64,000 bases of DNA from Alphaproteobacteria bacterium (lineage in GTDB: Bacteria > Pseudomonadota > Alphaproteobacteria > Rhizobiales > JAKIUO01): NCBI GenBank assembly GCA_024280895.1, contig JAJRPI010000014.1, positions 20,893 through 84,892 of the forward strand. Reading direction: 5' to 3'. Positions 1 through 64,000 of the stretch are shown here, one piece after another. How positions within the stretch are numbered: position 1 is the first letter of the stretch; every line of letters starts with the position of its first letter. The notes below the pieces were generated by a model that made no database searches, was not told the DNA's origin, and worked only from the letters and a program-made list of their open reading frames with translations. The position numbers and the translations under genes were made by a program.

Positions 1-359
1 ACGGACGGCTCTGGAGCAGTAACAACTGGTTCAGGGGCAACATAATGGGGCGAAACGGCTGGCGCACTAGACAGTGCAGCCTCAATAGAATTGGCGGTCG
101 GCACGAAATCGCTGGCAGCCTGCATTTCATGAACTGAGCGAGTGTCTGCCCCACGAACTGAGCCATGATCAGACCCATTATCCTGTGCTTGTTCTGGCAT
201 TGGACGCATAGTTTGCAAGGTGTCAGCAGCACGCGCCAGACGCAGGTCTTCGCCGGACCTCATCGAGGGCTGTGTCGGGGCAGGAATGTCCTGCATTTCT
301 TTGATCGCCTCTTCAAGCGACCGTTTCAATCCGTCCACTGGTCTGTCCCCATTGGGCAA
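1..359 (-). CDS. 5' part of a hypothetical protein running off the left edge; Pro/Ala/Ser-rich, probably disordered N-terminus
   Basis: Manual translation of the minus strand is stop-free from ~497 to base 1 (LPNGDRPVDGLKRSLEEAIKEMQDIPAPTQPSMRSGEDLRLARAADTLQ...APEPVVTAPEPS). Start uncertain: TTG 359 or ATG 296. Absent from the ORF track because it is truncated. Confidence 0.55.
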   Translation of the reverse strand, partial: MPNGDRPVDGLKRSLEEAIKEMQDIPAPTQPSMRSGEDLRLARAADTLQTMRPMPEQAQDNGSDHGSVRGADTRSVHEMQAASDFVPTANSIEAALSSAPAVSPHYVAPEPVVTAPEPS

Positions 360-489
360 ATGTGCCGATTCACGCTGACTGTTATTAAGTTTATAGTGCC
401 TTGAGCTGACCCAAAAAGCAAGCGAACTTGGTACCTTGATGAACAAGTCAATCGCCGTGCACACACAATGTTTGTGCAAATAAGAAGGC

Positions 490-873
490 TTATCCGATCA
501 AGGAGACTGGCGCAATACGGCTAATAAGCCATTGAGGCAATGGCGCTTTACCTATTCCACAGCCTCCCATGAGACGGGGGTTATAGATTTTTACAAAGTT
601 AGGATCGCTTAGATCATCGGCATAAACGGCGCCGCAAAAATCAGGTGTACAGCGCTCACGCAAATAGCTTTCCGTCGTGCTCAGGAAAGATTTCATTTCA
701 TCGGCAGTAAACGGCTCCGCTGGCGGGGGGCCTTCTTGGGGCGCATAAACATACCAATCATGCGATCCGCTCAACAGCGCTTCCCACAAAATCTCGAAAT
801 CGGGCCAACGTAACACCCCCGAAAAACGACCATTTGCAGCGCTTTTATAGTCAATTACCAGTTCGTCGCTCAT
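490..873 (-). CDS. conserved hypothetical protein with Cys motifs (FCGAVYADD, MGGCG)
   Basis: 127-aa ORF whose start overlaps the upstream MBL stop (TAATG). Motif-rich (LRW...WYVY...P.P.W), consistent with a real conserved family. Confidence 0.75.
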   Translation of the reverse strand: MSDELVIDYKSAANGRFSGVLRWPDFEILWEALLSGSHDWYVYAPQEGPPPAEPFTADEMKSFLSTTESYLRERCTPDFCGAVYADDLSDPNFVKIYNPRLMGGCGIGKAPLPQWLISRIAPVSLIG

Positions 874-1796
874 TATTCGAACTCCATTTGCGCAAAAACC
901 GACATAGCATTTCGTTTCGATATGCTCTCATATACCTTAAGGTGCTTGAAGGAAGTTTGATCAACATCAACCACCGTTTTCATATCGCCACCCTTTTCGA
1001 GATGGGCTGCCACCTGCTTACGCAAATGGACCAGATAATTGTAAGTCTGCGCTTTGGCTTTTTCAAGAGTGCTGGCATGTCCGTGCCCGGGTACAACATG
1101 TTGGGGCGATAGCGCCGCCATCGCATCAAAACTCTCTACCCATGAGGCTGAACTGGATTGTGGCCCAACGCCAAGCAGACGTTCGAGATAAACAATATCG
1201 CCCGTGAATACCGTTTGCGCGGATGGCACGTAAACATAGCTGTCACCCGGTGTATGGGCCGCCCCCTTATGAGTGATAATAAACTCTACCCCGCCTAACG
1301 CGAACTTGTGTTCCTCGTCAAAGACCGTATCGGCATAGACCAGTTCTGTTCCTGTCAGCCCCTCACTACCAACCAATTGCTGAAGCATGGTCATTTGCAG
1401 GGAGCCTCGCTCCTTTTGATCGGCAACCGCAGCGCTTGAAGCAATGATCGTTGCGCCCTTGCTCTTCCAATAGCTATTGCCAATCCAGCGATGGTCCTGC
1501 CCACCTGTATTAATAACAATTTTAACTGGCTTGTCAGTGAAGCTCGCAATCGCTTTATCGATCTGTTGGGCGCCCTTATAGGAACCGCCCGGGTCCATCA
1601 AAACCACACCACCTTTGGTGATGACCACGCCAAAGGTTGCATTATTGCCATAGTTTTGCGGGGAGCGCTGCTGCATTTCACCGACCAGAGCATAGATATT
1701 TTCGGTTACTTTTTGAACTTCGAGCGAGGCCGCCAAGGCCATTGAACCCGATGTGAAAAAAGCCAGAAAACAATATACGACTGTCAAAATTTTCAT
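873..1796 (-). CDS. exported MBL-fold metallo-hydrolase, SoxH-like
   Basis: Signal peptide MKILTVVYCFLAFFTSGSMALA. MBL motifs NTGGQDHRW (variant HxHxDH), AHTPGD, FTGD, VPGHG. ATG 1796 lies 1 nt after the apt stop. Confidence 0.8.
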   Translation of the reverse strand: MKILTVVYCFLAFFTSGSMALAASLEVQKVTENIYALVGEMQQRSPQNYGNNATFGVVITKGGVVLMDPGGSYKGAQQIDKAIASFTDKPVKIVINTGGQDHRWIGNSYWKSKGATIIASSAAVADQKERGSLQMTMLQQLVGSEGLTGTELVYADTVFDEEHKFALGGVEFIITHKGAAHTPGDSYVYVPSAQTVFTGDIVYLERLLGVGPQSSSASWVESFDAMAALSPQHVVPGHGHASTLEKAKAQTYNYLVHLRKQVAAHLEKGGDMKTVVDVDQTSFKHLKVYESISKRNAMSVFAQMEFE

Positions 1797-1797
1797 T

Positions 1798-2343
1798 TTA
1801 TTCTCCTTCAAACTCAACCAGAGAATGGACCTTGACGCCAGTTTCCAAAAGCTTGGCTTTTCCGCCCAAATCCGGCAAATCGACGACGAAACAAGAAGCG
1901 ACCACGTCGGCTCCCGTATCTTCCAGCAATGCAAGCGCCGCCAGTGCCGTACCGCCCGTGGCGATCAAATCATCAATCAGCAGCACTTTTTCACCATGCG
2001 CCAGGGCATCTTTATGAATTTCTACGGCATCCTCACCATATTCAAGCTGATAAGACCGCGTAATGGTTTCCCCCGGCAGCTTGCCTTTTTTACGGATGGG
2101 AATAAACCCAAGCCCCAGCTCATGGGCAATCGCCCCTCCAAGAATAAAGCCCCGCGCCTCGATCCCCACCACATAGTCAATACGGGTGCGCAAAAACGGC
2201 CAGACCATCTCGTCAACGGTGGCGCGAAAGGCCAATGGATCAGCGATCAGCGTCGTGATATCGCGAAACATGATGCCAGGTTTTGGATAATCGGCAATGG
2301 TACGAATATATTTTTTGAGATCAAATCCGTTTCGCAGTTCCAT
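1798..2343 (-). CDS. apt: adenine phosphoribosyltransferase
   Basis: [33 protein letters not shown] loop [11 protein letters not shown]. Confidence 0.97.
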
Positions 2344-2344
2344 T

Positions 2345-3229
2345 CTATGCACTTTCCTGATTGAGAACCCGGCCCGCAACCGCGTCCAGTTTTTTTAACA
2401 AAGCCGGGTCGCGCGCCTCTGGCGCTGTAATGATCGCACTATCAAGGACGCGGTCAGACCCAAGCGGGCACGCTTCATGCTCGGCTGGAAAATCACCGGC
2501 AAGACGCGCAATGAGCCGGCCAGCCTTGGCAGAATTATCCATCAAGGTTTTAATGATCTGTTCAATATCGACGTCGCGATGATCTTCATGCCAGCAATCA
2601 TAGTCGGTGACCATGGCCACGCTGGCATAACAAATCTCTGCTTCACGGGCCAGCTTGGCCTCTGGCATATTGGTCATGCCAATGACGTCACAGCCCCATT
2701 GGCGATACATCAAACTTTCGGCGCGGGTGGAGAATTGTGGCCCCTCCATCGCCAGATAGGTGCCACCGGTAACATGGGGAATATCTTCAGCGATGGCGGC
2801 CTTTTCAATACGATCGCCAAGTAAGGGGCTGACAGGATCAGCCATTGGCACATGCGCTACGCAGCCCGTGCCAAAGAAACTCTTCTGGCGCGCGATGGTG
2901 CGATCGATAAACTGGTCGACCAGCACAAAGGTGCCCGGTGACAGTTCTTCTTTGAACGAGCCGCAGGCTGAAACCGACACAAGATCAGTGACCCCGGCCC
3001 GCTTTAAAGCGTCTATATTGGCGCGATAATTGATCTCGCTGGGTGGTATGGCATGCCCGCGACCATGACGCGGCAGGAAAACCATGGGCAGTCCACCAAG
3101 CTCGCCAAATAACAGCTCCTCAGAGGGGGACCCCCACGGGGTGTCAATTTTCTCGCTGCGCCTGTTCTCCAGCCCCGGCAGATCGTAAAGGCCGGATCCG
3201 CCAATAATGCCCAACACCGCCTTTGTCAT
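2345..3229 (-). CDS. mtnP: S-methyl-5'-thioadenosine phosphorylase
   Basis: [46 protein letters not shown]. Confidence 0.95.
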
Positions 3230-3308
3230 AAAGTCTCCGATCATAACTGCAAATTGCCAGCTGAGATATTTTCAGCGCGAACACACCATGCCAGCAAATG
3301 AAGCAAAG

Positions 3309-3343
3309 AAAAAGGGCATCCGGTTCCCCGAACACCCTTTTTT
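3309..3343 (-). terminator. intrinsic terminator after petC
   Basis: Minus strand GGGTGTTCGG-GGAA-CCGGATGCCC followed by TTTTT; A/T tracts on both sides. Confidence 0.7.
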
Positions 3344-3369
3344 ATCATCTATGTCAATTGCAGCTCAAA

Positions 3370-4323
3370 CTAATGTTTGACGCCTGCCCAAATGGTGCGT
3401 TTGACGGCATACATCAGACCCGACAGGATGATCAGATAGATCAGCACTTTCAGGCCAAGGCTCTTGCGTGCATTCAAATGCGGCTCTGACGCCCACATCA
3501 AATAGGCAGCAACATCCCTTGATTTTGCATGCAGCTCCTTGTTGGCTTCCTTGTCGGCTTCCGCTCCTGTTTCCAAGGTTCCAAGTGGTGCAGCCATGGA
3601 AATGGCATTACCGGGGAACACATAGTTGAAGCTTCGGTCACCAACATCAACACCGGCAGGTGCCTCCTCGGCATAGCTTGTCAGCAGCGCGTAGATATAG
3701 TCAGCACCACCTTCTTGATATTGCGTGGTCACATCCTTGGCCACACTAACAATCCAGCTGCCATATTCCATCAGACCCACAAAGGGGGCCGCATACCAGG
3801 CACTTGGCTCTGAATTGTCAGCCACATGAGGAATACCGCGCGCCTTGGCTATGACCGATAGATCAGGTGGCAACGCGCCAGCATTGGCCGCCATCGCCGC
3901 TTTTTTATTGGCATATGGCGAAAGCATGCGATCCGTGAAGAGCGCTGCTCGCATCAAGCGAGAACCGTCTTCATCACTATGGGTCAGACCTTCCTCATTT
4001 GGTTCTGCAGGCACTTCTTTTTCGGCAATAAGCGCTTTTAGCTCATCTTTGGTGAATTCGGGACCGCCCTCTTCCATCAGATTGCGCCATGACAAAAGAT
4101 TCATACCATGACAGGCTGAACAGACTTCATTATAGACGGCAAATCCGCGTTTCAGTTGCGCCTTGTCATAGCTGCCAAGCAAACCACTGAACGACCAGTT
4201 TTGGCGTTCAACATGAGATTTATCATGATGTTCCCCAGCTTTTTCAGCAGCACCGGCCATGCCAATCCCGCCAAAAACGGTCAGGGCAACGGCAAATGAT
4301 GCAAGTGTATTTTTTACAGACAT
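3370..4323 (-). CDS. petC: cytochrome c1
   Basis: Signal peptide, CSACH heme motif, PPDLS, Met ligand in ISMAAPL, C-terminal membrane anchor; third gene of the pet operon. Confidence 0.96.
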   Translation of the reverse strand: MSVKNTLASFAVALTVFGGIGMAGAAEKAGEHHDKSHVERQNWSFSGLLGSYDKAQLKRGFAVYNEVCSACHGMNLLSWRNLMEEGGPEFTKDELKALIAEKEVPAEPNEEGLTHSDEDGSRLMRAALFTDRMLSPYANKKAAMAANAGALPPDLSVIAKARGIPHVADNSEPSAWYAAPFVGLMEYGSWIVSVAKDVTTQYQEGGADYIYALLTSYAEEAPAGVDVGDRSFNYVFPGNAISMAAPLGTLETGAEADKEANKELHAKSRDVAAYLMWASEPHLNARKSLGLKVLIYLIILSGLMYAVKRTIWAGVKH

Positions 4324-4343
4324 TTGTTTATTCCTTTTCCTGA

Positions 4344-5615
4344 CTAGTGGCCAGAAGATGCGGTTTGCGCACCTTCTGATATTTTGCCATGATGGCCCAG
4401 CACTGCGTCGGTTATACTACCCGGCATGCGGCGATTGGTTGTCTCCATTTTGGAAAGTAACGGCACGATCACCAGGAAGTAGATGAACCAGTAAGCGGTC
4501 AAAATTCTTGATGCGGTGACATACCATCCCTCGGCCGGTTTGGCGCCAAGGAAACCAAGCAACATGGCAACAATCACAAACAACCAGAAGAAGAACCGCG
4601 CCTTGGGCCGATAGCGCAGCGAGCGGATCGGGTTACGATCCAGCCATGGCAGAACAGCCACAACCATGATCGCACCAAACATGGCGATCACACCACCCAG
4701 CTTGTCGGGGATAGCCCTTAGAACCGCATAGAACGGCAAGAAATACCATTCAGGCACAATATGCGCCGGTGTGACCACCGGATTGGCACGGATGAAGTTA
4801 TCGGGATGGCCCATATAATTGCTCATATAGAACACGAAGAAAGCATAGATCGTCAGGAAGACGACCGACATATACATATCTTTCATCGTGAAATAGGGAT
4901 GGAATGGCAAGGTGTCATCCGAAGATTTGACCGACAATCCTTCTGGATTATTACTGCCGACCACATGCAAGGCCCAAACGTGAATGAACACGAAAGCCAC
5001 CAGCAACATGGGTACCAGATAATGCAAAGAGTAGAAGCGGTTCAACGTTGGCTGGGAAACAGCATAAGCGCCCCATAAGAACTGCGTGATACTATCACCC
5101 ACCAGTGGGATGGCGCTAAACAGGTTGGTAATCACCGTTGCGCCCCAAAAGCTCATCTGCCCCCAAGGAAGCACATAGCCCATGAAAGCGGCGGCCATCA
5201 TCATGATATAGATGACCACACCAACCAGCCACAAGATCTCGCGAGGAGCCTTGTAAGAGCCGTAATAAATGCCGCGAAGAATATGGATATAAACCGCGAT
5301 GAAGAAGAACGAGGCACCGTTGGAATGCATATTGCGCAACAACCAGCCCCAGTTCACATCACGCATGATATGTTCAACACTGTTAAACGCCATATCCGCA
5401 TGCGGGATATAGTGCATGGCCAGGATGATGCCGGTGATCAACTGAATGATCAAAAAGAAGAACAGAACCATTCCCATGGTCCACCAGTAATTGAGATTAC
5501 GTGGCGTTGGAAAAACGATAAACTGGTCGCTCACCATACGAGCGACTGGCAGTCTTTCATCGAACCATTTGGCAATGCCCCATTTAGGTTCGTAATTGGA
5601 TTCGTGGTGCCCCAT
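4344..5615 (-). CDS. petB: cytochrome b
   Basis: [23 protein letters not shown] motif, conserved His heme ligands. Confidence 0.99.
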
Positions 5616-5704
5616 GGGCTATCCCCCCTTCCATAAACTATTGTTTATTTCAAATTTCTTGCGTTCATACCGATCAGTCCAACCACCCCCAAAGGGCATT
5701 TGAG

Positions 5705-6247
5705 TTAACCGATTTTGATTTTGGTATCGCTGACAAAAGAATAATCAGGCACATCCAGATTGCGGGGTGCCGGTCCTTTGCGAATTCGACCTGATGTATC
5801 GTAATGCGACCCGTGGCATGGGCAGAACCAACCATTATAGTCGCCTTTGACATCACCAGTTTTTTGACCATTTGGCACGCAACCCAGATGGGTACAAATA
5901 CCGACCATGACCAACCATTCCGGCTTTTTGGTCCGTTCGCTATCTTTTTGCGGATCCCTCAGGCTAGCGACATCAACTTTGCCAGCTTCCTCGATTTCAG
6001 ATGCTCCGCGATGGCGGATAAAAACCGGTTTGCCGCGCCACAATACGGTGATCGCCTGTCCAACTGCGACGGGCGAGATATCAACCTCGATTGAGGCAAG
6101 TGCTTTTTGTGAAGCGTCAGGGTTCATCTGGTCGACGAAGGGCCAGATCACCGCTGCCATACCAACTGATGCGAATGCGCCAGTACCAATATAAAGGAAG
6201 TTACGGCGCGTCGACCCTTCCTGATGTTCATCCATAGTCGCTGTCAT
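5705..6247 (-). CDS. petA: ubiquinol-cytochrome c reductase Rieske Fe-S subunit
   Basis: Tat motif TRRNFL; CTHLGC and CPCHGS boxes. Confidence 0.99.
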   Translation of the reverse strand: MTATMDEHQEGSTRRNFLYIGTGAFASVGMAAVIWPFVDQMNPDASQKALASIEVDISPVAVGQAITVLWRGKPVFIRHRGASEIEEAGKVDVASLRDPQKDSERTKKPEWLVMVGICTHLGCVPNGQKTGDVKGDYNGWFCPCHGSHYDTSGRIRKGPAPRNLDVPDYSFVSDTKIKIG

Positions 6248-6460
6248 TGTTTATTTTCCTTCGATGACATACTTTCCCTCCCCAAGAAATGAGTTGGTGT
6301 CCAACCCAAAGGGAACAGTCCGCTCTTTTTTTTGCATTTAAATGTTCGCACGTCTAGCGTATCCATGCGGGCAAATCAGCGCAGCTAGCATTTTATGTAT
6401 AAAGTTCTTGACCTGCTCGAATGCCTGGCCCCCTCTATGCTCTTGAAAAAGCGAAAACTC

Positions 6461-6937
6461 ATGAATATTGCCCTTTATCAACCTGACATCCCACAAAATA
6501 CCGGCACGATTTTAAGAATGGCCGCGTGTCTTGACCTGCATGTCGACATTATTGGCCCTGCAGGTTTTGACTTGTCTAACCGTGCCTTGAAGCGAGCAGG
6601 CCTTGACTATCTTGACAGGGCCGCTTTTGATCTGCATGACGATTTCAGCGCATTTGTGCAAAGCAGAATTGAACGAGATGGCATGAAATTAATATTGGCA
6701 ACCACGACAGGTGCAACGCCCTATCTTGAACACCGCTTCACCAAGAATGATATTCTTTTGATGGGCAGCGAAAGTTCTGGTGTGCCCCAAAATATTCATG
6801 AGTTGGCCGATGCGCGCATAAAAATTCCCATGCAGGCAGGCACACGCTCGCTTAATCTGGCACTCTCAACCGCCATGATCATGGGAGAGGCTCTGCGCCA
6901 AACAGATGGATTTGAATTTAAGGACCCTGGAATATGA
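6461..6937 (+). CDS. trmL: tRNA (cytidine/uridine-34-2'-O)-methyltransferase, SPOUT family
   Basis: [31 protein letters not shown]. Confidence 0.92.
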
Positions 6938-7836
6938 GTGAGAGCGCTGCGAACCAAGATCAACAACTGGATCAAAACAAACAACAAGCTGCCGCCTGGT
7001 TTCGCGAGCTGCGCGATCAGATTTGCGCAGCTTTTGAAAAGCTTGAAGATGATGTTAATGAGGCAATGGTACCTGGGCAGCCCGGACGATTTGTGCGTAC
7101 CCCGTGGGAGCGCACCGACCATACCAGCGCCAAGGGCGGCGGCGGCGAAATGTCGATGATGCACGGCCGCATGTTCGAAAAGGTCGGCGTGCACATCTCC
7201 ACCGTTCATGGCGAGTTCGCGCCCGAATTTCGCAAACAGATCCCCGGGACAGAGGAAGATCCACGTTTTTGGGCGGCGGGCATTTCCCTCATTGCCCATC
7301 CCCACAACCCCAATGTGCCAGCCGTTCATATGAATACCCGCTTTGTGGTGACAACGAAATCGTGGTTTGGCGGTGGCGCCGACCTCACACCTGTACTTGA
7401 TCGTCGCCGTAATCAGACAGACGCCGATACTTTGTCTTTTCACGAGGCCATGAAATCGGCTTGTGACATGCACGATGTGGCCGACTATGAGCACTATAAA
7501 AAATGGTGTGAAGAATATTTCTACCTGCCCCACCGTGATGAACCACGCGGCATTGGCGGCATTTTTTATGACCGGCTTAATAGCGGTTCTTTTGCTGACG
7601 ATCTGGCCTTCACCACCGATGTAGGACGCGGTTTTCTGGCCGTCTATCCAATGATCGTGCGGCGCAATATGAACGAACCGTGGACGCCAGAAGATCGCGA
7701 AGAACAGCTGATCCGGCGGGGACGCTATGTGGAATTTAACCTGCTGCATGACCGCGGCACGATCTTTGGCCTCAAAACCGGCGGCAATATAGACAGCATT
7801 TTATCCTCTATGCCGCCAGTGGTGAAATGGCCCTAG
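6934..7836 (+). CDS. hemF: oxygen-dependent coproporphyrinogen III oxidase
   Basis: [40 protein letters not shown]. Confidence 0.98.
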
Positions 7837-7851
7837 GTGAAATTGCGAATG

Positions 7852-7913
7852 AAGTATAACAATATACACATAAGTATAACAATATATTGTTATACATTGA
7901 TAACTTTGTTATA
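7852..7913. promoter_or_regulatory. operator-like array: direct repeat plus perfect 22-bp palindrome
   Basis: AAGTATAACAATATA at 7852 and 7872; GTATAACAATATATTGTTATAC (7874-7895) is a perfect palindrome; a further GTTATA at 7908. Confidence 0.6.
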
Positions 7914-7921
7914 TATCCAAT

Positions 7922-9103
7922 ATGGATCAAATTAGAAACCCCTTTGCCCCCGGCGCGGGCTCCAAACCGCCAGCTTTGGCCGGGCGAGACGACATTATTT
8001 CAGATGCTGAGATTGCCCTTCAACGGATCATCATCGGCAGGCATGACAAATCCCAAATTCTTTTGGGTTTGCGTGGAACCGGTAAAACGGTATTGCTCAA
8101 CAAAATTGAAGAGCTGGCGGAAAAGCATGGCCACCTGACCTCTTTTATAGAAGCACCGGAAGGCAAATCTCTCGCCACTCTGCTCTATCCCAAGATCTCT
8201 CAGGTGCTACGCAAGCTCTCACTTGTTGAAAACGCCAAAGCAAAAGCCCACGACGCCAAACGCGCTTTGCGCTCGTTTGCCAGCACTTTCAGAGTAAAGA
8301 TGGGGGACTTCGAGGTTTCTGTTGATCCAGAGAGCGGCGTTGCTGATAGCGGCAATCTTGAATTTGATTTAACCGAGCTTTTTGTAAAAGTTGGCGAAAC
8401 AGCAAAAATTGCAGGCAAAGCCTGGACACTCTTGATCGATGAGGTTCAATACCTGTCTGAAGAAGAGCTGGCGTCTTTGATTGTTGCCATACATCGCATT
8501 GGGCAAAAACAGTTACCAATTATGTTTTTTGGTGCCGGATTGCCCCAAACAGCCGCCCTCACTGGTGACGCCAAATCATATGCCGAGCGGCTTTTTAACT
8601 ATCCAGCCATAGGCCCTCTTGATGAGGTGTTTGCAATCATTGCCATAAAACAGCCCATTGAAGAAGAAGAAAAGGCCATAACGGATGAAGCTCTTGATAT
8701 GATCATCAAGCAAACCGAGGGCTACCCCTACTTCTTGCAGGAGTGGGCGTTTCAGGCATGGAATATCGCGGACCAATCGCCGATCGACAAGGATGATGTA
8801 GAGGCTGCATCAATTGCCGCTCTTCAACGACTTGATGACGGCTTTTTTCGCGTTCGCTATGCGCGCCTCACCCCCAAGGAGCGCGAATATGTGATGGCTA
8901 TGGCAAGTCTTGGCAAGGGACCATACAGATCTTCAGATGTTGCTGACGTGCTGAAAGGCAATGTCAGGTCATATGGACCACGCCGCGCAAAAATAATCAG
9001 CAAAGGAATGATATACAGCCCCGCACACGGAGATATTGCGTTTACAGTCCCACTATTTGAGGAATATCTCCAGCGGCTCAAAGACGGGGAAAAGCAGATA
9101 TAA
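7922..9103 (+). CDS. AAA/STAND-like ATP-binding protein with probable C-terminal winged helix
   Basis: NPF..G..P..LAGR N-terminus, Walker A GLRGTGKT, Walker B LLIDE, GYPYFLQ, C-terminal SSDVADVL...KGMIY...FTVPLF. Confidence 0.85.
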   Translation: MDQIRNPFAPGAGSKPPALAGRDDIISDAEIALQRIIIGRHDKSQILLGLRGTGKTVLLNKIEELAEKHGHLTSFIEAPEGKSLATLLYPKISQVLRKLSLVENAKAKAHDAKRALRSFASTFRVKMGDFEVSVDPESGVADSGNLEFDLTELFVKVGETAKIAGKAWTLLIDEVQYLSEEELASLIVAIHRIGQKQLPIMFFGAGLPQTAALTGDAKSYAERLFNYPAIGPLDEVFAIIAIKQPIEEEEKAITDEALDMIIKQTEGYPYFLQEWAFQAWNIADQSPIDKDDVEAASIAALQRLDDGFFRVRYARLTPKEREYVMAMASLGKGPYRSSDVADVLKGNVRSYGPRRAKIISKGMIYSPAHGDIAFTVPLFEEYLQRLKDGEKQI

Positions 9104-9127
9104 TTTCTATTAGATTCTGATACGCCA

Positions 9128-9484
9128 TCAGGCCGCGGCAACATCACTCAAGAAGTCATCGATCTTGCTTTGCAGCTCGCCCGCCTGCTCGCTCACCTCA
9201 TGCACGGCCGACATGACATCCAAAGCAGCACCGCTATTTGTTTCGGCGCTCAAGATTGCAAGGCGCCCTTCCATAGCGATCACCAATTTTTCCAGGATAA
9301 TATAAGTATCATTCTTGTTCAAAAGCGCCGTATTTTGCTGTTCCAAAAGAACATATTTCGCTCCAAGCCCTATAAATCCCAGAGTAGACAATATGACCAG
9401 AACGGCGACCCAAATGGCCAGCGAGACCTGGTTTACGCTATCTGCGATCCCTCGAGCGGCAGTGCTTGCGCGATTGAAATTCAT
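9128..9484 (-). CDS. small membrane protein built around a chemoreceptor (MCP) C-terminal helix; possibly a remnant
   Basis: One TM segment (LAIWVAVLVILSTLGFIGLG). C-terminus AALDVMSAVHEVSEQAGELQSKIDDFLSDVAAA matches the typical alphaproteobacterial MCP tail. Confidence 0.5.
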   Translation of the reverse strand: MNFNRASTAARGIADSVNQVSLAIWVAVLVILSTLGFIGLGAKYVLLEQQNTALLNKNDTYIILEKLVIAMEGRLAILSAETNSGAALDVMSAVHEVSEQAGELQSKIDDFLSDVAAA

Positions 9485-9715
9485 TTTCTTATCCCAGGTT
9501 TGAGCTCACCCCGTTGGTTTAATCTCTGGAAAACAAAAACTTTAAGACATCATTTGCATTCTCATTACCGAGACAAGGCTTACACTGATAGTTCATAAAT
9601 CAAGACGTCAATGCCCCTTTGGAAACCAGCGCCAATGCCTTATAATTTCGATTAGTCTGGTGTCAAAGGAGGCACCTTCGCAAATCAATTTGTCACTATC
9701 TGGAATATGATCTTC

Positions 9716-10846
9716 ATGTCTTTAACTGCGATCCATATCAAAAACTATCGCTCGATCCCCGATATTTCCTTTCCCGTGCACAAGCTGACGGTGTTTGTGG
9801 GCAAAAATGGTGTCGGTAAGACCAATCTCTATCAGGCCATGCGGCTTTTACATTGCGCGGCCAACGGCACGATCACGCGAGAAATAGCCGATCAGGGAGG
9901 CTTGCACTCCGTGATGTGGGCGGGCCCTCGCAAGCGCCATATGAGCACACGATTGGTGCTCGAAGCCGAGCTTGATGACTATAGTTATGCGATCGAAATC
10001 GGTTTTCCGCGTCCAACGGACGCCGCCCTTGCCAATGAACCGATGATCAAGGAGGAGCGCCTGACCTTGCGGACCGGCAAACGAGCTGTTGTCATTATGA
10101 TGCGCAAGGGACCAAGTGTGATGATACGGGGCAAAAACAACAAGATGGCGCAGCACATGACCCTGCTCCCCTCCGAGACCGCCCTGTCTCGTATCCGTGG
10201 GCACAAGGATGCTCCCGAAATAGATGCGGTTCAATCGCAGCTGACTGACTGGCGCTTCTATCATGATTTTCGCACCGATCAGGCCTCCCCCGTGCGTCAA
10301 CCCTGCCGGGCATTATGTACGCCAACTTTAAGCTCAGACGGTCATGATCTGGCTGCCGTTTTTGCCACCATTGCCGATATTGCAGAGGACACCACCGATA
10401 TTCACGGCGCCATTGACGATGCTTTTCCAGGAGCGCAATTGCATCTGGGTATGGAAAATGGCCAGGCAAACCTGTCACTGGCTTTTCCAAGCGAATTCCC
10501 CGATGCCAATCCCCCCATCAACCGTCCCTATAAGGCGCTGGAGCTATCGGATGGGACCTTGCGCTATTTGTGCCTTGTGGGCGCGCTTTTGAGCTATCGA
10601 TTACCAAATTTCATTGCACTCAACGAACCTGAGGCGAGCCTGCACCCGGATCTAATCGCCCCCCTCGCACGAATGATCAAGAAGGCCGCCTTTCGCACGA
10701 ATATTTGGATTGTTACCCATAGCGAGCAACTGGCAGTGCAACTTTCCGAAGAAACCGGCATTATACCAAGAGACGTGATCCGCCGCAAAGACCAGAACAG
10801 CGGGGCGACGTGGATCAAAGGCCTGAAATTGACCGGTGAGTTTTAA
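9716..10846 (+). CDS. ABC/SMC-like AAA family ATPase (COG4637/AAA_21-like)
   Basis: IKNYRS, Walker A GKNGVGKTN, signature LSDGTLR, LNEPEASLHP, H-loop VTHS. Confidence 0.9.
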   Translation: MSLTAIHIKNYRSIPDISFPVHKLTVFVGKNGVGKTNLYQAMRLLHCAANGTITREIADQGGLHSVMWAGPRKRHMSTRLVLEAELDDYSYAIEIGFPRPTDAALANEPMIKEERLTLRTGKRAVVIMMRKGPSVMIRGKNNKMAQHMTLLPSETALSRIRGHKDAPEIDAVQSQLTDWRFYHDFRTDQASPVRQPCRALCTPTLSSDGHDLAAVFATIADIAEDTTDIHGAIDDAFPGAQLHLGMENGQANLSLAFPSEFPDANPPINRPYKALELSDGTLRYLCLVGALLSYRLPNFIALNEPEASLHPDLIAPLARMIKKAAFRTNIWIVTHSEQLAVQLSEETGIIPRDVIRRKDQNSGATWIKGLKLTGEF

Positions 10847-10976
10847 AATTGGGCAGTACAAAACCGTCAAGTCTCAAGCTGCAAGCGAGAAACGCTAATT
10901 AACTTCAATTGTTTAGCAGGCTTGATATTCTCTCAAAACTGTGAGAAAACTATTTTATAGTGTATATTGCACTTTT

Positions 10977-11106
10977 GGAGTGTGTTCGTGCTATCCATCC
11001 CCACCATGAGGCATGATCGCACTCTGAACACTAACGCCTTGCGTTAGTCGAAGCAGGTTGCTCTGGGTATCACAGGTTTTGCGTTATACCGGAGCACCTG
11101 CTTTTT
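10977..11106 (+). ncRNA. candidate three-hairpin small RNA
   Basis: Hairpin 10978-11024 (15-bp stem, C-rich loop), hairpin 11030-11048, and long terminator-like hairpin 11051-11103 followed by a T run. Lies between convergent genes; TATATT at 10963. Confidence 0.5.
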
Positions 11107-11109
11107 GCT

Positions 11110-11168
11110 GCCCTCAGACAGCGTAGCGGTAGGGCGTCACAAGAGCCCTCAGACAGCGCAGCGGTAGG
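11110..11168. repeat. 24-bp direct repeat, two copies
   Basis: GCCCTCAGACAGCG(T/C)AGCGGTAGG at 11110-11133 and 11145-11168, with an 11-nt spacer. Confidence 0.8.
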
Positions 11169-11181
11169 CATCCAGTCTTTT

Positions 11182-11682
11182 TTACCCTAATGAAACCATC
11201 CCCGCAAAACGTTCAAGCGCCCCGGGTTGCAGCTCAAAGGACAGCATCCGTGCCATGTCCACAGGCCCCGGCATCAAAATCTGGGCGCTGGGAATGACCT
11301 TGAAACCAGCCTTTTCATAATAGGCGATATCACCCACCAGCAGCGCAAGTTCATATCCCTGATCACGGGCTAAATCGAGCCCCGCATTCATCAAGCGCAG
11401 GCCGCAACGATGACCACTATAGTCGCGAAAGACGGCGAGCGGTCCCAGCAACAAGGCACCCTCTTTGCCATCTATGAGGATTTGCGTAAAGCGGATCGAG
11501 CCCACCAACCGCTCTTCATGCGTCGCGGTGAGCGACAAAGCTTGCACAAAATCGCCGCCTTCACGGACCCGGTAGGCCGTTTTAGCAAAGCGCCCAGGGC
11601 CAAAAGCCTCCATGTGCAACCGTTCAATCTGTGGGGCATCTGCGCGTATCTCAGGCCGGATTTTCATATCGCTGCAACTCAT
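11182..11682 (-). CDS. GNAT family N-acetyltransferase (YhbS-like)
   Basis: AFGPGRFAKTAYRVRE, LLGPLAV, LLVGD..YY...GF, MPGPVD. Confidence 0.9.
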   Translation of the reverse strand: MSCSDMKIRPEIRADAPQIERLHMEAFGPGRFAKTAYRVREGGDFVQALSLTATHEERLVGSIRFTQILIDGKEGALLLGPLAVFRDYSGHRCGLRLMNAGLDLARDQGYELALLVGDIAYYEKAGFKVIPSAQILMPGPVDMARMLSFELQPGALERFAGMVSLG

Positions 11683-11822
11683 ATCCACGTCTTTCTTTCA
11701 TGTCACGACAAAAAGCAAGCTGTGCGCATAAAGACAGGCAGATTGATCCAGCCAGATGGTAAAAGGAAATTTCTGGAAAAGCCGGACAGATCAAAAGCGC
11801 GCACAATTGGGGAGCGATGGCG

Positions 11823-11888
11823 TTAAGCCACCAGCTGACAACCACATCGTCGTGTATCGCGAATTGAATTGAGACCCATATATGTCAT
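11823..11888 (-). promoter_or_regulatory. candidate 21-aa leader peptide upstream of the GNAT gene
   Basis: MTYMGLNSIRDTRRCGCQLVA* with tandem CGA-CGA codons, followed by a foldable region before the GNAT start. Confidence 0.35.
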
Positions 11889-12027
11889 GGGCTCTTGCAT
11901 ATCCCAAGACCAGCGCCCTGTCTATCAAGAATTGGCTATCAAGATTTAAACGGGCGGGGTTGGTGCGCGAAAATATCAAAAGCTGTCAAGATCAAGCCCT
12001 AGATAAATAATGAATCGAAAAAAAACG

Positions 12028-12477
12028 CTACTGAGCGTCTTGTTTCATCAAATCGAGGGCCTGCATGAGGTCTTTGCGCCCCACAATCAGGTCTTCCACG
12101 GTCACGTCATCGACCACCTCAAGAAAAGCTGCCAGTGCCTTTTGGAAAGTCAATGACAGCTCACACAAGCCTGTCAAAGGGCACGTACTTGTGGCTGGTA
12201 CAAAACACTCAACCAGATCAAATCCGTCTTCCGTTTTGCGCAAAATTTCACCAACCGTGATGTCCCCAGGCGCTGTGGCCAGTTTAAAACCGCCATTTCG
12301 GCCGCGATAATTATCCAGATAACCCCATTGCCCTAGCTGGTGCACGCATTTCACGAGATGTGCTTTGGAGATATTATATGCTTGTGCAATATCCTTGACG
12401 CGCGAGAGTTCATCTCCCTTGAGCGCCGAGTACATCAAGGTTCTCAATGCGTAATTGCTGTAAGCTGTTATTCTCAT
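12028..12477 (-). CDS. Rrf2 family transcriptional regulator, NsrR-like
   Basis: MRITAYSNYALRTLMY, RGRNGGFKL, three Fe-S cysteines (VECF...STCPLTGLC). Confidence 0.9.
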   Translation of the reverse strand: MRITAYSNYALRTLMYSALKGDELSRVKDIAQAYNISKAHLVKCVHQLGQWGYLDNYRGRNGGFKLATAPGDITVGEILRKTEDGFDLVECFVPATSTCPLTGLCELSLTFQKALAAFLEVVDDVTVEDLIVGRKDLMQALDLMKQDAQ

Positions 12478-12717
12478 TATTGGTTTCCCCCGGGGCGTGC
12501 CGTCCCGTCTGCAATCCATAAACACTGATCTGTTTATTATTGTTGCACCTTAAAAGTCCTCTTGTCACGTTCCCAAACGACAATGACCCCCAAAGTGATT
12601 ATTCAGTGCGGTAATTTTCTACACCTTCTATGCAATAGTTTGTTGCACAATAAAAATTGTACTTAATATATGCATTTAATTTTCCCCAGTGATTTTCAAG
12701 ATGCCAGCCAATCAAAT

Positions 12718-15498
12718 CTAATCCAACTCCGCTCGGCGCAGCAAGTCGGTTAAGCTTTGGCGGATGGTCGACCAACGCCTCTCATCCCGAATTTTTTCTC
12801 CGAGCAGGTCTTTGACATAAAAGGCATCCACAGCCCGCTCGCCATAGGTACTAATATGGGCTGATGTCACGGACAGACTAAGCTCTGCCAATTCATGGGT
12901 CAGATCATAAAGCAGCCCTGGACGGTCCAGCGCTTCAATCTCGATCACCGTGAACTTATCGGACAATTTGTTGTCCAGGGTGACGATCGGTTCGATCGTA
13001 AACGCATCAATGGCTCTTTTGGCGGCCATTTTATTTGCCATTATTTTACGTAAACTGGTTTCGCCGCGCAACAGCTTGCCAATGGTCTTGGCAATCCTTT
13101 TTCCCCGGCGCAATTCGTCTTCTTCCATCTCGAACTGGCGTTGCAGATAAAAATTATCAAGCGCCATACCATCGCGCGTCGTCGAAATCTGCGCCCCGAC
13201 AATATTGGCACCAGCCGCCGCGCAAGCCCCAGCAACCTGCGACAAGAAACGAGGATGCGCCTGCGAATACAAAATCAGCTCGGAAATTTCCGTAAACTCA
13301 TCCGTCACAACCTTGGTCGCAATATTAATGTTTTTACGCGTGGCCCGATGCACCAATGCAGCATGCTGGAGCTGATGCTGCTGATTGGTTTTGAGCCAAT
13401 AATCATCATAGTGGTTCGCGACATACTGGTCGCGCTCATCGCTTGACCATCCCTCCAGATTTTCTCTCAGACTATCAATAATCACCTCAATACGTCGTTT
13501 TTGATCTAGCCTTGTGTGACCACCGCCCAGCACCGGTTCTGTTTCATAGTAAAGATTGCGTAACAGCTCGCCTTTCCAGCCATTCCATACGCCAGGACCA
13601 ACGCCCCTGATATCGGCAACGGTAAGCACCAGCAGCAGTTTCAACCGCTCACGGCTTTTCACGATAGCGGCAAAGTCAGCCGATGTTTTGGGATCCGAGC
13701 TATCGCGATTTTGTGCATAATGGCTCATCACGAGATGATTCTCCACCAGCCAGACGACAATATCTGTTTCAGAGCGTGACAGGCCAAAACGGGGACACAA
13801 AACCCTCGCCACTTCGCCGCCAGCTTCCGAATGATCCTGATCGCGTCCCTTGGCAATATCATGCAACAACAAAGCCACATAGAGCAGGCGGGTATTTTCA
13901 ATCGAATCAAGAATTTCAGCTGATAGAGGATGATCCTCGGCATATTCCCCAAGCGCGATCTTGGCCAGCACACCGATCGTTTTAATAAGATGCTCATCCA
14001 CCGTGTAGCGATGATACATATTAAACTGCATCAAACAGACAATCTTGCCAAAATCAGGAATGAAGCGTCCCAACACCCCGGCCTCATTCATCTTGCGCAA
14101 GGAATTTTCGACACCACGCGGGGTTGTTAAAATATCCAGAAACAACTCATTTGCTTCGGGGCTCTCGCGCAGCTCGTCACTGATCAGATGAAAGCTTTTT
14201 TGTAATAGGCGCAGGGCTGCAGGATGCAGCAAAACATTGTTCAATTCAGCCAGATAAAACAGCCGGATAATATTCAGCGGGTCTCGCTCAAAACATTGCT
14301 CTGACTTGACATTCATACGCCCGTACTCAATGGAAAAATCGTCATTTTCAAAGACCGGCTCTGACTTGGAAGGTCTTAACTTATCGAACAAGCGATAGAG
14401 GACCGGGGGCTGCTTGAGCTGCTTCAATTCAAGCGCCGAGCAGATAATGCGTGTCAGTTCGCCAACATCACGGGCCACCAGAAAATAGTGTTTCATAAAC
14501 CGTTCAACGGCCCGCAAACCGGCCCGCTCATGATAGTCCATACGATCGGCCATAGGGATTTGCACATCAAAGGAGAGCCGCTCTTCGGGGCGCTTGCTCA
14601 AGAAATGCAGATGACAGCGCGCCGACCATAAAAAAGCTTCACAACGTGCAAAAGTGGCCTTTTCCGCCGATGACAACTCGATATTGCGCTTGGCCTGCAT
14701 GACCTTGACGTCGCGCTGTGTGTAATCTAGCAGCCAGTTCAACGTATGCAGATCGCGCAAGCCCCCCTTGCCCTCTTTAATATCTGGCTCGACAATATAG
14801 CGCGAGCTGCCGCTTTTCTTGTGGCGCTGCGTTCGCTCGTCAAGCTTGGCCACGATAAATTCTTCCGAGCGCCCCTTGATCACCTGCTGAGTAAAGCTGT
14901 CAGTAAATTTCTCAAATAGTTCCTCATGCCCGCACAAGAAGCGGCTATCGAGCAAGGCCGTGCGAATGGTATAATCTTCAAGCGCTGTGCTGATACATTG
15001 CTTGATGGTGCGCGTTGCATGTCCCACCTTGAAGCCCAGATCCCACAAGGTATACAAGATGAATTCCAGCAGACTTTCGCCCCAGGCCGTTTGCTTGTAG
15101 GGCAGCAGGATCAACAGATCAATATCGGACCCAGGCGCCAGCAGCCCGCGGCCATATCCCCCTGTTGCCACAAGACAAATACGCTCTCCAGAGGTGGGAT
15201 TGAGACGCGGGTAAATATGTTGCGATCCAAAGGTAAAAATATATTCGATCAACTGGTCCTGAAAGGCTGAAAAATCGCCCGCGCAAGACAGCCCGTTATT
15301 GTCATCCTCAAACCGAACCTGCAAATCCCCATGTACATCCCCCATCCATGCCTTGAACACCGATAAAAGTTCGGACCGCATTTTGGCTTCATTGCCTTGA
15401 TGGGTTTTAGCGATTTTGGCCAGATTCTCGGTAATTTCCGCTCTACGGAAAATATCCTTATCTCTCGATAGTCTCGATTTTGGGGGCGCTAGTTCCAT
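12718..15498 (-). CDS. glnD: [protein-PII] uridylyltransferase/uridylyl-removing enzyme
   Basis: GGYGRG..APGSDIDL, KEGKGGLRD, HRYTVDEH, LLHDIAKG, two C-terminal ACT domains (DRPGLL). Confidence 0.98.
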   Translation of the reverse strand: MELAPPKSRLSRDKDIFRRAEITENLAKIAKTHQGNEAKMRSELLSVFKAWMGDVHGDLQVRFEDDNNGLSCAGDFSAFQDQLIEYIFTFGSQHIYPRLNPTSGERICLVATGGYGRGLLAPGSDIDLLILLPYKQTAWGESLLEFILYTLWDLGFKVGHATRTIKQCISTALEDYTIRTALLDSRFLCGHEELFEKFTDSFTQQVIKGRSEEFIVAKLDERTQRHKKSGSSRYIVEPDIKEGKGGLRDLHTLNWLLDYTQRDVKVMQAKRNIELSSAEKATFARCEAFLWSARCHLHFLSKRPEERLSFDVQIPMADRMDYHERAGLRAVERFMKHYFLVARDVGELTRIICSALELKQLKQPPVLYRLFDKLRPSKSEPVFENDDFSIEYGRMNVKSEQCFERDPLNIIRLFYLAELNNVLLHPAALRLLQKSFHLISDELRESPEANELFLDILTTPRGVENSLRKMNEAGVLGRFIPDFGKIVCLMQFNMYHRYTVDEHLIKTIGVLAKIALGEYAEDHPLSAEILDSIENTRLLYVALLLHDIAKGRDQDHSEAGGEVARVLCPRFGLSRSETDIVVWLVENHLVMSHYAQNRDSSDPKTSADFAAIVKSRERLKLLLVLTVADIRGVGPGVWNGWKGELLRNLYYETEPVLGGGHTRLDQKRRIEVIIDSLRENLEGWSSDERDQYVANHYDDYWLKTNQQHQLQHAALVHRATRKNINIATKVVTDEFTEISELILYSQAHPRFLSQVAGACAAAGANIVGAQISTTRDGMALDNFYLQRQFEMEEDELRRGKRIAKTIGKLLRGETSLRKIMANKMAAKRAIDAFTIEPIVTLDNKLSDKFTVIEIEALDRPGLLYDLTHELAELSLSVTSAHISTYGERAVDAFYVKDLLGEKIRDERRWSTIRQSLTDLLRRAELD

Positions 15499-15688
15499 AC
15501 ACTGATCCGATTCTGGTCCATAAAGTTCTCCCTATATAGGGGGGGATAAGATCTGCGGCAATCAACATTGCGATACAATAACCCCAAGATAAATATTGCA
15601 CAGGGCGAGCAGCTTGACTAAACAATTGATCAGTTTGCCTCAGCAGCTTAAAAACACATTACGACAAGCACTCAAAAAAGGTCTTCCC

Positions 15689-15931
15689 ATGAAAGCACGT
15701 ATTCATGTCACCCTCAAACAAGGCGTCCTCGATCCCCAGGGCAAAGCCATCTCGCACACACTCGAAGCTCTTGGCTTCGAGGGCGTAGAAAAAGTACGCC
15801 AGGGCAACTTCATCGAAATCGAATTAACAGAGACCGATGAACAACGTGCCGGTGAGCAGGTCGAGCAGATGTGCCAAAAACTACTCGCCAATATGGTCAT
15901 CGAAAATTACGACTTTAAGCTGGTATCCTAG
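15689..15931 (+). CDS. purS: phosphoribosylformylglycinamidine synthase subunit PurS
   Basis: [18 protein letters not shown]...LLAN.VIENY. Confidence 0.97.
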
Positions 15932-15959
15932 CCCGAGCGAACCTCGAAGGAACTATGTC

Positions 15960-16649
15960 ATGAAAGCATCGATCATTGTCTTTCCCGCCTCCAATTGCGA
16001 CCGCGATGTTGCGGTGGCGCTCAACGAGGTCACCGGCAAGGCACCCCATATGGTCTGGCACGGAGACGCCGACCTACCCTCCAGCGATCTTATTGTATTG
16101 CCGGGCGGTTTTTCCTACGGCGATTATCTGCGCTCTGGCGCTCTGGCGGCGCGCTCCCCGGTCATGAACGCTGTCATTGAGCGGGCCAAAGCCGGTGTGC
16201 CGGTACTGGGTATTTGCAATGGCTTTCAAGTCCTCACCGAAAGCGGATTACTACCCGGCGTCCTACTGCGCAATGCGGGCCTTAAATTCATCTGCAAGGA
16301 CGTCCATCTAACGATCGAGCGCGATGACACCTTGTACTCTTCTGATTATAAAGACAATAAGGTCATCAAGGTTCCTGTTGCTCATCATGATGGCAATTAT
16401 TTCGCCGATGATGACACCATTCGCCAACTCGAAGATGACAATCGCGTGGCGTTTCGCTATTGCGACCAACAAGGCAACGCATCGAGCGAGGCCAATATTA
16501 ATGGCTCGCGCAACAATATTGCCGGTATTTATGATGAAAGCACGCGCATTCTTGGCATGATGCCCCATCCCGAACGCATGATCGCGCCTGAACTTGGCGG
16601 CAATGATGGCCTTCCCCTGTTCCGCTCCATTCTTGATACGTTGCACTAA
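15960..16649 (+). CDS. purQ: phosphoribosylformylglycinamidine synthase subunit PurQ
   Basis: [33 protein letters not shown]. Confidence 0.98.
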
Positions 16650-16681
16650 TCCCCCCTGTCCCCAATAAAAGGATTTTCGCC

Positions 16682-17065
16682 ATGAGCTTTGATGATGATG
16701 TAGACAAGCAGAAGAAAAAATTCCTTGCAGCCCGCCTGGAACCAGAGCAAGTCATTGCCGCCACCCAGTCCTTTGCCGACAAACTGTCACTGGAAATCCA
16801 GAGCAAGCGCCTAAAGTTTGATTATGAATTCGACAATGAAGACGGACCAAGAGTGTCAGTGCTTTATGCCGAAGCACCCTTTCACATCGGCACCGTCTAT
16901 GTGCAGGGAAACGGCTCCATCGCCTTCACGTCTGAAAGTGAATATTTTCCTCAGGTCGTTGCCTATGAGGAAGAAGAAGAATTTTTTAAGGACGCCAAGG
17001 AATTCCTCGTCGAGGGCCTTGCAGCCTTTGAACTGGACGAAGAAGAAGACAGCTACGAGGCTTAA
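16682..17065 (+). CDS. hypothetical, strongly acidic protein
   Basis: 127 aa, AGGA RBS upstream, about 31 Asp/Glu against about 12 Lys/Arg by manual count. Confidence 0.75.
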   Translation: MSFDDDVDKQKKKFLAARLEPEQVIAATQSFADKLSLEIQSKRLKFDYEFDNEDGPRVSVLYAEAPFHIGTVYVQGNGSIAFTSESEYFPQVVAYEEEEEFFKDAKEFLVEGLAAFELDEEEDSYEA

Positions 17066-17098
17066 GGGGAAATACAGACTACCGCCCCCGTTTCGCCT

Positions 17099-17127
17099 GT
17101 CATCCCTGCGAAGGCAGGGAACCATAG
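17099..17127 (+). repeat. GTCATCCC-hairpin repeat (single unit) upstream of the GIY-YIG gene
   Basis: GTCATCCCTGC-GAAG-GCAGGGAACCATA. Confidence 0.85.
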
Positions 17128-17148
17128 CCCCTGCTCCAGAGAGGGAAA

Positions 17149-17448
17149 ATGACCAGCGAAAAACAGTACTTTGTCTACATTCTGGCGAGTAAAAAGCATG
17201 GGACACTGTATATCGGTGTTACCCGCGACTTGATAAAAAGAATATGGGAACACAAAGAGGAACTCGTTGAAGGTTTTACAAAGAAATACAGTGTTCACAA
17301 GCTCGTTTGGTATGAGGTTCATCAAGAAATCGAAGCCGCAATCGTCAGGGAGAAAAGGCTTAAAGCCTGGAAACGCGACTGGAAAATCAGACTGATTGAG
17401 GACGATAATCCAGAATGGCAAGATTTGTCGTTAAATTTGACGCAATGA
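17149..17448 (+). CDS. small stand-alone GIY-YIG nuclease, Ssn-like
   Basis: YFVYILAS...GTLYIGVTRDL..RIWEH...GFTKKY...LVWYE...AI.REKRLK.WKR.WK..LIE..NPEW.DL; flanked by hairpin repeats. Confidence 0.9.
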   Translation: MTSEKQYFVYILASKKHGTLYIGVTRDLIKRIWEHKEELVEGFTKKYSVHKLVWYEVHQEIEAAIVREKRLKAWKRDWKIRLIEDDNPEWQDLSLNLTQ

Positions 17449-17481
17449 CAACCCGTTTCTTCAAACCGCTCAAAATTCCGT

Positions 17482-17591
17482 GTCATCCCTGCGAAGGCAG
17501 GGATCCATACGCCGCAGCGCTGCAGAAAGATTGACAGTTTGAGAATAATCGATAGATCGGGATTATGGATCCCAGCCTGCGCTGGGATGAC
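17482..17591. repeat. GTCATCCC...GGGATGAC paired palindromic element (110 bp)
   Basis: GTCATCCCTGCGAAGGCAGGGATCCATA ... TATGGATCCCAGCCTGCGCTGGGATGAC. Confidence 0.9.
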
Positions 17592-17669
17592 AGCTGGGAA
17601 TATTAGACACAGCTGAGATTATTAGATAGAGCAATTGATATAACCGAACAATCTGGACGAAGAACCAAT

Positions 17670-19880
17670 ATGACCAAGATTAAAATCACTCCTGAACTCG
17701 TGGCCGAGCATGGCATTAACGAGCAAGAATATGAGCATTTGCTGGATATTCTGGGGCGCGAGCCAAGCTATACGGAGCTGGGCATATTCTCCGTTATGTG
17801 GTCGGAGCATTGTTCTTATAAATCATCGCGGTTTTGGCTCAAGCAACTGCCAACCGAAGGCCCGCAGGTTATTCAAGGACCCGGCGAAAATGCCGGCATT
17901 GTTGATCTTGGCGATGGCGATGCGGCTGTTTTCAAGATGGAAAGCCATAATCACCCCAGCTATATCGAACCCTATCAGGGTGCCGCGACCGGTGTTGGCG
18001 GCATCATGCGAGATATTTTCACCATGGGCGCGCGCCCCGTTGCCAATATGAACGCGCTTCGTTTTGGCTCTCCCGCCCACAAAAAAACCCGTCATCTCGT
18101 GGCGGGGGTTGTGTCTGGCATTGGTGATTATGGCAACTGCATGGGCGTGCCAACCATTGGTGGTGAAACCGATTTTGACAGCCGCTACAATAATAATATC
18201 CTCGTCAACGCCATGTGTGTGGGCCTCATCAAGACCGACAAGATCTTTTATTGCGCCGCTCACGGCACGGGCAATCCTGTCATCTATGTGGGCTCAAAAA
18301 CGGGGCGCGATGGTATTCACGGCGCCACCATGGCCTCGGCTGAGTTCGCAGAGGATAGCGAAGAAAAACGCCCAACTGTACAGGTCGGCGATCCGTTCAC
18401 CGAAAAGCTGTTGCTCGAAGCCTGTCTCGAATTGATGGCCGGTGACACCATCATCGCCATTCAGGATATGGGCGCGGCGGGCCTCACCAGCTCATCGGTT
18501 GAAATGGCAGACAAGGGCGGCGTTGGCTTTGCGCTTGATCTCGACATGATCCCGCAACGAGAAACCAACATGACCGCCTACGAGATGCTTTTGTCCGAGA
18601 GCCAGGAGCGCATGTTGATGGTCTTGAAGCCGGGTTCCGAAGAAGCGGCCCGCAAGATCTTTGAAAAATGGGAGCTGGATTTCGCCATTGTCGGGCTGAC
18701 CAATGACACCAACCATTTAACCATCACCCATCAAGGTGAAGTAGTAGCTGATATTCCTGTCGCATCGCTGGCCGATAGTGCGCCAGAATATCAGCGCCCC
18801 TTTGTGGAGCCAACCCCTCCCCCTGCGATCAAGCCGCAAGATGTCAAGGCACCGCCGTCCATTCTTGGTGCTTTAGCGCTGATGATGGCCTCGCCAAACC
18901 TTTGTTCGCGGCGCTGGATCTGGGAGCAATATGACCATATGGTAATGGGCGACACGATCGGCCGTCCCGGCGGCGATGCTGGTGTGGTGCGCATTCACGA
19001 CACGAAAAAAGGCCTCGCCGTCACAACAGATGTGACGCCGCGCTATGTCACCGCTGATCCCTATGAAGGTGGTAAGCAGGCCGTGGCCGAAGCCGCACGC
19101 AACCTGTCCGCCGTTGGTGCCCGCCCGCTGGCCATCACCGATTGTCTCAATTTTGGCAATCCAGAGCGCCCCGAAATCATGGGTCAGTTTGTGGCCGCCA
19201 TCAAAGGCATGGGCGAAGCCTGCGAGATGCTCAATTTCCCCGTCGTCTCCGGCAATGTGTCGCTTTACAACGAGACCGTCATCGATGGCGTCTATGAAAA
19301 CATCCCGCCCACCCCGGCAATTGGCGGCGTTGGTCTCATCGAAGACACTGACTTGATGTGTGATATTGCGTTCAAGGATGAAGGCGATGCCGTTATCCTG
19401 ATCGGCCCAGAACGTGGCTGGCTGGGACAATCCATCTATCAAGAAGTGGTCATGGGCATGCTGGAGGGAGCTCCCCCGCCCGTTGATCTGGAGCTTGAGA
19501 AAAAAATCGGCGCACTGGTGCGCACGCTCATTCGCAAAAAGCTGGTCAATGCCGTGCATGATTGTTCTGGCGGCGGGCTGATGGTGACGGTTGCGGAAAT
19601 GGCACTGGCTGGAAACAAAGGCATCGAGTTTGGCCCCACCGATAACAAGTTACCGGCACATGCCCTGTGGTTTGGTGAAGATCAGGCCCGCTTCGTGCTC
19701 ACCTGCAAAGAAGAGAACCTCGCGAAAATCGCCATGACCGCTCAATTTTCGCAACTGCCCACCGGCATGATCGGCACCGTCAAGGGAGATAGTATCATCC
19801 TAAAAGACGAAGACCCGCTGCGCCTCGACACCCTGCGCCTGATGCACGAAGCCTGGTTACCAGGGTTTATGAAGGTTTAA
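17670..19880 (+). CDS. purL: phosphoribosylformylglycinamidine synthase subunit PurL
   Basis: [41 protein letters not shown]. Confidence 0.99.
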
Positions 19881-19926
19881 ATGCCCTCGCGGACAGCGTT
19901 GGGGACTGGTCCCCAAACCCCGATTT
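19878..19926. repeat. truncated copy of the REP/MITE-like element at 26792-26956
   Basis: GCGGACAGCGTTGGGGACTGGTCCCCAAACCCCGATTT matches the reverse complement of ~26893-26930; TAAATGCCCTCGC is identical to 26790-26802. Confidence 0.75.
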
Positions 19927-20007
19927 GATGAGGAAAAATAAACGCTCAAGCCTTGCTATGGTGATTCAGTAAGTTCATTCTAGTTTATTTTTAATAAGAG
20001 ATTTTAA

Positions 20008-20748
20008 ATGAGTAGATTTGACAATCGAAAATCATGGATTTTTGTATCACATTCCAGCGACGATCTTGTTCAGGTCCGTCAAGTACGAAATTATCTGGAA
20101 AAAAAAGGAGCATCACCTCTGTTATTTCATTTACTTTCACTCGAGAACCCGGAGCAGTTTTGGCCGATAATTGAAAAAGAAATCGCATCGCGAAATTTTT
20201 TTCTTTACTGTGATAGCCAATCGGCAGCTACAAGTGAATGGGTTCAAAAAGAAAGAGCATTGGTTCAATCATTCGCGAAAAAGAAACCTGTTCGCATAGG
20301 ACAAATCAATGTTGAGCAAACAGAAATTGACCAAAAAGGGCTCGACAGCTTTTTAGAAAAAACTCGTGTTTTTCTTTCCTATTCCCAACATGACCGAGCC
20401 AATATTGAGACATTTATACCGACACTTGAGGAATCTGGTTTTCAAATATTCTCCGATTTTGACCTAGCAACAGGTGAGGACCATTGCATAAGAATTGCAC
20501 ATGAATTGAAACTTGCTGCTTCTTTTGGATGGGTCGTTATTTTTCTCTCAAATTCCTCAAGGAAAAGCTTGTTTGTTAGGGACGAAATTAATGAAGCCCA
20601 TTCCTTGGGTGCTACAGTCGTTTATGTTATGATTGATAACCCACATATTCCACTTGGGTTACCAACTGCAAAAACTCTTGATGCTATCAACGAACCTTTG
20701 ACAGCACCCAAACGTCTTGCAGAGCTACTTCTTTCCCTACCAGTTTGA
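20008..20748 (+). CDS. tandem TIR-domain protein
   Basis: Two TIR-like starts (IFVSHSSDD; VFLSYSQHD), each followed by an S..(W/F)V..E motif (SEWVQKE; SLFVRDE). Visibly AT-rich. Confidence 0.8.
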   Translation: MSRFDNRKSWIFVSHSSDDLVQVRQVRNYLEKKGASPLLFHLLSLENPEQFWPIIEKEIASRNFFLYCDSQSAATSEWVQKERALVQSFAKKKPVRIGQINVEQTEIDQKGLDSFLEKTRVFLSYSQHDRANIETFIPTLEESGFQIFSDFDLATGEDHCIRIAHELKLAASFGWVVIFLSNSSRKSLFVRDEINEAHSLGATVVYVMIDNPHIPLGLPTAKTLDAINEPLTAPKRLAELLLSLPV

Positions 20749-20777
20749 CCATTCATATCTCAGCCAGGCAAGGCCCT

Positions 20778-20869
20778 GTAGCCGAGTAGAGTATTCACCC
20801 CGTCTGGGCGTTCAAACTTACCTCACTTCAAGCATGAACCCTGCGGACGGGGTAAATACCCCCTCCGGC
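20778..20869. repeat. decayed GTAG-type REP doublet
   Basis: GTATTCACCCCGTCTG (20791) is an inverted match (14/16) to CGGACGGGGTAAATAC (20844); preceded by GTAG. Confidence 0.6.
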
Positions 20870-20928
20870 ATTTGGAACCAGTCGACCAACCGTTTGTTAT
20901 GTGTTACCGATTCCCAACAATCTCTAGG

Positions 20929-21047
20929 CTTACCCCCCTCACCCCGACCCTCTCCCCGTGGGAGAGGGAGTAAGAAGCAAAACACCTCAAAATCGAGTTC
21001 CTCTTATTCCCTCTCCCATGGGGAGAGGGTTAGGGTGAGGGGGTAAG
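20929..21047. repeat. CCCTCACCC..CCCTCTCCC..GGGAGAGGG inverted-repeat pair (BoxC-like)
   Basis: CCCCCTCACCCCGACCCTCTCCCCGTGGGAGAGGG and its inverse CCCTCTCCCATGGGGAGAGGGTTAGGGTGAGGGGG. Confidence 0.85.
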
Positions 21048-21167
21048 ATTTCGTATTTGAATATAAGACCAACCAACTGCACCATCTCTCGGTTTCCTTG
21101 TACCGATGCAGACCAGTTCAACCCACCCGCCCTTGCCAATCTCCCCGCGCGCTTGTACTTCTGCCCC

Positions 21168-22631
21168 ATGGCCAAACGCGCAAAGAAAACAGGGAATAAA
21201 AATCCCGACCGAATGCTCTTGAAAATGCGCCAGCATATTGAGGCCCTTGGCCTCACGCAGAAGAGTTATTTCGACTGGTGCTGGACAAACGGTTTTTATG
21301 ACAGCCTGGATAAAAGTGATGCTGATCGTGCTTCTGAGGCAGCTTTTCACCAGCAGGTATTGGCGCGCAACGCCGCGATCGACAAAACTTTGCGCGATCC
21401 TAAAAAACTCATTGCCCACGCCTGCGCCGGCAAAATGCACCCCCATGAATTAACGCGCCTCAAATGGTCGGCTTTTTGCCAAAGTGTGCAGAATTCTGAT
21501 AGCGGTGCCAAGCGGCGAAAAACTCTGGAAGAGCTGCTGCTGGTGGTCAATGAACGCGCCGACTTTTTGTTCGAGCAACTGGAGATCGGCGGACAGATCG
21601 TTCATTATGTCGATGCCTTGATCATCCTCAACGATCATCGCCGTCAATGGATAAGGCCTCTCAAAGACTGGCGCCCCGGCAAGCATAATCGCAAGCTCCA
21701 GTTCGGCTCGCTGTTGCGTCATCTGTTGGCGAAATATCCCGTGCCCGCTTTCATGGATAGCGTCTGGTTTCCAAGGCATGTCGATGGCCAGGAATATCGT
21801 GACTGGTTTGTGCATATTGGCTGCGGTCGACACATCCGCTGCGCTACCAGACTACCTTTCGCGCTGACCAAACGCATGGCCCATCAGTTCCTTCTTGCCC
21901 CTGACGCCTACAATATCGTACAGGCCCTGTACTGGGCGCAGATACACGGGCTGGGGGGAGATCGCCGCCTCACCGAAGCGGTGCTGGTCACCCAAATCGG
22001 TGAAACCTTTGCGCATCAGGAATTCTGGCGCACGGTGCTGGTTTTTTTCGTCAATAATCCCTTGCTTGACCGGCGCCATGTCGGGCCGATCATTGATTAT
22101 CTGCAATTTCAGAAATTCACCGTGCAAGAGATCATGGTCGCCCCCGAAGTCATTGACACCATTCAGCCACCCCAACCCAACCTCACAATGCAGGGCCGCA
22201 CGCCAGCCGCTTTACTGCGGCAAGTAGAGGAATGGCACGTCGAGCTTAATCGCTCAAACAATGCACACGGGCTGATATTTGCCCCCGCCGGATATAAACC
22301 TTTTGAGAAAAAACATGGGGAGGAGGTCTGGACCATTATCGAGCTGCTTAGCGGCTCCGATCTCGTCAAGGAAGGTAACGCTCTTAGCCATTGTGTGGCC
22401 ACTTACGCATATAGCTGCGCACAAGGCTATTGCTCGATCTGGACGATGACGTGCGTTCGCAAAAACAAGGCACACAAGCTTTTGACCATCGAGGTGCAGC
22501 GCCACGGCATGATTGTGCAGGTGCGCGGCAAAAACAATAGAGAGTGCACCCGCAGCGAACTCGACCTGATCCACCAATGGGCAACAAAAGCCGGTCTCAC
22601 CATCGACAATTATGTGGAGTTAATCGAATGA
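21168..22631 (+). CDS. PcfJ domain-containing protein
   Basis: C-terminal IIELLS..DL..EG.AL.HCVATY...C..G..SIW....LLTIEV......QVRGKNNR. Start refined to ATG 21168. Confidence 0.8.
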
Positions 22632-23494
22632 ACGTCAAGGACGAGACCACGCAGCTCCCTAACTGCCATCCCATGTTCCGGGGCGCGCCCTCAAGCGTCA
22701 CTTTCAAGAAACTGCGCAAGCGTTTGTTGCGACAGATGCGCGAGGCGCTTGGTGATTTTTCGATGATTGAACCGGGCTCTAAATGGCTGGTCTGCCTGTC
22801 AGGCGGTAAAGATAGCTATGGATTGCTGGCATTGCTGGCGGATTTGAAATGGCGCGGGCTGTTGCCGGTTGAGCTGATTGCTTGTAATCTTGATCAGGGA
22901 CAACCAGGTTTTCCAACCGATATTTTGCCAAGTTTTCTCGATAAAACCGGTATTCCCTACCGCATTGAACGCAAAGACACCTACACTATCGTCAAGGAAA
23001 AAATTCCTGTCGGTGGCACCACCTGCTCGCTATGCTCGCGCTTGCGCCGTGGTCATCTTTACCGCATTGCCCGCGAGGAAAAATGCACCCATATCGTGCT
23101 TGGCCATCATATGGATGATTTGCTGGAGACGTTTTTTCTCAACCTGTTTCATGGCGGCCAGCTCTCCACCATGTCGCCAAAACTTAAAAATGATGTGGGC
23201 GACCTCATCGTCCTGCGTCCCCTTGCTTATACATATGAAAAAGATCTGGAACGCTTTGCGCAAGCCCTTGAGTTTCCCATCATCCCTTGCAATCTGTGCG
23301 GCTCACAGGAAAATCTACAAAGAGTGGTAGTGCGAAAAATGCTTGAGAGTTGGGAGCGCCAGACCCCCGGGCGCAAAAGCGTCATGGCCAAGGCTTTGAG
23401 CAATGTGCACCCCTCTCATTTGCTCGACCCCAAATTGTTCGATTTTGCCCGGTTTGAGCATCTTGGCATCGCCCCTTTGGAGGAAATGCTCTAG
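22628..23494 (+). CDS. ttcA: tRNA 2-thiocytidine(32) synthetase
   Basis: PP-loop [33 protein letters not shown] overlap with the PcfJ gene. Confidence 0.97.
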
Positions 23495-23602
23495 CGCTAA
23501 TTTAAAATGATACCAAGTTTGACTTGTAATTTTATATCGCAAACCCCTAATATATGGCTGAGTGAACATAAATGCAGGTAAAGACCCGGGAGCGCCACTT
23601 AT

Positions 23603-23836
23603 ATGCCCATGGAACAAAGCGAAATCGAACAGCTGATAAAAGCGGCTATACCAGACGCCCAAATCGAACTGGTCGACACCGCTGGTGACAATGATCACTG
23701 GTCCGCAAAGGTTATATCTGAACAGTTTCGTGGCAAGTCACGTGTGCAACAGCACCAGATGGTCAATAAAGCCTTTGGCGACAAGCTGGGCACCACCTTG
23801 CACGCACTGGCGCTTTCAACGGCGACACCCGACTGA
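23603..23836 (+). CDS. bolA: BolA family protein
   Basis: GDNDHW, FRGKSRVQQHQMV, LHALAL; adjacent to grxD. Confidence 0.92.
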   Translation: MPMEQSEIEQLIKAAIPDAQIELVDTAGDNDHWSAKVISEQFRGKSRVQQHQMVNKAFGDKLGTTLHALALSTATPD

Positions 23837-23884
23837 ACTGCAGATCAATCACAATCAAAACAGCCAAGAAAAAAAGGAAATGAC

Positions 23885-24232
23885 ATGAGCGAACAAGAGA
23901 TCCATGACTGGATTGGCAAAACCCTCACAACCAATGATGTGGTGCTGTTCATGAAGGGCTCGCACCAGATGCCACAATGTGGTTTTTCCGGCCTGTGCGT
24001 GCAAATTCTCGATCATCTGGGCGTCAATTTCAAAGACGTCAATGTGCTTGACGATATGGGTATTCGCGATGGCATCAAGACTTTTTCTGACTGGCCAACC
24101 ATTCCCCAGCTCTATATCAAAGGCGAATTTGTTGGCGGTTCCGATATCGTCAAGGAAATGTTTCAAGCCGGTGAATTGCAACAATTGATGCAAGACAAAG
24201 GCGTGGCGATCACCAACACCGCGCAAGCCTAA
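23885..24232 (+). CDS. grxD: monothiol glutaredoxin Grx4
   Basis: LFMKG, CGFS, WPTIPQLY, GGSD. Confidence 0.96.
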   Translation: MSEQEIHDWIGKTLTTNDVVLFMKGSHQMPQCGFSGLCVQILDHLGVNFKDVNVLDDMGIRDGIKTFSDWPTIPQLYIKGEFVGGSDIVKEMFQAGELQQLMQDKGVAITNTAQA

Positions 24233-24263
24233 AACTTTGCACGCATAGAATTTGAAGATCAAG

Positions 24264-24305
24264 AAAACTCCAGGTGGCTGCTCCATAAGCTCTCTGGAGT
24301 TTTTT
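24264..24305 (+). terminator. intrinsic terminator after grxD
   Basis: AAAACTCCAG...CTGGAGTTTTTT. Confidence 0.6.
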
Positions 24306-24542
24306 GTTGTGTTACGCCCCCTTCAAGAATTAAAGACGGGGCCAAGCGGTTTTTTGGTATGGGCGGGCAGTTCAGCTTTAAATCTCCAATTCCCCCTGCT
24401 AAATCGACTTCGATTAATCTTGCACCCTGACATTCGCTCATTGGACTTGCATTTTCCACCTAAAACGCCATATTTTAGAGATGGGTCATGTGCTTGTTAC
24501 CCAGAAGGATGGCACTTGCAAAAAGGGATGATTGTTTAAAAA

Positions 24543-25085
24543 ATGAATGCGACGCGCCGCTCAATCTTTCTCGAAATGCTGATGGCGAGTGCTGCATTAT
24601 GTCTCCTGCTTGGCTTGACCCTACCGGTGGTCAAACTGACCTGGCTGTATTTTTTTGACAACAGACACTCCATCATCTCGATTATCTGGGTGCTTTTTCA
24701 GGATAAGGAATGGTTACTTTCTGGTGTCCTCATTATTTTTAGCGCCTTGTTTCCCCTCACAAAATTATCCTATTTGATGGTTTTGTATTTCCGGCGTCTG
24801 AACGATATTTTGCCTAGTAAAAAGCTCTTATATATCCTGTCCTGGCTGGGGCGCTGGTCTATGCTTGATGTGCTGGTTCTGGCCCTCATTGTCTTTTACA
24901 CCAAGCAAACAGGGGTCGCCGATGCGACGGTTTTACCGGGCATCTATTTCTTTGCGGTCTCTGTACTGCTTACCATGTGGGCCTCCGAACTTGCCGAACA
25001 GCAATTTCATGATCTGCGCGTCAAAACCCAAAACATCCGCGACGAGACCGTCACGCTCATCGAGGATCAGCGCACGAGATCATAG
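24543..25085 (+). CDS. paraquat-inducible protein A (PqiA) family membrane protein
   Basis: Four TM segments, FS.LFP..K, GRWSMLDV, PGIYFF. Confidence 0.85.
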   Translation: MNATRRSIFLEMLMASAALCLLLGLTLPVVKLTWLYFFDNRHSIISIIWVLFQDKEWLLSGVLIIFSALFPLTKLSYLMVLYFRRLNDILPSKKLLYILSWLGRWSMLDVLVLALIVFYTKQTGVADATVLPGIYFFAVSVLLTMWASELAEQQFHDLRVKTQNIRDETVTLIEDQRTRS

Positions 25086-25173
25086 CGCAAGACCTGGTTT
25101 TTAGTTTTAATTGAACATTGTCACCTGTATGGATTATACTTCGTCAATATTCTCCTGCAACCGGACCAAGCCA

Positions 25174-25797
25174 TTGAAAAATTTAATTATTTCGACTTTG
25201 TTATTTTCGGTGCTGGCCCAAGATCATGCTCACGCCTGTACGCTCAAAAACGCTCAGGATCAATTTGCGACCTTGAACAAACTATTCCAGATCTATCAGC
25301 AAGAGCGAACTTCATATTTGAGTAAAGGCCAAGAGATCTCCGGCGATCTTCAGAGCAAACAGCTTGAATTATCAACGGCCACCGCTGATATCCGCAAACT
25401 ATTTGCCCTCGCGGTTGAAAACAAACCGGATATGAAAGCGGATGATCCGGTCGGCATTGAAATTTGCGATCGATATGAGCAATTGATGAACACTCATGCC
25501 CCTGCTTTAAAAATCAAACGCACCATCGCTCTTGTTTTGCCCGTTACAGAATCTGAAAAAGAAAAGCCTGCGGTCTGTGTCAAAAACAATATCCGAAAAA
25601 GGTTCGGCATCGCCGTGCGCAAACAGCGCAAGCTCTCCATCGCTGGCAAGATCAATCGAAAAGAGCAGATTGCTTATATGAACATCGCCTCCAAATTTAT
25701 TAAAAACGCCAAAAGCAACTTCCAGCAAGCCTGCCAAAATCTGCATGAATATGAAAAACATCTGGCCAGCGAGAAAAGCGACCAACCAGAGGGCTAA
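25174..25797 (+). CDS. hypothetical exported helical protein
   Basis: Signal peptide ending AHA if started at TTG 25174; four Cys in the mature part. Confidence 0.65.
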   Translation: MKNLIISTLLFSVLAQDHAHACTLKNAQDQFATLNKLFQIYQQERTSYLSKGQEISGDLQSKQLELSTATADIRKLFALAVENKPDMKADDPVGIEICDRYEQLMNTHAPALKIKRTIALVLPVTESEKEKPAVCVKNNIRKRFGIAVRKQRKLSIAGKINRKEQIAYMNIASKFIKNAKSNFQQACQNLHEYEKHLASEKSDQPEG

Positions 25798-25815
25798 GCA
25801 GCGAACAATGGCTCC

Positions 25816-26772
25816 TTAAAGCTCCTTTGAGAGCACCTTTTGATAGAGATCCATATCAACATTGCCGCCCGTCAAGATCCCCCCGACCCGCTTGCCTTGC
25901 AATTGCTGGCGCTCGCTCATCAATCCCGCCAGAGCCGCCGCTCCCGCCCCCTCAGAGATATTATGGGTATGGGTATAATAGAGACGCATTGCGCGCGCGA
26001 TTTGCTCATCAGATACTTCTATGACGCGCTCGGCCCCTTGAAGAATGATCTCCAGAGCTTGCGGATGCGGAATACGCACGGCCAAACCATCAGCGAACGT
26101 ATTAACAGAATTTGTAGCAGTCACAGTGCCAGCCTTGAATGACAAGGCATAGGCGTTGGCATTATTTGAAACCACCCCAACAATTTTGGTTTTCAAGCCC
26201 ATTAAATCGCGAATACCGATCAGCGAACAAATCCCCGACCCCATGCCAATCGGCACATAAACGGTATCAAGCTCACCGGCTGTCTCAAAAAGCTCGGCCC
26301 CATAAGTCGAGACCCCGTGCACGAGTTCAGGTATGAACGAGCCGATCAAATCAAGCTCACGCTCAGCGGACAAGTCCACCGCATGATCGAACGCCTCATT
26401 AAAATCACCGCCATGTTCGATAAGCGTCGCGCCAAATGCCTCCATGGCCCTGTTTTTCTCAACACTGTTGCCTTTGGGGATGACAATCGTCACGGGAATA
26501 TCATATTGACGGGCCGCAAAGGGCAGGCTCTGGCCATGATTGCCACGCGTCGCACTGATGATACCGTTGGTAAGCCCTGCCTGCTGGCGCCTGGCCATCA
26601 AAACAAGCCCCCCACGCGCTTTAAAAGCCCCAATAGGTGTATGGTTCTCGTGCTTCACCCACACCTCAACCCCGGTATGCTCCTTCAGCAGTGGCCATGG
26701 CACCTGCATGGTGGGGCTCATGCTCGCATAAACAATCTCGCGCGCTTCGTTTAATTGTTCACTGGTGATCAT
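25816..26772 (-). CDS. threonine dehydratase-like PLP enzyme (fold type II)
   Basis: KHENHTPIGAFKARG, ATRGNHG, PIGMGSG, TGGN. Confidence 0.9.
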   Translation of the reverse strand: MITSEQLNEAREIVYASMSPTMQVPWPLLKEHTGVEVWVKHENHTPIGAFKARGGLVLMARRQQAGLTNGIISATRGNHGQSLPFAARQYDIPVTIVIPKGNSVEKNRAMEAFGATLIEHGGDFNEAFDHAVDLSAERELDLIGSFIPELVHGVSTYGAELFETAGELDTVYVPIGMGSGICSLIGIRDLMGLKTKIVGVVSNNANAYALSFKAGTVTATNSVNTFADGLAVRIPHPQALEIILQGAERVIEVSDEQIARAMRLYYTHTHNISEGAGAAALAGLMSERQQLQGKRVGGILTGGNVDMDLYQKVLSKEL

Positions 26773-26791
26773 TGTCTATCCTTTGGTCATA

Positions 26792-26956
26792 AATGCCCTC
26801 GCCGGGCGGCAGCCTGTTCAGCTGGAACCAAAGGCGAGCCCTTGGAACCCGAAGTGGGAGATTGACACCCTACATCCATTTCTCTCATCCATAAATTGGG
26901 GTTTGAGGATTAGTCCCCAACGCTGTCCGCGCAGGACGCCGCGCGGCAAGCGCATT
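26792..26956. repeat. 165-bp MITE-like element with imperfect terminal inverted repeats
   Basis: Left end AATGCCCTCGCCGGGCGGC against right end (reverse complement) AATGCGCTTGCCGCGCGGC, 16/19; internal REP-like hairpins. Confidence 0.65.
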
Positions 26957-28274
26957 ATTTCGCCAGCTTGCCCCACATATCATAATCATTAGCGTCGGTC
27001 AGTTCGACCCGCACCATATCGCCCGGCGACAGCTTGCCGCCATCATCTATAAACACATTGCCATCCACTTCAGGCGCATCCCAGCTGGAGCGCGCGATCG
27101 CCCCTTGCTCGTCGGCACTATCAACAATCACGTCGACGGTTTTACCGATGCGGGAGGACAAAACTTGCGCACTAACCTCTTGTTGCACTTCCATAAAGCG
27201 TTCATAGCGCTCTTTCTTGATTTTTTCGGGAAGCTGATCTTTGAGCGCGTTCGCAGGCGCTCCGGCCACATCTTCATAGGTAAAGCAGCCAACCCTTGTC
27301 AGCTTGGCCTCTTTGAGCCAATCAAGCAGCATTTCGAAATCGGCATCGGTTTCACCGGGGAAGCCGACAATAAAGGTCGAGCGCACCGCAAGGTCTGGCA
27401 CCTCAGCTCGCCATTTATGCAAGCGCTCCAGCATTTTTTCCTTATCGCCGGGGCGTTTCATGGCTTTTAGCAAGCGCGGGCTGGCATGCTGAAATGGCAC
27501 GTCCAGATAGGGCAAAATGCGTCCCTCGCTCATCAGCGGCAAAAGCTCGTCAACATGGGGATAGGGGTAGACATAGTGCATGCGGATCCAGATGCCCAGA
27601 TCGCCAAGCGCGTCGGCAAATTCTGTGAGACGGGTTTTCACCTCACGCCCCCGCCATTCATCCATTTTGTATTTTATATCAACGCCATAAGCGCTGGTGT
27701 CCTGCGAGATGATCAACAGCTCCTTGACGCCGGCATTGGCCAGTTTTTCAGCCTCGCGCAGAACTTCGCCAACGGGGCGGCTGACCAGCTTGCCGCGAAT
27801 TTGCGGGATGATGCAAAACGAGCAGGAATGATTGCAGCCTTCTGAAATTTTCAAATAGGCATAATGGCGCGGTGTCAGCTTCAAGCCGCCCGGCGGCATC
27901 AAGATCTGTTTGGGATCGGCAAGGGGCGGCAGCGCTTTATGCACGGCCCTGATCACCTCTTCATAGCGATGCGGCCCGGTGACGGCCAGCACATCAGGAT
28001 ATTTCTCGCGAATCATAGGTTCGGCCAGCCCCAGACATCCCGTGACAATGACTCGGCCATTTTCGTTGATCGCCTCGCCAATGGCATCCATGCTCTCAGC
28101 CCGCGCGCTATCAAGAAATCCGCATGTATTGACGATGACCAAATCAGCCCGTCCATAGTCAGGAGCTATTTCATAGCCCTCCGAGCGCAGACGCGTAATG
28201 ATACGCTCACTGTCCACCAGCGCCTTGGCGCAACCCAGACTGACGAGGCCAATTTTATTTGTTTTTTGTTCCAT
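26955..28274 (-). CDS. rimO: ribosomal protein S12 methylthiotransferase
   Basis: [17 protein letters not shown], radical-SAM motif CNHSCSFC, C-terminal TRAM (DAPEVDG). Confidence 0.97.
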
Positions 28275-28434
28275 AAGGCGCTTTGTGCACAGGCGCACAG
28301 GCCGCAGTCAAGTTCGATTTATTGAAGTTTGCCCCATCGCCATATTAAGTAATACTCTTTGACTGGATTCCAATGCCGAAAAGTGTAGGATGCGGCAAAG
28401 TTCTAACGAATATCGCAAATGGGATGGGGTGCAT

Positions 28435-29259
28435 ATGACTGCAACGGGAAATCTGATGGCTGGCAAGCGCGGCCTGATCATGGGGGTCGCCAATAAAATG
28501 TCGATTGCCTGGGGTATCGCGCAGGCGTTACACCGCGAGGGGGCACAAATCGCTCTCACCCATCAAGGTGGTCCACTGGAAAAACGTGTGCGCCCGCTCG
28601 CCGAACAGTTGGGATCAGATATTGTTATCGAATGTGATGTCTCGAACGAAGCTTCATTAGATGCCGTTTTTACGGAACTGAAGGAAAAATGGGGCAAACT
28701 CGATTTCGTCGTACATGCCATTGGTTTTTCTGATAAAAACGAGCTAAATGGCCGTTATGTCGACACCTCGGCAGATAATTTTGCACAGACCATGCAAATC
28801 TCCGTCTACTCGTTCACGGCAGTTGCGCAACGCGCCGAAAAGCTCATGAGTGATGGTGGCTCCATGTTGACGCTGACCTATTATGGCGCCGAAAAAGTCA
28901 TGCCGCATTACAATGTCATGGGAGTTGCTAAAGCCGCCCTTGAAGCCAGCGTGCGCTATATGGCGGAAGACCTTGGCAAGCAAAATATTCGCGTCAATGC
29001 CATATCGGCTGGTCCCATCAAGACTTTGGCCGCCTCGGGCATCTCCGATTTTCGCTATATTTTGAAATGGAACGAATATAATTCTCCACTACGGCGCACG
29101 GTTTCGATTGAAGAAGTCGGCGATGCCGGACTTTATCTTTTGTCCGATCTGTCGCGGGCTGTGACCGGCTGCATCCATCATGTTGACAGCGGCTATCATG
29201 TCGTTGGCATGAAGGCGGAAGATGCCCCCGACATCAGTGTCGAGCAAAAAAAGTCCTGA
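28435..29259 (+). CDS. fabI: enoyl-ACP reductase
   Basis: GVANKMSIAWGIA, YNVMGVAKAALE, ISAGPIKTLA. Confidence 0.98.
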   Translation: MTATGNLMAGKRGLIMGVANKMSIAWGIAQALHREGAQIALTHQGGPLEKRVRPLAEQLGSDIVIECDVSNEASLDAVFTELKEKWGKLDFVVHAIGFSDKNELNGRYVDTSADNFAQTMQISVYSFTAVAQRAEKLMSDGGSMLTLTYYGAEKVMPHYNVMGVAKAALEASVRYMAEDLGKQNIRVNAISAGPIKTLAASGISDFRYILKWNEYNSPLRRTVSIEEVGDAGLYLLSDLSRAVTGCIHHVDSGYHVVGMKAEDAPDISVEQKKS

Positions 29260-29279
29260 GTACGGGGCTGATTAATACA

Positions 29280-29861
29280 ATGAAACCAACACTATACCTC
29301 ATACGACACGGACAAACCGACTGGAATGCCAAGGGCCGCTTGCAGGGGCAAACGGATATCCCGATGAATGCGCTTGGGAAATCACAGGTCGAGGGAAATG
29401 CCAAAAAGCTCAGCGAGCTCAGCGCCGATCTGCAAAGTTTTGATTTTGTTTCCAGCCCTATCAACCGGGCGCGTGAAACCATGAAACTGATCCGTAAATC
29501 CCTTGGCCTGCCGATCGAGGATTTCCAAATGGACGACCGCTTGAAAGAGCTCAACTATGGCGAATTTTCCAGCCATACGTGGGAAGAATTGCGCGAGGCT
29601 CGCCCGCAAGATGTGATGGACCGGTTTGATGATACCTGGGGCTATGTCATTCCAGCTGGCGAATGTTATGCCATGCTCTCTAAACGCGTTCTCGACTGGT
29701 TTCATGAGTTGGAGCGCGACACCATCGTCGCCGCCCATGCCGGTGTCAGCCGCGTCCTGCAAGGCTATTTCGCCAAATGCCCCGAAAATTACGTGGCCTT
29801 TCTGGATGCCCCGCAAGACCGTGTTTTGGTCATCCACGGGCAAGAAGTGAGTTGGTTGTAA
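29280..29861 (+). CDS. histidine phosphatase family protein
   Basis: RHGQT, SSP..RA.ET, AHAG. Confidence 0.9.
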   Translation: MKPTLYLIRHGQTDWNAKGRLQGQTDIPMNALGKSQVEGNAKKLSELSADLQSFDFVSSPINRARETMKLIRKSLGLPIEDFQMDDRLKELNYGEFSSHTWEELREARPQDVMDRFDDTWGYVIPAGECYAMLSKRVLDWFHELERDTIVAAHAGVSRVLQGYFAKCPENYVAFLDAPQDRVLVIHGQEVSWL

Positions 29862-29956
29862 ACATTGGCGCAGTTGACGACAACTCATCAAATTGTGTTC
29901 CCTTGCCGATACGGGTTAATCTGCAAGAGTTTCGCTTTTGTGGCTCCTTGCAAGAC

Positions 29957-30145
29957 CGCTTAAGATGGATCCTCGACAAATACGCGGGTTGAAACCGTGT
30001 CCCGAAAAAAATCTTGGCCGCATATTTTCAAGGATGACAAAGGGTGGAATTCTCACCGCTCGTCATCCTTGAAAATTTACGGCCCGGATTGTCCTGTTAT
30101 TGAATGGCCCTGCCCCGTAAATTTGTCGAGGATCCATCTTGAGCG
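29957..30145. repeat. long nested palindromic element made of two back-to-back GTCATCC...GGATCCA units
   Basis: CGCTTAAGATGGATCCTCGACAAAT pairs with ATTTGTCGAGGATCCATCTTGAGCG; inner TTTTCAAGGATGAC pairs with GTCATCCTTGAAAA. Confidence 0.8.
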
Positions 30146-30208
30146 ATCGACTACCTTGCCGCTCAATGAGCGGCTCGCAAGCAAACCGCGCCCCCAAACA
30201 AGGAAAGA

Positions 30209-31651
30209 CTATAGCAGCTTTCCGGGGTTCAATATCCCCTTTGGATCAAGTGTTTGCTTGATCGATCTCATCATATCGAGCTCAATGGGGTCCTTGACCT
30301 GTTGCAGCATTTCTCGTTTCAGGCGGCCAATGCCGTGCTCTGCCGAAATCGATCCATTGAACGACATGACGATCTCATGCACGCAAGCCGAAACCTGCTC
30401 CCATTGATCGAGGAAATCCTGTTTGTCCATGCCCACCGGCTGGGAAATATTATAATGGATATTGCCATCTCCCCAATGGCCGAACGGACAAGGGCGACAA
30501 TCAGGAACAAGCGCAATGACCGCCTTATTGGCAGTGGTGATAAATTCCGGGATCGAGGCGATCGGCACAGAAATATCGTGCTTGATACTACCGCCTTCTG
30601 GTTTTTGCGCTTCTGACATACGCTCACGCAAAGCCCAGATCGCCGCTCGTTGATCAAGTGAAGATGGCAGCGCCGCATCAATGACCAAGCCTTTTTCATA
30701 TCCCTCTTCCAGTAATCTGGTCATCAAAAGGGTGGCTTCTCCCTCCCCGCCAAGGCTGGAAATTTCCAGCAAGGCATACCATTGATGAGGAGCTTCAAGA
30801 GGATCGCTGGCACTTGGCGCATGACGCACCACAAACTCAAGACCCATGCGCGGCATGATTTCAAAGGCCGTCAGCTGCCCACCGGCTGATTGCGTGGCAA
30901 GCGTATATAGCGCTGCAATATCTTCAAGGCTTTTCAATCCAATAAAGGCGCAAGCCTGCTCGCGTGGCCGGGGAAAAAGTTTCAGCACCGCCGCTGTGAT
31001 AATTCCCAGTGTCCCTTCGGAGCCGATGAACAGATCGCGTAAGTCATAGCCAGTATTGTCTTTTTTGAGCGCGCGCAATCCGTTCCAGATGCGCCCATCC
31101 GCCAGCACCACCTCAAGACCAAGGCATAATTCACGCATATTACCATACGCCACCACATTAACGCCGCCTGCGTTACTGGCAAGATTACCACCGATCTGGC
31201 AGGACCCTTCAGCTGCCAGAGACAAGGGGAAAAGACGGTCAGCTTTTGCCGCCACTTGTTGCGCATCAGCCAATGTCACCCCCGCTTCCAGCACCATAAC
31301 ATGACCGACAGGGTTAACAGAACGTACATTGTTAAGCCGTGTGAGACTTAGAACGACCTCACAGCCCTCTTCAAACGGGATTTGCCCGCCAACGAGACCC
31401 GTATTACCTCCTTGCGGGACAATCGGGGTGTCGGTTTCATTGGCAAGCGTCATGATCTTGGATACTTCCGCCGTGTTGTGGGGACAAAGAACCAAAGCTG
31501 CACGGCCCTCGTAGCGATCACGCCACTCATGAAGATAAGGCGCTTTATCTTCATCCAAAGTGAGCGCATATTTCTCACCAACAATGGCGCTAAATTGTTT
31601 TAGAAGTTCAGCATCCATATTTGATGTGCCTTGTTTTGTTGGTTGCGACAT
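30209..31651 (-). CDS. FAD-binding oxidoreductase (D-2-hydroxyacid dehydrogenase/GlcD-like)
   Basis: PQGGNTGLVGG, KKDNTGYDL, GSEGTLG, GHWGDGNIH, SAEHGIG, LNPGK. Confidence 0.92.
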   Translation of the reverse strand: MSQPTKQGTSNMDAELLKQFSAIVGEKYALTLDEDKAPYLHEWRDRYEGRAALVLCPHNTAEVSKIMTLANETDTPIVPQGGNTGLVGGQIPFEEGCEVVLSLTRLNNVRSVNPVGHVMVLEAGVTLADAQQVAAKADRLFPLSLAAEGSCQIGGNLASNAGGVNVVAYGNMRELCLGLEVVLADGRIWNGLRALKKDNTGYDLRDLFIGSEGTLGIITAAVLKLFPRPREQACAFIGLKSLEDIAALYTLATQSAGGQLTAFEIMPRMGLEFVVRHAPSASDPLEAPHQWYALLEISSLGGEGEATLLMTRLLEEGYEKGLVIDAALPSSLDQRAAIWALRERMSEAQKPEGGSIKHDISVPIASIPEFITTANKAVIALVPDCRPCPFGHWGDGNIHYNISQPVGMDKQDFLDQWEQVSACVHEIVMSFNGSISAEHGIGRLKREMLQQVKDPIELDMMRSIKQTLDPKGILNPGKLL

Positions 31652-31696
31652 TCATATACCTCGTTTGATCCAAGATGCCAGAAGCAAACCGTAAGT

Positions 31697-31822
31697 GTCA
31701 TCCCCGCGCAGGTGGGGAACCATAACCACAGACCTTTGAAAATCGGAACCGAATTTTGTAACTGATTCTCTTATTCACCTGACAGAACAGGGAGTATGGA
31801 TCCCCGCCTGTGCGGGGATGAC
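31697..31822. repeat. GTCATCCCC...GGGGATGAC paired palindromic element (126 bp)
   Basis: GTCATCCCCGCGCAGGTGGGGAACCATA ... TATGGATCCCCGCCTGTGCGGGGATGAC. Confidence 0.9.
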
Positions 31823-31851
31823 ACAAATATATATCATCGACTATAGAAATT

Positions 31852-32865
31852 CTACTCTTCGTCATCAGGACGTAGTGCAGCGGCCCTGCGCAAGCGATCA
31901 TTGATCGCCACCCCCAGCCCTTTATCGGGGATCGGCATGACCGCAATGGTCTCAACTCCGGTGTCATCCAGCAGATGCAGATAGGCATACAAATTGGTAG
32001 CTGCTTCAACAAGATCACCGGTGGGGCTCAAATTGACCCCGGGACGGCCTTTTGGCGCATCTGGGCCAAAAGCCAGCATCAATTCTTCCTCACCAGCGCT
32101 TGTTGCTTCAAGACGTAATTGGGCATTTGGGGCGTAATGGCTGGATAATTGCCCAGGAGCCGTGATTTTATCTGGGGAGCTTGCAGTGTCGGCAGCTTGC
32201 ATCTTGATGCCGCTCACAGCCTCTATTTGCTCGACTGGCAGGCTGCCAGAGCGCAGAACAATAGCTGACCCGCGTTCAAAACCGATGATGGTTGATTCAA
32301 TGCCGCGTTCACATGCACCATCATCCAGAATAAGCGAGACCTGATCCCCCAGCATTTCTTCCACATGCTCAGCCTCGGTCGGGCTCAAAAGCCCCGAACG
32401 ATTGGCACTTGGCGCGGCAACAGGACCCTCAAAACCTTCCAGGAGTAAGCGCGCAACCTTGTTGGCCGGCCCCCGCAAGGCAATCGTTGCAAGTCCAGCG
32501 CTCACCAAAGGGGAAAGCCCCGCCCCTTCAAGGCGCGGCACGACAAGGGTCAAGGGCCCGGGCCAAAAATGCTCGGCAAGCTTTAGGGCAAGCTCATCGA
32601 AATGCCCATAACGCTGCGCGGTCGCTAAATCTTTGACATGAATAATAAGTGGATTGTGGGAGGGACGTCCTTTAGCCGCAAATATAGAGGCGACAGCCTT
32701 CTCATCGCAGGCATCGGCGCCAAGGCCATAGACAGTTTCTGTTGGAAACGCCACAAGCAGGCCTTGATGCAAAGACAGCACGGCTTTGGCCATGCTGTAT
32801 TCATCTGGTTCTAAAATAAGTGCGGGCGTTTTAGCCGTTGGTGCCACTCTGTTTGTCGTGTCCAT
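31852..32865 (-). CDS. tsaC: L-threonylcarbamoyladenylate synthase (Sua5-type)
   Basis: FPTETVYGL, KGRPSHNPLI, FWPGPLT, APSANRSG, PGQLSSHYAP, AINDRL. Start uncertain. Confidence 0.94.
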   Translation of the reverse strand: MDTTNRVAPTAKTPALILEPDEYSMAKAVLSLHQGLLVAFPTETVYGLGADACDEKAVASIFAAKGRPSHNPLIIHVKDLATAQRYGHFDELALKLAEHFWPGPLTLVVPRLEGAGLSPLVSAGLATIALRGPANKVARLLLEGFEGPVAAPSANRSGLLSPTEAEHVEEMLGDQVSLILDDGACERGIESTIIGFERGSAIVLRSGSLPVEQIEAVSGIKMQAADTASSPDKITAPGQLSSHYAPNAQLRLEATSAGEEELMLAFGPDAPKGRPGVNLSPTGDLVEAATNLYAYLHLLDDTGVETIAVMPIPDKGLGVAINDRLRRAAALRPDDEE

Positions 32866-33742
32866 CAGAATTGAGGTTGGTGCGAATTCTGTCGGCATAT
32901 GACCGCAGTTGCCCTTTCCCTCTGATTTTGGAGAAGTTTGAGCGCTCCATATTACCCATCAGCTGGTAGATACGACCATTGACATAGACGACTTCGTCGG
33001 TGTTCATGATCTTGTCATAGCCTTCTTCGGCTACGGTATCAACATCAAGGAACATTCTGGCTGGGAGCTGCGATGTGATCTGGCTTGCATCAGATTCATC
33101 GTGCAGTTCACTTTTGAAGAAGCCAGGGCAAAGAGCCATAACCTTGACGCCAGTTCCCTTGAGTTCCTCGGCATGAGCCTGAGAAAACTTGATCAGGTAA
33201 GATTTGGCAGCGCCATATAGCGTGTAGCTGCCAGTTGGCGTGATTGTACCAACGAATGAGGACACATTAATGATCCGGCCATAGCCGCGCTGGACCATAC
33301 CAGGCTCAAACAAATAGGAGAGCTGGGAAGGAGCGGCAATCATTAACTGAAGGAAATCACTGTGCTTTTTCCATTCGGTCTCCTGATAGAAACCTGGGAT
33401 AGCCAGACCTGCATTATTGATCAGGGCGTCAACTTTAATACCCATTTTTTCACATTCGTCGAAAATGTGCTGAGGACCGGCAGGATCTGCAAGATCGACT
33501 GCAATCAAAGTCGTACGAACACCGTATTTCTTTTCGATTTTATCGGCTTGCTCTTTCAACTTATCCTTACGACGTGCGGTAAGAACAACATTAAAACCAT
33601 TTTTAGCAAAAATGTCTGCAAACGATGCACCAAGGCCACCTGATGCTCCCGTAATCAAAACAGTACGAGCATCCTTGTTCCCTCTAATAGAGTACAAGTT
33701 ACCTTTGACTTTTTTGAATCGTTTGTTTTTAGCTTTCGCCAT
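32831..33742 (-). CDS. SDR family oxidoreductase (DltE-like)
   Basis: TGASGGLG, NNAG, YGAAK, LCPG; AGGAGG RBS before ATG 33742. Confidence 0.9.
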   Translation of the reverse strand: MAKAKNKRFKKVKGNLYSIRGNKDARTVLITGASGGLGASFADIFAKNGFNVVLTARRKDKLKEQADKIEKKYGVRTTLIAVDLADPAGPQHIFDECEKMGIKVDALINNAGLAIPGFYQETEWKKHSDFLQLMIAAPSQLSYLFEPGMVQRGYGRIINVSSFVGTITPTGSYTLYGAAKSYLIKFSQAHAEELKGTGVKVMALCPGFFKSELHDESDASQITSQLPARMFLDVDTVAEEGYDKIMNTDEVVYVNGRIYQLMGNMERSNFSKIRGKGQLRSYADRIRTNLNSDGHDKQSGTNG

Positions 33743-34237
33743 TACCCCGTCACCTCCTAAAATAAGACGCATAAAACTCTTGCATTCGAGTTAGCGGCGG
33801 AAGCTAACAGCTTCCGTTTGAGATGCAACCCTTTTTTGCGTTTTACATCCCCTGAAGGGTAATTTATAACCCTTGTCTCGAACAATATATTCCGGACTAC
33901 TACTCTCAAAAACTCCCTTATTATGGGACTACTGGCTCCTACACAGTCCCTTTTCGCCACTATTATCCTCTGCGACAACTAGTCTTATTTATGCAATCGC
34001 TTAATCATAGTCAATATCTACCTTGAGTTGTATTATTTTACGCAATGGTTTTGTTTTATAGTTTATTCGCGATGGCAAATATCAACATTATTGCATATTT
34101 ATCCTCATTGAGCCGTTTCGTTCAGGCAGTGTTCATATAGATAGGTAGTCGCGACACATACAAAAAAGGTTCAATTTTTTTCTACGTGTGATAATCATTG
34201 ACCATATCCATAGCTTTTGCCGCGATGAGAAAATCAC

Positions 34238-35167
34238 ATGACAACCTTGCTACTCTCTCATCAAATCTGCGTCCGTCACGAAATGCCGGGGTCGCCAGAA
34301 TCTCCTGCGCGCCTTGAAGCCATTGAACAAGCTCTACAATCCGAACAATTTTCTTCTTTGCAGCGCGAAGACTGCCCGCAGGCTCGCAAAGATCATATCG
34401 CCCTCGCCCATGGCGGGGATTATATTGATGCGATCTGTGACCTGACGCCTGAGAAGGGCTATTTCGCTATAGATGGCGACACCACGCTTTGTCCCCATAG
34501 CTATGAAGCGGCCATGAAAGCGGCTGGCGGCGCGGTACGAGCGGTAGATGCTGTCATGAGCGGCGAGGTCAATAACGCCTTTTGTGCCGTACGGCCTCCT
34601 GGACACCACGCCACAAAGCATCAGGCCATGGGCTTTTGCCTGTTTAACAATGCGGCCATTGCCGCCCTGCACGCCCGCAAACAACATGGAGCCGAACGGT
34701 TGGCGGTGATCGACTTTGACGTCCATCATGGCAATGGTACGCAGGATATCTTTTGGGATGAACCTGATATGTTTTACGGCTCCACCCACCAAATGCCGCT
34801 TTACCCGGGCACCGGGGCCGTCAGCGAGACGGGGGCTGGTAATATTGTCAACACCCCGCTCAAATCAGGGGCCGATGGCGCAAAGATAAAGGAAGCCTTC
34901 AACGACCGCCTGCTACCGGCGCTGTTTGACTTTTCCCCAGATCTCATTGTTATATCAGCGGGTTTCGATGCCCATATAGATGATCCACTGGCTGGCTTGC
35001 GTCTGACCACGCAAGATTTTCGCTGGTTGACCCTTAAACTGGCCGAATTCGCCGATAATCATTGCGATGGCCGCGTCGTATCTCTGCTTGAGGGGGGATA
35101 TGATCTACGCGCTCTTGGGGATTGTGTGGCCACCCATGTTGATGTCCTGCTTGATGCAGGGTTATAA
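34238..35167 (+). CDS. histone deacetylase family protein
   Basis: RPPGHHA, GFCLFNN, DFDVHHGNGTQ, SAGFDAH..DPL, LEGGY. Confidence 0.95.
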   Translation: MTTLLLSHQICVRHEMPGSPESPARLEAIEQALQSEQFSSLQREDCPQARKDHIALAHGGDYIDAICDLTPEKGYFAIDGDTTLCPHSYEAAMKAAGGAVRAVDAVMSGEVNNAFCAVRPPGHHATKHQAMGFCLFNNAAIAALHARKQHGAERLAVIDFDVHHGNGTQDIFWDEPDMFYGSTHQMPLYPGTGAVSETGAGNIVNTPLKSGADGAKIKEAFNDRLLPALFDFSPDLIVISAGFDAHIDDPLAGLRLTTQDFRWLTLKLAEFADNHCDGRVVSLLEGGYDLRALGDCVATHVDVLLDAGL

Positions 35168-35239
35168 TCATACTCTATATATAGGCGCCTGCCCAAAGAG
35201 GTGCTGCTTGAACCAAATAGCAAGATGGAACACCGCGTC

Positions 35240-35497
35240 ATGACAAATAATGCCAACACACCTGACCTCAAAGAGATGAGCTTTGAACAATCCTTGAGCG
35301 AGCTCGAAGAAATCGTCTCTCGCCTCGAGCAAGGCGATGTCGAGCTGGAGCGCTCAATCACTATTTATGAGCGCGGCGAAGCGCTGCGCAAACATTGCGA
35401 TGATCTCTTGAAGCGGGCAGAAGCCAAAGTCGAAAAAATAACGCTCGACGCCAAGGGGTCCCCGTCCGGCACAGAGCCGCTAAACATAGGGGAATAA
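35240..35497 (+). CDS. xseB: exodeoxyribonuclease VII small subunit
   Basis: [16 protein letters not shown]...LE.SI..YERG..L...C...L..AE. Confidence 0.95.
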
Positions 35498-35499
35498 TC

Positions 35500-35946
35500 T
35501 TGTCAAAAAGCATCGCGCTTGGCGTCATCCTTGGCCTGTTTATGAGCGCTTCAACTATGGTGCTTGCAATGAATACAAGCCATATCTCTCGCTGGGTCCA
35601 TACTGGATTTCACACGCATGAAAAATCCTATGAAGACGAGAGAGTGGTGCTAAGCCTTCTCGAAAACTCCACCTTTGACCTCACATATGTCGGATATTTC
35701 GAAGATAATGATGATGTCACCTGGGAAAAAAATATCGAGGCCAGCGGCAGTTACAAAATACAGGGCAAAGATATTATTTTCAAAATTGAGGTTCTGCTGG
35801 GGACGGAAGATAAAGAAAACCCCAGCTATAAATGCCCCTTCGCGCTGAACAATAAGAAGTTCGTTTTGAGCCAGTGCGAACTATTGAACGCCAAACTCAC
35901 CTATGAGTTCAAACGAACAGATCCAGACGCTTTCCACTTCCAATGA
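35500..35946 (+). CDS. hypothetical exported beta-rich protein
   Basis: TTG start 2 nt after xseB, signal peptide ending VLA, SGSY motif, one Cys pair. Confidence 0.7.
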   Translation: MSKSIALGVILGLFMSASTMVLAMNTSHISRWVHTGFHTHEKSYEDERVVLSLLENSTFDLTYVGYFEDNDDVTWEKNIEASGSYKIQGKDIIFKIEVLLGTEDKENPSYKCPFALNNKKFVLSQCELLNAKLTYEFKRTDPDAFHFQ

Positions 35947-35985
35947 GATGGGTCATCGATCAGGCACCAACCAATAAAAGCGGCC

Positions 35986-37935
35986 TCACACTTTCAGCTC
36001 AGCCCGGCCCTTGAACTCGTCAAGCGCTTGCGGATTGGCAAGGGCTTCTACATTTTTAATCTTGATGCCATGCACTACATCGCGCACCGCCAGCTCAACA
36101 ATCTTGCCGCTTTTGGTGCGCGGGATATCGCTGACTTCAAGTATGATCGCTGGCACATGGCGCGGCGAGGTATCGGCGCGAATCTGGCGTTTGATTTTCT
36201 CCACTAGCGGGTCATCAAGCTTCACACCATCGCGCAGGATTACAAATAAAACCAGCCGTACATCATCTTCATATTTTTGTGCAATAACAATGCTTTCCAT
36301 CACTTCATCGAGCTGTTCGACCTGACGGTATATTTCTGCGGTGCCGATGCGGACACCGCCTGGATTAAGCACCGCATCCGAGCGGCCATAGATCACCAGA
36401 CCACCTCGCTGCGTCAAACGTACATAATCGCCATGACACCAGATATTATCAAAGCGCCCAAAATAGGCTGCGAAATATTTCTCGCCCGACGGGTCATTCC
36501 AGAACCCTACCGGCATGGAGGGAAAGGGCTTGGTGCAAACCAGTTCACCCTTTTCCTGTCCGGCACTTTGTCCCTCATCATCCAACACCTCAACCGCCAG
36601 CCCAAGCCCGCGGCATTGCAGCTCGCCTTTGTAGACCGACAGCACGGGATTACCCAGCGCAAAGCACGAAACAATGTCGGTGCCCCCAGATATGGACGCA
36701 AGGTTCACATCCTTTTTAATATGCTCATAAACATAGTCGTAGCTAGCCGGGGCAAGCGGCGAACCGGTTGAACAAATACAGCGCAAAGCACTTAGCTCAT
36801 GTGAGTTTTTTGGCGACAGATGCGCTTTTTGCAAGGCATCAATATATTTTGCAGAGGTACCAAACAGGGTGATATTTTCATCGCGCGCATAATCCCAAAG
36901 CACATTGCCATTTGGATAAAACGGCGAGCCATCATAAAGCATGACGACCGCCTCACTGGCCAAGGCACTCACCAGCCAATTCCACATCATCCAGCCGCAA
37001 GTAGTGAAATAAAACACGCGGTCGCCAGCCTTGATATCGCTATGAAGCTGATGCTCTTTCATGTGCTGCAACAACGTGCCTCCGGCCCCATGCACAATAC
37101 ATTTGGGGACGCCAGTGGTGCCCGATGAAAACAAAATATAGAGCGGATGATCAAAGGGCAGTTGCGCAAAGTTGATCGAGGTTTCATTTTGCCCCGCAAG
37201 CAGCTCTGGCCACAGATGAAGTTCGTCACCCACGGTTAATTGCTCGGCGCTCGATGTGTAAGGCACCAAAATGGTCTGTTCGATGGAGGGGATCTTATCC
37301 CTGATGGCGTTGATCTTTTCTACATTGTCAAAGCTCTTGCCATTGTAAAACACACCATCGGCGGCGATCAGTATTTTGGGGCTGATCTGCTTGAACCGAT
37401 CCACGACCCCGTTGACCCCAAAATCTGGCGAACAGGACGACCAGATAGCGCCAAGCGAGGTGGCGGCCAGCATGGCAATAATGGTCTGCGGCAGATTGGG
37501 CATATAGGCGGCAACCCGGTCCCCCGGACCAACGCCAAATCCGCGCAAAGCGGCCGCCAGCTTGGCGACGCAAAGAGATAGCTCGCGCCGCGTATATCGC
37601 TGCTTGATCTGATCTTCGCCGCGAAACACCAGTGCTTCACGATCATCTGCGTGACGCAATAGGTTTTGCGCAAAGTTCAAGCGAGCTTGCGGAAACCATT
37701 TGGCCCCCGGCATTTTATCGCCATCGACAAGCACTTTGTCGCCGCGCGTACTGGCAATGATCGGGGCATGCTCCCAAACCAGCTCCCAAAACGCTTCGCG
37801 CTCACTGATTGACCAATCGTAGAGATCTGAATATTTCTGGAGATTTTGACCGCTCAACTGCGAGGCATGGCGCGCGAAACCGGTGATCTGCGCGTCCTCA
37901 ATCTGTTGTGAAGATGGTGTCCAGCAAACGGTCAT
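35986..37935 (-). CDS. acsA: acetoacetate--CoA ligase
   Basis: WFP.ARLNFAQNLL, SSGTTGVPKCIVHG, GWMMWNW, SGGTD, GRSDAVLNPGGVR. Start refined to ATG 37935; the longer ORF reads through a repeat. Confidence 0.93.
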   Translation of the reverse strand: MTVCWTPSSQQIEDAQITGFARHASQLSGQNLQKYSDLYDWSISEREAFWELVWEHAPIIASTRGDKVLVDGDKMPGAKWFPQARLNFAQNLLRHADDREALVFRGEDQIKQRYTRRELSLCVAKLAAALRGFGVGPGDRVAAYMPNLPQTIIAMLAATSLGAIWSSCSPDFGVNGVVDRFKQISPKILIAADGVFYNGKSFDNVEKINAIRDKIPSIEQTILVPYTSSAEQLTVGDELHLWPELLAGQNETSINFAQLPFDHPLYILFSSGTTGVPKCIVHGAGGTLLQHMKEHQLHSDIKAGDRVFYFTTCGWMMWNWLVSALASEAVVMLYDGSPFYPNGNVLWDYARDENITLFGTSAKYIDALQKAHLSPKNSHELSALRCICSTGSPLAPASYDYVYEHIKKDVNLASISGGTDIVSCFALGNPVLSVYKGELQCRGLGLAVEVLDDEGQSAGQEKGELVCTKPFPSMPVGFWNDPSGEKYFAAYFGRFDNIWCHGDYVRLTQRGGLVIYGRSDAVLNPGGVRIGTAEIYRQVEQLDEVMESIVIAQKYEDDVRLVLFVILRDGVKLDDPLVEKIKRQIRADTSPRHVPAIILEVSDIPRTKSGKIVELAVRDVVHGIKIKNVEALANPQALDEFKGRAELKV

Positions 37936-37963
37936 ATGAGGCCCCAAAATATAACTGATAGTC

Positions 37964-38088
37964 GTCATCCCCGCGAAGGCGGGGAACCATACTCCCGATA
38001 CGGTCAGATTGCATGAGGAGCCAGCTTCGAGTCCACGTAGTAACTTGCCAGAGCGGTAGTTATGGATCCCCGCCTTCGCGGGGATGAC
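37964..38088. repeat. GTCATCCCC...GGGGATGAC paired palindromic element (125 bp)
   Basis: GTCATCCCCGCGAAGGCGGGGAACCATA ... TATGGATCCCCGCCTTCGCGGGGATGAC; spacer is related (in reverse) to the 31697 copy. Confidence 0.92.
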
Positions 38089-38169
38089 AGGTCTTAAAAA
38101 GCTTAAACCCTTATAGCTTGGCGTCAATATATTATCTGCGATAGCTGTTCAATTGATACAGCAAATTGA

Positions 38170-39354
38170 TTAAGCACGCTCCAAAGCCATCGCGACCCCC
38201 ATGCCGCCACCGATGCACAATGTTGCCAGTCCACGCTTGGCATCGCGCTTGATCATCTCATGAATGAGCGTCACCAATATACGTGCGCCAGATGCACCAA
38301 TAGGATGGCCAAGGGCGATGGCACCACCATTTACATTGACAATATCAGGGTTGAGACCCAGTTCCCGATTGACATAAACAGCCTGCGCAGCAAAGGCTTC
38401 GTTGGCCTCGACCAGATCAAGATCACCAACCAGCCAACCAGCGCGCTCCAGGCATTTTTTTGTGGCTGGTACCGGCCCCGTGCCCATGATCTGTGGATCA
38501 ACGCCGACGCTGGCATATGACTTGATCGCCGCCAATATCGGCAACCCAAGTTCACGCGCCCTCTCCTCCGCCATGACAATAACGCCCGCCGCACCATCAT
38601 TGATGCCAGAGGCGTTGCCCGGCGTCACCGTACCGTCTTTTTTAAAGGCCGGGTGCAATTTTCCAAGGCTATCGAGAGAGGTGCCGGGACGCGGATATTC
38701 GTCGCGCTCAAAAACGACGGGAGAACCCCTTTTTTGCGGCACTTCAAGAGGAATAATTTCTTGTGCAAAGCGCCCGCCATTACGGGCTTTGGCGGCTTTT
38801 TCCTGCGACAGAGTTGAGAACTCGTCTTGGTCGGCGCGCGAAATACCAAAACGCTCGGCAATATTCTCAGCCGTGATCCCCATGTGGCAATCATAAAAGG
38901 CATCCCATAGGCCATCGAGGATCACACTATCGTCCAGCCCCCAATTGCCAAGCTTGCGCCCGCCTCTTGAGCCGCGCAATAAATGCGGTGAATTGCTCAT
39001 GCTTTCCTGTCCACCCGCAACGATGATGCTTGCGTCACCGCACAATATGCTTTGCCGGGCCAGCGCAATCGCCTCCAGCCCGCTACCGCATACTCTGTTA
39101 ATGGTCATGGCCGTTGAGGTCTTGGGAAGTCCAGCACCAAGTGCCGCTTGCCTTGCCGGGTTTTGACCAACACCTGCGGTCAATACCTGCCCCATAATCA
39201 CTTCATCGACAAGGCCCGCATCAAGCTTTGTGCTGGCAAGCAGATGCTTGATGACATGAGAGCCAAGCTGTGAAGCCTGAAGGCTTGAAATAGCACCGCA
39301 AAGAATACCGATCGCTGTTCGGTTTGCTGCAACGATTACCGCCCTTTGCACCAT
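38170..39354 (-). CDS. acetyl-CoA C-acetyltransferase (thiolase)
   Basis: [25 protein letters not shown]. Confidence 0.96.
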
Positions 39355-39522
39355 TTTCAATTCCTTTCAAATGACCATGTAATATATTTGGCCTCTAATT
39401 CACTAGCTTACCAATCCCTCCTCCTCAAGCCTTCGTGAGCAAATACTTGTTTTTTAGCTAGACGAGCCCCTTTTAGAGGCCTATAGAGCGGCCAGTATCT
39501 CTCGATATATTGGAGCCATCTG

Positions 39523-40824
39523 ATGTCGTCTTTGCGCGAGAATGAACCTCACCATATTCACCTCAATCTTAATGTGAGGGGGCTCAAACCATCCGCCACG
39601 CTCGCGATCAATGAGAAATCCAAACAGTTACAAGACGACGGGCACGAGATATTTCGCCTTGGGCTTGGCCAATCACCGTTTCCGGTTCCCGATATTTTGG
39701 TGGAAGAACTGAAAAAAAATGCCCATCAAAAAGACTATCTGGCGGTCAAGGGGCTGGCCCCTTTGCGCGAGGTTATTGCCGCCCACTATCAACGCCGCGA
39801 AGGCGTCACCTATGGCCTTGATGATGTGCTTATCGGGCCCGGCTCCAAAGAGCTGATGTTTCTCATACAGCTTGTCTATTATGGGGATCTGGTGATCCCG
39901 ACACCAAGCTGGGTGTCTTACGCCCCGCAAGCCTCGATCATTGGCCGCAATGTGCACTGGATCAAAGCGCGCGAAGATGATGGCTGGCGCTTGTCGGCGC
40001 ACGTGCTCGAAGAGCATTGCCGCCCCGACCCAACGCGCCCGCGCATCGTCATTTTAAATTATCCAAACAACCCCACCGGCACCAGCTATAGCGACCAAGA
40101 GCTTGAGAAACTGGCGCGCGTGGCAAGGCGTTATAAAGTCATATTGCTATCCGACGAGATATATGGCGAAACCCGCTTTGACGGCAAGCATGTCTCCATC
40201 GCCAGGCATTACCCCGAAGGCACCATCATTAGTGGCGGCCTGTCAAAATGGGCGGGTGCCGGTGGTTGGCGGCTGGGCTGCTTTATCTTTCCAAAGCAGT
40301 TGCATTGGTTGCGCGATGCCATTGCGGTTGCGGCCAGCGAAACCTTTACCTCGACCAGTGCTCCCATTCAATATGCGGCCATCAAGGCGTATGAAAACAG
40401 CAATGAGCTGCAACAATATATTGGCGATACGCGGCGCGTGCTGGAGCGGGTTGGCATGTTTATGCACGACGAGCTTAAACAGGCAGGGCTCAAGCTAAGC
40501 GCCCCCGATGGCGGTTTTTACCTATTGCCATCATTTGAAAATCACAAGCAAAAGCTCAATGCGCGTGGCATCATGACCAGCTCCGACCTTTCAAGCAAAT
40601 TGCTGGAAGAAACAGGCGTCGCCGCGCTGCCCGGCTCTGACTTTGGCCTGCCGGAGGAGCTTTTGTGTCTGCGTGTTGCTTACGTTGATTTTGATGGCAC
40701 CAATGCGCTTGCCCAAACGGCGAAAATTGCCTCCTGCGATCCCCTGCCCGATGATTTCATGGATAAAAACGCACCGCGCATTGTCGAGGCCACCAAGCGC
40801 ATCGTGCAATGGCTTGAAAAATAA
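39523..40824 (+). CDS. class I/II PLP-dependent aminotransferase
   Basis: NYPNNPTG, SDEIY, GLSKWAGAGGWRLG. Confidence 0.92.
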   Translation: MSSLRENEPHHIHLNLNVRGLKPSATLAINEKSKQLQDDGHEIFRLGLGQSPFPVPDILVEELKKNAHQKDYLAVKGLAPLREVIAAHYQRREGVTYGLDDVLIGPGSKELMFLIQLVYYGDLVIPTPSWVSYAPQASIIGRNVHWIKAREDDGWRLSAHVLEEHCRPDPTRPRIVILNYPNNPTGTSYSDQELEKLARVARRYKVILLSDEIYGETRFDGKHVSIARHYPEGTIISGGLSKWAGAGGWRLGCFIFPKQLHWLRDAIAVAASETFTSTSAPIQYAAIKAYENSNELQQYIGDTRRVLERVGMFMHDELKQAGLKLSAPDGGFYLLPSFENHKQKLNARGIMTSSDLSSKLLEETGVAALPGSDFGLPEELLCLRVAYVDFDGTNALAQTAKIASCDPLPDDFMDKNAPRIVEATKRIVQWLEK

Positions 40825-40827
40825 TCT

Positions 40828-43800
40828 TTATTCTGGATCAAGGGTGCGCAACACGGAGCTGTTCGTGCTCCCTTGTTTTTGTCCAAGCTTGCGGGCCGGG
40901 ACATAAACCGGCTGCTGAATATCTTTTTTCTTGAAACGATTGCGAAACTCGTTGGCCAGGCTTTTTTCATCGTCCAGATCGAACTGGCGATCCAGATAAC
41001 GCTTCACTTCAATGATCTCGATACGATTGCGCCCGGCCTTTTTGCCCGGTAAATCCGCTTTTCTATCGGTCAGAGCTTTCAAGAAAGCGTAAGAAAAAAG
41101 CCCGTTACCACGTTCATTGAATGGACGCGATGGATCGATCGCATATTTGCGTTGGTCCAGCGAATATTGCCCTGCCATCCCGGAAAACAGATAATGCGCC
41201 GAGAGCACCTGATCTTGAAATTCGGCGCTGATGAGACCGGGGTCAAAGGGCACCGCATCAGGATTGCCGACCGGTACGCGGCAAGCATCAAACACCACCA
41301 GTTTTTCCGCGCTGATTTGCTTGAGGGCGCCAATCAGATCTTCGCTGGTAAATACCTGTTCCTTAATGCTCTCCTTGGTCAAAGCCGGGTCCGTTGTATA
41401 GGTGACAAAGGCACTGCGGCCCTTGTCCTTGTTATAGGGATGAATGAAGCCGTGCCCTGAAAAGTGAAAGAAGAACAGATCATTGCTCAGCTCTTCGGCA
41501 CGATCAGAATTAACAATATTGGTAAGGGCTTGCAAAATGCCAGCCTTTGTCGGTTCATAGCGCTGCACATAGGGTAGTGCTGTTAAATCATTGAGCTGCT
41601 TTGTCGTTGAACGGCCCTTTGGCGAGACGATCAGCGAGATATTGATGCTTGAAAAATCCGGCGACAAGCCAGAATCTTTGAGCGAGCGCTTTTGATGATC
41701 ATCGACAAATAGCTGGGCAATATCAAGTGCATCATTTTGCGTATATTGCAGGTCATAACTACTAAATTTATGTTTTGAAATACCGATAATGATGGCCCAC
41801 AAGCGGCGCTTTTTGGGTTTTGCCAGCTTGCCTTGCCAGATCAGCGCGTGACATGGCCCCGCTTTTTCATCAATATGAAAACACACATGCACGGCGCGAT
41901 TGCTGCTGCGGGCCGTTGCGGGTAACTCCACATCGAGAGCCAAAGCTCCTTGCTGGCTCAACGGGATTGATTTATCGGCGCTAATGCGTTGGCCATCAAC
42001 AATTTTCACCATATTGACGCCAGATCCGGTTTTGATCTGTAAATTGCGCGCCGATTTTGGCAAGCCGCTGGTATCAATTTGAAAGCGAACGGTTTTATTG
42101 GTGACCTCGGCCAGTTCAAAGGGCAGTGCTACGCGCAAGCCTATTTGCGTCCCTTGGGCAGCCTGTACCGCTTCATTGATGATGGGTAAGAACCCGCGCA
42201 CCTTGGCTTGCGGGATCTCCTGATCAAGCGCTAGCTTGATGGCTTTATCATCATAGAGCCGCAACAATTTGCGGTAAGGAATGAAACTGACCTTGCCTGC
42301 TTGGCGCTCAACCTGCCAACCGATCTGTTTTTTGGCGCGCGGATCATTGGCAAATTTTCCAGAGGGCAGCCAGGCCGTCCAGATCCATTCTCCCAGCTCA
42401 TCTTGAGCAATGTGAACGGACAGCAATTTGTGTAATTTACAAGACTTATTGGTGCGCTCAACACGGTACCAGCGCAAGGTGCCATCGCTATGACCAACAA
42501 TCGCGGTGCGCCCGTCCGGGGTTAAATTGACCCGGAACGCTTCATGATCTATGCGCATTCGGCACAAGGTTTTTGCCCCTGCCTCATCATCAATTTCTAC
42601 CAGCCGCAAAAAATCGCTACTGCCCAGTAGAACCAGTTTTTTATCAGCAACCAGCGCCGCCGAGCGATAGAAATCATCGCGCACGGGATGATCTTCGCGC
42701 AAAGGCTCACCGTAAATGATCGGCGGTTTGCGGCTATTGCGCCAGCCCTCAATAAGGTTTTTATCGTGATTGGGGGCGCTAACCCCCTCGGCATCTCCAT
42801 CAAGGCGTGTCAGGCGGCGTTTACTGAGATCAAATTGCAAGCGCAAGCGTTCCCCATGCCGGCCACGGTAATCATCGAACACCACTTTTTTGCCGCTCAT
42901 CGAGACCGAGAACGCCATGCCGCCATCGCGAAAATCAGCTGCAATATTACGATCGGACAGCTCTTGCCCCTCAAGGAGTTCCAGCGCTTCGCCTTCATAA
43001 TCAATCAGTCCGATGCGGCGCTGGGTGGCATATAGCAAGCCGCCGCGCTTGGGCAATGCGATCAGCTCCATGACGCGGTCCGTGCCAACGGGAATAAAGG
43101 CCGGGTCTTCATCTTCGTCCAAAGCGGAAAAACGGGCGATACAGATATCGGCAACCGAGCTCACCTCTCCCAAGATGAGATCAGGATTGACAAAGGTGCA
43201 CCAGAACACGCCGCCCGCAAAAACCCACTCTTCATCATCCTGCGTTTTGACCCACGCCACTTGCTCCAGCGAGGTCTGATTGGCATCGGCATTTTGTTTG
43301 CGATCAAGATAGGCTGGATGTTTGAGATGATCTTCGCTGATGGCAAACGGCTTACGCGCGACTTTCAAACTATCAGCGCTCAAAACCGCAGCACGTAAAT
43401 GAACGCCGCCATCAAGGGAGCGGTTGCGCCGATCCCCGACCAGCAGTTTTGAACCATCTGGCGAAAAGCTCACATCCCCCGGGCGCTCGAGTTTCAGCGC
43501 CGCTGGCTTGGCAAACGCCAACCGCTTGGCTTGATCACCATCTAACCCATAGGACCGGACCCCACTATCCCCCGAGGTCACCAGCCATAATTTGCTATTG
43601 TTTTTAGAGAACGCCAGACCAGTGGTATCGGGCTTGGCATCCACATCCAGCGCCTTGCCAACTTGTGAGCATTGATCGCCGCCGCCATAATCCTTGTCAT
43701 CGCTATAAAACAGCTTCCAGTCGGGAGCCTGCCAGACACGCAAGCCGCAACCATCGCTTAGCACCGCCGCCAGATATTTTCCATCGCGCGAAAAACGCAA

Positions 43801-44262
43801 GGCCTGCGGCCTTGTGGCGATGCCTTTGATCTGCGCCAACTGCTCCCCGCTTTTACGGTCCAGCAGATAGATTTTCGCTGTGCCAGAGATAGGCAAACCA
43901 TCGCTCGTCGCCCGTGGTGGCACAGAGCTTGCGACCAACTTGCCATCCGCGCTGATCGCCACCCCATGTGCTCGCTTGCGTTGTTCTTTGCGGATCGGCA
44001 CACGCAGGATTGATTTGGATTGCAAATCATCCAGCGGCCAGACATTGATGGCCTTATAGGGTGAACTCGACACCACATAGCGCTCACTGGCATCCACGTC
44101 CAACCGCCACAAAGTGGCGGCGAAAGGGGAATTGATGCGCAGGGTCGGCTTGGCTTTTTGCGGTTCAGCGGCGATTGAGTGAGCGGTCGCCATCAATGAT
44201 GCCGCGAACATCAAAAAGGCTGCGATCAAAAGTCTTTTGCCTAATTTATCATGTAAGAACAT
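40828..44262 (-). CDS. exported WD40 beta-propeller plus caspase-like (peptidase C14) protein
   Basis: Signal peptide; WD-like repeats (FSRDGKYLA, FSPDGSKLL, LTPDGRTAIVGHSDGTLRWY); caspase fold LWAIIIGIS..Y.L.Y..NDA, FHFSGHG, VFDACR, GLFSYAFL.AL. Confidence 0.88.
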   Translation of the reverse strand: MFLHDKLGKRLLIAAFLMFAASLMATAHSIAAEPQKAKPTLRINSPFAATLWRLDVDASERYVVSSSPYKAINVWPLDDLQSKSILRVPIRKEQRKRAHGVAISADGKLVASSVPPRATSDGLPISGTAKIYLLDRKSGEQLAQIKGIATRPQALRFSRDGKYLAAVLSDGCGLRVWQAPDWKLFYSDDKDYGGGDQCSQVGKALDVDAKPDTTGLAFSKNNSKLWLVTSGDSGVRSYGLDGDQAKRLAFAKPAALKLERPGDVSFSPDGSKLLVGDRRNRSLDGGVHLRAAVLSADSLKVARKPFAISEDHLKHPAYLDRKQNADANQTSLEQVAWVKTQDDEEWVFAGGVFWCTFVNPDLILGEVSSVADICIARFSALDEDEDPAFIPVGTDRVMELIALPKRGGLLYATQRRIGLIDYEGEALELLEGQELSDRNIAADFRDGGMAFSVSMSGKKVVFDDYRGRHGERLRLQFDLSKRRLTRLDGDAEGVSAPNHDKNLIEGWRNSRKPPIIYGEPLREDHPVRDDFYRSAALVADKKLVLLGSSDFLRLVEIDDEAGAKTLCRMRIDHEAFRVNLTPDGRTAIVGHSDGTLRWYRVERTNKSCKLHKLLSVHIAQDELGEWIWTAWLPSGKFANDPRAKKQIGWQVERQAGKVSFIPYRKLLRLYDDKAIKLALDQEIPQAKVRGFLPIINEAVQAAQGTQIGLRVALPFELAEVTNKTVRFQIDTSGLPKSARNLQIKTGSGVNMVKIVDGQRISADKSIPLSQQGALALDVELPATARSSNRAVHVCFHIDEKAGPCHALIWQGKLAKPKKRRLWAIIIGISKHKFSSYDLQYTQNDALDIAQLFVDDHQKRSLKDSGLSPDFSSINISLIVSPKGRSTTKQLNDLTALPYVQRYEPTKAGILQALTNIVNSDRAEELSNDLFFFHFSGHGFIHPYNKDKGRSAFVTYTTDPALTKESIKEQVFTSEDLIGALKQISAEKLVVFDACRVPVGNPDAVPFDPGLISAEFQDQVLSAHYLFSGMAGQYSLDQRKYAIDPSRPFNERGNGLFSYAFLKALTDRKADLPGKKAGRNRIEIIEVKRYLDRQFDLDDEKSLANEFRNRFKKKDIQQPVYVPARKLGQKQGSTNSSVLRTLDPE

Positions 44263-44267
44263 ATGGC

Positions 44268-45899
44268 TTATTCCGCAACTTTCACCAGCAAGTCCAATGG
44301 CCGTGTGAGCTTGCTCATATTAAACAATTCGCCATAGCGCTCATAATAGCCGGTGAGCGTGATGGTGGAGTGTGCGACTTCTTTTTCCTTGGTGCCAGCT
44401 GGTAGCGCAAATCGCAAATCCACATATTCGCCATAGCCAAGTTTGAGCCGCTTTTGATCAAGCTTCGCCAAATCCTCAACATCAGGTTTGAGAATTTGCT
44501 GCTTGCCGTTTTTCAACTCGATCATCAAACTGGCTTGATCAATATGGGCCAGCTCTGGTTCGCGCTCGTGAATGCGGAACCTAGATTTGAACCCCTCAAA
44601 GCGTCGCTGGTCAGATTGTTCCAGACCAACGCCGTTGGCTTTGTCGAGCATTTTACCGGTATTGATATAGTCATTAAGTTCGCTCGACCAGACATGCAGG
44701 TAAGGACAAGAGCCGCCATCATCGCCGGTGGTCAGCGAAACGAAATTTGAGGACTGCCCCTCCAGATCAAGGCGCTCACCATTTACTTCAATCCCTTTTA
44801 AAAGCACTTCTGGCCCATACACATATCCCGGTAGTTTAAAACCGGCTTGCTGATCGTCATCGACAATAAAGGCCATGCGCTGAAACAACAGGGCCTTGTC
44901 GCCGGGGTGCAAGATCAATTCGCCAGTCGCAAGGGAAACCGCCTGCTTTTTACGTAAAGCCGTGGATTTTGAAAAGCTGCGCAGTTTGGTCTTTTTACCT
45001 TTGGCCCCCAGCAAATGCTTGATGGTAATCACATCGGTAGAAGTGTTTTCGATCACTGCGATATCAACCAGCATGGCGCGCTCGGTATAATTAAGCACCC
45101 AGCGCGCCGCATAGCCCGCGCAATCTGCCGCTTGTTCAGCATTGCCATAAATGACCATGAATTTACGCGGCACACCCTTGCGGGTAATATAGTCGAGCAT
45201 GGAGAAATATTTATTGCCCATGGAGCCTTCGCGGGATTTTTTCAATGCTGTTATCAAACGATTATAATCGCTCAATCTCTTCTTGAAGTTTTTGAAATCG
45301 CGGCGCTTGGCATAGCGCCAGATCTTTTTAATCCGCTGGCCATATTCGGTAACCGTTTTGCTCTTATAGGCTTTTGGCACCCGGCCATTATATTCCAGAG
45401 AACGCAGATCATCAGCGGCGGGGAAAACACTATATTCCAGCGGCTTATACCATCCCCCTATCGAGCGACGGATGGGGCTCTTGCCGGTGCATTTATTGTC
45501 ATCCTTCATGCCCTGCCCCTTGCCAGCGGCAATCACTGTATAGACCTCGCAACCCCAACCTTGGGTATATTCGCCAAACTTGTCCATCAATGTTTTATAT
45601 TCGCGATACACATCATTTTGGATCAGCTTTGGCTTGCCAAACATGGTTTTGAAACCGGCAGGCAAGTTGCCCGCCAAAATACTATGAGCGACAAAATCAG
45701 TGACGCGGTGAAAGCGCACGCGCACGCTTTGGTTCCTCTGCGTTTGGCAAAGATAATCACGCAACCGCATATTATTGCCGCCGCTTTTTATGATGCGGAT
45801 ATCCTGCAAGCACTGTCCGGCAAAAAGAGGGGTCGACTGGATCGGCAAAAAAGACAAGAGACAAACAAAACCGATGGAACGACAGAGCCAACGCAACAT
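44268..45899 (-). CDS. hypothetical exported protein with a C-terminal SCP(Y/F)-type domain
   Basis: GAGGGAG RBS, signal peptide ending LFA, six Cys in the mature part, GGSCPYLHVW...ERE.E...ID...GYY domain. Ends 5 nt before the caspase ATG. Confidence 0.8.
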   Translation of the reverse strand: MLRWLCRSIGFVCLLSFLPIQSTPLFAGQCLQDIRIIKSGGNNMRLRDYLCQTQRNQSVRVRFHRVTDFVAHSILAGNLPAGFKTMFGKPKLIQNDVYREYKTLMDKFGEYTQGWGCEVYTVIAAGKGQGMKDDNKCTGKSPIRRSIGGWYKPLEYSVFPAADDLRSLEYNGRVPKAYKSKTVTEYGQRIKKIWRYAKRRDFKNFKKRLSDYNRLITALKKSREGSMGNKYFSMLDYITRKGVPRKFMVIYGNAEQAADCAGYAARWVLNYTERAMLVDIAVIENTSTDVITIKHLLGAKGKKTKLRSFSKSTALRKKQAVSLATGELILHPGDKALLFQRMAFIVDDDQQAGFKLPGYVYGPEVLLKGIEVNGERLDLEGQSSNFVSLTTGDDGGSCPYLHVWSSELNDYINTGKMLDKANGVGLEQSDQRRFEGFKSRFRIHEREPELAHIDQASLMIELKNGKQQILKPDVEDLAKLDQKRLKLGYGEYVDLRFALPAGTKEKEVAHSTITLTGYYERYGELFNMSKLTRPLDLLVKVAE

Positions 45900-46097
45900 A
45901 AAACTCTCCCTCAAGAGGAACTGAATTAAAGATACAGGACAGAATTCAAGCAATAAAAACAATGTACCCAATTACCCCGGCACTTACAATATTGATCCTG
46001 GTTTATTCCTTGTCACCCCCTGGTAAAAACCGTAAACTAAGCAATGAGCGGGATCCTTTCCCATGCGTTCGCGGCCAATAAAATATGCGAGAAAAAA

Positions 46098-46472
46098 ATG
46101 TCCAAAACCCCTTGCGCCTTGTGGAATGTCATCGCACCCGACAATAGTGATCGCTGGAGCGAGCTGCCTGATACGGATGGCAAAGTGCTGAGTGTCACGC
46201 TGGCCGAGGACGAGGAAACCGGACACTACACGCGCCTTACCCGGTTCTTGCCCGGGGCCGATACCAGTGCTTACAAGACGCAATCACATAGCTATGTGGA
46301 AGAGATTTATATTATCGAGGGCGAGGTCTATGACGCGGTGTTCGATCGCACATTGGTAGCCGGAGATTATACCTGCCGACCACCACATGAAGATCACGGG
46401 CCATTCAAGTCTCCCAAAGGCTGTCTGGTAATGGAGATTTCTTATCCAGATGAACGCCCGGAAAAAGTCTGA
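46098..46472 (+). CDS. cupin domain protein (ChrR-like cupin)
   Basis: TRLTRFLPG, HSYVEEIYIIEG, GDYTCRPPHEDHGPF. Confidence 0.88.
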   Translation: MSKTPCALWNVIAPDNSDRWSELPDTDGKVLSVTLAEDEETGHYTRLTRFLPGADTSAYKTQSHSYVEEIYIIEGEVYDAVFDRTLVAGDYTCRPPHEDHGPFKSPKGCLVMEISYPDERPEKV

Positions 46473-46680
46473 TCACGCTCATATGATCACTTTGGTTGAT
46501 TTTCAATCGAATGAAATCGCAACTCGCATTTTTCTTCTGGCATCACACCCTCATTGAGATCGGCAAAAGTTGGGCGATAACAAGCGGGTCCTATTACACA
46601 ATTGCTCAAAAAACAAATATACTCTCCGGTATGGGCCTATATAAAATTAGAATTTTAGTGCTGACCTGTAGCCATGATAT

Positions 46681-47253
46681 TTAATTGCGAAAGATGTCAT
46701 TCATTCGAGCGTTCAGACGGTGTAGCGCGCGTGTAAATACAAGCGGATCATCAAGACCGCGAGCAAGGAGTAGAGCCCCTTGAATTCCCCCGATATATTC
46801 TTCGGCGATTGCACGTGCAGCACTATGGTCCAATCCAGAGCGCTCTATGGAGTCGCTAAGGGTATCAGTCCATGCTTGGAAATAATGGCGAATACGCAAG
46901 GCAAACTGGTCACGCGTATTGCTTAAGGCAAAAGCTCCCACAAGGCAGATACGCCCACCAGAGTGGAAATAGCTATCAACAGCGGACAGCATACTCGCTA
47001 CCGCGTGCCGAATATCGGTTTCACTCCGTAAGGGGGCAAATACGCTTTCCTCGAACCAGTTTTCAATCTCGCCCAGCACTGCGTCAGCCATTTCCTTTTT
47101 TCCGCCAGGAAAAAAGTGATAAAGGCTGCCTTTACCAAGTCCAGTGTGGGCGGTAATCGCTGACAGGCTTGCACCATCATATCCATGCTCACGAAATACT
47201 TCTGAAAGCAGTGGGATTACATCTTCGCGCTCGAGAAACGTACGTGACATCAA
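46681..47253 (-). CDS. TetR/AcrR family transcriptional regulator
   Basis: FREHGYDGASL..I...TGLGKGSLYHFFPGGK. Confidence 0.94.
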   Translation of the reverse strand: MMSRTFLEREDVIPLLSEVFREHGYDGASLSAITAHTGLGKGSLYHFFPGGKKEMADAVLGEIENWFEESVFAPLRSETDIRHAVASMLSAVDSYFHSGGRICLVGAFALSNTRDQFALRIRHYFQAWTDTLSDSIERSGLDHSAARAIAEEYIGGIQGALLLARGLDDPLVFTRALHRLNARMNDIFRN

Positions 47254-47738
47254 CTGGCCTTTAACGGATATTCAACCCCCGTAAGGCGGTGATAGATCGC
47301 GGCTGTCGCAACCATAATCAAAGTACCAAACAGGACAGGAAATAAAAGATAACCGACATCTGGATGGCTTGCAAACACCACGAGAGGATCGGCGCCAGCT
47401 GGCGGATGTGTTACCCGGAGCGCGGCCATCAAAGCAATCGAAACTCCAACGGCAAGCGCGGCGCCCCACCAGACTTCAGGAAAAAATATTCGAAACCCCA
47501 AGCCAATTGCCGTCGCCAAAAGGTGACCGCAAACGACATTCATTGGCTGAGATAGAGGGCTAGCTGGCACAGAAAATAGCAATACGCAGCTAGCCCCAAA
47601 GGGCGCCATCAACAACAATGTTCCCGTGTAAAGCGTTAATGCACCGGTTAATCCAATGGCAATAAATCCCCCAAGACCGGCCAACAGCCATTGTACAGGC
47701 TTGACTGATGGTTGGTGGCGTATTAGGAATGTTTTCAT
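47250..47738 (-). CDS. HPP family membrane protein
   Basis: APFGASCVLLF, SPLSQP, THPPAGA; ATGA overlap with tetR. Confidence 0.92.
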   Translation of the reverse strand: MKTFLIRHQPSVKPVQWLLAGLGGFIAIGLTGALTLYTGTLLLMAPFGASCVLLFSVPASPLSQPMNVVCGHLLATAIGLGFRIFFPEVWWGAALAVGVSIALMAALRVTHPPAGADPLVVFASHPDVGYLLFPVLFGTLIMVATAAIYHRLTGVEYPLKAS

Positions 47739-47741
47739 ATC

Positions 47742-47776
47742 TGTACCCTTTGGTAAACTACATACCGATTGGTACA
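47742..47776. promoter_or_regulatory. two TACC-N4-GGTA palindromes, probable TetR operators
   Basis: TACCCTTTGGTA (47744) and TACCGATTGGTA (47763), directly upstream of the HPP start. Confidence 0.6.
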
Positions 47777-47843
47777 TTCAGGGATTCATGAAGTCAAACG
47801 CTAATCCGTTACTTCATCTGAATTACTCTATCAAATACGAGCT

Positions 47844-49220
47844 ATGGGAGAACCATTTATGCGATCGCAGCCCGTGGATCTATCAAAAACCTTTTCGCCA
47901 TTATTGAGCAACGCAAAAATTTTGGTCGTGGACGATGAGCCCGGAATGCGGAACTTCCTTGTTAAAACACTTGCTCCTTATTGCTCATGTGTAGAAGAAG
48001 CCAAAGATACCGCACAGGCTTCTGCCCTTCTTGATACGAAGCGTTTTGATATTATCATTCTGGACAATATCATGCCTGGTCAAAGCGGCATTGAGTGGCT
48101 GGCAGAGCAGTGGGAAATTGGATTATTTGGCGACGCTATTTTAATAACTGCCTATGCTGAACTGGAAACAGTTATCGCAGCGTTGCGAGCGGGAGCAATT
48201 GATTTTCTTCTAAAACCTTTTCGCTCAAATCAAATACTCAATGCCGTGGCGCGATGTCTCGACCGCGCCAAACTCCAACGCGAGAATAATCTGCTAAGGC
48301 ATGAACTAGACGCCCATATCAATATCTTGAGACGCCGCAAACGGTTGGTTGGTAGCTCGAAAGAAATTGAAACCGTGCGCGAACTTTTGCAGCGCATTGC
48401 CAAACTACCAGCCAATGTCATCATCACTGGAGAGTATGGCACCGGCAAGGAAGTCGCCGCACGCATGTTGCACGATTTGTCGGATCGCGCCTCATTGCCA
48501 TTTGCTTCGATCTCTTGTTCATCTGGAACGAAAGAAACCTTCGAAGAAGACTTATTTGGCCGCGTTGCGCAAGGAGCGGATAACCAAGCGCAAAAAGAAG
48601 GTCTACTCCTGTCTGCGCAAGGCGGCACCTTGTTTCTCGATGATGTGGACGAACTATCAAGCAAAGCTCAGATTGCCCTGATAAAAGTGATCGAGACGAA
48701 CAAGGTAAAACCTTTCAAGGCTGATAGAGATGTGCCTCTCAACGTCCGGTTGGTATTTTCCACATCGCGCTCTTTGCGTTCTCTTGTTGAGGCTGGGTCG
48801 TTCCGAAAAGACCTGTATTATCGGATCAATGTGCTCAATGTACACATCCCCCCTCTAAGAGAGCGGCCCCAGGACATACTTGATCTGGTCCATTTGTTTC
48901 TGCGCAAGATGAAACCTGATTTCAAGGGGGAAAGCCTGGAGATAACTCCGGCTATTGGCGCAAAACTGCTACGCTATGATTGGCCCGGCAATGCTCGGGA
49001 ACTTCGAAATCATGTTGAACGTGCTTTTATTAATGGTGACCTCGCATTGGACCTGCAATTGCCACCTGATGCGGCCGATATCGACACGCTCGCCGCAATC
49101 GAGCGCAAGCATATTCTAAAAACACTCGAGGCATGCAAAAACAATCGCCCCGATGCGGCACGCAAACTTGGTATTTCCCGCAAAACAATTGACCGCAAAT
49201 TTCGCATTTGGGGCCTTTAG
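47844..49220 (+). CDS. NtrC-family response regulator (REC-AAA+-Fis HTH) lacking GAFTGA
   Basis: LVVDDE and IILDNIMPG receiver; GEYGTGKE; FRKDLYYR; WPGNARELRN; AARKLGISRKT. Confidence 0.93.
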   Translation: MGEPFMRSQPVDLSKTFSPLLSNAKILVVDDEPGMRNFLVKTLAPYCSCVEEAKDTAQASALLDTKRFDIIILDNIMPGQSGIEWLAEQWEIGLFGDAILITAYAELETVIAALRAGAIDFLLKPFRSNQILNAVARCLDRAKLQRENNLLRHELDAHINILRRRKRLVGSSKEIETVRELLQRIAKLPANVIITGEYGTGKEVAARMLHDLSDRASLPFASISCSSGTKETFEEDLFGRVAQGADNQAQKEGLLLSAQGGTLFLDDVDELSSKAQIALIKVIETNKVKPFKADRDVPLNVRLVFSTSRSLRSLVEAGSFRKDLYYRINVLNVHIPPLRERPQDILDLVHLFLRKMKPDFKGESLEITPAIGAKLLRYDWPGNARELRNHVERAFINGDLALDLQLPPDAADIDTLAAIERKHILKTLEACKNNRPDAARKLGISRKTIDRKFRIWGL

Positions 49221-49221
49221 G

Positions 49222-51114
49222 ATGCTGCTCGCCCTTTCCAAATCAGTCCGGCTACGCCTGTTAATACTGGCACTGCTGCCATTGATTGTTCTGCTACCGT
49301 TGTTTCTTGGTGTTGCCATGGTCCGTTGGGCCCATAAATTTGATGATCTCCTGATCTCCAAAGTGGCAAGCGACTTGCAAATCGCCCAGCAATATCTGCA
49401 ACGGATCATTAAAGTCAGGGGTGATGAAATAAGTGCCCTTGCGCGATCTGTCGAGTTCCAGCAAGCAAGCAGGACAGATGATCCCTCATTCAAAAACTAT
49501 CTTGAAGCAAATCGCAAGCGTCTGGGACTGGATTTTCTATTTTTACGCACAATGAGTGAAGCGCGGGACAGTCGTTTGAACTCTGCGGTAATTGCCCGCG
49601 CAATCATTCCCCTGATCGCCACCAAGGCAGCCGTTGCAACTGATCGTCTGCAAGAAACCCGGGGGATGGTTCTTCATTCCGCTGTTCGCGTAATAACCAT
49701 AAAGACAGATGCCATATTGATCGGCGGCGTTTTGCTAAACAAAAACCTGCACTTTATCGATACAATTAATGATCTCGTCTACAAGAAAAAAGATGGCAGG
49801 AATGCCCCCCAAGGAACAGCAACCCTATTCCTGGATGATGTCCGCATCAGCACAAATGTCCGTCTGTTCGAGAATGTCCGGGCATTGGGAACGCGCGTCT
49901 CTGCCATCGTCCGGCGCACAGTACTTGATGAGGGGAAGGTCTGGCTCGACCGGGCATTTGTTGTCAATGACTGGTATATATCGGGGTATCAACCGATTAT
50001 AGATAGTCGCGGCAAACATATTGGCATGTTGTATGTCGGTTTTTTAGAACAGCCCTACCAGCTTACAAAATATGCCACTTTCTTTGCTGTATTTCTAGCC
50101 TTTATCGCCGTCATCGCCGTTTCAATACCAGTATTTCTATGGCTCGCCAGAGGGGTCTTTGAACCCCTTAGCCAAATGATTGAAACAATGCAGAAGGTTG
50201 AACATGGGAATTTAGAGGCGCGGATCGGCGAGATCAATTCCAAAGATGAGATTGGTCAAGTCGCAAACCATCTCGACCAACTGCTCGACCAAGTTCAAGA
50301 TCGCGATCAAAAACTGAGAGATTGGACAGATGAGCTCAATAGCCGGGTTGCCAAACGAACGAACGAATTGCGCGACACCAATAAGAAACTGGAGACAACT
50401 TTTCGGCAACTGGTTATGTCCGAAAAACTGGCCTCAATCGGAGAGATAACCGCTGGCGTCGCCCATGAAATCAACAATCCGGTCGCCGTCATACAAGGCA
50501 ATCTAGATGTCGTGCGGCAAACATTGGGCAACCAGGCAGGCATAGTTCGCACAGAGCTTGATCTCATTGATGATCAAATCCATCGCATCAATGTGATCGT
50601 GCACAAATTACTGCAATTTGCCCGACCAGATATTGATGCTGACTTTGCCGAAATGGTGCAGATGGAAAAGGTGGTAGAAGATTGCCTGGTCCTCGTTCAA
50701 AACTCAATGGCTAAATACAATATTACAATATCTAAAAAACTTTCTCGCTGTCCTGGCGTCCACATAAACCGAAGCGAGCTCCAGCAAGTCGTCATCAATC
50801 TCATGATCAATGCGACCCAGGCAATGGCGGACGGGGGACAATTGAGCCTGCTTGTCCGCACCCAAAATCACAACAATACCGCCGGTGTTGAAGCTCATAT
50901 TTCTGACACTGGGCCCGGCATTGCAGATGAAATTCGCGATCAGATTTTTGATCCGTTTTTTACCACCAGACAGGGAAACGGAACTGGCCTTGGCCTGTCC
51001 ATCAGCCAGGCACTTATTCAGCGCGCAGGTGGTTTGATCTCAGTAAAAAGCTCAAAAAACGGTGGATCAAAATTTATTATCTGGCTGCCGCAAATGGACA
51101 ATTTGTCCTCATAA
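49222..51114 (+). CDS. Cache-HAMP sensor histidine kinase
   Basis: Two TM segments, ATLFLDDVRISTNV Cache, HAMP (DEIG), AHEINNP, NATQA, DTGPG, FDPFFTT, GTGLGL. Confidence 0.94.
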   Translation: MLLALSKSVRLRLLILALLPLIVLLPLFLGVAMVRWAHKFDDLLISKVASDLQIAQQYLQRIIKVRGDEISALARSVEFQQASRTDDPSFKNYLEANRKRLGLDFLFLRTMSEARDSRLNSAVIARAIIPLIATKAAVATDRLQETRGMVLHSAVRVITIKTDAILIGGVLLNKNLHFIDTINDLVYKKKDGRNAPQGTATLFLDDVRISTNVRLFENVRALGTRVSAIVRRTVLDEGKVWLDRAFVVNDWYISGYQPIIDSRGKHIGMLYVGFLEQPYQLTKYATFFAVFLAFIAVIAVSIPVFLWLARGVFEPLSQMIETMQKVEHGNLEARIGEINSKDEIGQVANHLDQLLDQVQDRDQKLRDWTDELNSRVAKRTNELRDTNKKLETTFRQLVMSEKLASIGEITAGVAHEINNPVAVIQGNLDVVRQTLGNQAGIVRTELDLIDDQIHRINVIVHKLLQFARPDIDADFAEMVQMEKVVEDCLVLVQNSMAKYNITISKKLSRCPGVHINRSELQQVVINLMINATQAMADGGQLSLLVRTQNHNNTAGVEAHISDTGPGIADEIRDQIFDPFFTTRQGNGTGLGLSISQALIQRAGGLISVKSSKNGGSKFIIWLPQMDNLSS

Positions 51115-51191
51115 AAAAGGGTCAAGCGCTTTGGACTGGACAATTTGTCTGATTTCAGATTTCACACCATCATTTTTGGGACATTTTGACC
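51096..51191. promoter_or_regulatory. three phased GGACA-N3-TGTCC sites upstream of the OFA transporter
   Basis: GGACAATTTGTCC (51096), GGACAATTTGTCT (51138), GGACATTTTGACC (51179); spacing 42 and 41 bp. Confidence 0.65.
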
Positions 51192-51393
51192 ATCATGAAA
51201 ATACCGGATATATGTTACAACTAATTGATATATATAGTATTTTATTGACTTTCTACCTGTATTTCATCCAGATAAATGGTGAAAGAATGATCATGTCCTC
51301 AATAGGACAAAGTGATGCTTGAGGCACTCTTTTCAAAAGATATGCCGGCTCATTTATCAAGGTCTTCTTGAAACAGAGAGGGCTAGGTTTCTC

Positions 51394-53109
51394 ATGAGTA
51401 CTCAATCTTCAGGCGGTATGCTTTCATTCTTGATGAAAGAAAATATTATCGCAAAACCAGGTTTCAATCGCTGGCTGGTACCGCCTGCATCTATCGCAAT
51501 TCATATGTGTATCGGTTCAGTCTATGCGTGGTCATTGTTTAATGGTCCACTTACGCGCCAACTTGGTGTCGTGGCTTCAAGTGCAGATGATTGGTCGCTA
51601 GCCTCGGTTGTCTGGATCTTTTCGGTGGCAATCGTGTCACTGGGCCTTACGGCTGCCTTTGGCGGCAAATGGCTGGAAAAAGTTGGGCCGCGATATGTCG
51701 GCGTTGTTGCCGGATTTTGCTGGGCAGGTGGTTTTTTAATAGGATCTGTCGGTATTTCCACCCATCAATTATGGTTGATATATCTGGGCTATGGCGTTCT
51801 TGGCGGGATGGGCCTTGGCCTTGGTTACGTGTCTCCCGTCTCGACGCTTATCCGATGGTTCCCAGATAAACGCGGCATGGCAACAGGCATGGCGATCATG
51901 GGCTTTGGCGGTGGCGCCATGATCGGTGCTCCTCTCATTCGTTGGTTATTGGCTAAGAACGCGATCGCACCTGATTTTCTGGGCGCAGAATCCGCCGTTA
52001 AACTGATCACGGAAGGTGGTCGCCGTTTTGCGGAAACGGCAACTGGAAAAGTTGAAGTCGTCATCGCAAGCGCCAAGCAGGCCGGCGCAATTTCCAGTGA
52101 CGCGCTTGAGGGCGTCTATGTAGTTGGCACGGGTGATACTGGCGCGGCAGCGACCTTTATCACACTTGGTATCGGCTATTTCATCGTGATGATGATCGCG
52201 TCATTACTGTACCGCGTTCCTGCTGAAAACTGGGCACCTGAAGGATGGGACTCTAACACCCTGACATCCAAGAAAATGGTCACGGAAAACGATGTCCATA
52301 TTGATCAATCAATGAAAACTCCACAGTTTTGGCTCATCTGGATTGTGCTTTGTTTCAACGTCACGGCTGGCATTGGCGTGATCGGGGTTGGTAAAACCAT
52401 GATCAACGAAATTTTCGGTAGTCTGACAATCGTGACGGCAGGATTTGCGGCCACCTACGTCTTGATGATCTCGGTCTTTAATATGACGGGTCGATTCTTC
52501 TGGGCCTCTGTTTCAGATTTCATTGGACGCAAGAACACTTACTTCTGTTTCTTCCTCATTGGCATCGCGCTATACGTGTCCATTCCCTATTTTGCTTCTT
52601 CTGGCGGAACGGCGGCATTGTGGGGCTTCTATATCGCAACGATGGTCATCTTTACAATGTATGGGGGAGGCTTTGCGACCATTCCGGCCTATCTTGCCGA
52701 CATTTTTGGTACATTGCATGTTGGTGGCATCCATGGTCGCTTGTTGACGGCCTGGTCGACTGCAGGCGTTCTTGGACCTTTCGCCATCACCTATCTGCGA
52801 AACCTGTCAAAGGACAATGCGATAGCCGATCTGGTCAGCAATATTGACCCGGCCGCATTTGCCACAAAATTTGGTGCCCCGGTGTCAAAACTCAATGAGT
52901 TGGTTGCAGCCAAATCGGTCACAATCGCCAAACTGATGGAGATTGCCCCAGCCGGGAGTATCGATCCAACCTCAGGCCTGTACAATACAACTATGTATGC
53001 AATGGCCGGGCTGTTGGTGATCGGGTTGATCGCTAATGCTTTGATCACTCCGGTGAGCGATAAGCATCATGTCAACAATACTCACCCGCAAATGGCACCC
53101 GCTGAATAA
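51394..53109 (+). CDS. OFA family MFS transporter (oxalate/formate antiporter-like)
   Basis: NRWLVPPA...CIG.VYAWS, WFPDKRGMATGMAIMGFGGGA, MYGGGFATIPAY, IHGRLLTAW. Confidence 0.93.
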   Translation: MSTQSSGGMLSFLMKENIIAKPGFNRWLVPPASIAIHMCIGSVYAWSLFNGPLTRQLGVVASSADDWSLASVVWIFSVAIVSLGLTAAFGGKWLEKVGPRYVGVVAGFCWAGGFLIGSVGISTHQLWLIYLGYGVLGGMGLGLGYVSPVSTLIRWFPDKRGMATGMAIMGFGGGAMIGAPLIRWLLAKNAIAPDFLGAESAVKLITEGGRRFAETATGKVEVVIASAKQAGAISSDALEGVYVVGTGDTGAAATFITLGIGYFIVMMIASLLYRVPAENWAPEGWDSNTLTSKKMVTENDVHIDQSMKTPQFWLIWIVLCFNVTAGIGVIGVGKTMINEIFGSLTIVTAGFAATYVLMISVFNMTGRFFWASVSDFIGRKNTYFCFFLIGIALYVSIPYFASSGGTAALWGFYIATMVIFTMYGGGFATIPAYLADIFGTLHVGGIHGRLLTAWSTAGVLGPFAITYLRNLSKDNAIADLVSNIDPAAFATKFGAPVSKLNELVAAKSVTIAKLMEIAPAGSIDPTSGLYNTTMYAMAGLLVIGLIANALITPVSDKHHVNNTHPQMAPAE

Positions 53110-53137
53110 GCCTGGAAAAGGGTTTGCAATATTAAGA

Positions 53138-53169
53138 AGAGGTACCAGTATCACTGGTGCCTCTCCTTT
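53138..53169 (+). terminator. stem-loop after the OFA transporter
   Basis: AGAGGTACCAGT-ATC-ACTGGTGCCTCT followed by a pyrimidine tract. Confidence 0.55.
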
Positions 53170-53453
53170 CCCTCGAAAAATTCTGGCTGGTTCTTTTTAA
53201 AACTAATGGACCTGCCTTTGAGTTTGTTTGTCCGGTGCGCAAGGCCAGTTTCTGGCGCTTGAACGTGCTTGTTCGAGCCGAAAATTGGCAATGGAATATT
53301 TTAACTGCAATGAATATATTGAATAAAATATGGAAAATGATGGGATCGTCTGTGGGTGTTCACCCTAAAATCGATCCATATATATTCGTTGCTGGCGGCG
53401 ATCATAAGCAAAAAAGAACACATGACATTAATCCTGGAAGGGAAACTCTGAAA

Positions 53454-55139
53454 TTGTCTTCAACAATCAAACCCCGGCAATCTTCCACAAAAAGAGATGT
53501 CAGCTTGCCCAAAGGGCGGCAGGTTGAAGATAGCGCTCTTGAGGAAGTACGAAACCTGTTGGGCGATTTGCCGATCCAACGCGATATGCTGATCGAAGCC
53601 TTCCACCTCATACAAGATGCCAAAGGCTACCTTTGCGCCCGCCACCTAGCTGCTCTCGCTGAATTGTTTCGCCTTTCCCAGGCCGAAGTTTTTGAAGTCG
53701 CCAGTTTTTATCATCACTTTGATATTGTCAAAGAAGATGAAAAAGCCCCCCCTGCCCTTACGGTACGTGTTTGCGATGGGCTTTCTTGCGAAATGGCCGG
53801 GGCTCAAAAGCTCATCAACAGCCTGAAGGATATTGTCAATCCACAAGACATACGAATTCAGCCTGTGCCATGTATCGGGCGCTGTGATATGGCTCCCGCC
53901 GTCAGCGTCGGCAAGCGCCGGGTTGATCAAGCGACACCGGCCGACGTCGTCATGGCAACCAGAAAAAAAATGACCCCCAAACTCCCCGACTATGAAATGC
54001 TCAGCGAATATGTTGCGGGAGGGGGGTATGAAATACTGCGCAGGGTTATGGCTCAAGAGTTGAGCGGCGATGAGGTTATTGAGATCATTTCCCGCTCTGG
54101 CCTTGGTGGCCTTGGTGGCGCTGGATTTCCAGCTGCACGCAAATGGGGTTTTGTGCGATCTTATGCTGGCCCGCGCTATCTGACGGTCAATGGAGACGAG
54201 GGGGAGCCTGGCACCTTCAAGGATCGCTATTGGCTGCACCGCCATCCTCACTGGATGCTGGAAGGAGCCCAGATCGCTGCCCAGGTTGTCGGTTGTGATC
54301 GCATCTATCTTTATTTGCGCGACGAGTACCCAGCGGTCATCGAGATTCTCAAGCGTGAAATCATCGCTCTTGAAAAAGCTGGACTCTTGCATACGCCGGT
54401 CGAAATCAGGCGCGGTGCCGGTGCTTATATTTGCGGCGAAGAAAGCGCCATGATTGAAAGTATTGAGGGCAAACGCGGCATGCCGCGCCAACGACCTCCC
54501 TTTATTGCGCAAGTCGGACTGTTCGGTCGCCCAACGCTCAATCACAATGTCGAAACACTGCACTGGATCCCGCAAATATTGACTTATGGCGGCGAATGGT
54601 TTGCCAAAAAGGGCTGGAGTGAGGACCACAAAGGCACACGCTCGTTCAGTGTTTCTGGCCGGGTCAAAAGACCAGGTGTTAAACTTGCCCCTGCTGGCAT
54701 ACCGCTGGAGCGCTTGATTGAAGACCATTGCGGAGGCATGTTGGAGGGCCATAGGTTCAAGGCATTTTTACCCGGCGGGGCATCGGGCGGCATTTTCCCA
54801 GCCAGCATGGCTCACATGGCAATGGATTTTGGAACATTTGAACCCTATGGCGGATTTGTTGGCTCCCACGCCGTTGTCATCTTGTCGGACAAAGACAGTA
54901 TTTATGATGCGGTACTCAACACCATGCGATTTTTCAAGCATGAAAGTTGCGGCCAGTGCACCCCTTGCCGAGCAGGTACCCACAAGCTGCTGCATATGCT
55001 GAAAGACCCTGCCACCGACCATCAGCTTTACAAGGACTTAATGATGGTGATGAGCGATAGCTCCATTTGCGGCCTTGGTCAGGCTGCTGCCAACTGTGTC
55101 AATCACCTGATGAAATATTTCCCGGAGGAAATGCAATGA
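53454..55139 (+). CDS. NAD-dependent formate dehydrogenase diaphorase subunit (fused NuoE+NuoF-like)
   Basis: VCDGLSC and CIGRC [2Fe-2S], GLGGAGFP, NGDEGEPGTFKDR, YICGEE, ESCGQCTPCR, CGLG. Start tentatively TTG 53454. Confidence 0.9.
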   Translation: MSSTIKPRQSSTKRDVSLPKGRQVEDSALEEVRNLLGDLPIQRDMLIEAFHLIQDAKGYLCARHLAALAELFRLSQAEVFEVASFYHHFDIVKEDEKAPPALTVRVCDGLSCEMAGAQKLINSLKDIVNPQDIRIQPVPCIGRCDMAPAVSVGKRRVDQATPADVVMATRKKMTPKLPDYEMLSEYVAGGGYEILRRVMAQELSGDEVIEIISRSGLGGLGGAGFPAARKWGFVRSYAGPRYLTVNGDEGEPGTFKDRYWLHRHPHWMLEGAQIAAQVVGCDRIYLYLRDEYPAVIEILKREIIALEKAGLLHTPVEIRRGAGAYICGEESAMIESIEGKRGMPRQRPPFIAQVGLFGRPTLNHNVETLHWIPQILTYGGEWFAKKGWSEDHKGTRSFSVSGRVKRPGVKLAPAGIPLERLIEDHCGGMLEGHRFKAFLPGGASGGIFPASMAHMAMDFGTFEPYGGFVGSHAVVILSDKDSIYDAVLNTMRFFKHESCGQCTPCRAGTHKLLHMLKDPATDHQLYKDLMMVMSDSSICGLGQAAANCVNHLMKYFPEEMQ

Positions 55140-57946
55140 GCCTTGATAGCAATGCCGATACCAAAACGGTCACCTTCGTCATGGATGGGCAAGAAGTTAC
55201 GGGATCAGCCGATCAAACAATCTGGAGCATTGCCAGGGATCACGGACTGGATATTCCCCATCTGTGCTATAAAGACGACCCCGAATATCGCGGCGACGGC
55301 AATTGCCGTGCCTGCATGGTGGAGATCGAGGGGGAGAGAGTTCTAACGCCATCTTGTACGAGATTACCCTCGCAAGACATGGTGGTCATGACCAAAAATG
55401 AGCGGGTTAAGGCCAATCGCAAACTGGTGTTCGAATTGCTGGCATCCGATATGCCAAGCAAAGATCGAAGTCCTGATCCTGATTGCCATTTTTGGCAACA
55501 GGCTGAATTGGCGGGCTTGAATGGGCGCCGTTTCCCAGGAGGAAGGCTTGGGGCACAAAAAGAAATCCCAGTCAGCTCCATCTTCCATGATAGCTCGCAC
55601 CCCTCAATAGCGGTTAATCTTGATGCGTGTATTTCCTGTGGTTTATGTGAACGAGCTTGCCGCGAAGTGCAGGTCAATGATGTCATCGGCATGGGCCATC
55701 GCGGCATCGGGATGATGCCGATCTTTGATCTGGATGATCCGATGGGAGTATCCACTTGCGTCGCATGCGGGGAATGCGTTCAAGCATGTCCAACCGGTGC
55801 CTTAATGGAAAAAACCATTCTCAATGACGCCGCCACCAAGCGGGCGATCAAAGCCGACCGCGTGGTCGACAGCTTATGTCCGTTTTGTGGAGTTGGCTGC
55901 GCGACAAGTGTGCATATGAAAGGCAATGACATCTTGAAGGTTGATGGTCGTCAAGGCCCCGCCAACCGTGGAAAATTATGTATCAAGGGGCGGTTTGGAA
56001 TGGACTATGTGATGTCCGCTGAGCGTCTCACCAAGCCAATGGTTCGGCGCGACGACGCCCCTAAATCAGCCAAAGCGAACATGACATATGAAACAATGCT
56101 TGAGACCTTTCGCGAGGTTAGTTGGGACGAGGCGCTCGACAAAGCCGCAGTCGGTTTCACAAATATTATCAGCGAAAAAGGCGGGCAAGCGCTTTGTGGG
56201 TTTGGCTCGGCCAAGGGAAGCAACGAAGAAGCCTATCTGTTCCAGAAGTTGATCCGACAGGGATTTGGTACCAATAATATCGATCATTGCACCCGCCTTT
56301 GTCACGCCTCTTCCGTCGCCGCTTTGATGGAGGGTGTCGGGTCGGGCGCGGTATCGGCACCGTTTACGGCGGCCGATGACAGCGATTGCATCATTGTCAT
56401 TGGAGCGCGCCCCGAACAAAACCATCCTGTTGCTGCGACCTATCTGAAACAGGCTGCCAAACGCGGCGCCGCTCTGATTGTTATGGATCCGCGTCGCCAG
56501 GGACTGATGCGACATGCCACCCACTCGGTGATCTTTAAGCCCGGGCGTGATGTGGCAATGCTCAATGCCATGCTGCATGTCATCATTGAAGAACATCTGT
56601 ATGACGAACAATATATTCAGGCCAATGTTGATGGCTTTGACGCCCTCAAGAAAAAAGTCAAAGACTTTACACCTGAAGCCATGGAAGCGGTTAGCGGGGT
56701 GAAAGCTGGTTTCTTGCGTGATATCGCGCGCACCTATGCAAAAGCCGAGCGATCCATTATTTTTTGGGGCATGGGGATCAGCCAGCACGTGCACGGCACC
56801 GATAATTCACGCGGCCTGATCGCATTGGCGTTGATCACCGGCCATGTGGGGCGCCCTGGCACCGGATTACATCCCTTGCGGGGGCAAAATAATGTTCAGG
56901 GGGCATCTGACGCTGGTTTAATTCCTATGGTTTATCCAAATTACCAATCTGTAGAGGATGATGATATCCGAGCTGGATTCGAAGATTTATGGGGACGCTC
57001 CCTCGACCCTGTCACCGGTTTGACCGTGGTCGAGATCATGAATGCCATCAGCCAGGGCAGCATTAACGCCATGTATTGTCAGGGCGAGAACCCGGCCATG
57101 TCTGACCCTGATCAAAGTCATGTGCGAGCCGCACTTGCGTCGCTGGATCATTTGGTTGTGCAAGATATCTTCCTGACGGAAACAGCATGGTTTGCAGACG
57201 TCATCCTGCCAGCTTCCGCCCACCCGGAAAAAACCGGCACCTTCACCAACTCGAACCGTCAGGTACAATTGAGCCGCGCGGTGCGCAACCCTCCTGGCGA
57301 TGCCCGTCAGGATTGGCAACTGATCATGGAGGTGGCAAACCGCATCGGATGCGGATGGACGTATGAAAATGTGTCTGATATTTACCGTGAAATGGCCAGC
57401 ATCATGCGCAGCTTCGATAATATCAGCTGGGAGCGGCTGGAGCGCGAAGGAGCCCTTTGTTATCCCGTCAAGACCGAGGATGGGCCGGGCGATGAAATCA
57501 TTTTTTACAATGGTTTTCCAACAGCAAACGGCAAAGCGAAAATCGTGCCCACTGACCTGGTCGCCCCCGCAGAATTACCCGATGAAGAATTTCCCATGGT
57601 GCTGACGACGGGTCGGTTGCTGGAACATTGGCATACCGGCGCTATGACGCGGCGCGCAACGGCTCTTGAAGCGCAAGAACCAACGCCTGTCGTATCCATG
57701 CACCCGCGCGATATTGGCAAGCAGGGCCTTAAACGGGGGCAACAGGTCGTGCTGGAAACGCGGCGCGGCTCTATACGCCTCACATTGCGAGCCGATCGCG
57801 ACGTTACGCAAGGCATGCTGTTCGTGCCATTTTGCTTTGTCGAGGCCCCGGCCAATTTCCTCACCAATCCTCAACTGGACCCTTATGGGAAAATCCCCGA
57901 ATTCAAATTCTCGGCAGCAAGAATAAAAGCCAGCGAGGTTGCGTGA
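55136..57946 (+). CDS. fdhF: formate dehydrogenase alpha subunit (Mo/W-bisPGD, Cys ligand)
   Basis: N-terminal [2Fe-2S] and 2x[4Fe-4S] motifs, CPFCGVGC, NIDHCTRLCHAS, LRGQNNVQG, KIPEFK; ATGA overlap with the upstream subunit. Confidence 0.95.
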   Translation: MSLDSNADTKTVTFVMDGQEVTGSADQTIWSIARDHGLDIPHLCYKDDPEYRGDGNCRACMVEIEGERVLTPSCTRLPSQDMVVMTKNERVKANRKLVFELLASDMPSKDRSPDPDCHFWQQAELAGLNGRRFPGGRLGAQKEIPVSSIFHDSSHPSIAVNLDACISCGLCERACREVQVNDVIGMGHRGIGMMPIFDLDDPMGVSTCVACGECVQACPTGALMEKTILNDAATKRAIKADRVVDSLCPFCGVGCATSVHMKGNDILKVDGRQGPANRGKLCIKGRFGMDYVMSAERLTKPMVRRDDAPKSAKANMTYETMLETFREVSWDEALDKAAVGFTNIISEKGGQALCGFGSAKGSNEEAYLFQKLIRQGFGTNNIDHCTRLCHASSVAALMEGVGSGAVSAPFTAADDSDCIIVIGARPEQNHPVAATYLKQAAKRGAALIVMDPRRQGLMRHATHSVIFKPGRDVAMLNAMLHVIIEEHLYDEQYIQANVDGFDALKKKVKDFTPEAMEAVSGVKAGFLRDIARTYAKAERSIIFWGMGISQHVHGTDNSRGLIALALITGHVGRPGTGLHPLRGQNNVQGASDAGLIPMVYPNYQSVEDDDIRAGFEDLWGRSLDPVTGLTVVEIMNAISQGSINAMYCQGENPAMSDPDQSHVRAALASLDHLVVQDIFLTETAWFADVILPASAHPEKTGTFTNSNRQVQLSRAVRNPPGDARQDWQLIMEVANRIGCGWTYENVSDIYREMASIMRSFDNISWERLEREGALCYPVKTEDGPGDEIIFYNGFPTANGKAKIVPTDLVAPAELPDEEFPMVLTTGRLLEHWHTGAMTRRATALEAQEPTPVVSMHPRDIGKQGLKRGQQVVLETRRGSIRLTLRADRDVTQGMLFVPFCFVEAPANFLTNPQLDPYGKIPEFKFSAARIKASEVA

Positions 57947-58226
57947 ATAGCCTGAGCATATGACGTCTCTTGATATGCTCAAAAACCGCTGAAGAATGTT
58001 GGTCTGCTTGACCCCCCACCCCCCCTGTCTGGCCCCGCTACCGGCGCGACGATTTCGCTAAACATGATCACGGTGCGGTTCTGCTCTTATGCGGCTTGCG
58101 ATACGACCCCGAAAATTTGATTATTACTTGTATCTCCTCTATTCAGCAATAAAATGGAAGATAGTTTACAAATCTTCCTGCTATGCCTATTATTTTACAG
58201 GCTAGAAATTTCTGCGGAGGCAAAAT

Positions 58227-59015
58227 ATGAACGATGCCAGTCACAAATCATTGGGTATTTCCAGCCGTCAAGAGCAGATCATTGCGCTGGTGCGCGAACG
58301 TGGCTTTGCAACGCTCGATTTGATGGCGGAAAAATTTGGCGTTTCACAACAAACCGTGCGGCGCGATGTGATCCAGCTTGCTAAACAAAATTTGCTGCAA
58401 CGTCACTATGGAGGCGCTGGCCTGCCAGCTGGCATCGACGGCAAATCCTATTCAAAGCGCAGCATCCAAAACGCCGAGGAAAAAGCTGCCATTGGTAAAG
58501 CTGTCGCCGCAGATATTCCAAACGGCTCCTCCTTGTTCATTGATATCGGCACCACAACAGAAGCCGTGGTGGAGGCCTTGCTTGGGCACAAAGAGCTGAA
58601 AATCATCACGAACCACATCCGCATTGTTTCCACTTTATGCGAGAATACTGACTTCGAAATCATCTTGTCTGGGGGCTTGGTGCGCAATCGTGACTGGGCT
58701 GTAACCGGAGAGAGTTCAGTTGAATTTTTGCGAGAATTTCGTGTTGGATACGGAATCTTTGGGGCCGGATCCATTACAGATGACGGGCAGCTGCTCGATT
58801 ATGACTATCGTGATGCCCAGACCTCACGAGCGGCCAGAGACATTTCCCGATGTAAAATCGTTGTCATGGATCATTCAAAGTTCAACGCAGATGCCATGAT
58901 GCCCTTTGCCAAAATATCAGAAATAGACCGGCTTTATACCGGCAAAACACCCCCTGAACCGATCAAAAATTCGATTGAGAAAGCCGGGACCAGCCTTGTT
59001 ATCGCCGAGAAATAA
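58227..59015 (+). CDS. DeoR/GlpR family transcriptional regulator
   Basis: FGVSQQTVRRD, FIDIGTTT, DHSKF. Confidence 0.94.
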   Translation: MNDASHKSLGISSRQEQIIALVRERGFATLDLMAEKFGVSQQTVRRDVIQLAKQNLLQRHYGGAGLPAGIDGKSYSKRSIQNAEEKAAIGKAVAADIPNGSSLFIDIGTTTEAVVEALLGHKELKIITNHIRIVSTLCENTDFEIILSGGLVRNRDWAVTGESSVEFLREFRVGYGIFGAGSITDDGQLLDYDYRDAQTSRAARDISRCKIVVMDHSKFNADAMMPFAKISEIDRLYTGKTPPEPIKNSIEKAGTSLVIAEK

Positions 59016-59067
59016 GGAGTTGGGCCTAATAGGACATGTAAGACTTCTTACATTTTTTGAATACTTG

Positions 59068-59096
59068 TTGACATTACAAGGGCTATTTCCTACCAT
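59068..59096 (+). promoter_or_regulatory. sigma70-type promoter of the ABC operon
   Basis: TTGACA-17 nt-TACCAT, bracketed by the inverted repeat TTGTTGACA/TGTCAATAA. Confidence 0.55.
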
Positions 59097-59172
59097 CTTG
59101 TCAATAACGAGTCATATCTGCTGGCCTCTACCACCTTCGTCAGGCCAGTAAACCTCAGGGAAGCGTAGTACT

Positions 59173-60240
59173 ATGTCGGCCATTGAACTAAGTGACATTG
59201 TCAAAAGATGGGGTGAGACCACCGCCGTCGACAATGTTTCGTTCAAGATAGAAGATGGCGATTTTGTCGTCCTGCTTGGCCCCTCTGGTTGCGGAAAATC
59301 GACAACCCTGCGAATGATTGCCGGCCTCGAAGATGTGACCGCTGGAACAATGAAACTTAACGGTGTCGACATGACCAATGTCGCCCCCTCGAAGCGTCGT
59401 ATTTCCATGGTGTTTCAGTCCTATGCCTTGTTCCCTCACCTGTCGGTGGAAGAGAACATCCTGTTTGGACTGAAAGTTCGGAAAATCCCCCGTGACGAGA
59501 GAGCCACCCGCCTTGACAAGGTTGCTGAGCTGGTGGGCCTTTCGACGCTTCTTGACCGCAAGCCCTCACAACTATCGGGCGGCCAGCGTCAACGAGTGGC
59601 ATTGGCACGGGCGGTCATTGCCGAAAACAAGATCTGCCTGATGGATGAGCCTCTTTCAAACCTTGATGCCAAGCTGCGCCAGGACATGCGTTTTGAGATC
59701 CGGGCCCTACAGGAACGGCTCAATATGACCGTTGTTTACGTGACCCATGATCAGGCCGAAGCCATGAGCATGGCCGACAAGGTCATCTTGATGCGCGAAG
59801 GGCGCATTGAGCAAGAAGGGACACCTGACGAGCTTTATAACAGACCAGCAACGGTCTTTGCCGCCTCTTTCATCGGCACACCCCCCATGAATTTAATCAA
59901 CACAACGACACATGATGGTGCCTTTGTGATCGAGGGCGAAAATCAGACGCAGGTTTTGGAAACCTCCCTGTCTGAAGTGTTGATCGGCATCCGCCCCGAA
60001 CACATTTCCATTACCGACGATCAAGGGATACAAGCCCAATTGTTAAGCGCCGATTACCAAGGCGCCGACACGATTGTCAACGGCCTGATTGGCACACAAA
60101 AAGTGCTGATCCGCACACCCGGGCGCGTCGCCATCAACAAGCCTCTGCACGCTAGACTGAGCTGGAACAAGGACAATGTCCATGTATTCAAAGCCGATAC
60201 TGGCGCTCGAACCGAACTGATAAATGCCGTGAGTGTTTAG
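59173..60240 (+). CDS. CUT1 ABC transporter ATP-binding protein (UgpC-like)
   Basis: GPSGCGKS, VFQSYALFPH, LSGGQRQR, DEPLSNLDAKLR. Confidence 0.95.
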   Translation: MSAIELSDIVKRWGETTAVDNVSFKIEDGDFVVLLGPSGCGKSTTLRMIAGLEDVTAGTMKLNGVDMTNVAPSKRRISMVFQSYALFPHLSVEENILFGLKVRKIPRDERATRLDKVAELVGLSTLLDRKPSQLSGGQRQRVALARAVIAENKICLMDEPLSNLDAKLRQDMRFEIRALQERLNMTVVYVTHDQAEAMSMADKVILMREGRIEQEGTPDELYNRPATVFAASFIGTPPMNLINTTTHDGAFVIEGENQTQVLETSLSEVLIGIRPEHISITDDQGIQAQLLSADYQGADTIVNGLIGTQKVLIRTPGRVAINKPLHARLSWNKDNVHVFKADTGARTELINAVSV

Positions 60241-60312
60241 GAAAGAATTTGCAGGCGGTATTTTAAAGCTTTTGTGACCCGTGACGATGTAATTACCAAA
60301 AGGAGAAAGACC

Positions 60313-61602
60313 ATGCGATCAAATTTCAAACCCAAATTACTAAAGCTGGCGATAGCTGGCGCGTTCAGTCTGGGACTGGCGTCAAGCGCCTTGGCGGTTG
60401 ATCTGACAATGTACTACCCCGTTGCGGTTGGCGGCCCCCTGACCAAGATTGTCGACGGCATGGTCTCTGAATTTGAAAAACAAAACCCCGACATTCACGT
60501 CAAGGCCATTTATGCAGGCAATTATAACGATGCCCGCATCAAGTCTCTGGCCGCCCTTAAAAGTGGCAAACCCGCCCAGACAGCCGTGATGTTTTCCATC
60601 GATATTTACGAGCTGATCGAACAAGGAGCCATTGTCGCCTTTGACGATGTGGTGGAAACCGTAGAAGAAAAAGCCTGGCTGAAAAGCTTTTACCCGGCAC
60701 TGATGGAAAATGGCAAAACCCAGGGCAAAACCTGGGGCATCCCCTTCCAGAGATCGACCATTGTCATGTATTATAACAAGGACGCATTCCGCAAAGCTGG
60801 CCTTGATCCTGAAAAGCCACCGGCAACCTGGGACGAATTGGTCTCCATGGGGCAAAAGCTGACCCAAAAAACCGGCGGCAAGGTTGACCAGTGGGGGGCC
60901 ATGATCCCCTCGACCGGCTATCCATATTGGATGTTTGGCGCCCTTTCCATGCAAAATGACCAAACCCTTATGAACGGAGACGGCAACAAAACCAATTTCG
61001 ATGCACCGGCAACTGTCGCCGCACTACAGTTTTGGAAAGATCTGGGATCAAAACACAAGATCATGCCGTCCGGGACCATCGAATGGGGCACCTTGAGACA
61101 AAACTTCCTTGCTGGAAAAACCGCTATCATGTGGCATTCAACCGGCAATCTGACAGTGGTCAAAAAGAAAGCCAAGTTCGATTTTGGTGTCGCTATGCTG
61201 CCCGCCAACAAGCGCCGTGGTACGCCCACTGGTGGTGGCAATTTTTACATCTTCAAAAAGAGTACACCAGAAGAGCGTAAGGCTTCCATGAAGCTCATTC
61301 GCTTCTTGACCGATCCCGAACGCACTGCGGAGTGGAGCATGAAAACGGGCTATCTGGCCACCAGCGCAGGTGCCTATGGGACAGCCAAACTGAAGCAGTA
61401 TGTCAAGGACTTCCCGCCTGCTGCCGTAGCGCGCGATCAGCTAAAATTTGCGACAGCCGAGTTGTCGACTTATCAAACTGGCCGCATTCGTAAACTGCTG
61501 GATGACGCCATTCAGTCTGTTTTGACCGGTGCAAAATCTCCGGCCGAGGCCCTTACAGGAGCCCAGAAAAAAGCTGAGCGCCTGTTGAAGCGCTACCGCT
61601 AG
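60313..61602 (+). CDS. ABC transporter substrate-binding protein (UgpB-like)
   Basis: AGGAGA RBS, signal peptide ending ALA, IPFQRST..YYNKD, PTGGGN. Confidence 0.92.
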   Translation: MRSNFKPKLLKLAIAGAFSLGLASSALAVDLTMYYPVAVGGPLTKIVDGMVSEFEKQNPDIHVKAIYAGNYNDARIKSLAALKSGKPAQTAVMFSIDIYELIEQGAIVAFDDVVETVEEKAWLKSFYPALMENGKTQGKTWGIPFQRSTIVMYYNKDAFRKAGLDPEKPPATWDELVSMGQKLTQKTGGKVDQWGAMIPSTGYPYWMFGALSMQNDQTLMNGDGNKTNFDAPATVAALQFWKDLGSKHKIMPSGTIEWGTLRQNFLAGKTAIMWHSTGNLTVVKKKAKFDFGVAMLPANKRRGTPTGGGNFYIFKKSTPEERKASMKLIRFLTDPERTAEWSMKTGYLATSAGAYGTAKLKQYVKDFPPAAVARDQLKFATAELSTYQTGRIRKLLDDAIQSVLTGAKSPAEALTGAQKKAERLLKRYR

Positions 61603-61617
61603 ACCATCAACCCACAC

Positions 61618-61652
61618 TCCCTCAAAAGCGGGACACTCCTGCTTTTGAGGGA
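61618..61652 (+). terminator. intercistronic stem-loop after the substrate-binding gene
   Basis: TCCCTCAAAAGCGGGA-CAC-TCCTGCTTTTGAGGGA with no U tail; typical mRNA-stabilising hairpin. Confidence 0.6.
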
Positions 61653-61660
61653 TTAGATCG

Positions 61661-62554
61661 ATGACGAGAAAAATGACCAGATATTCTTTAAAATCTCAGG
61701 CCACCGGGTGGTTGCTATTAATGCCGGCAGCGGTTTTTCTCATCGCCTTCACCTATTACCCGACCATTGCCACATTGGCGAAAAGCTTCTTCTCGCAAGG
61801 GACCGCTCTTAGGCCCTCGCAGTTTGTCGGGCTCGAAAACTATGCCTCCTTGCTCGACGATGAAGTATTCTGGAAAGTTGCCAGAAACAATATTATCTAT
61901 GCTGGCATCACCATTCCTATTTCCATTGCCCTGGCACTTCTCATGGCCATCTGGGTGAACGGTCGCCTGCCGCTAAGATCACTGACCCGCATAAGCTATT
62001 TCACCCCCACTATCCTGCCGATGATCGCTGTTGCCAATATCTGGCTATTCTTTTATACGCCCGAAATCGGACTGCTGGATCAGACATTGCGCGGGGCTGG
62101 ATTTAATGGCCACAACTGGCTGGGGGATCCCAACACGGTGCTTGGCTGCATTATTGTTGTGACGATCTGGAAGGAATCCGGATTTTTCATGATTTTTTAT
62201 CTGGCGGCCCTGCAATCCCTGCCCCCCGAACTGGAAGAAGCCGCCAAGCTTGAAGGGGCCAGTCGGTGGACCTATTTTCGCCGCGTCATGTTCCCCCTGC
62301 TCATGCCCACAACTCTGTTCGTGATGATCAACGCGGTCATCAACTCGTTTAAACTTGTTGATCACCTGTTTATCCTGACAAAAGGTGGACCAGATAATTC
62401 CAGCTCGTTGCTGCTTTATTATATTTATGAGGTTGCCTTCAGCTTCCTTGATCAGGCTTACGCTTCGACGCTGACGGTTATTCTGCTCGGTGCGCTTGCC
62501 GCCATCGCCATTGCACAATTCGTATTCATAGACAAAAAGGTTCACTACCAATGA
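61661..62554 (+). CDS. carbohydrate ABC transporter permease (UgpA-like)
   Basis: EAA motif EEAAKLEGAS, TKGGP; six TM segments. Confidence 0.93.
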   Translation: MTRKMTRYSLKSQATGWLLLMPAAVFLIAFTYYPTIATLAKSFFSQGTALRPSQFVGLENYASLLDDEVFWKVARNNIIYAGITIPISIALALLMAIWVNGRLPLRSLTRISYFTPTILPMIAVANIWLFFYTPEIGLLDQTLRGAGFNGHNWLGDPNTVLGCIIVVTIWKESGFFMIFYLAALQSLPPELEEAAKLEGASRWTYFRRVMFPLLMPTTLFVMINAVINSFKLVDHLFILTKGGPDNSSSLLLYYIYEVAFSFLDQAYASTLTVILLGALAAIAIAQFVFIDKKVHYQ

Positions 62555-63378
62555 GCCAGCTATCTCAAAAACGAGGATTTGGATTCGCTCTGGAAACAGG
62601 GGCAGCATGGCTATTGGCATTTTTCTGGATACTGCTCCTGATCTATGCGTTCTGGGCCGCCTTTCATCCCGCTGAATACGCCACCCGGTTTGAGCTGTTC
62701 GCCCCTCTCACCCTGGAAAATTTCCGCATTGCCTGGTCGCAGGCGCCCTTTGCCCGTTATTTCTTCAACACATTCGTCCTCGTGACGATCATTTTGATCG
62801 CCCAATTCATCTTGTGCACGCTGGCTGCCTATTCATTTGCTCGCTTCGAGTTTCGCGGCAAGTCGATCGCCTTTGCGCTGGTGTTGCTACAGCTGATGAT
62901 CATGCCCGAAGTGCTAATTGTCGAAAACTACATCACCATGAGTAAGCTGGGATTTGTTGATACGATCACCGGCATTGGCTTGCCTTACATGGCCAGCGCT
63001 TTTGGTATTTTTCTGTTGCGCCAAACGTTTAAGACCATCCCGACGGATCTGGAGGATGCTGCCACGATCGAGGGCTGCTCGCAGCTACAGGTTTTATGGA
63101 AAGTTTATGTGCCGTTGGCCAAGCCCACCTATGTGGCTTTTGGCCTGGTATCGGTCAGCTATCACTGGAATAATTTCCTCTGGCCATTGATCATAACCAA
63201 CTCGGTCACAACGCGACCTCTGACCGTTGGTCTGGCCATTTTCGGCGCGCCGGAATCGGGGGTTGACTGGTCCGTTATCACAGCAGGTACTCTGCTTTCC
63301 GTCGCCCCTTTGCTCGTTGCTTTTTTGCTGTTTCAGCGCCAATTCGTTCAGTCTTTCATGCACGCAGGTATCAAGTGA
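62551..63378 (+). CDS. carbohydrate ABC transporter permease (UgpE-like)
   Basis: LEDAATIEGCS, WNNFLWPL, FQRQF. Confidence 0.93.
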   Translation: MSQLSQKRGFGFALETGAAWLLAFFWILLLIYAFWAAFHPAEYATRFELFAPLTLENFRIAWSQAPFARYFFNTFVLVTIILIAQFILCTLAAYSFARFEFRGKSIAFALVLLQLMIMPEVLIVENYITMSKLGFVDTITGIGLPYMASAFGIFLLRQTFKTIPTDLEDAATIEGCSQLQVLWKVYVPLAKPTYVAFGLVSVSYHWNNFLWPLIITNSVTTRPLTVGLAIFGAPESGVDWSVITAGTLLSVAPLLVAFLLFQRQFVQSFMHAGIK

Positions 63379-64000
63379 TTAATATTGTAAGTTGGAATAT
63401 CCAGTGTGGTCGCGGTCTAGATGGCCAGATCGATCTGGCGCGCATTGCCAGCGACATCAAGTCGTTTGGTGATATCGACATCATCTGCCTGCAAGAAGTG
63501 GCACGCCATGATCCAGAGCTGGATGATGGAAAAGCTGAAGATCAAAAGGCCCTACTCTCCAAGTTCTTTGCGCACTATGAAGTTTTCTTTGGCCCAGCCC
63601 TTAGTCGCCGCTACGAGGGGGATCAGCATCGACGCCAATTTGGCAATATGGTGCTTTCACGATTGCCCGTCCTACAAGTATTCAACCACCTGCTGCCCCA
63701 ACCAGCCCCACCGGAGCCGTGCAAATATATGCTTCGCCAGGCGCTCGAAGTCGTTATCAACGGAAAGACAGGACCGTTTCGCGTCACCACCACCCATCTG
63801 GAATATCATAGCCCCGATCAGCGGCTGGCACAGGTTTCTCGCTTAATGGAGCTTCAAAGTGAGTGTGTCAGCGACAATATTTCCACAAATACCCCAAAAA
63901 TATCAGGGCCTTATGCCAAGATATCCCGGCCCGACACAAGCATTGTCTGTGGTGATTTCAACTCATTGCCTAACGACGAAGTGTATGAAACCATGATCAA
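63375..64000 (+). CDS. endonuclease/exonuclease/phosphatase (EEP) family protein, truncated by the window edge
   Basis: GTG overlapping the permease stop. Manual translation MINIVSWNIQCGRGLDG...ICLQEV...FGNMVLSR...TTHLE...CGDFNS. Not in the ORF track. Confidence 0.88.
   Translation, partial: MINIVSWNIQCGRGLDGQIDLARIASDIKSFGDIDIICLQEVARHDPELDDGKAEDQKALLSKFFAHYEVFFGPALSRRYEGDQHRRQFGNMVLSRLPVLQVFNHLLPQPAPPEPCKYMLRQALEVVINGKTGPFRVTTTHLEYHSPDQRLAQVSRLMELQSECVSDNISTNTPKISGPYAKISRPDTSIVCGDFNSLPNDEVYETMI

Follow-up and report, generated by a model that had tools for sequence, protein, structure and literature searches.

The locus and its two proteins

Within the window, the whole 64,000-nucleotide stretch of DNA that was analysed, two co-oriented minus-strand genes lie 5 nt apart, between unrelated neighbours, as the initial annotation had described. 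Gene A (44268-45899) encodes 543 amino acids from an ATG at 45899, gene B (40828-44262) encodes 1144 amino acids, and positions 44263-44267 separate the stop of A from the start of B. The pair is flanked by a convergent class I/II aminotransferase gene (39523-40824) and a divergent gene for a ChrR-like cupin (46044-46472). No other defence-type gene was found among the immediate neighbours scanned (aminotransferase, cupin, TetR and HPP). Both A and B are under purifying selection, with dN/dS values of 0.08-0.12 in 6/6 pairwise comparisons among four congeners. A 304-aa plus-strand open reading frame (45015-45929), which is not listed at a length of at least 220 aa at the loci of three congeners, was rejected as an antisense shadow. 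Promoter and terminator scans were near the shuffled background (12 versus 6.7 ± 3.0; 12 versus 8.1 ± 3.0), and an RNA search listed no holder.

Protein B has the order signal peptide, WD40 propellers, beta-rich linker and Peptidase_C14 domain, so that the previously noted beta-propeller, linker and intact caspase dyad were all confirmed. WD40/propeller matches span residues ~49-641 of the propeller region (42193-44157, minus strand, residues about 36-690), and its six conserved cysteines (172, 198, 355, 374, 567 and 608) likely form three disulfides. The linker (41818-42165, minus strand, residues about 700-815) is the least conserved part of B and has no Pfam match; it carries Cys794/Cys804 in 36/38 relatives. 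The caspase domain (40831-41817, minus strand) matches Peptidase_C14 (PF00656) over residues 822-1069 at 53.2 bits, against a cut-off of 21.4. Its catalytic dyad, His937 (SGHG, 41452-41454) and Cys994 (DACR, 41281-41283), is invariant in 38/38 relatives, as are the acidic pocket residues D844 and D992; S935 is found in 36/38. According to the available description of TbMCA2, its acidic S1 pocket contains Asp95 and Asp211 (PMC6426788), to which D844 and D992 were equated by motif position and not by structural alignment. From these pocket residues, B is predicted to cut after Arg/Lys. The B subfamily is ~150-200 aa longer than the generic WD40-linker-caspases of the same order and has eight conserved non-catalytic cysteines. 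A copy is also present in cultured Bradyrhizobium isolates (WP_316228497.1), and plasmids yielded no match to a B-subfamily query at 1e-20.

Protein A comprises an N-terminal hairpin with an alpha/beta region, a middle beta-sandwich and a C-terminal beta-sandwich (44325-44720, minus strand, residues about 394-525), which opens with the G-S-C-P motif (44703-44714, minus strand, residues 396-399). Its family is large, with 478 clusters at E<=1e-30, and the predicted model of A is confident (pTM 0.89). However, A of the window (P0001) matched 0 Pfam families at E<=1 and nothing in NCBIfam or PADLOC, and the best E value among PDB sequences was only 0.29. The initial annotation called A an SCP-domain protein. 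As membership of the CAP/SCP/TAPS superfamily this has to be rejected, since Pfam gave no match and the predicted domain is an all-beta sandwich; CAP domains are alpha-beta-alpha. The CAP profile (PF00188) likewise found no match in ~60 A relatives at E<=0.01. The likeness is confined to the letters SCP, and the name suits only the motif at 396-399, for which no occurrence as a named motif was found in the literature searched.

Conservation in A is concentrated in its cysteines and in its C-terminal domain. The paired N-terminal cysteines reported earlier hold up, with Cys30 in 137/147 relatives and Cys51 in 146/147. C398 and P399 are invariant (147/147), E445, E447, E449 and K416 of the C-terminal sandwich are invariant or nearly so, and Cys260 (45120-45122, minus strand) is a cysteine in 144/147. 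P0001 has six mature cysteines, an even count. From this conservation and cysteine parity, and not from coordinates, a Cys260-Cys398 disulfide is likely in A's subfamily; a mutual-information test for the C260-C398 contact was dominated by invariant columns and carries no information on it. The segment ahead of the motif had been described as a flexible linker. It is instead a connector of fixed length: the N385-C398 spacing is 13 residues in 120/136 sequences that have both residues, and in a deep model residues 385-391 form a beta-strand that leads into a short loop, with a mean pLDDT of 79-85 over residues 381-400.

Fold comparisons gave A no clear structural match in the PDB and viral libraries. 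Searches with two A models reached a TM-score by query of at most 0.13 and best Z values of 6.0 and 5.5, with the N-terminal and middle parts barely covered. The C-terminal domain weakly resembles carbohydrate-binding, PLAT and ApaG sandwiches, the best match having a Z of 5.5 and an rmsd of 3.5 over 100 aligned residues. The carbohydrate-binding and PLAT-type matches (Z 4.3-5.5, rmsd 3-4.6, 84-103 aligned) are tied with unrelated sandwiches, and on these models the fold matches are within the range that the common sandwich arrangement alone gives. Matches to binary-toxin, cytolysin and complement chains were low-probability rows and were dismissed as not credible. The best ESM Atlas feature scores, 0.77 for the whole protein and 0.86 for the C-terminal domain, all point to unnamed clusters and serve as leads only. 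No viral contig contained a relative of the one A homologue used as query. No long fused forms (1298-3705 aa) occurred among 5967 candidates, which is weak evidence with lengths of 952-1297 and <298 aa left out.

We predict that A and B are both exported and act outside the cytoplasm. We applied our own rule in place of SignalP, namely a basic n-region, an uncharged hydrophobic decapeptide and a small-x-small site. A (residues 1-27, LFA|GQC, 45819-45899, minus strand) and B (residues 1-31, 44170-44262, minus strand) both pass, as do 116/133 evaluable A relatives and 29/36 B relatives, compared with 230/1049 (22%) of the long open reading frames of the genome. This heuristic therefore agrees with the Sec-type signal peptides proposed for both proteins. 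Besides the N-terminal signal, neither protein has a further hydrophobic helix.

Distribution of A and B

We defined the B subfamily by a profile score >500 bits, whereas generic WD40-caspases score <=150 bits. The subfamily occurs in 6/401 order-level genomes and in 1/196 genomes of another genus, and A adjoins it in 7/7. In contrast, 0/20 other order-level genomes with generic WD40-caspases had an A match. Likewise, among 23 metagenomic loci, A stands beside 7/7 near-complete B genes and beside 0/5 generic ones. Co-occurrence of the two homologues, on which the earlier proposal of a caspase-like protease outside the cytoplasm that has its own partner depended, is thus borne out, and the conserved pairing supports that proposal. 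The link holds at identities of 29-34% for A and 33-47% for B; over 29 distant pairs, A is the more divergent (mean 31% versus 39%). Gene orders vary (A>B, B>A, B>C>A and divergent), and therefore the link survives rearrangement. Tandem A copies adjoin B in L023 and G1238.

The dependence is real and one-sided: the B subfamily depends on A. A occurs without subfamily B in 8/12 lineages found through A, and in four of these lineages (G563, G1005, G1078 and G1198) neither a caspase motif nor a B-profile match was found among the open reading frames within the 5-10 kb inspected to either side. Therefore, A does not need B. Elsewhere, A lies directly behind genes encoding TIR, nSTAND1, a membrane helix and either TPR (G229) or WD40 repeats (G1286); in G1232, 1.3 kb separate it from an exported WD40-caspase of the generic type. 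What the neighbours in G229, G1286 and G1232 share is a repeat scaffold joined to an effector. A is also found beside other proteases. In G563, the A core is fused to an HNH nuclease. On a Calothrix plasmid, at a locus whose reading frame is split, the core (profile E 1e-31) follows a gene for EAD10 plus membrane helices, downstream of a caspase gene. The HNH- and EAD10-linked positions are where a recognition domain would be expected. Because the GSCP motif and the Glu triad are retained in 7/7 distant architectures checked (one Glu replaced by Asp), we regard them as intrinsic to A. In a tree of 22 A homologues built with a quick method, branches were long and the context groups were not separated.

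Relationship between the two proteins

We tentatively favour, at somewhat less than even confidence, a model in which A is the sensing or activating partner of B. A ligand would bind the conserved acidic site of the C-terminal beta-sandwich (E445/E447/E449, K416 and GSCP), possibly together with a metal ion, and of all steps of the model this binding is the weakest. A would then bind the WD40 propellers of B and switch on cleavage of other envelope proteins, predicted to occur after Arg/Lys, and the pair would serve envelope-level surveillance or defence. Some observations do not sit easily with this model. A occurs without subfamily B in most of the lineages counted above, the tandem and orphan copies fit an inhibitor or immunity role equally well, and a dN/dS of about 0.1 within the genus, with no fast evolution in either gene, speaks against an arms race. 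The commonplace fold matches of A, the small number of lineages (four) with B beside A and the lack of a further defence-type gene next to the pair also count against it.

One alternative is that A is the substrate or effector of B. Cleavage at a basic surface-loop site or at GGS-CP would free or activate the domain held by C260-C398. Gasdermin systems pair a protease with an adjacent substrate, according to the available text on them (bioRxiv 10.1101/2021.06.07.447441); A is always present with B; and the loops in which the mature model is least certain include residues 251-270 and 381-400. The GGS-CP junction, singled out earlier as a plausible cleavage site, nevertheless does not look like one. 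It ends a fixed-length spacer, the six residues before Cys398 contain Arg/Lys in only 16/147 relatives and in none of the positions of P0001, position -1 is Ser in 139/147, and G-S-C-P is equally conserved in homologues with no caspase nearby. P1 predictions can fail, since the same source reports that the Runella enzyme cuts after the non-polar Leu. Neither sequence nor fold searches revealed a recognisable effector activity in A. Overall, we consider the substrate reading unlikely and a cut by B exactly at GGS-CP very improbable; a role in sensing or in activating B is more likely for A than that of a substrate cut at that junction. The junction might also be broken by A itself, through an N-to-S acyl shift between Ser397 and Cys398 that requires no B and is possibly triggered by metal through the Glu triad, which would be compatible with a sensor-activator role. 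The invariance of C398 and P399 is consistent with such self-cleavage, as is their retention where the Cys260 partner is missing and the cysteine count is odd (G1078, P0021) and in the predicted cytoplasmic HNH fusion. However, a disulfide would explain both the co-occurrence of Cys260 and the even count in P0001, and no Hint or other autoprocessing family was matched in Pfam or NCBIfam. Fold searches with the whole protein, which say little either way about a Hint fold, gave only weak beta-sandwich rows. We rate autoprocessing as improbable.

A could instead be an inhibitor or immunity protein devoted to B, which it would silence in the producer's periplasm. B is never found without A, A is often alone, tandem A copies stand by B, and A diverges more than B. 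We nonetheless find this reading rather doubtful: it leaves the A-HNH fusion and the placements beside EAD10-membrane-helix and TIR-STAND genes unexplained, and B has no recognisable delivery domain in Pfam. It is also doubtful that A and B never touch and merely belong to a co-inherited cassette of exported enzymes acting in parallel. The accessory genes (DUF900 hydrolase, phospholipase D, trypsin and subtilase) do swap freely among loci, exported caspases are plentiful in the genome (8/9 caspase-motif open reading frames have signal-like N-termini, judged by eye), and the genomes carrying B with A represent only four lineages and might go back to a single cassette passed on as a unit. Yet A is the one neighbour that no intact B locus lacks, however the genes are inverted or reordered, whereas DUF900 adjoins B in only 3/7 near-complete metagenomic loci and is absent from the window's locus.

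Known systems and the wider family

Parts of B are familiar. In the available text of a prokaryotic caspase survey, WD40 fusions account for 73/671 sequences, and 46 single-domain cases are reported to have N-terminal helices that are interpreted as probable signal peptides (Asplund-Samuelsson et al. 2012, PMC3501461). B shares the His/Cys dyad, WD40 fusion and N-terminal helix of these orthocaspases/metacaspases (PF00656). It differs in its greater length, its eight extra cysteines and its constant association with A; the same text describes no A-like partner. The bacterial gasdermin-protease operons, as far as their description goes (bioRxiv 10.1101/2021.06.07.447441), similarly combine a repeat-fused C14 protease with a dedicated adjacent partner, but they are cytoplasmic and have a pore-forming substrate. 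At the A-B locus there is no gasdermin gene, Pfam and PADLOC gave no gasdermin match for A, and both N-termini are signal-peptide-like by our heuristic. In the EAD/VMAP/EACC systems, the accessible text describes the pairing of a caspase with the gene for an alpha/beta hydrolase and the use of TIR, STAND, trypsin, HNH and EAD10 (Kaur et al. 2020, PMC7159879; 2021, PMC8195603); these are also the parts found around homologues of A and B. Unlike these systems, the A-B module is predicted to be wholly extracytoplasmic. No MoxR-vWA, EAD or EACC component lies among the immediate neighbours of the window's locus, and the only EAD10 is that of the distant Calothrix locus. A-family proteins might be listed in the supplementary tables of those two papers. 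Overall, the suggestion of an undescribed system stands for the A family and the A-B pairing, but not for exported WD40-caspases, which are common.

We further speculate, although we regard this as unlikely, that A is an envelope pattern-recognition family that uses its Cys-Pro/Glu-triad site with various effectors. It would activate a propeller-gated periplasmic caspase here, in an inflammasome-like switch that is wholly extracytoplasmic, and in other bacteria signal by way of TIR-STAND receptors in the membrane, EAD10 adaptors or an HNH nuclease.

Counts of exported caspase homologues in bacteria go back to 2012, but our literature search found no study of their function. The A-B locus offers a small testable case, with one protease subfamily and one constant partner. 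A itself stands for a large family without annotation, for which the model is confident, no solved structure is clearly related and the Cys-Pro/Glu-triad site is invariant. Should A be a sensor, periplasmic proteolysis would be tied through it to the conflict systems of bacteria.

The gene pair and its predicted export

Protein A, an unannotated exported-type protein of 543 aa (44268-45899, minus strand), and protein B, a WD40-caspase of 1144 aa (40828-44262, minus strand), are encoded by ORFs 5 nt apart. A convergent aminotransferase gene flanks the pair on one side and a divergent cupin gene on the other, which confirms the two co-oriented genes between unrelated neighbors described in the initial annotation. 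The GC content of the locus resembles that of its surroundings (0.48-0.56), the genome holds one copy of each gene, and dN/dS values of 0.08-0.12 across four congeners indicate that both evolve under purifying selection. The aminotransferase and B 3′ ends face each other with 3 nt between them (40822-40830), so there is no space for an intergenic terminator. Upstream of A, different genes are found in each of the four congeners, which suggests a rearrangement hotspot.

In B, WD40/propeller models match residues ~49-641 and Peptidase_C14 matches residues 822-1069. The caspase dyad noticed earlier is intact: His937 and Cys994, like D844 and D992, are invariant in 38/38 aligned relatives, and S935 is conserved in 36/38. 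By motif position, not structural alignment, D844, D992 and S935 match the acidic specificity-pocket residues named for Trypanosoma brucei metacaspase 2 (PMC6426788), and B is therefore predicted to cleave after Arg/Lys. This prediction is tempered by the Runella gasdermin protease, which cleaves behind a Leu (bioRxiv 10.1101/2021.06.07.447441).

The signal peptides proposed for both proteins are well supported as predictions. Both A and B pass a signal-peptide heuristic of our own. Among their relatives, 116 of the 133 A proteins that could be evaluated and 29 of the 36 B proteins pass as well, compared with 22% of 1049 control ORFs, and no further hydrophobic helix is present in A or B. Additionally, four Cys of A are kept in 137-147 of 147 aligned sequences and eight non-catalytic Cys of B in 36-38 of 38 subfamily members, as expected of disulfide-bonded periplasmic proteins, which supports export. 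A motif scan of the same genome found nine caspase-type ORFs, eight with signal-like N-termini by eye; the eight caspase-domain genes beyond B lie on contigs C16, C40, C41, C43, C49, C59, C62 and C76, and seven have such N-termini. Predicted exported caspases are expanded in this 3.4-Mb alphaproteobacterial genome, where export of caspase-type proteins appears to be ordinary.

Distribution and neighborhoods of A and B

With the B profile, six of 401 genomes of the order score >500 bits, and the generic WD40-caspases of another 20 score <=150 bits; only the second half of a split gene (genome G076) falls between. By these scores, B is a member of a distinct subfamily, whose named members come from Alphaproteobacteria MAGs, Hyphomicrobiaceae MAGs and Bradyrhizobium isolates. 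A adjoins B in all six subfamily genomes and has no match in the 20 generic ones; one further genome, G229, carries A without subfamily B. In another genus of the order (196 genomes), subfamily B occurs once, with A, and A occurs in four. Co-occurrence of homologues, set as a test in the initial annotation, thus holds in 7/7 subfamily-B genomes, representing four lineages. It also holds at 7/7 metagenomic loci with near-complete B, two of them with frameshift-split B genes. The 23 metagenomic loci retrieved with the B profile, some of them closely related (L019, L025, L026, L030, L031), comprise 18 subfamily members and 5 generic ones; A is present at 9/18 and 0/5, respectively. The nine subfamily loci lacking A are contigs <4 kb (six) or hold only a ~160-residue B fragment (three). 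Within the genus, A and B are adjacent in 4/6 genomes and both absent from two, of which G005 (88% complete) has the aminotransferase with different genes downstream and G001 has no match to the aminotransferase either. Gene orders include A-B, B-A, B-DUF900-A and divergent. A-only searches added one distant match in the class (401 genomes) and two in the phylum (381 genomes).

The survey of caspase neighbors of A homologues bore out the expected partnership in part. Of 12 lineages found through A, four have subfamily B, three have a different C14 gene no more than 5 kb away (G1286, G1232 and Calothrix plasmid AP025022), and five have no C14 gene that near (G229, G563, G1005, G1078, G1198); for a random gene of the window's own genome, the chance of a C14 gene at such a distance is roughly 3%. 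In G1286, a TIR-nSTAND1-helix-WD40 gene precedes A; in G1232, an unknown gene, A and trypsin run divergently from a generic exported-type WD40-caspase. The Calothrix locus (L042:5204-8675) starts with a caspase gene, which is followed by EAD10 joined to three predicted membrane helices and by the A core, the latter in its own open frame (7635-8675); the EAD10-A gene is annotated in part only, with an apparent split between 7458 and 7635. EAD10 marks conflict systems (Kaur et al. 2021, PMC8195603). The G229 cluster (L012:5651-16137; TIR-nSTAND1-helix-TPR, A, lipase-subtilase, an unknown 258-aa protein and TPR-S-trypsin) resembles a conflict island of a so far undescribed kind. In G563 (L043:4485-7148), an HNH nuclease is fused to the A core, with motif CGSCP and no signal peptide, and forms a candidate defence pair with the RES-domain gene that comes after it.

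Directly after B at three loci (L020:4135-5523, L022:8346-9755, L023:8546-9973) lies a DUF900 gene encoding a signal peptide, an ACP-like domain (PP-binding E 0.004-0.006, below cut-off; Asp-Ser motif altered) and an alpha/beta hydrolase. Such an exported-type carrier-protein-like/DUF900 fusion is unusual; the window's genome also encodes a DUF900 relative at a separate site (C56:50502-52556). In the VMAP systems described by Kaur et al. (2020, PMC7159879), caspases are reported always to have an alpha/beta-hydrolase neighbor. Genes for phospholipase D, for CHAT/C25 proteases or for another caspase also occur at B loci. Tandem A copies, one frameshifted and one a fragment, adjoin B at L065:7083-19901 (G1238) and L023:779-5000; farther along the G1238 locus come phospholipase D and then a double clan-CD protein of CHAT/C25 type. 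In G076, an apparent operon of A, B, exported-type phospholipase D and a second exported-type caspase spans two contigs (L046:2-5327 and L013).

The A family and its GSCP junction

A has no match in Pfam at E<=1, NCBIfam or PADLOC. CAP/SCP membership is ruled out by the zero Pfam matches, and the "SCP domain" assigned earlier reduces to a G-S-C-P motif (residues 396-399, minus strand). In a profile search over 1.84 billion representatives, 478 clusters matched at E<=1e-30, a number that rises to 1272 when the threshold is relaxed to E<=0.001; the best 150 of these were inspected. Across 147 aligned sequences, N285, G362, C398, P399, E445 and E449 are invariant and C30, C51, C260, K416 and E447 nearly so. 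The proposed fold check gave a confident deep model (pLDDT 89, pTM 0.89), with an N-terminal beta-hairpin and alpha/beta region followed by a middle and a C-terminal sandwich (about residues 394 to 525). Fold searches found no clear structural relative: the top-scoring matches (Z 5.5, rmsd 3.5, 100 aligned; next Z 4.9-4.3) are assorted sandwiches spanning the C-terminal domain only. Residues 28-225 (45225-45818) are strongly basic (41 Lys/Arg, 18 Asp/Glu). Additional parts compatible with anchoring in the envelope occur in the A-family members P0179, P0205 and P0020: a peptidoglycan-binding domain, a weak match to SH3 or membrane helices at the N-terminus.

The GGS-CP junction, earlier proposed as a cleavage site, is unlikely to be cut by a caspase. 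The six residues before Cys398 are variable, mainly small or acidic (Asp/Glu in 113/147, Arg/Lys in only 16/147). N385 and C398 lie 13 residues apart in 120 of 136 sequences with both, and the model places residues 385-391 in a strand. Moreover, GSCP and the Glu triad (E445/E447/E449) are kept in 7/7 distant architectures aligned, including two without Cys260 and several without a nearby caspase; the motif is therefore a property of the domain rather than an adaptation to B. A Cys398-Cys260 disulfide is its simplest reading in this subfamily, and the conserved residues may cluster in space. Self-cleavage at GSCP is possible because Cys398 is retained even where unpaired; set against the simpler disulfide, we consider autoprocessing, which is compatible with any of the roles of A weighed below, distinctly doubtful.

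Proposed role of A

Judged from gene content, B needs A, while A goes with several partners, mostly effector-linked repeat scaffolds, and its core occupies the place usual for sensor domains. These features favor a reading in which A would sense or activate B, a putative propeller-gated periplasmic protease; we propose this contact and its direction tentatively, ahead of any single rival. That A is instead a substrate of B ranks next and is unlikely. A passive cassette-mate, merely traveling with B, follows as an improbable third, and an inhibitor of B comes last, as a rather poor prospect.

Exported WD40-caspases are an already known kind: a 2012 survey of 671 prokaryotic caspase homologues includes tallies of WD40 fusions and of likely signal peptides (PMC3501461). 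A literature search on the A-B pair or the A family found nothing; the supplementary tables of PMC7159879 and PMC8195603 may list A-family proteins. New here are the A family itself and the one-sided association that ties this caspase subfamily to it.
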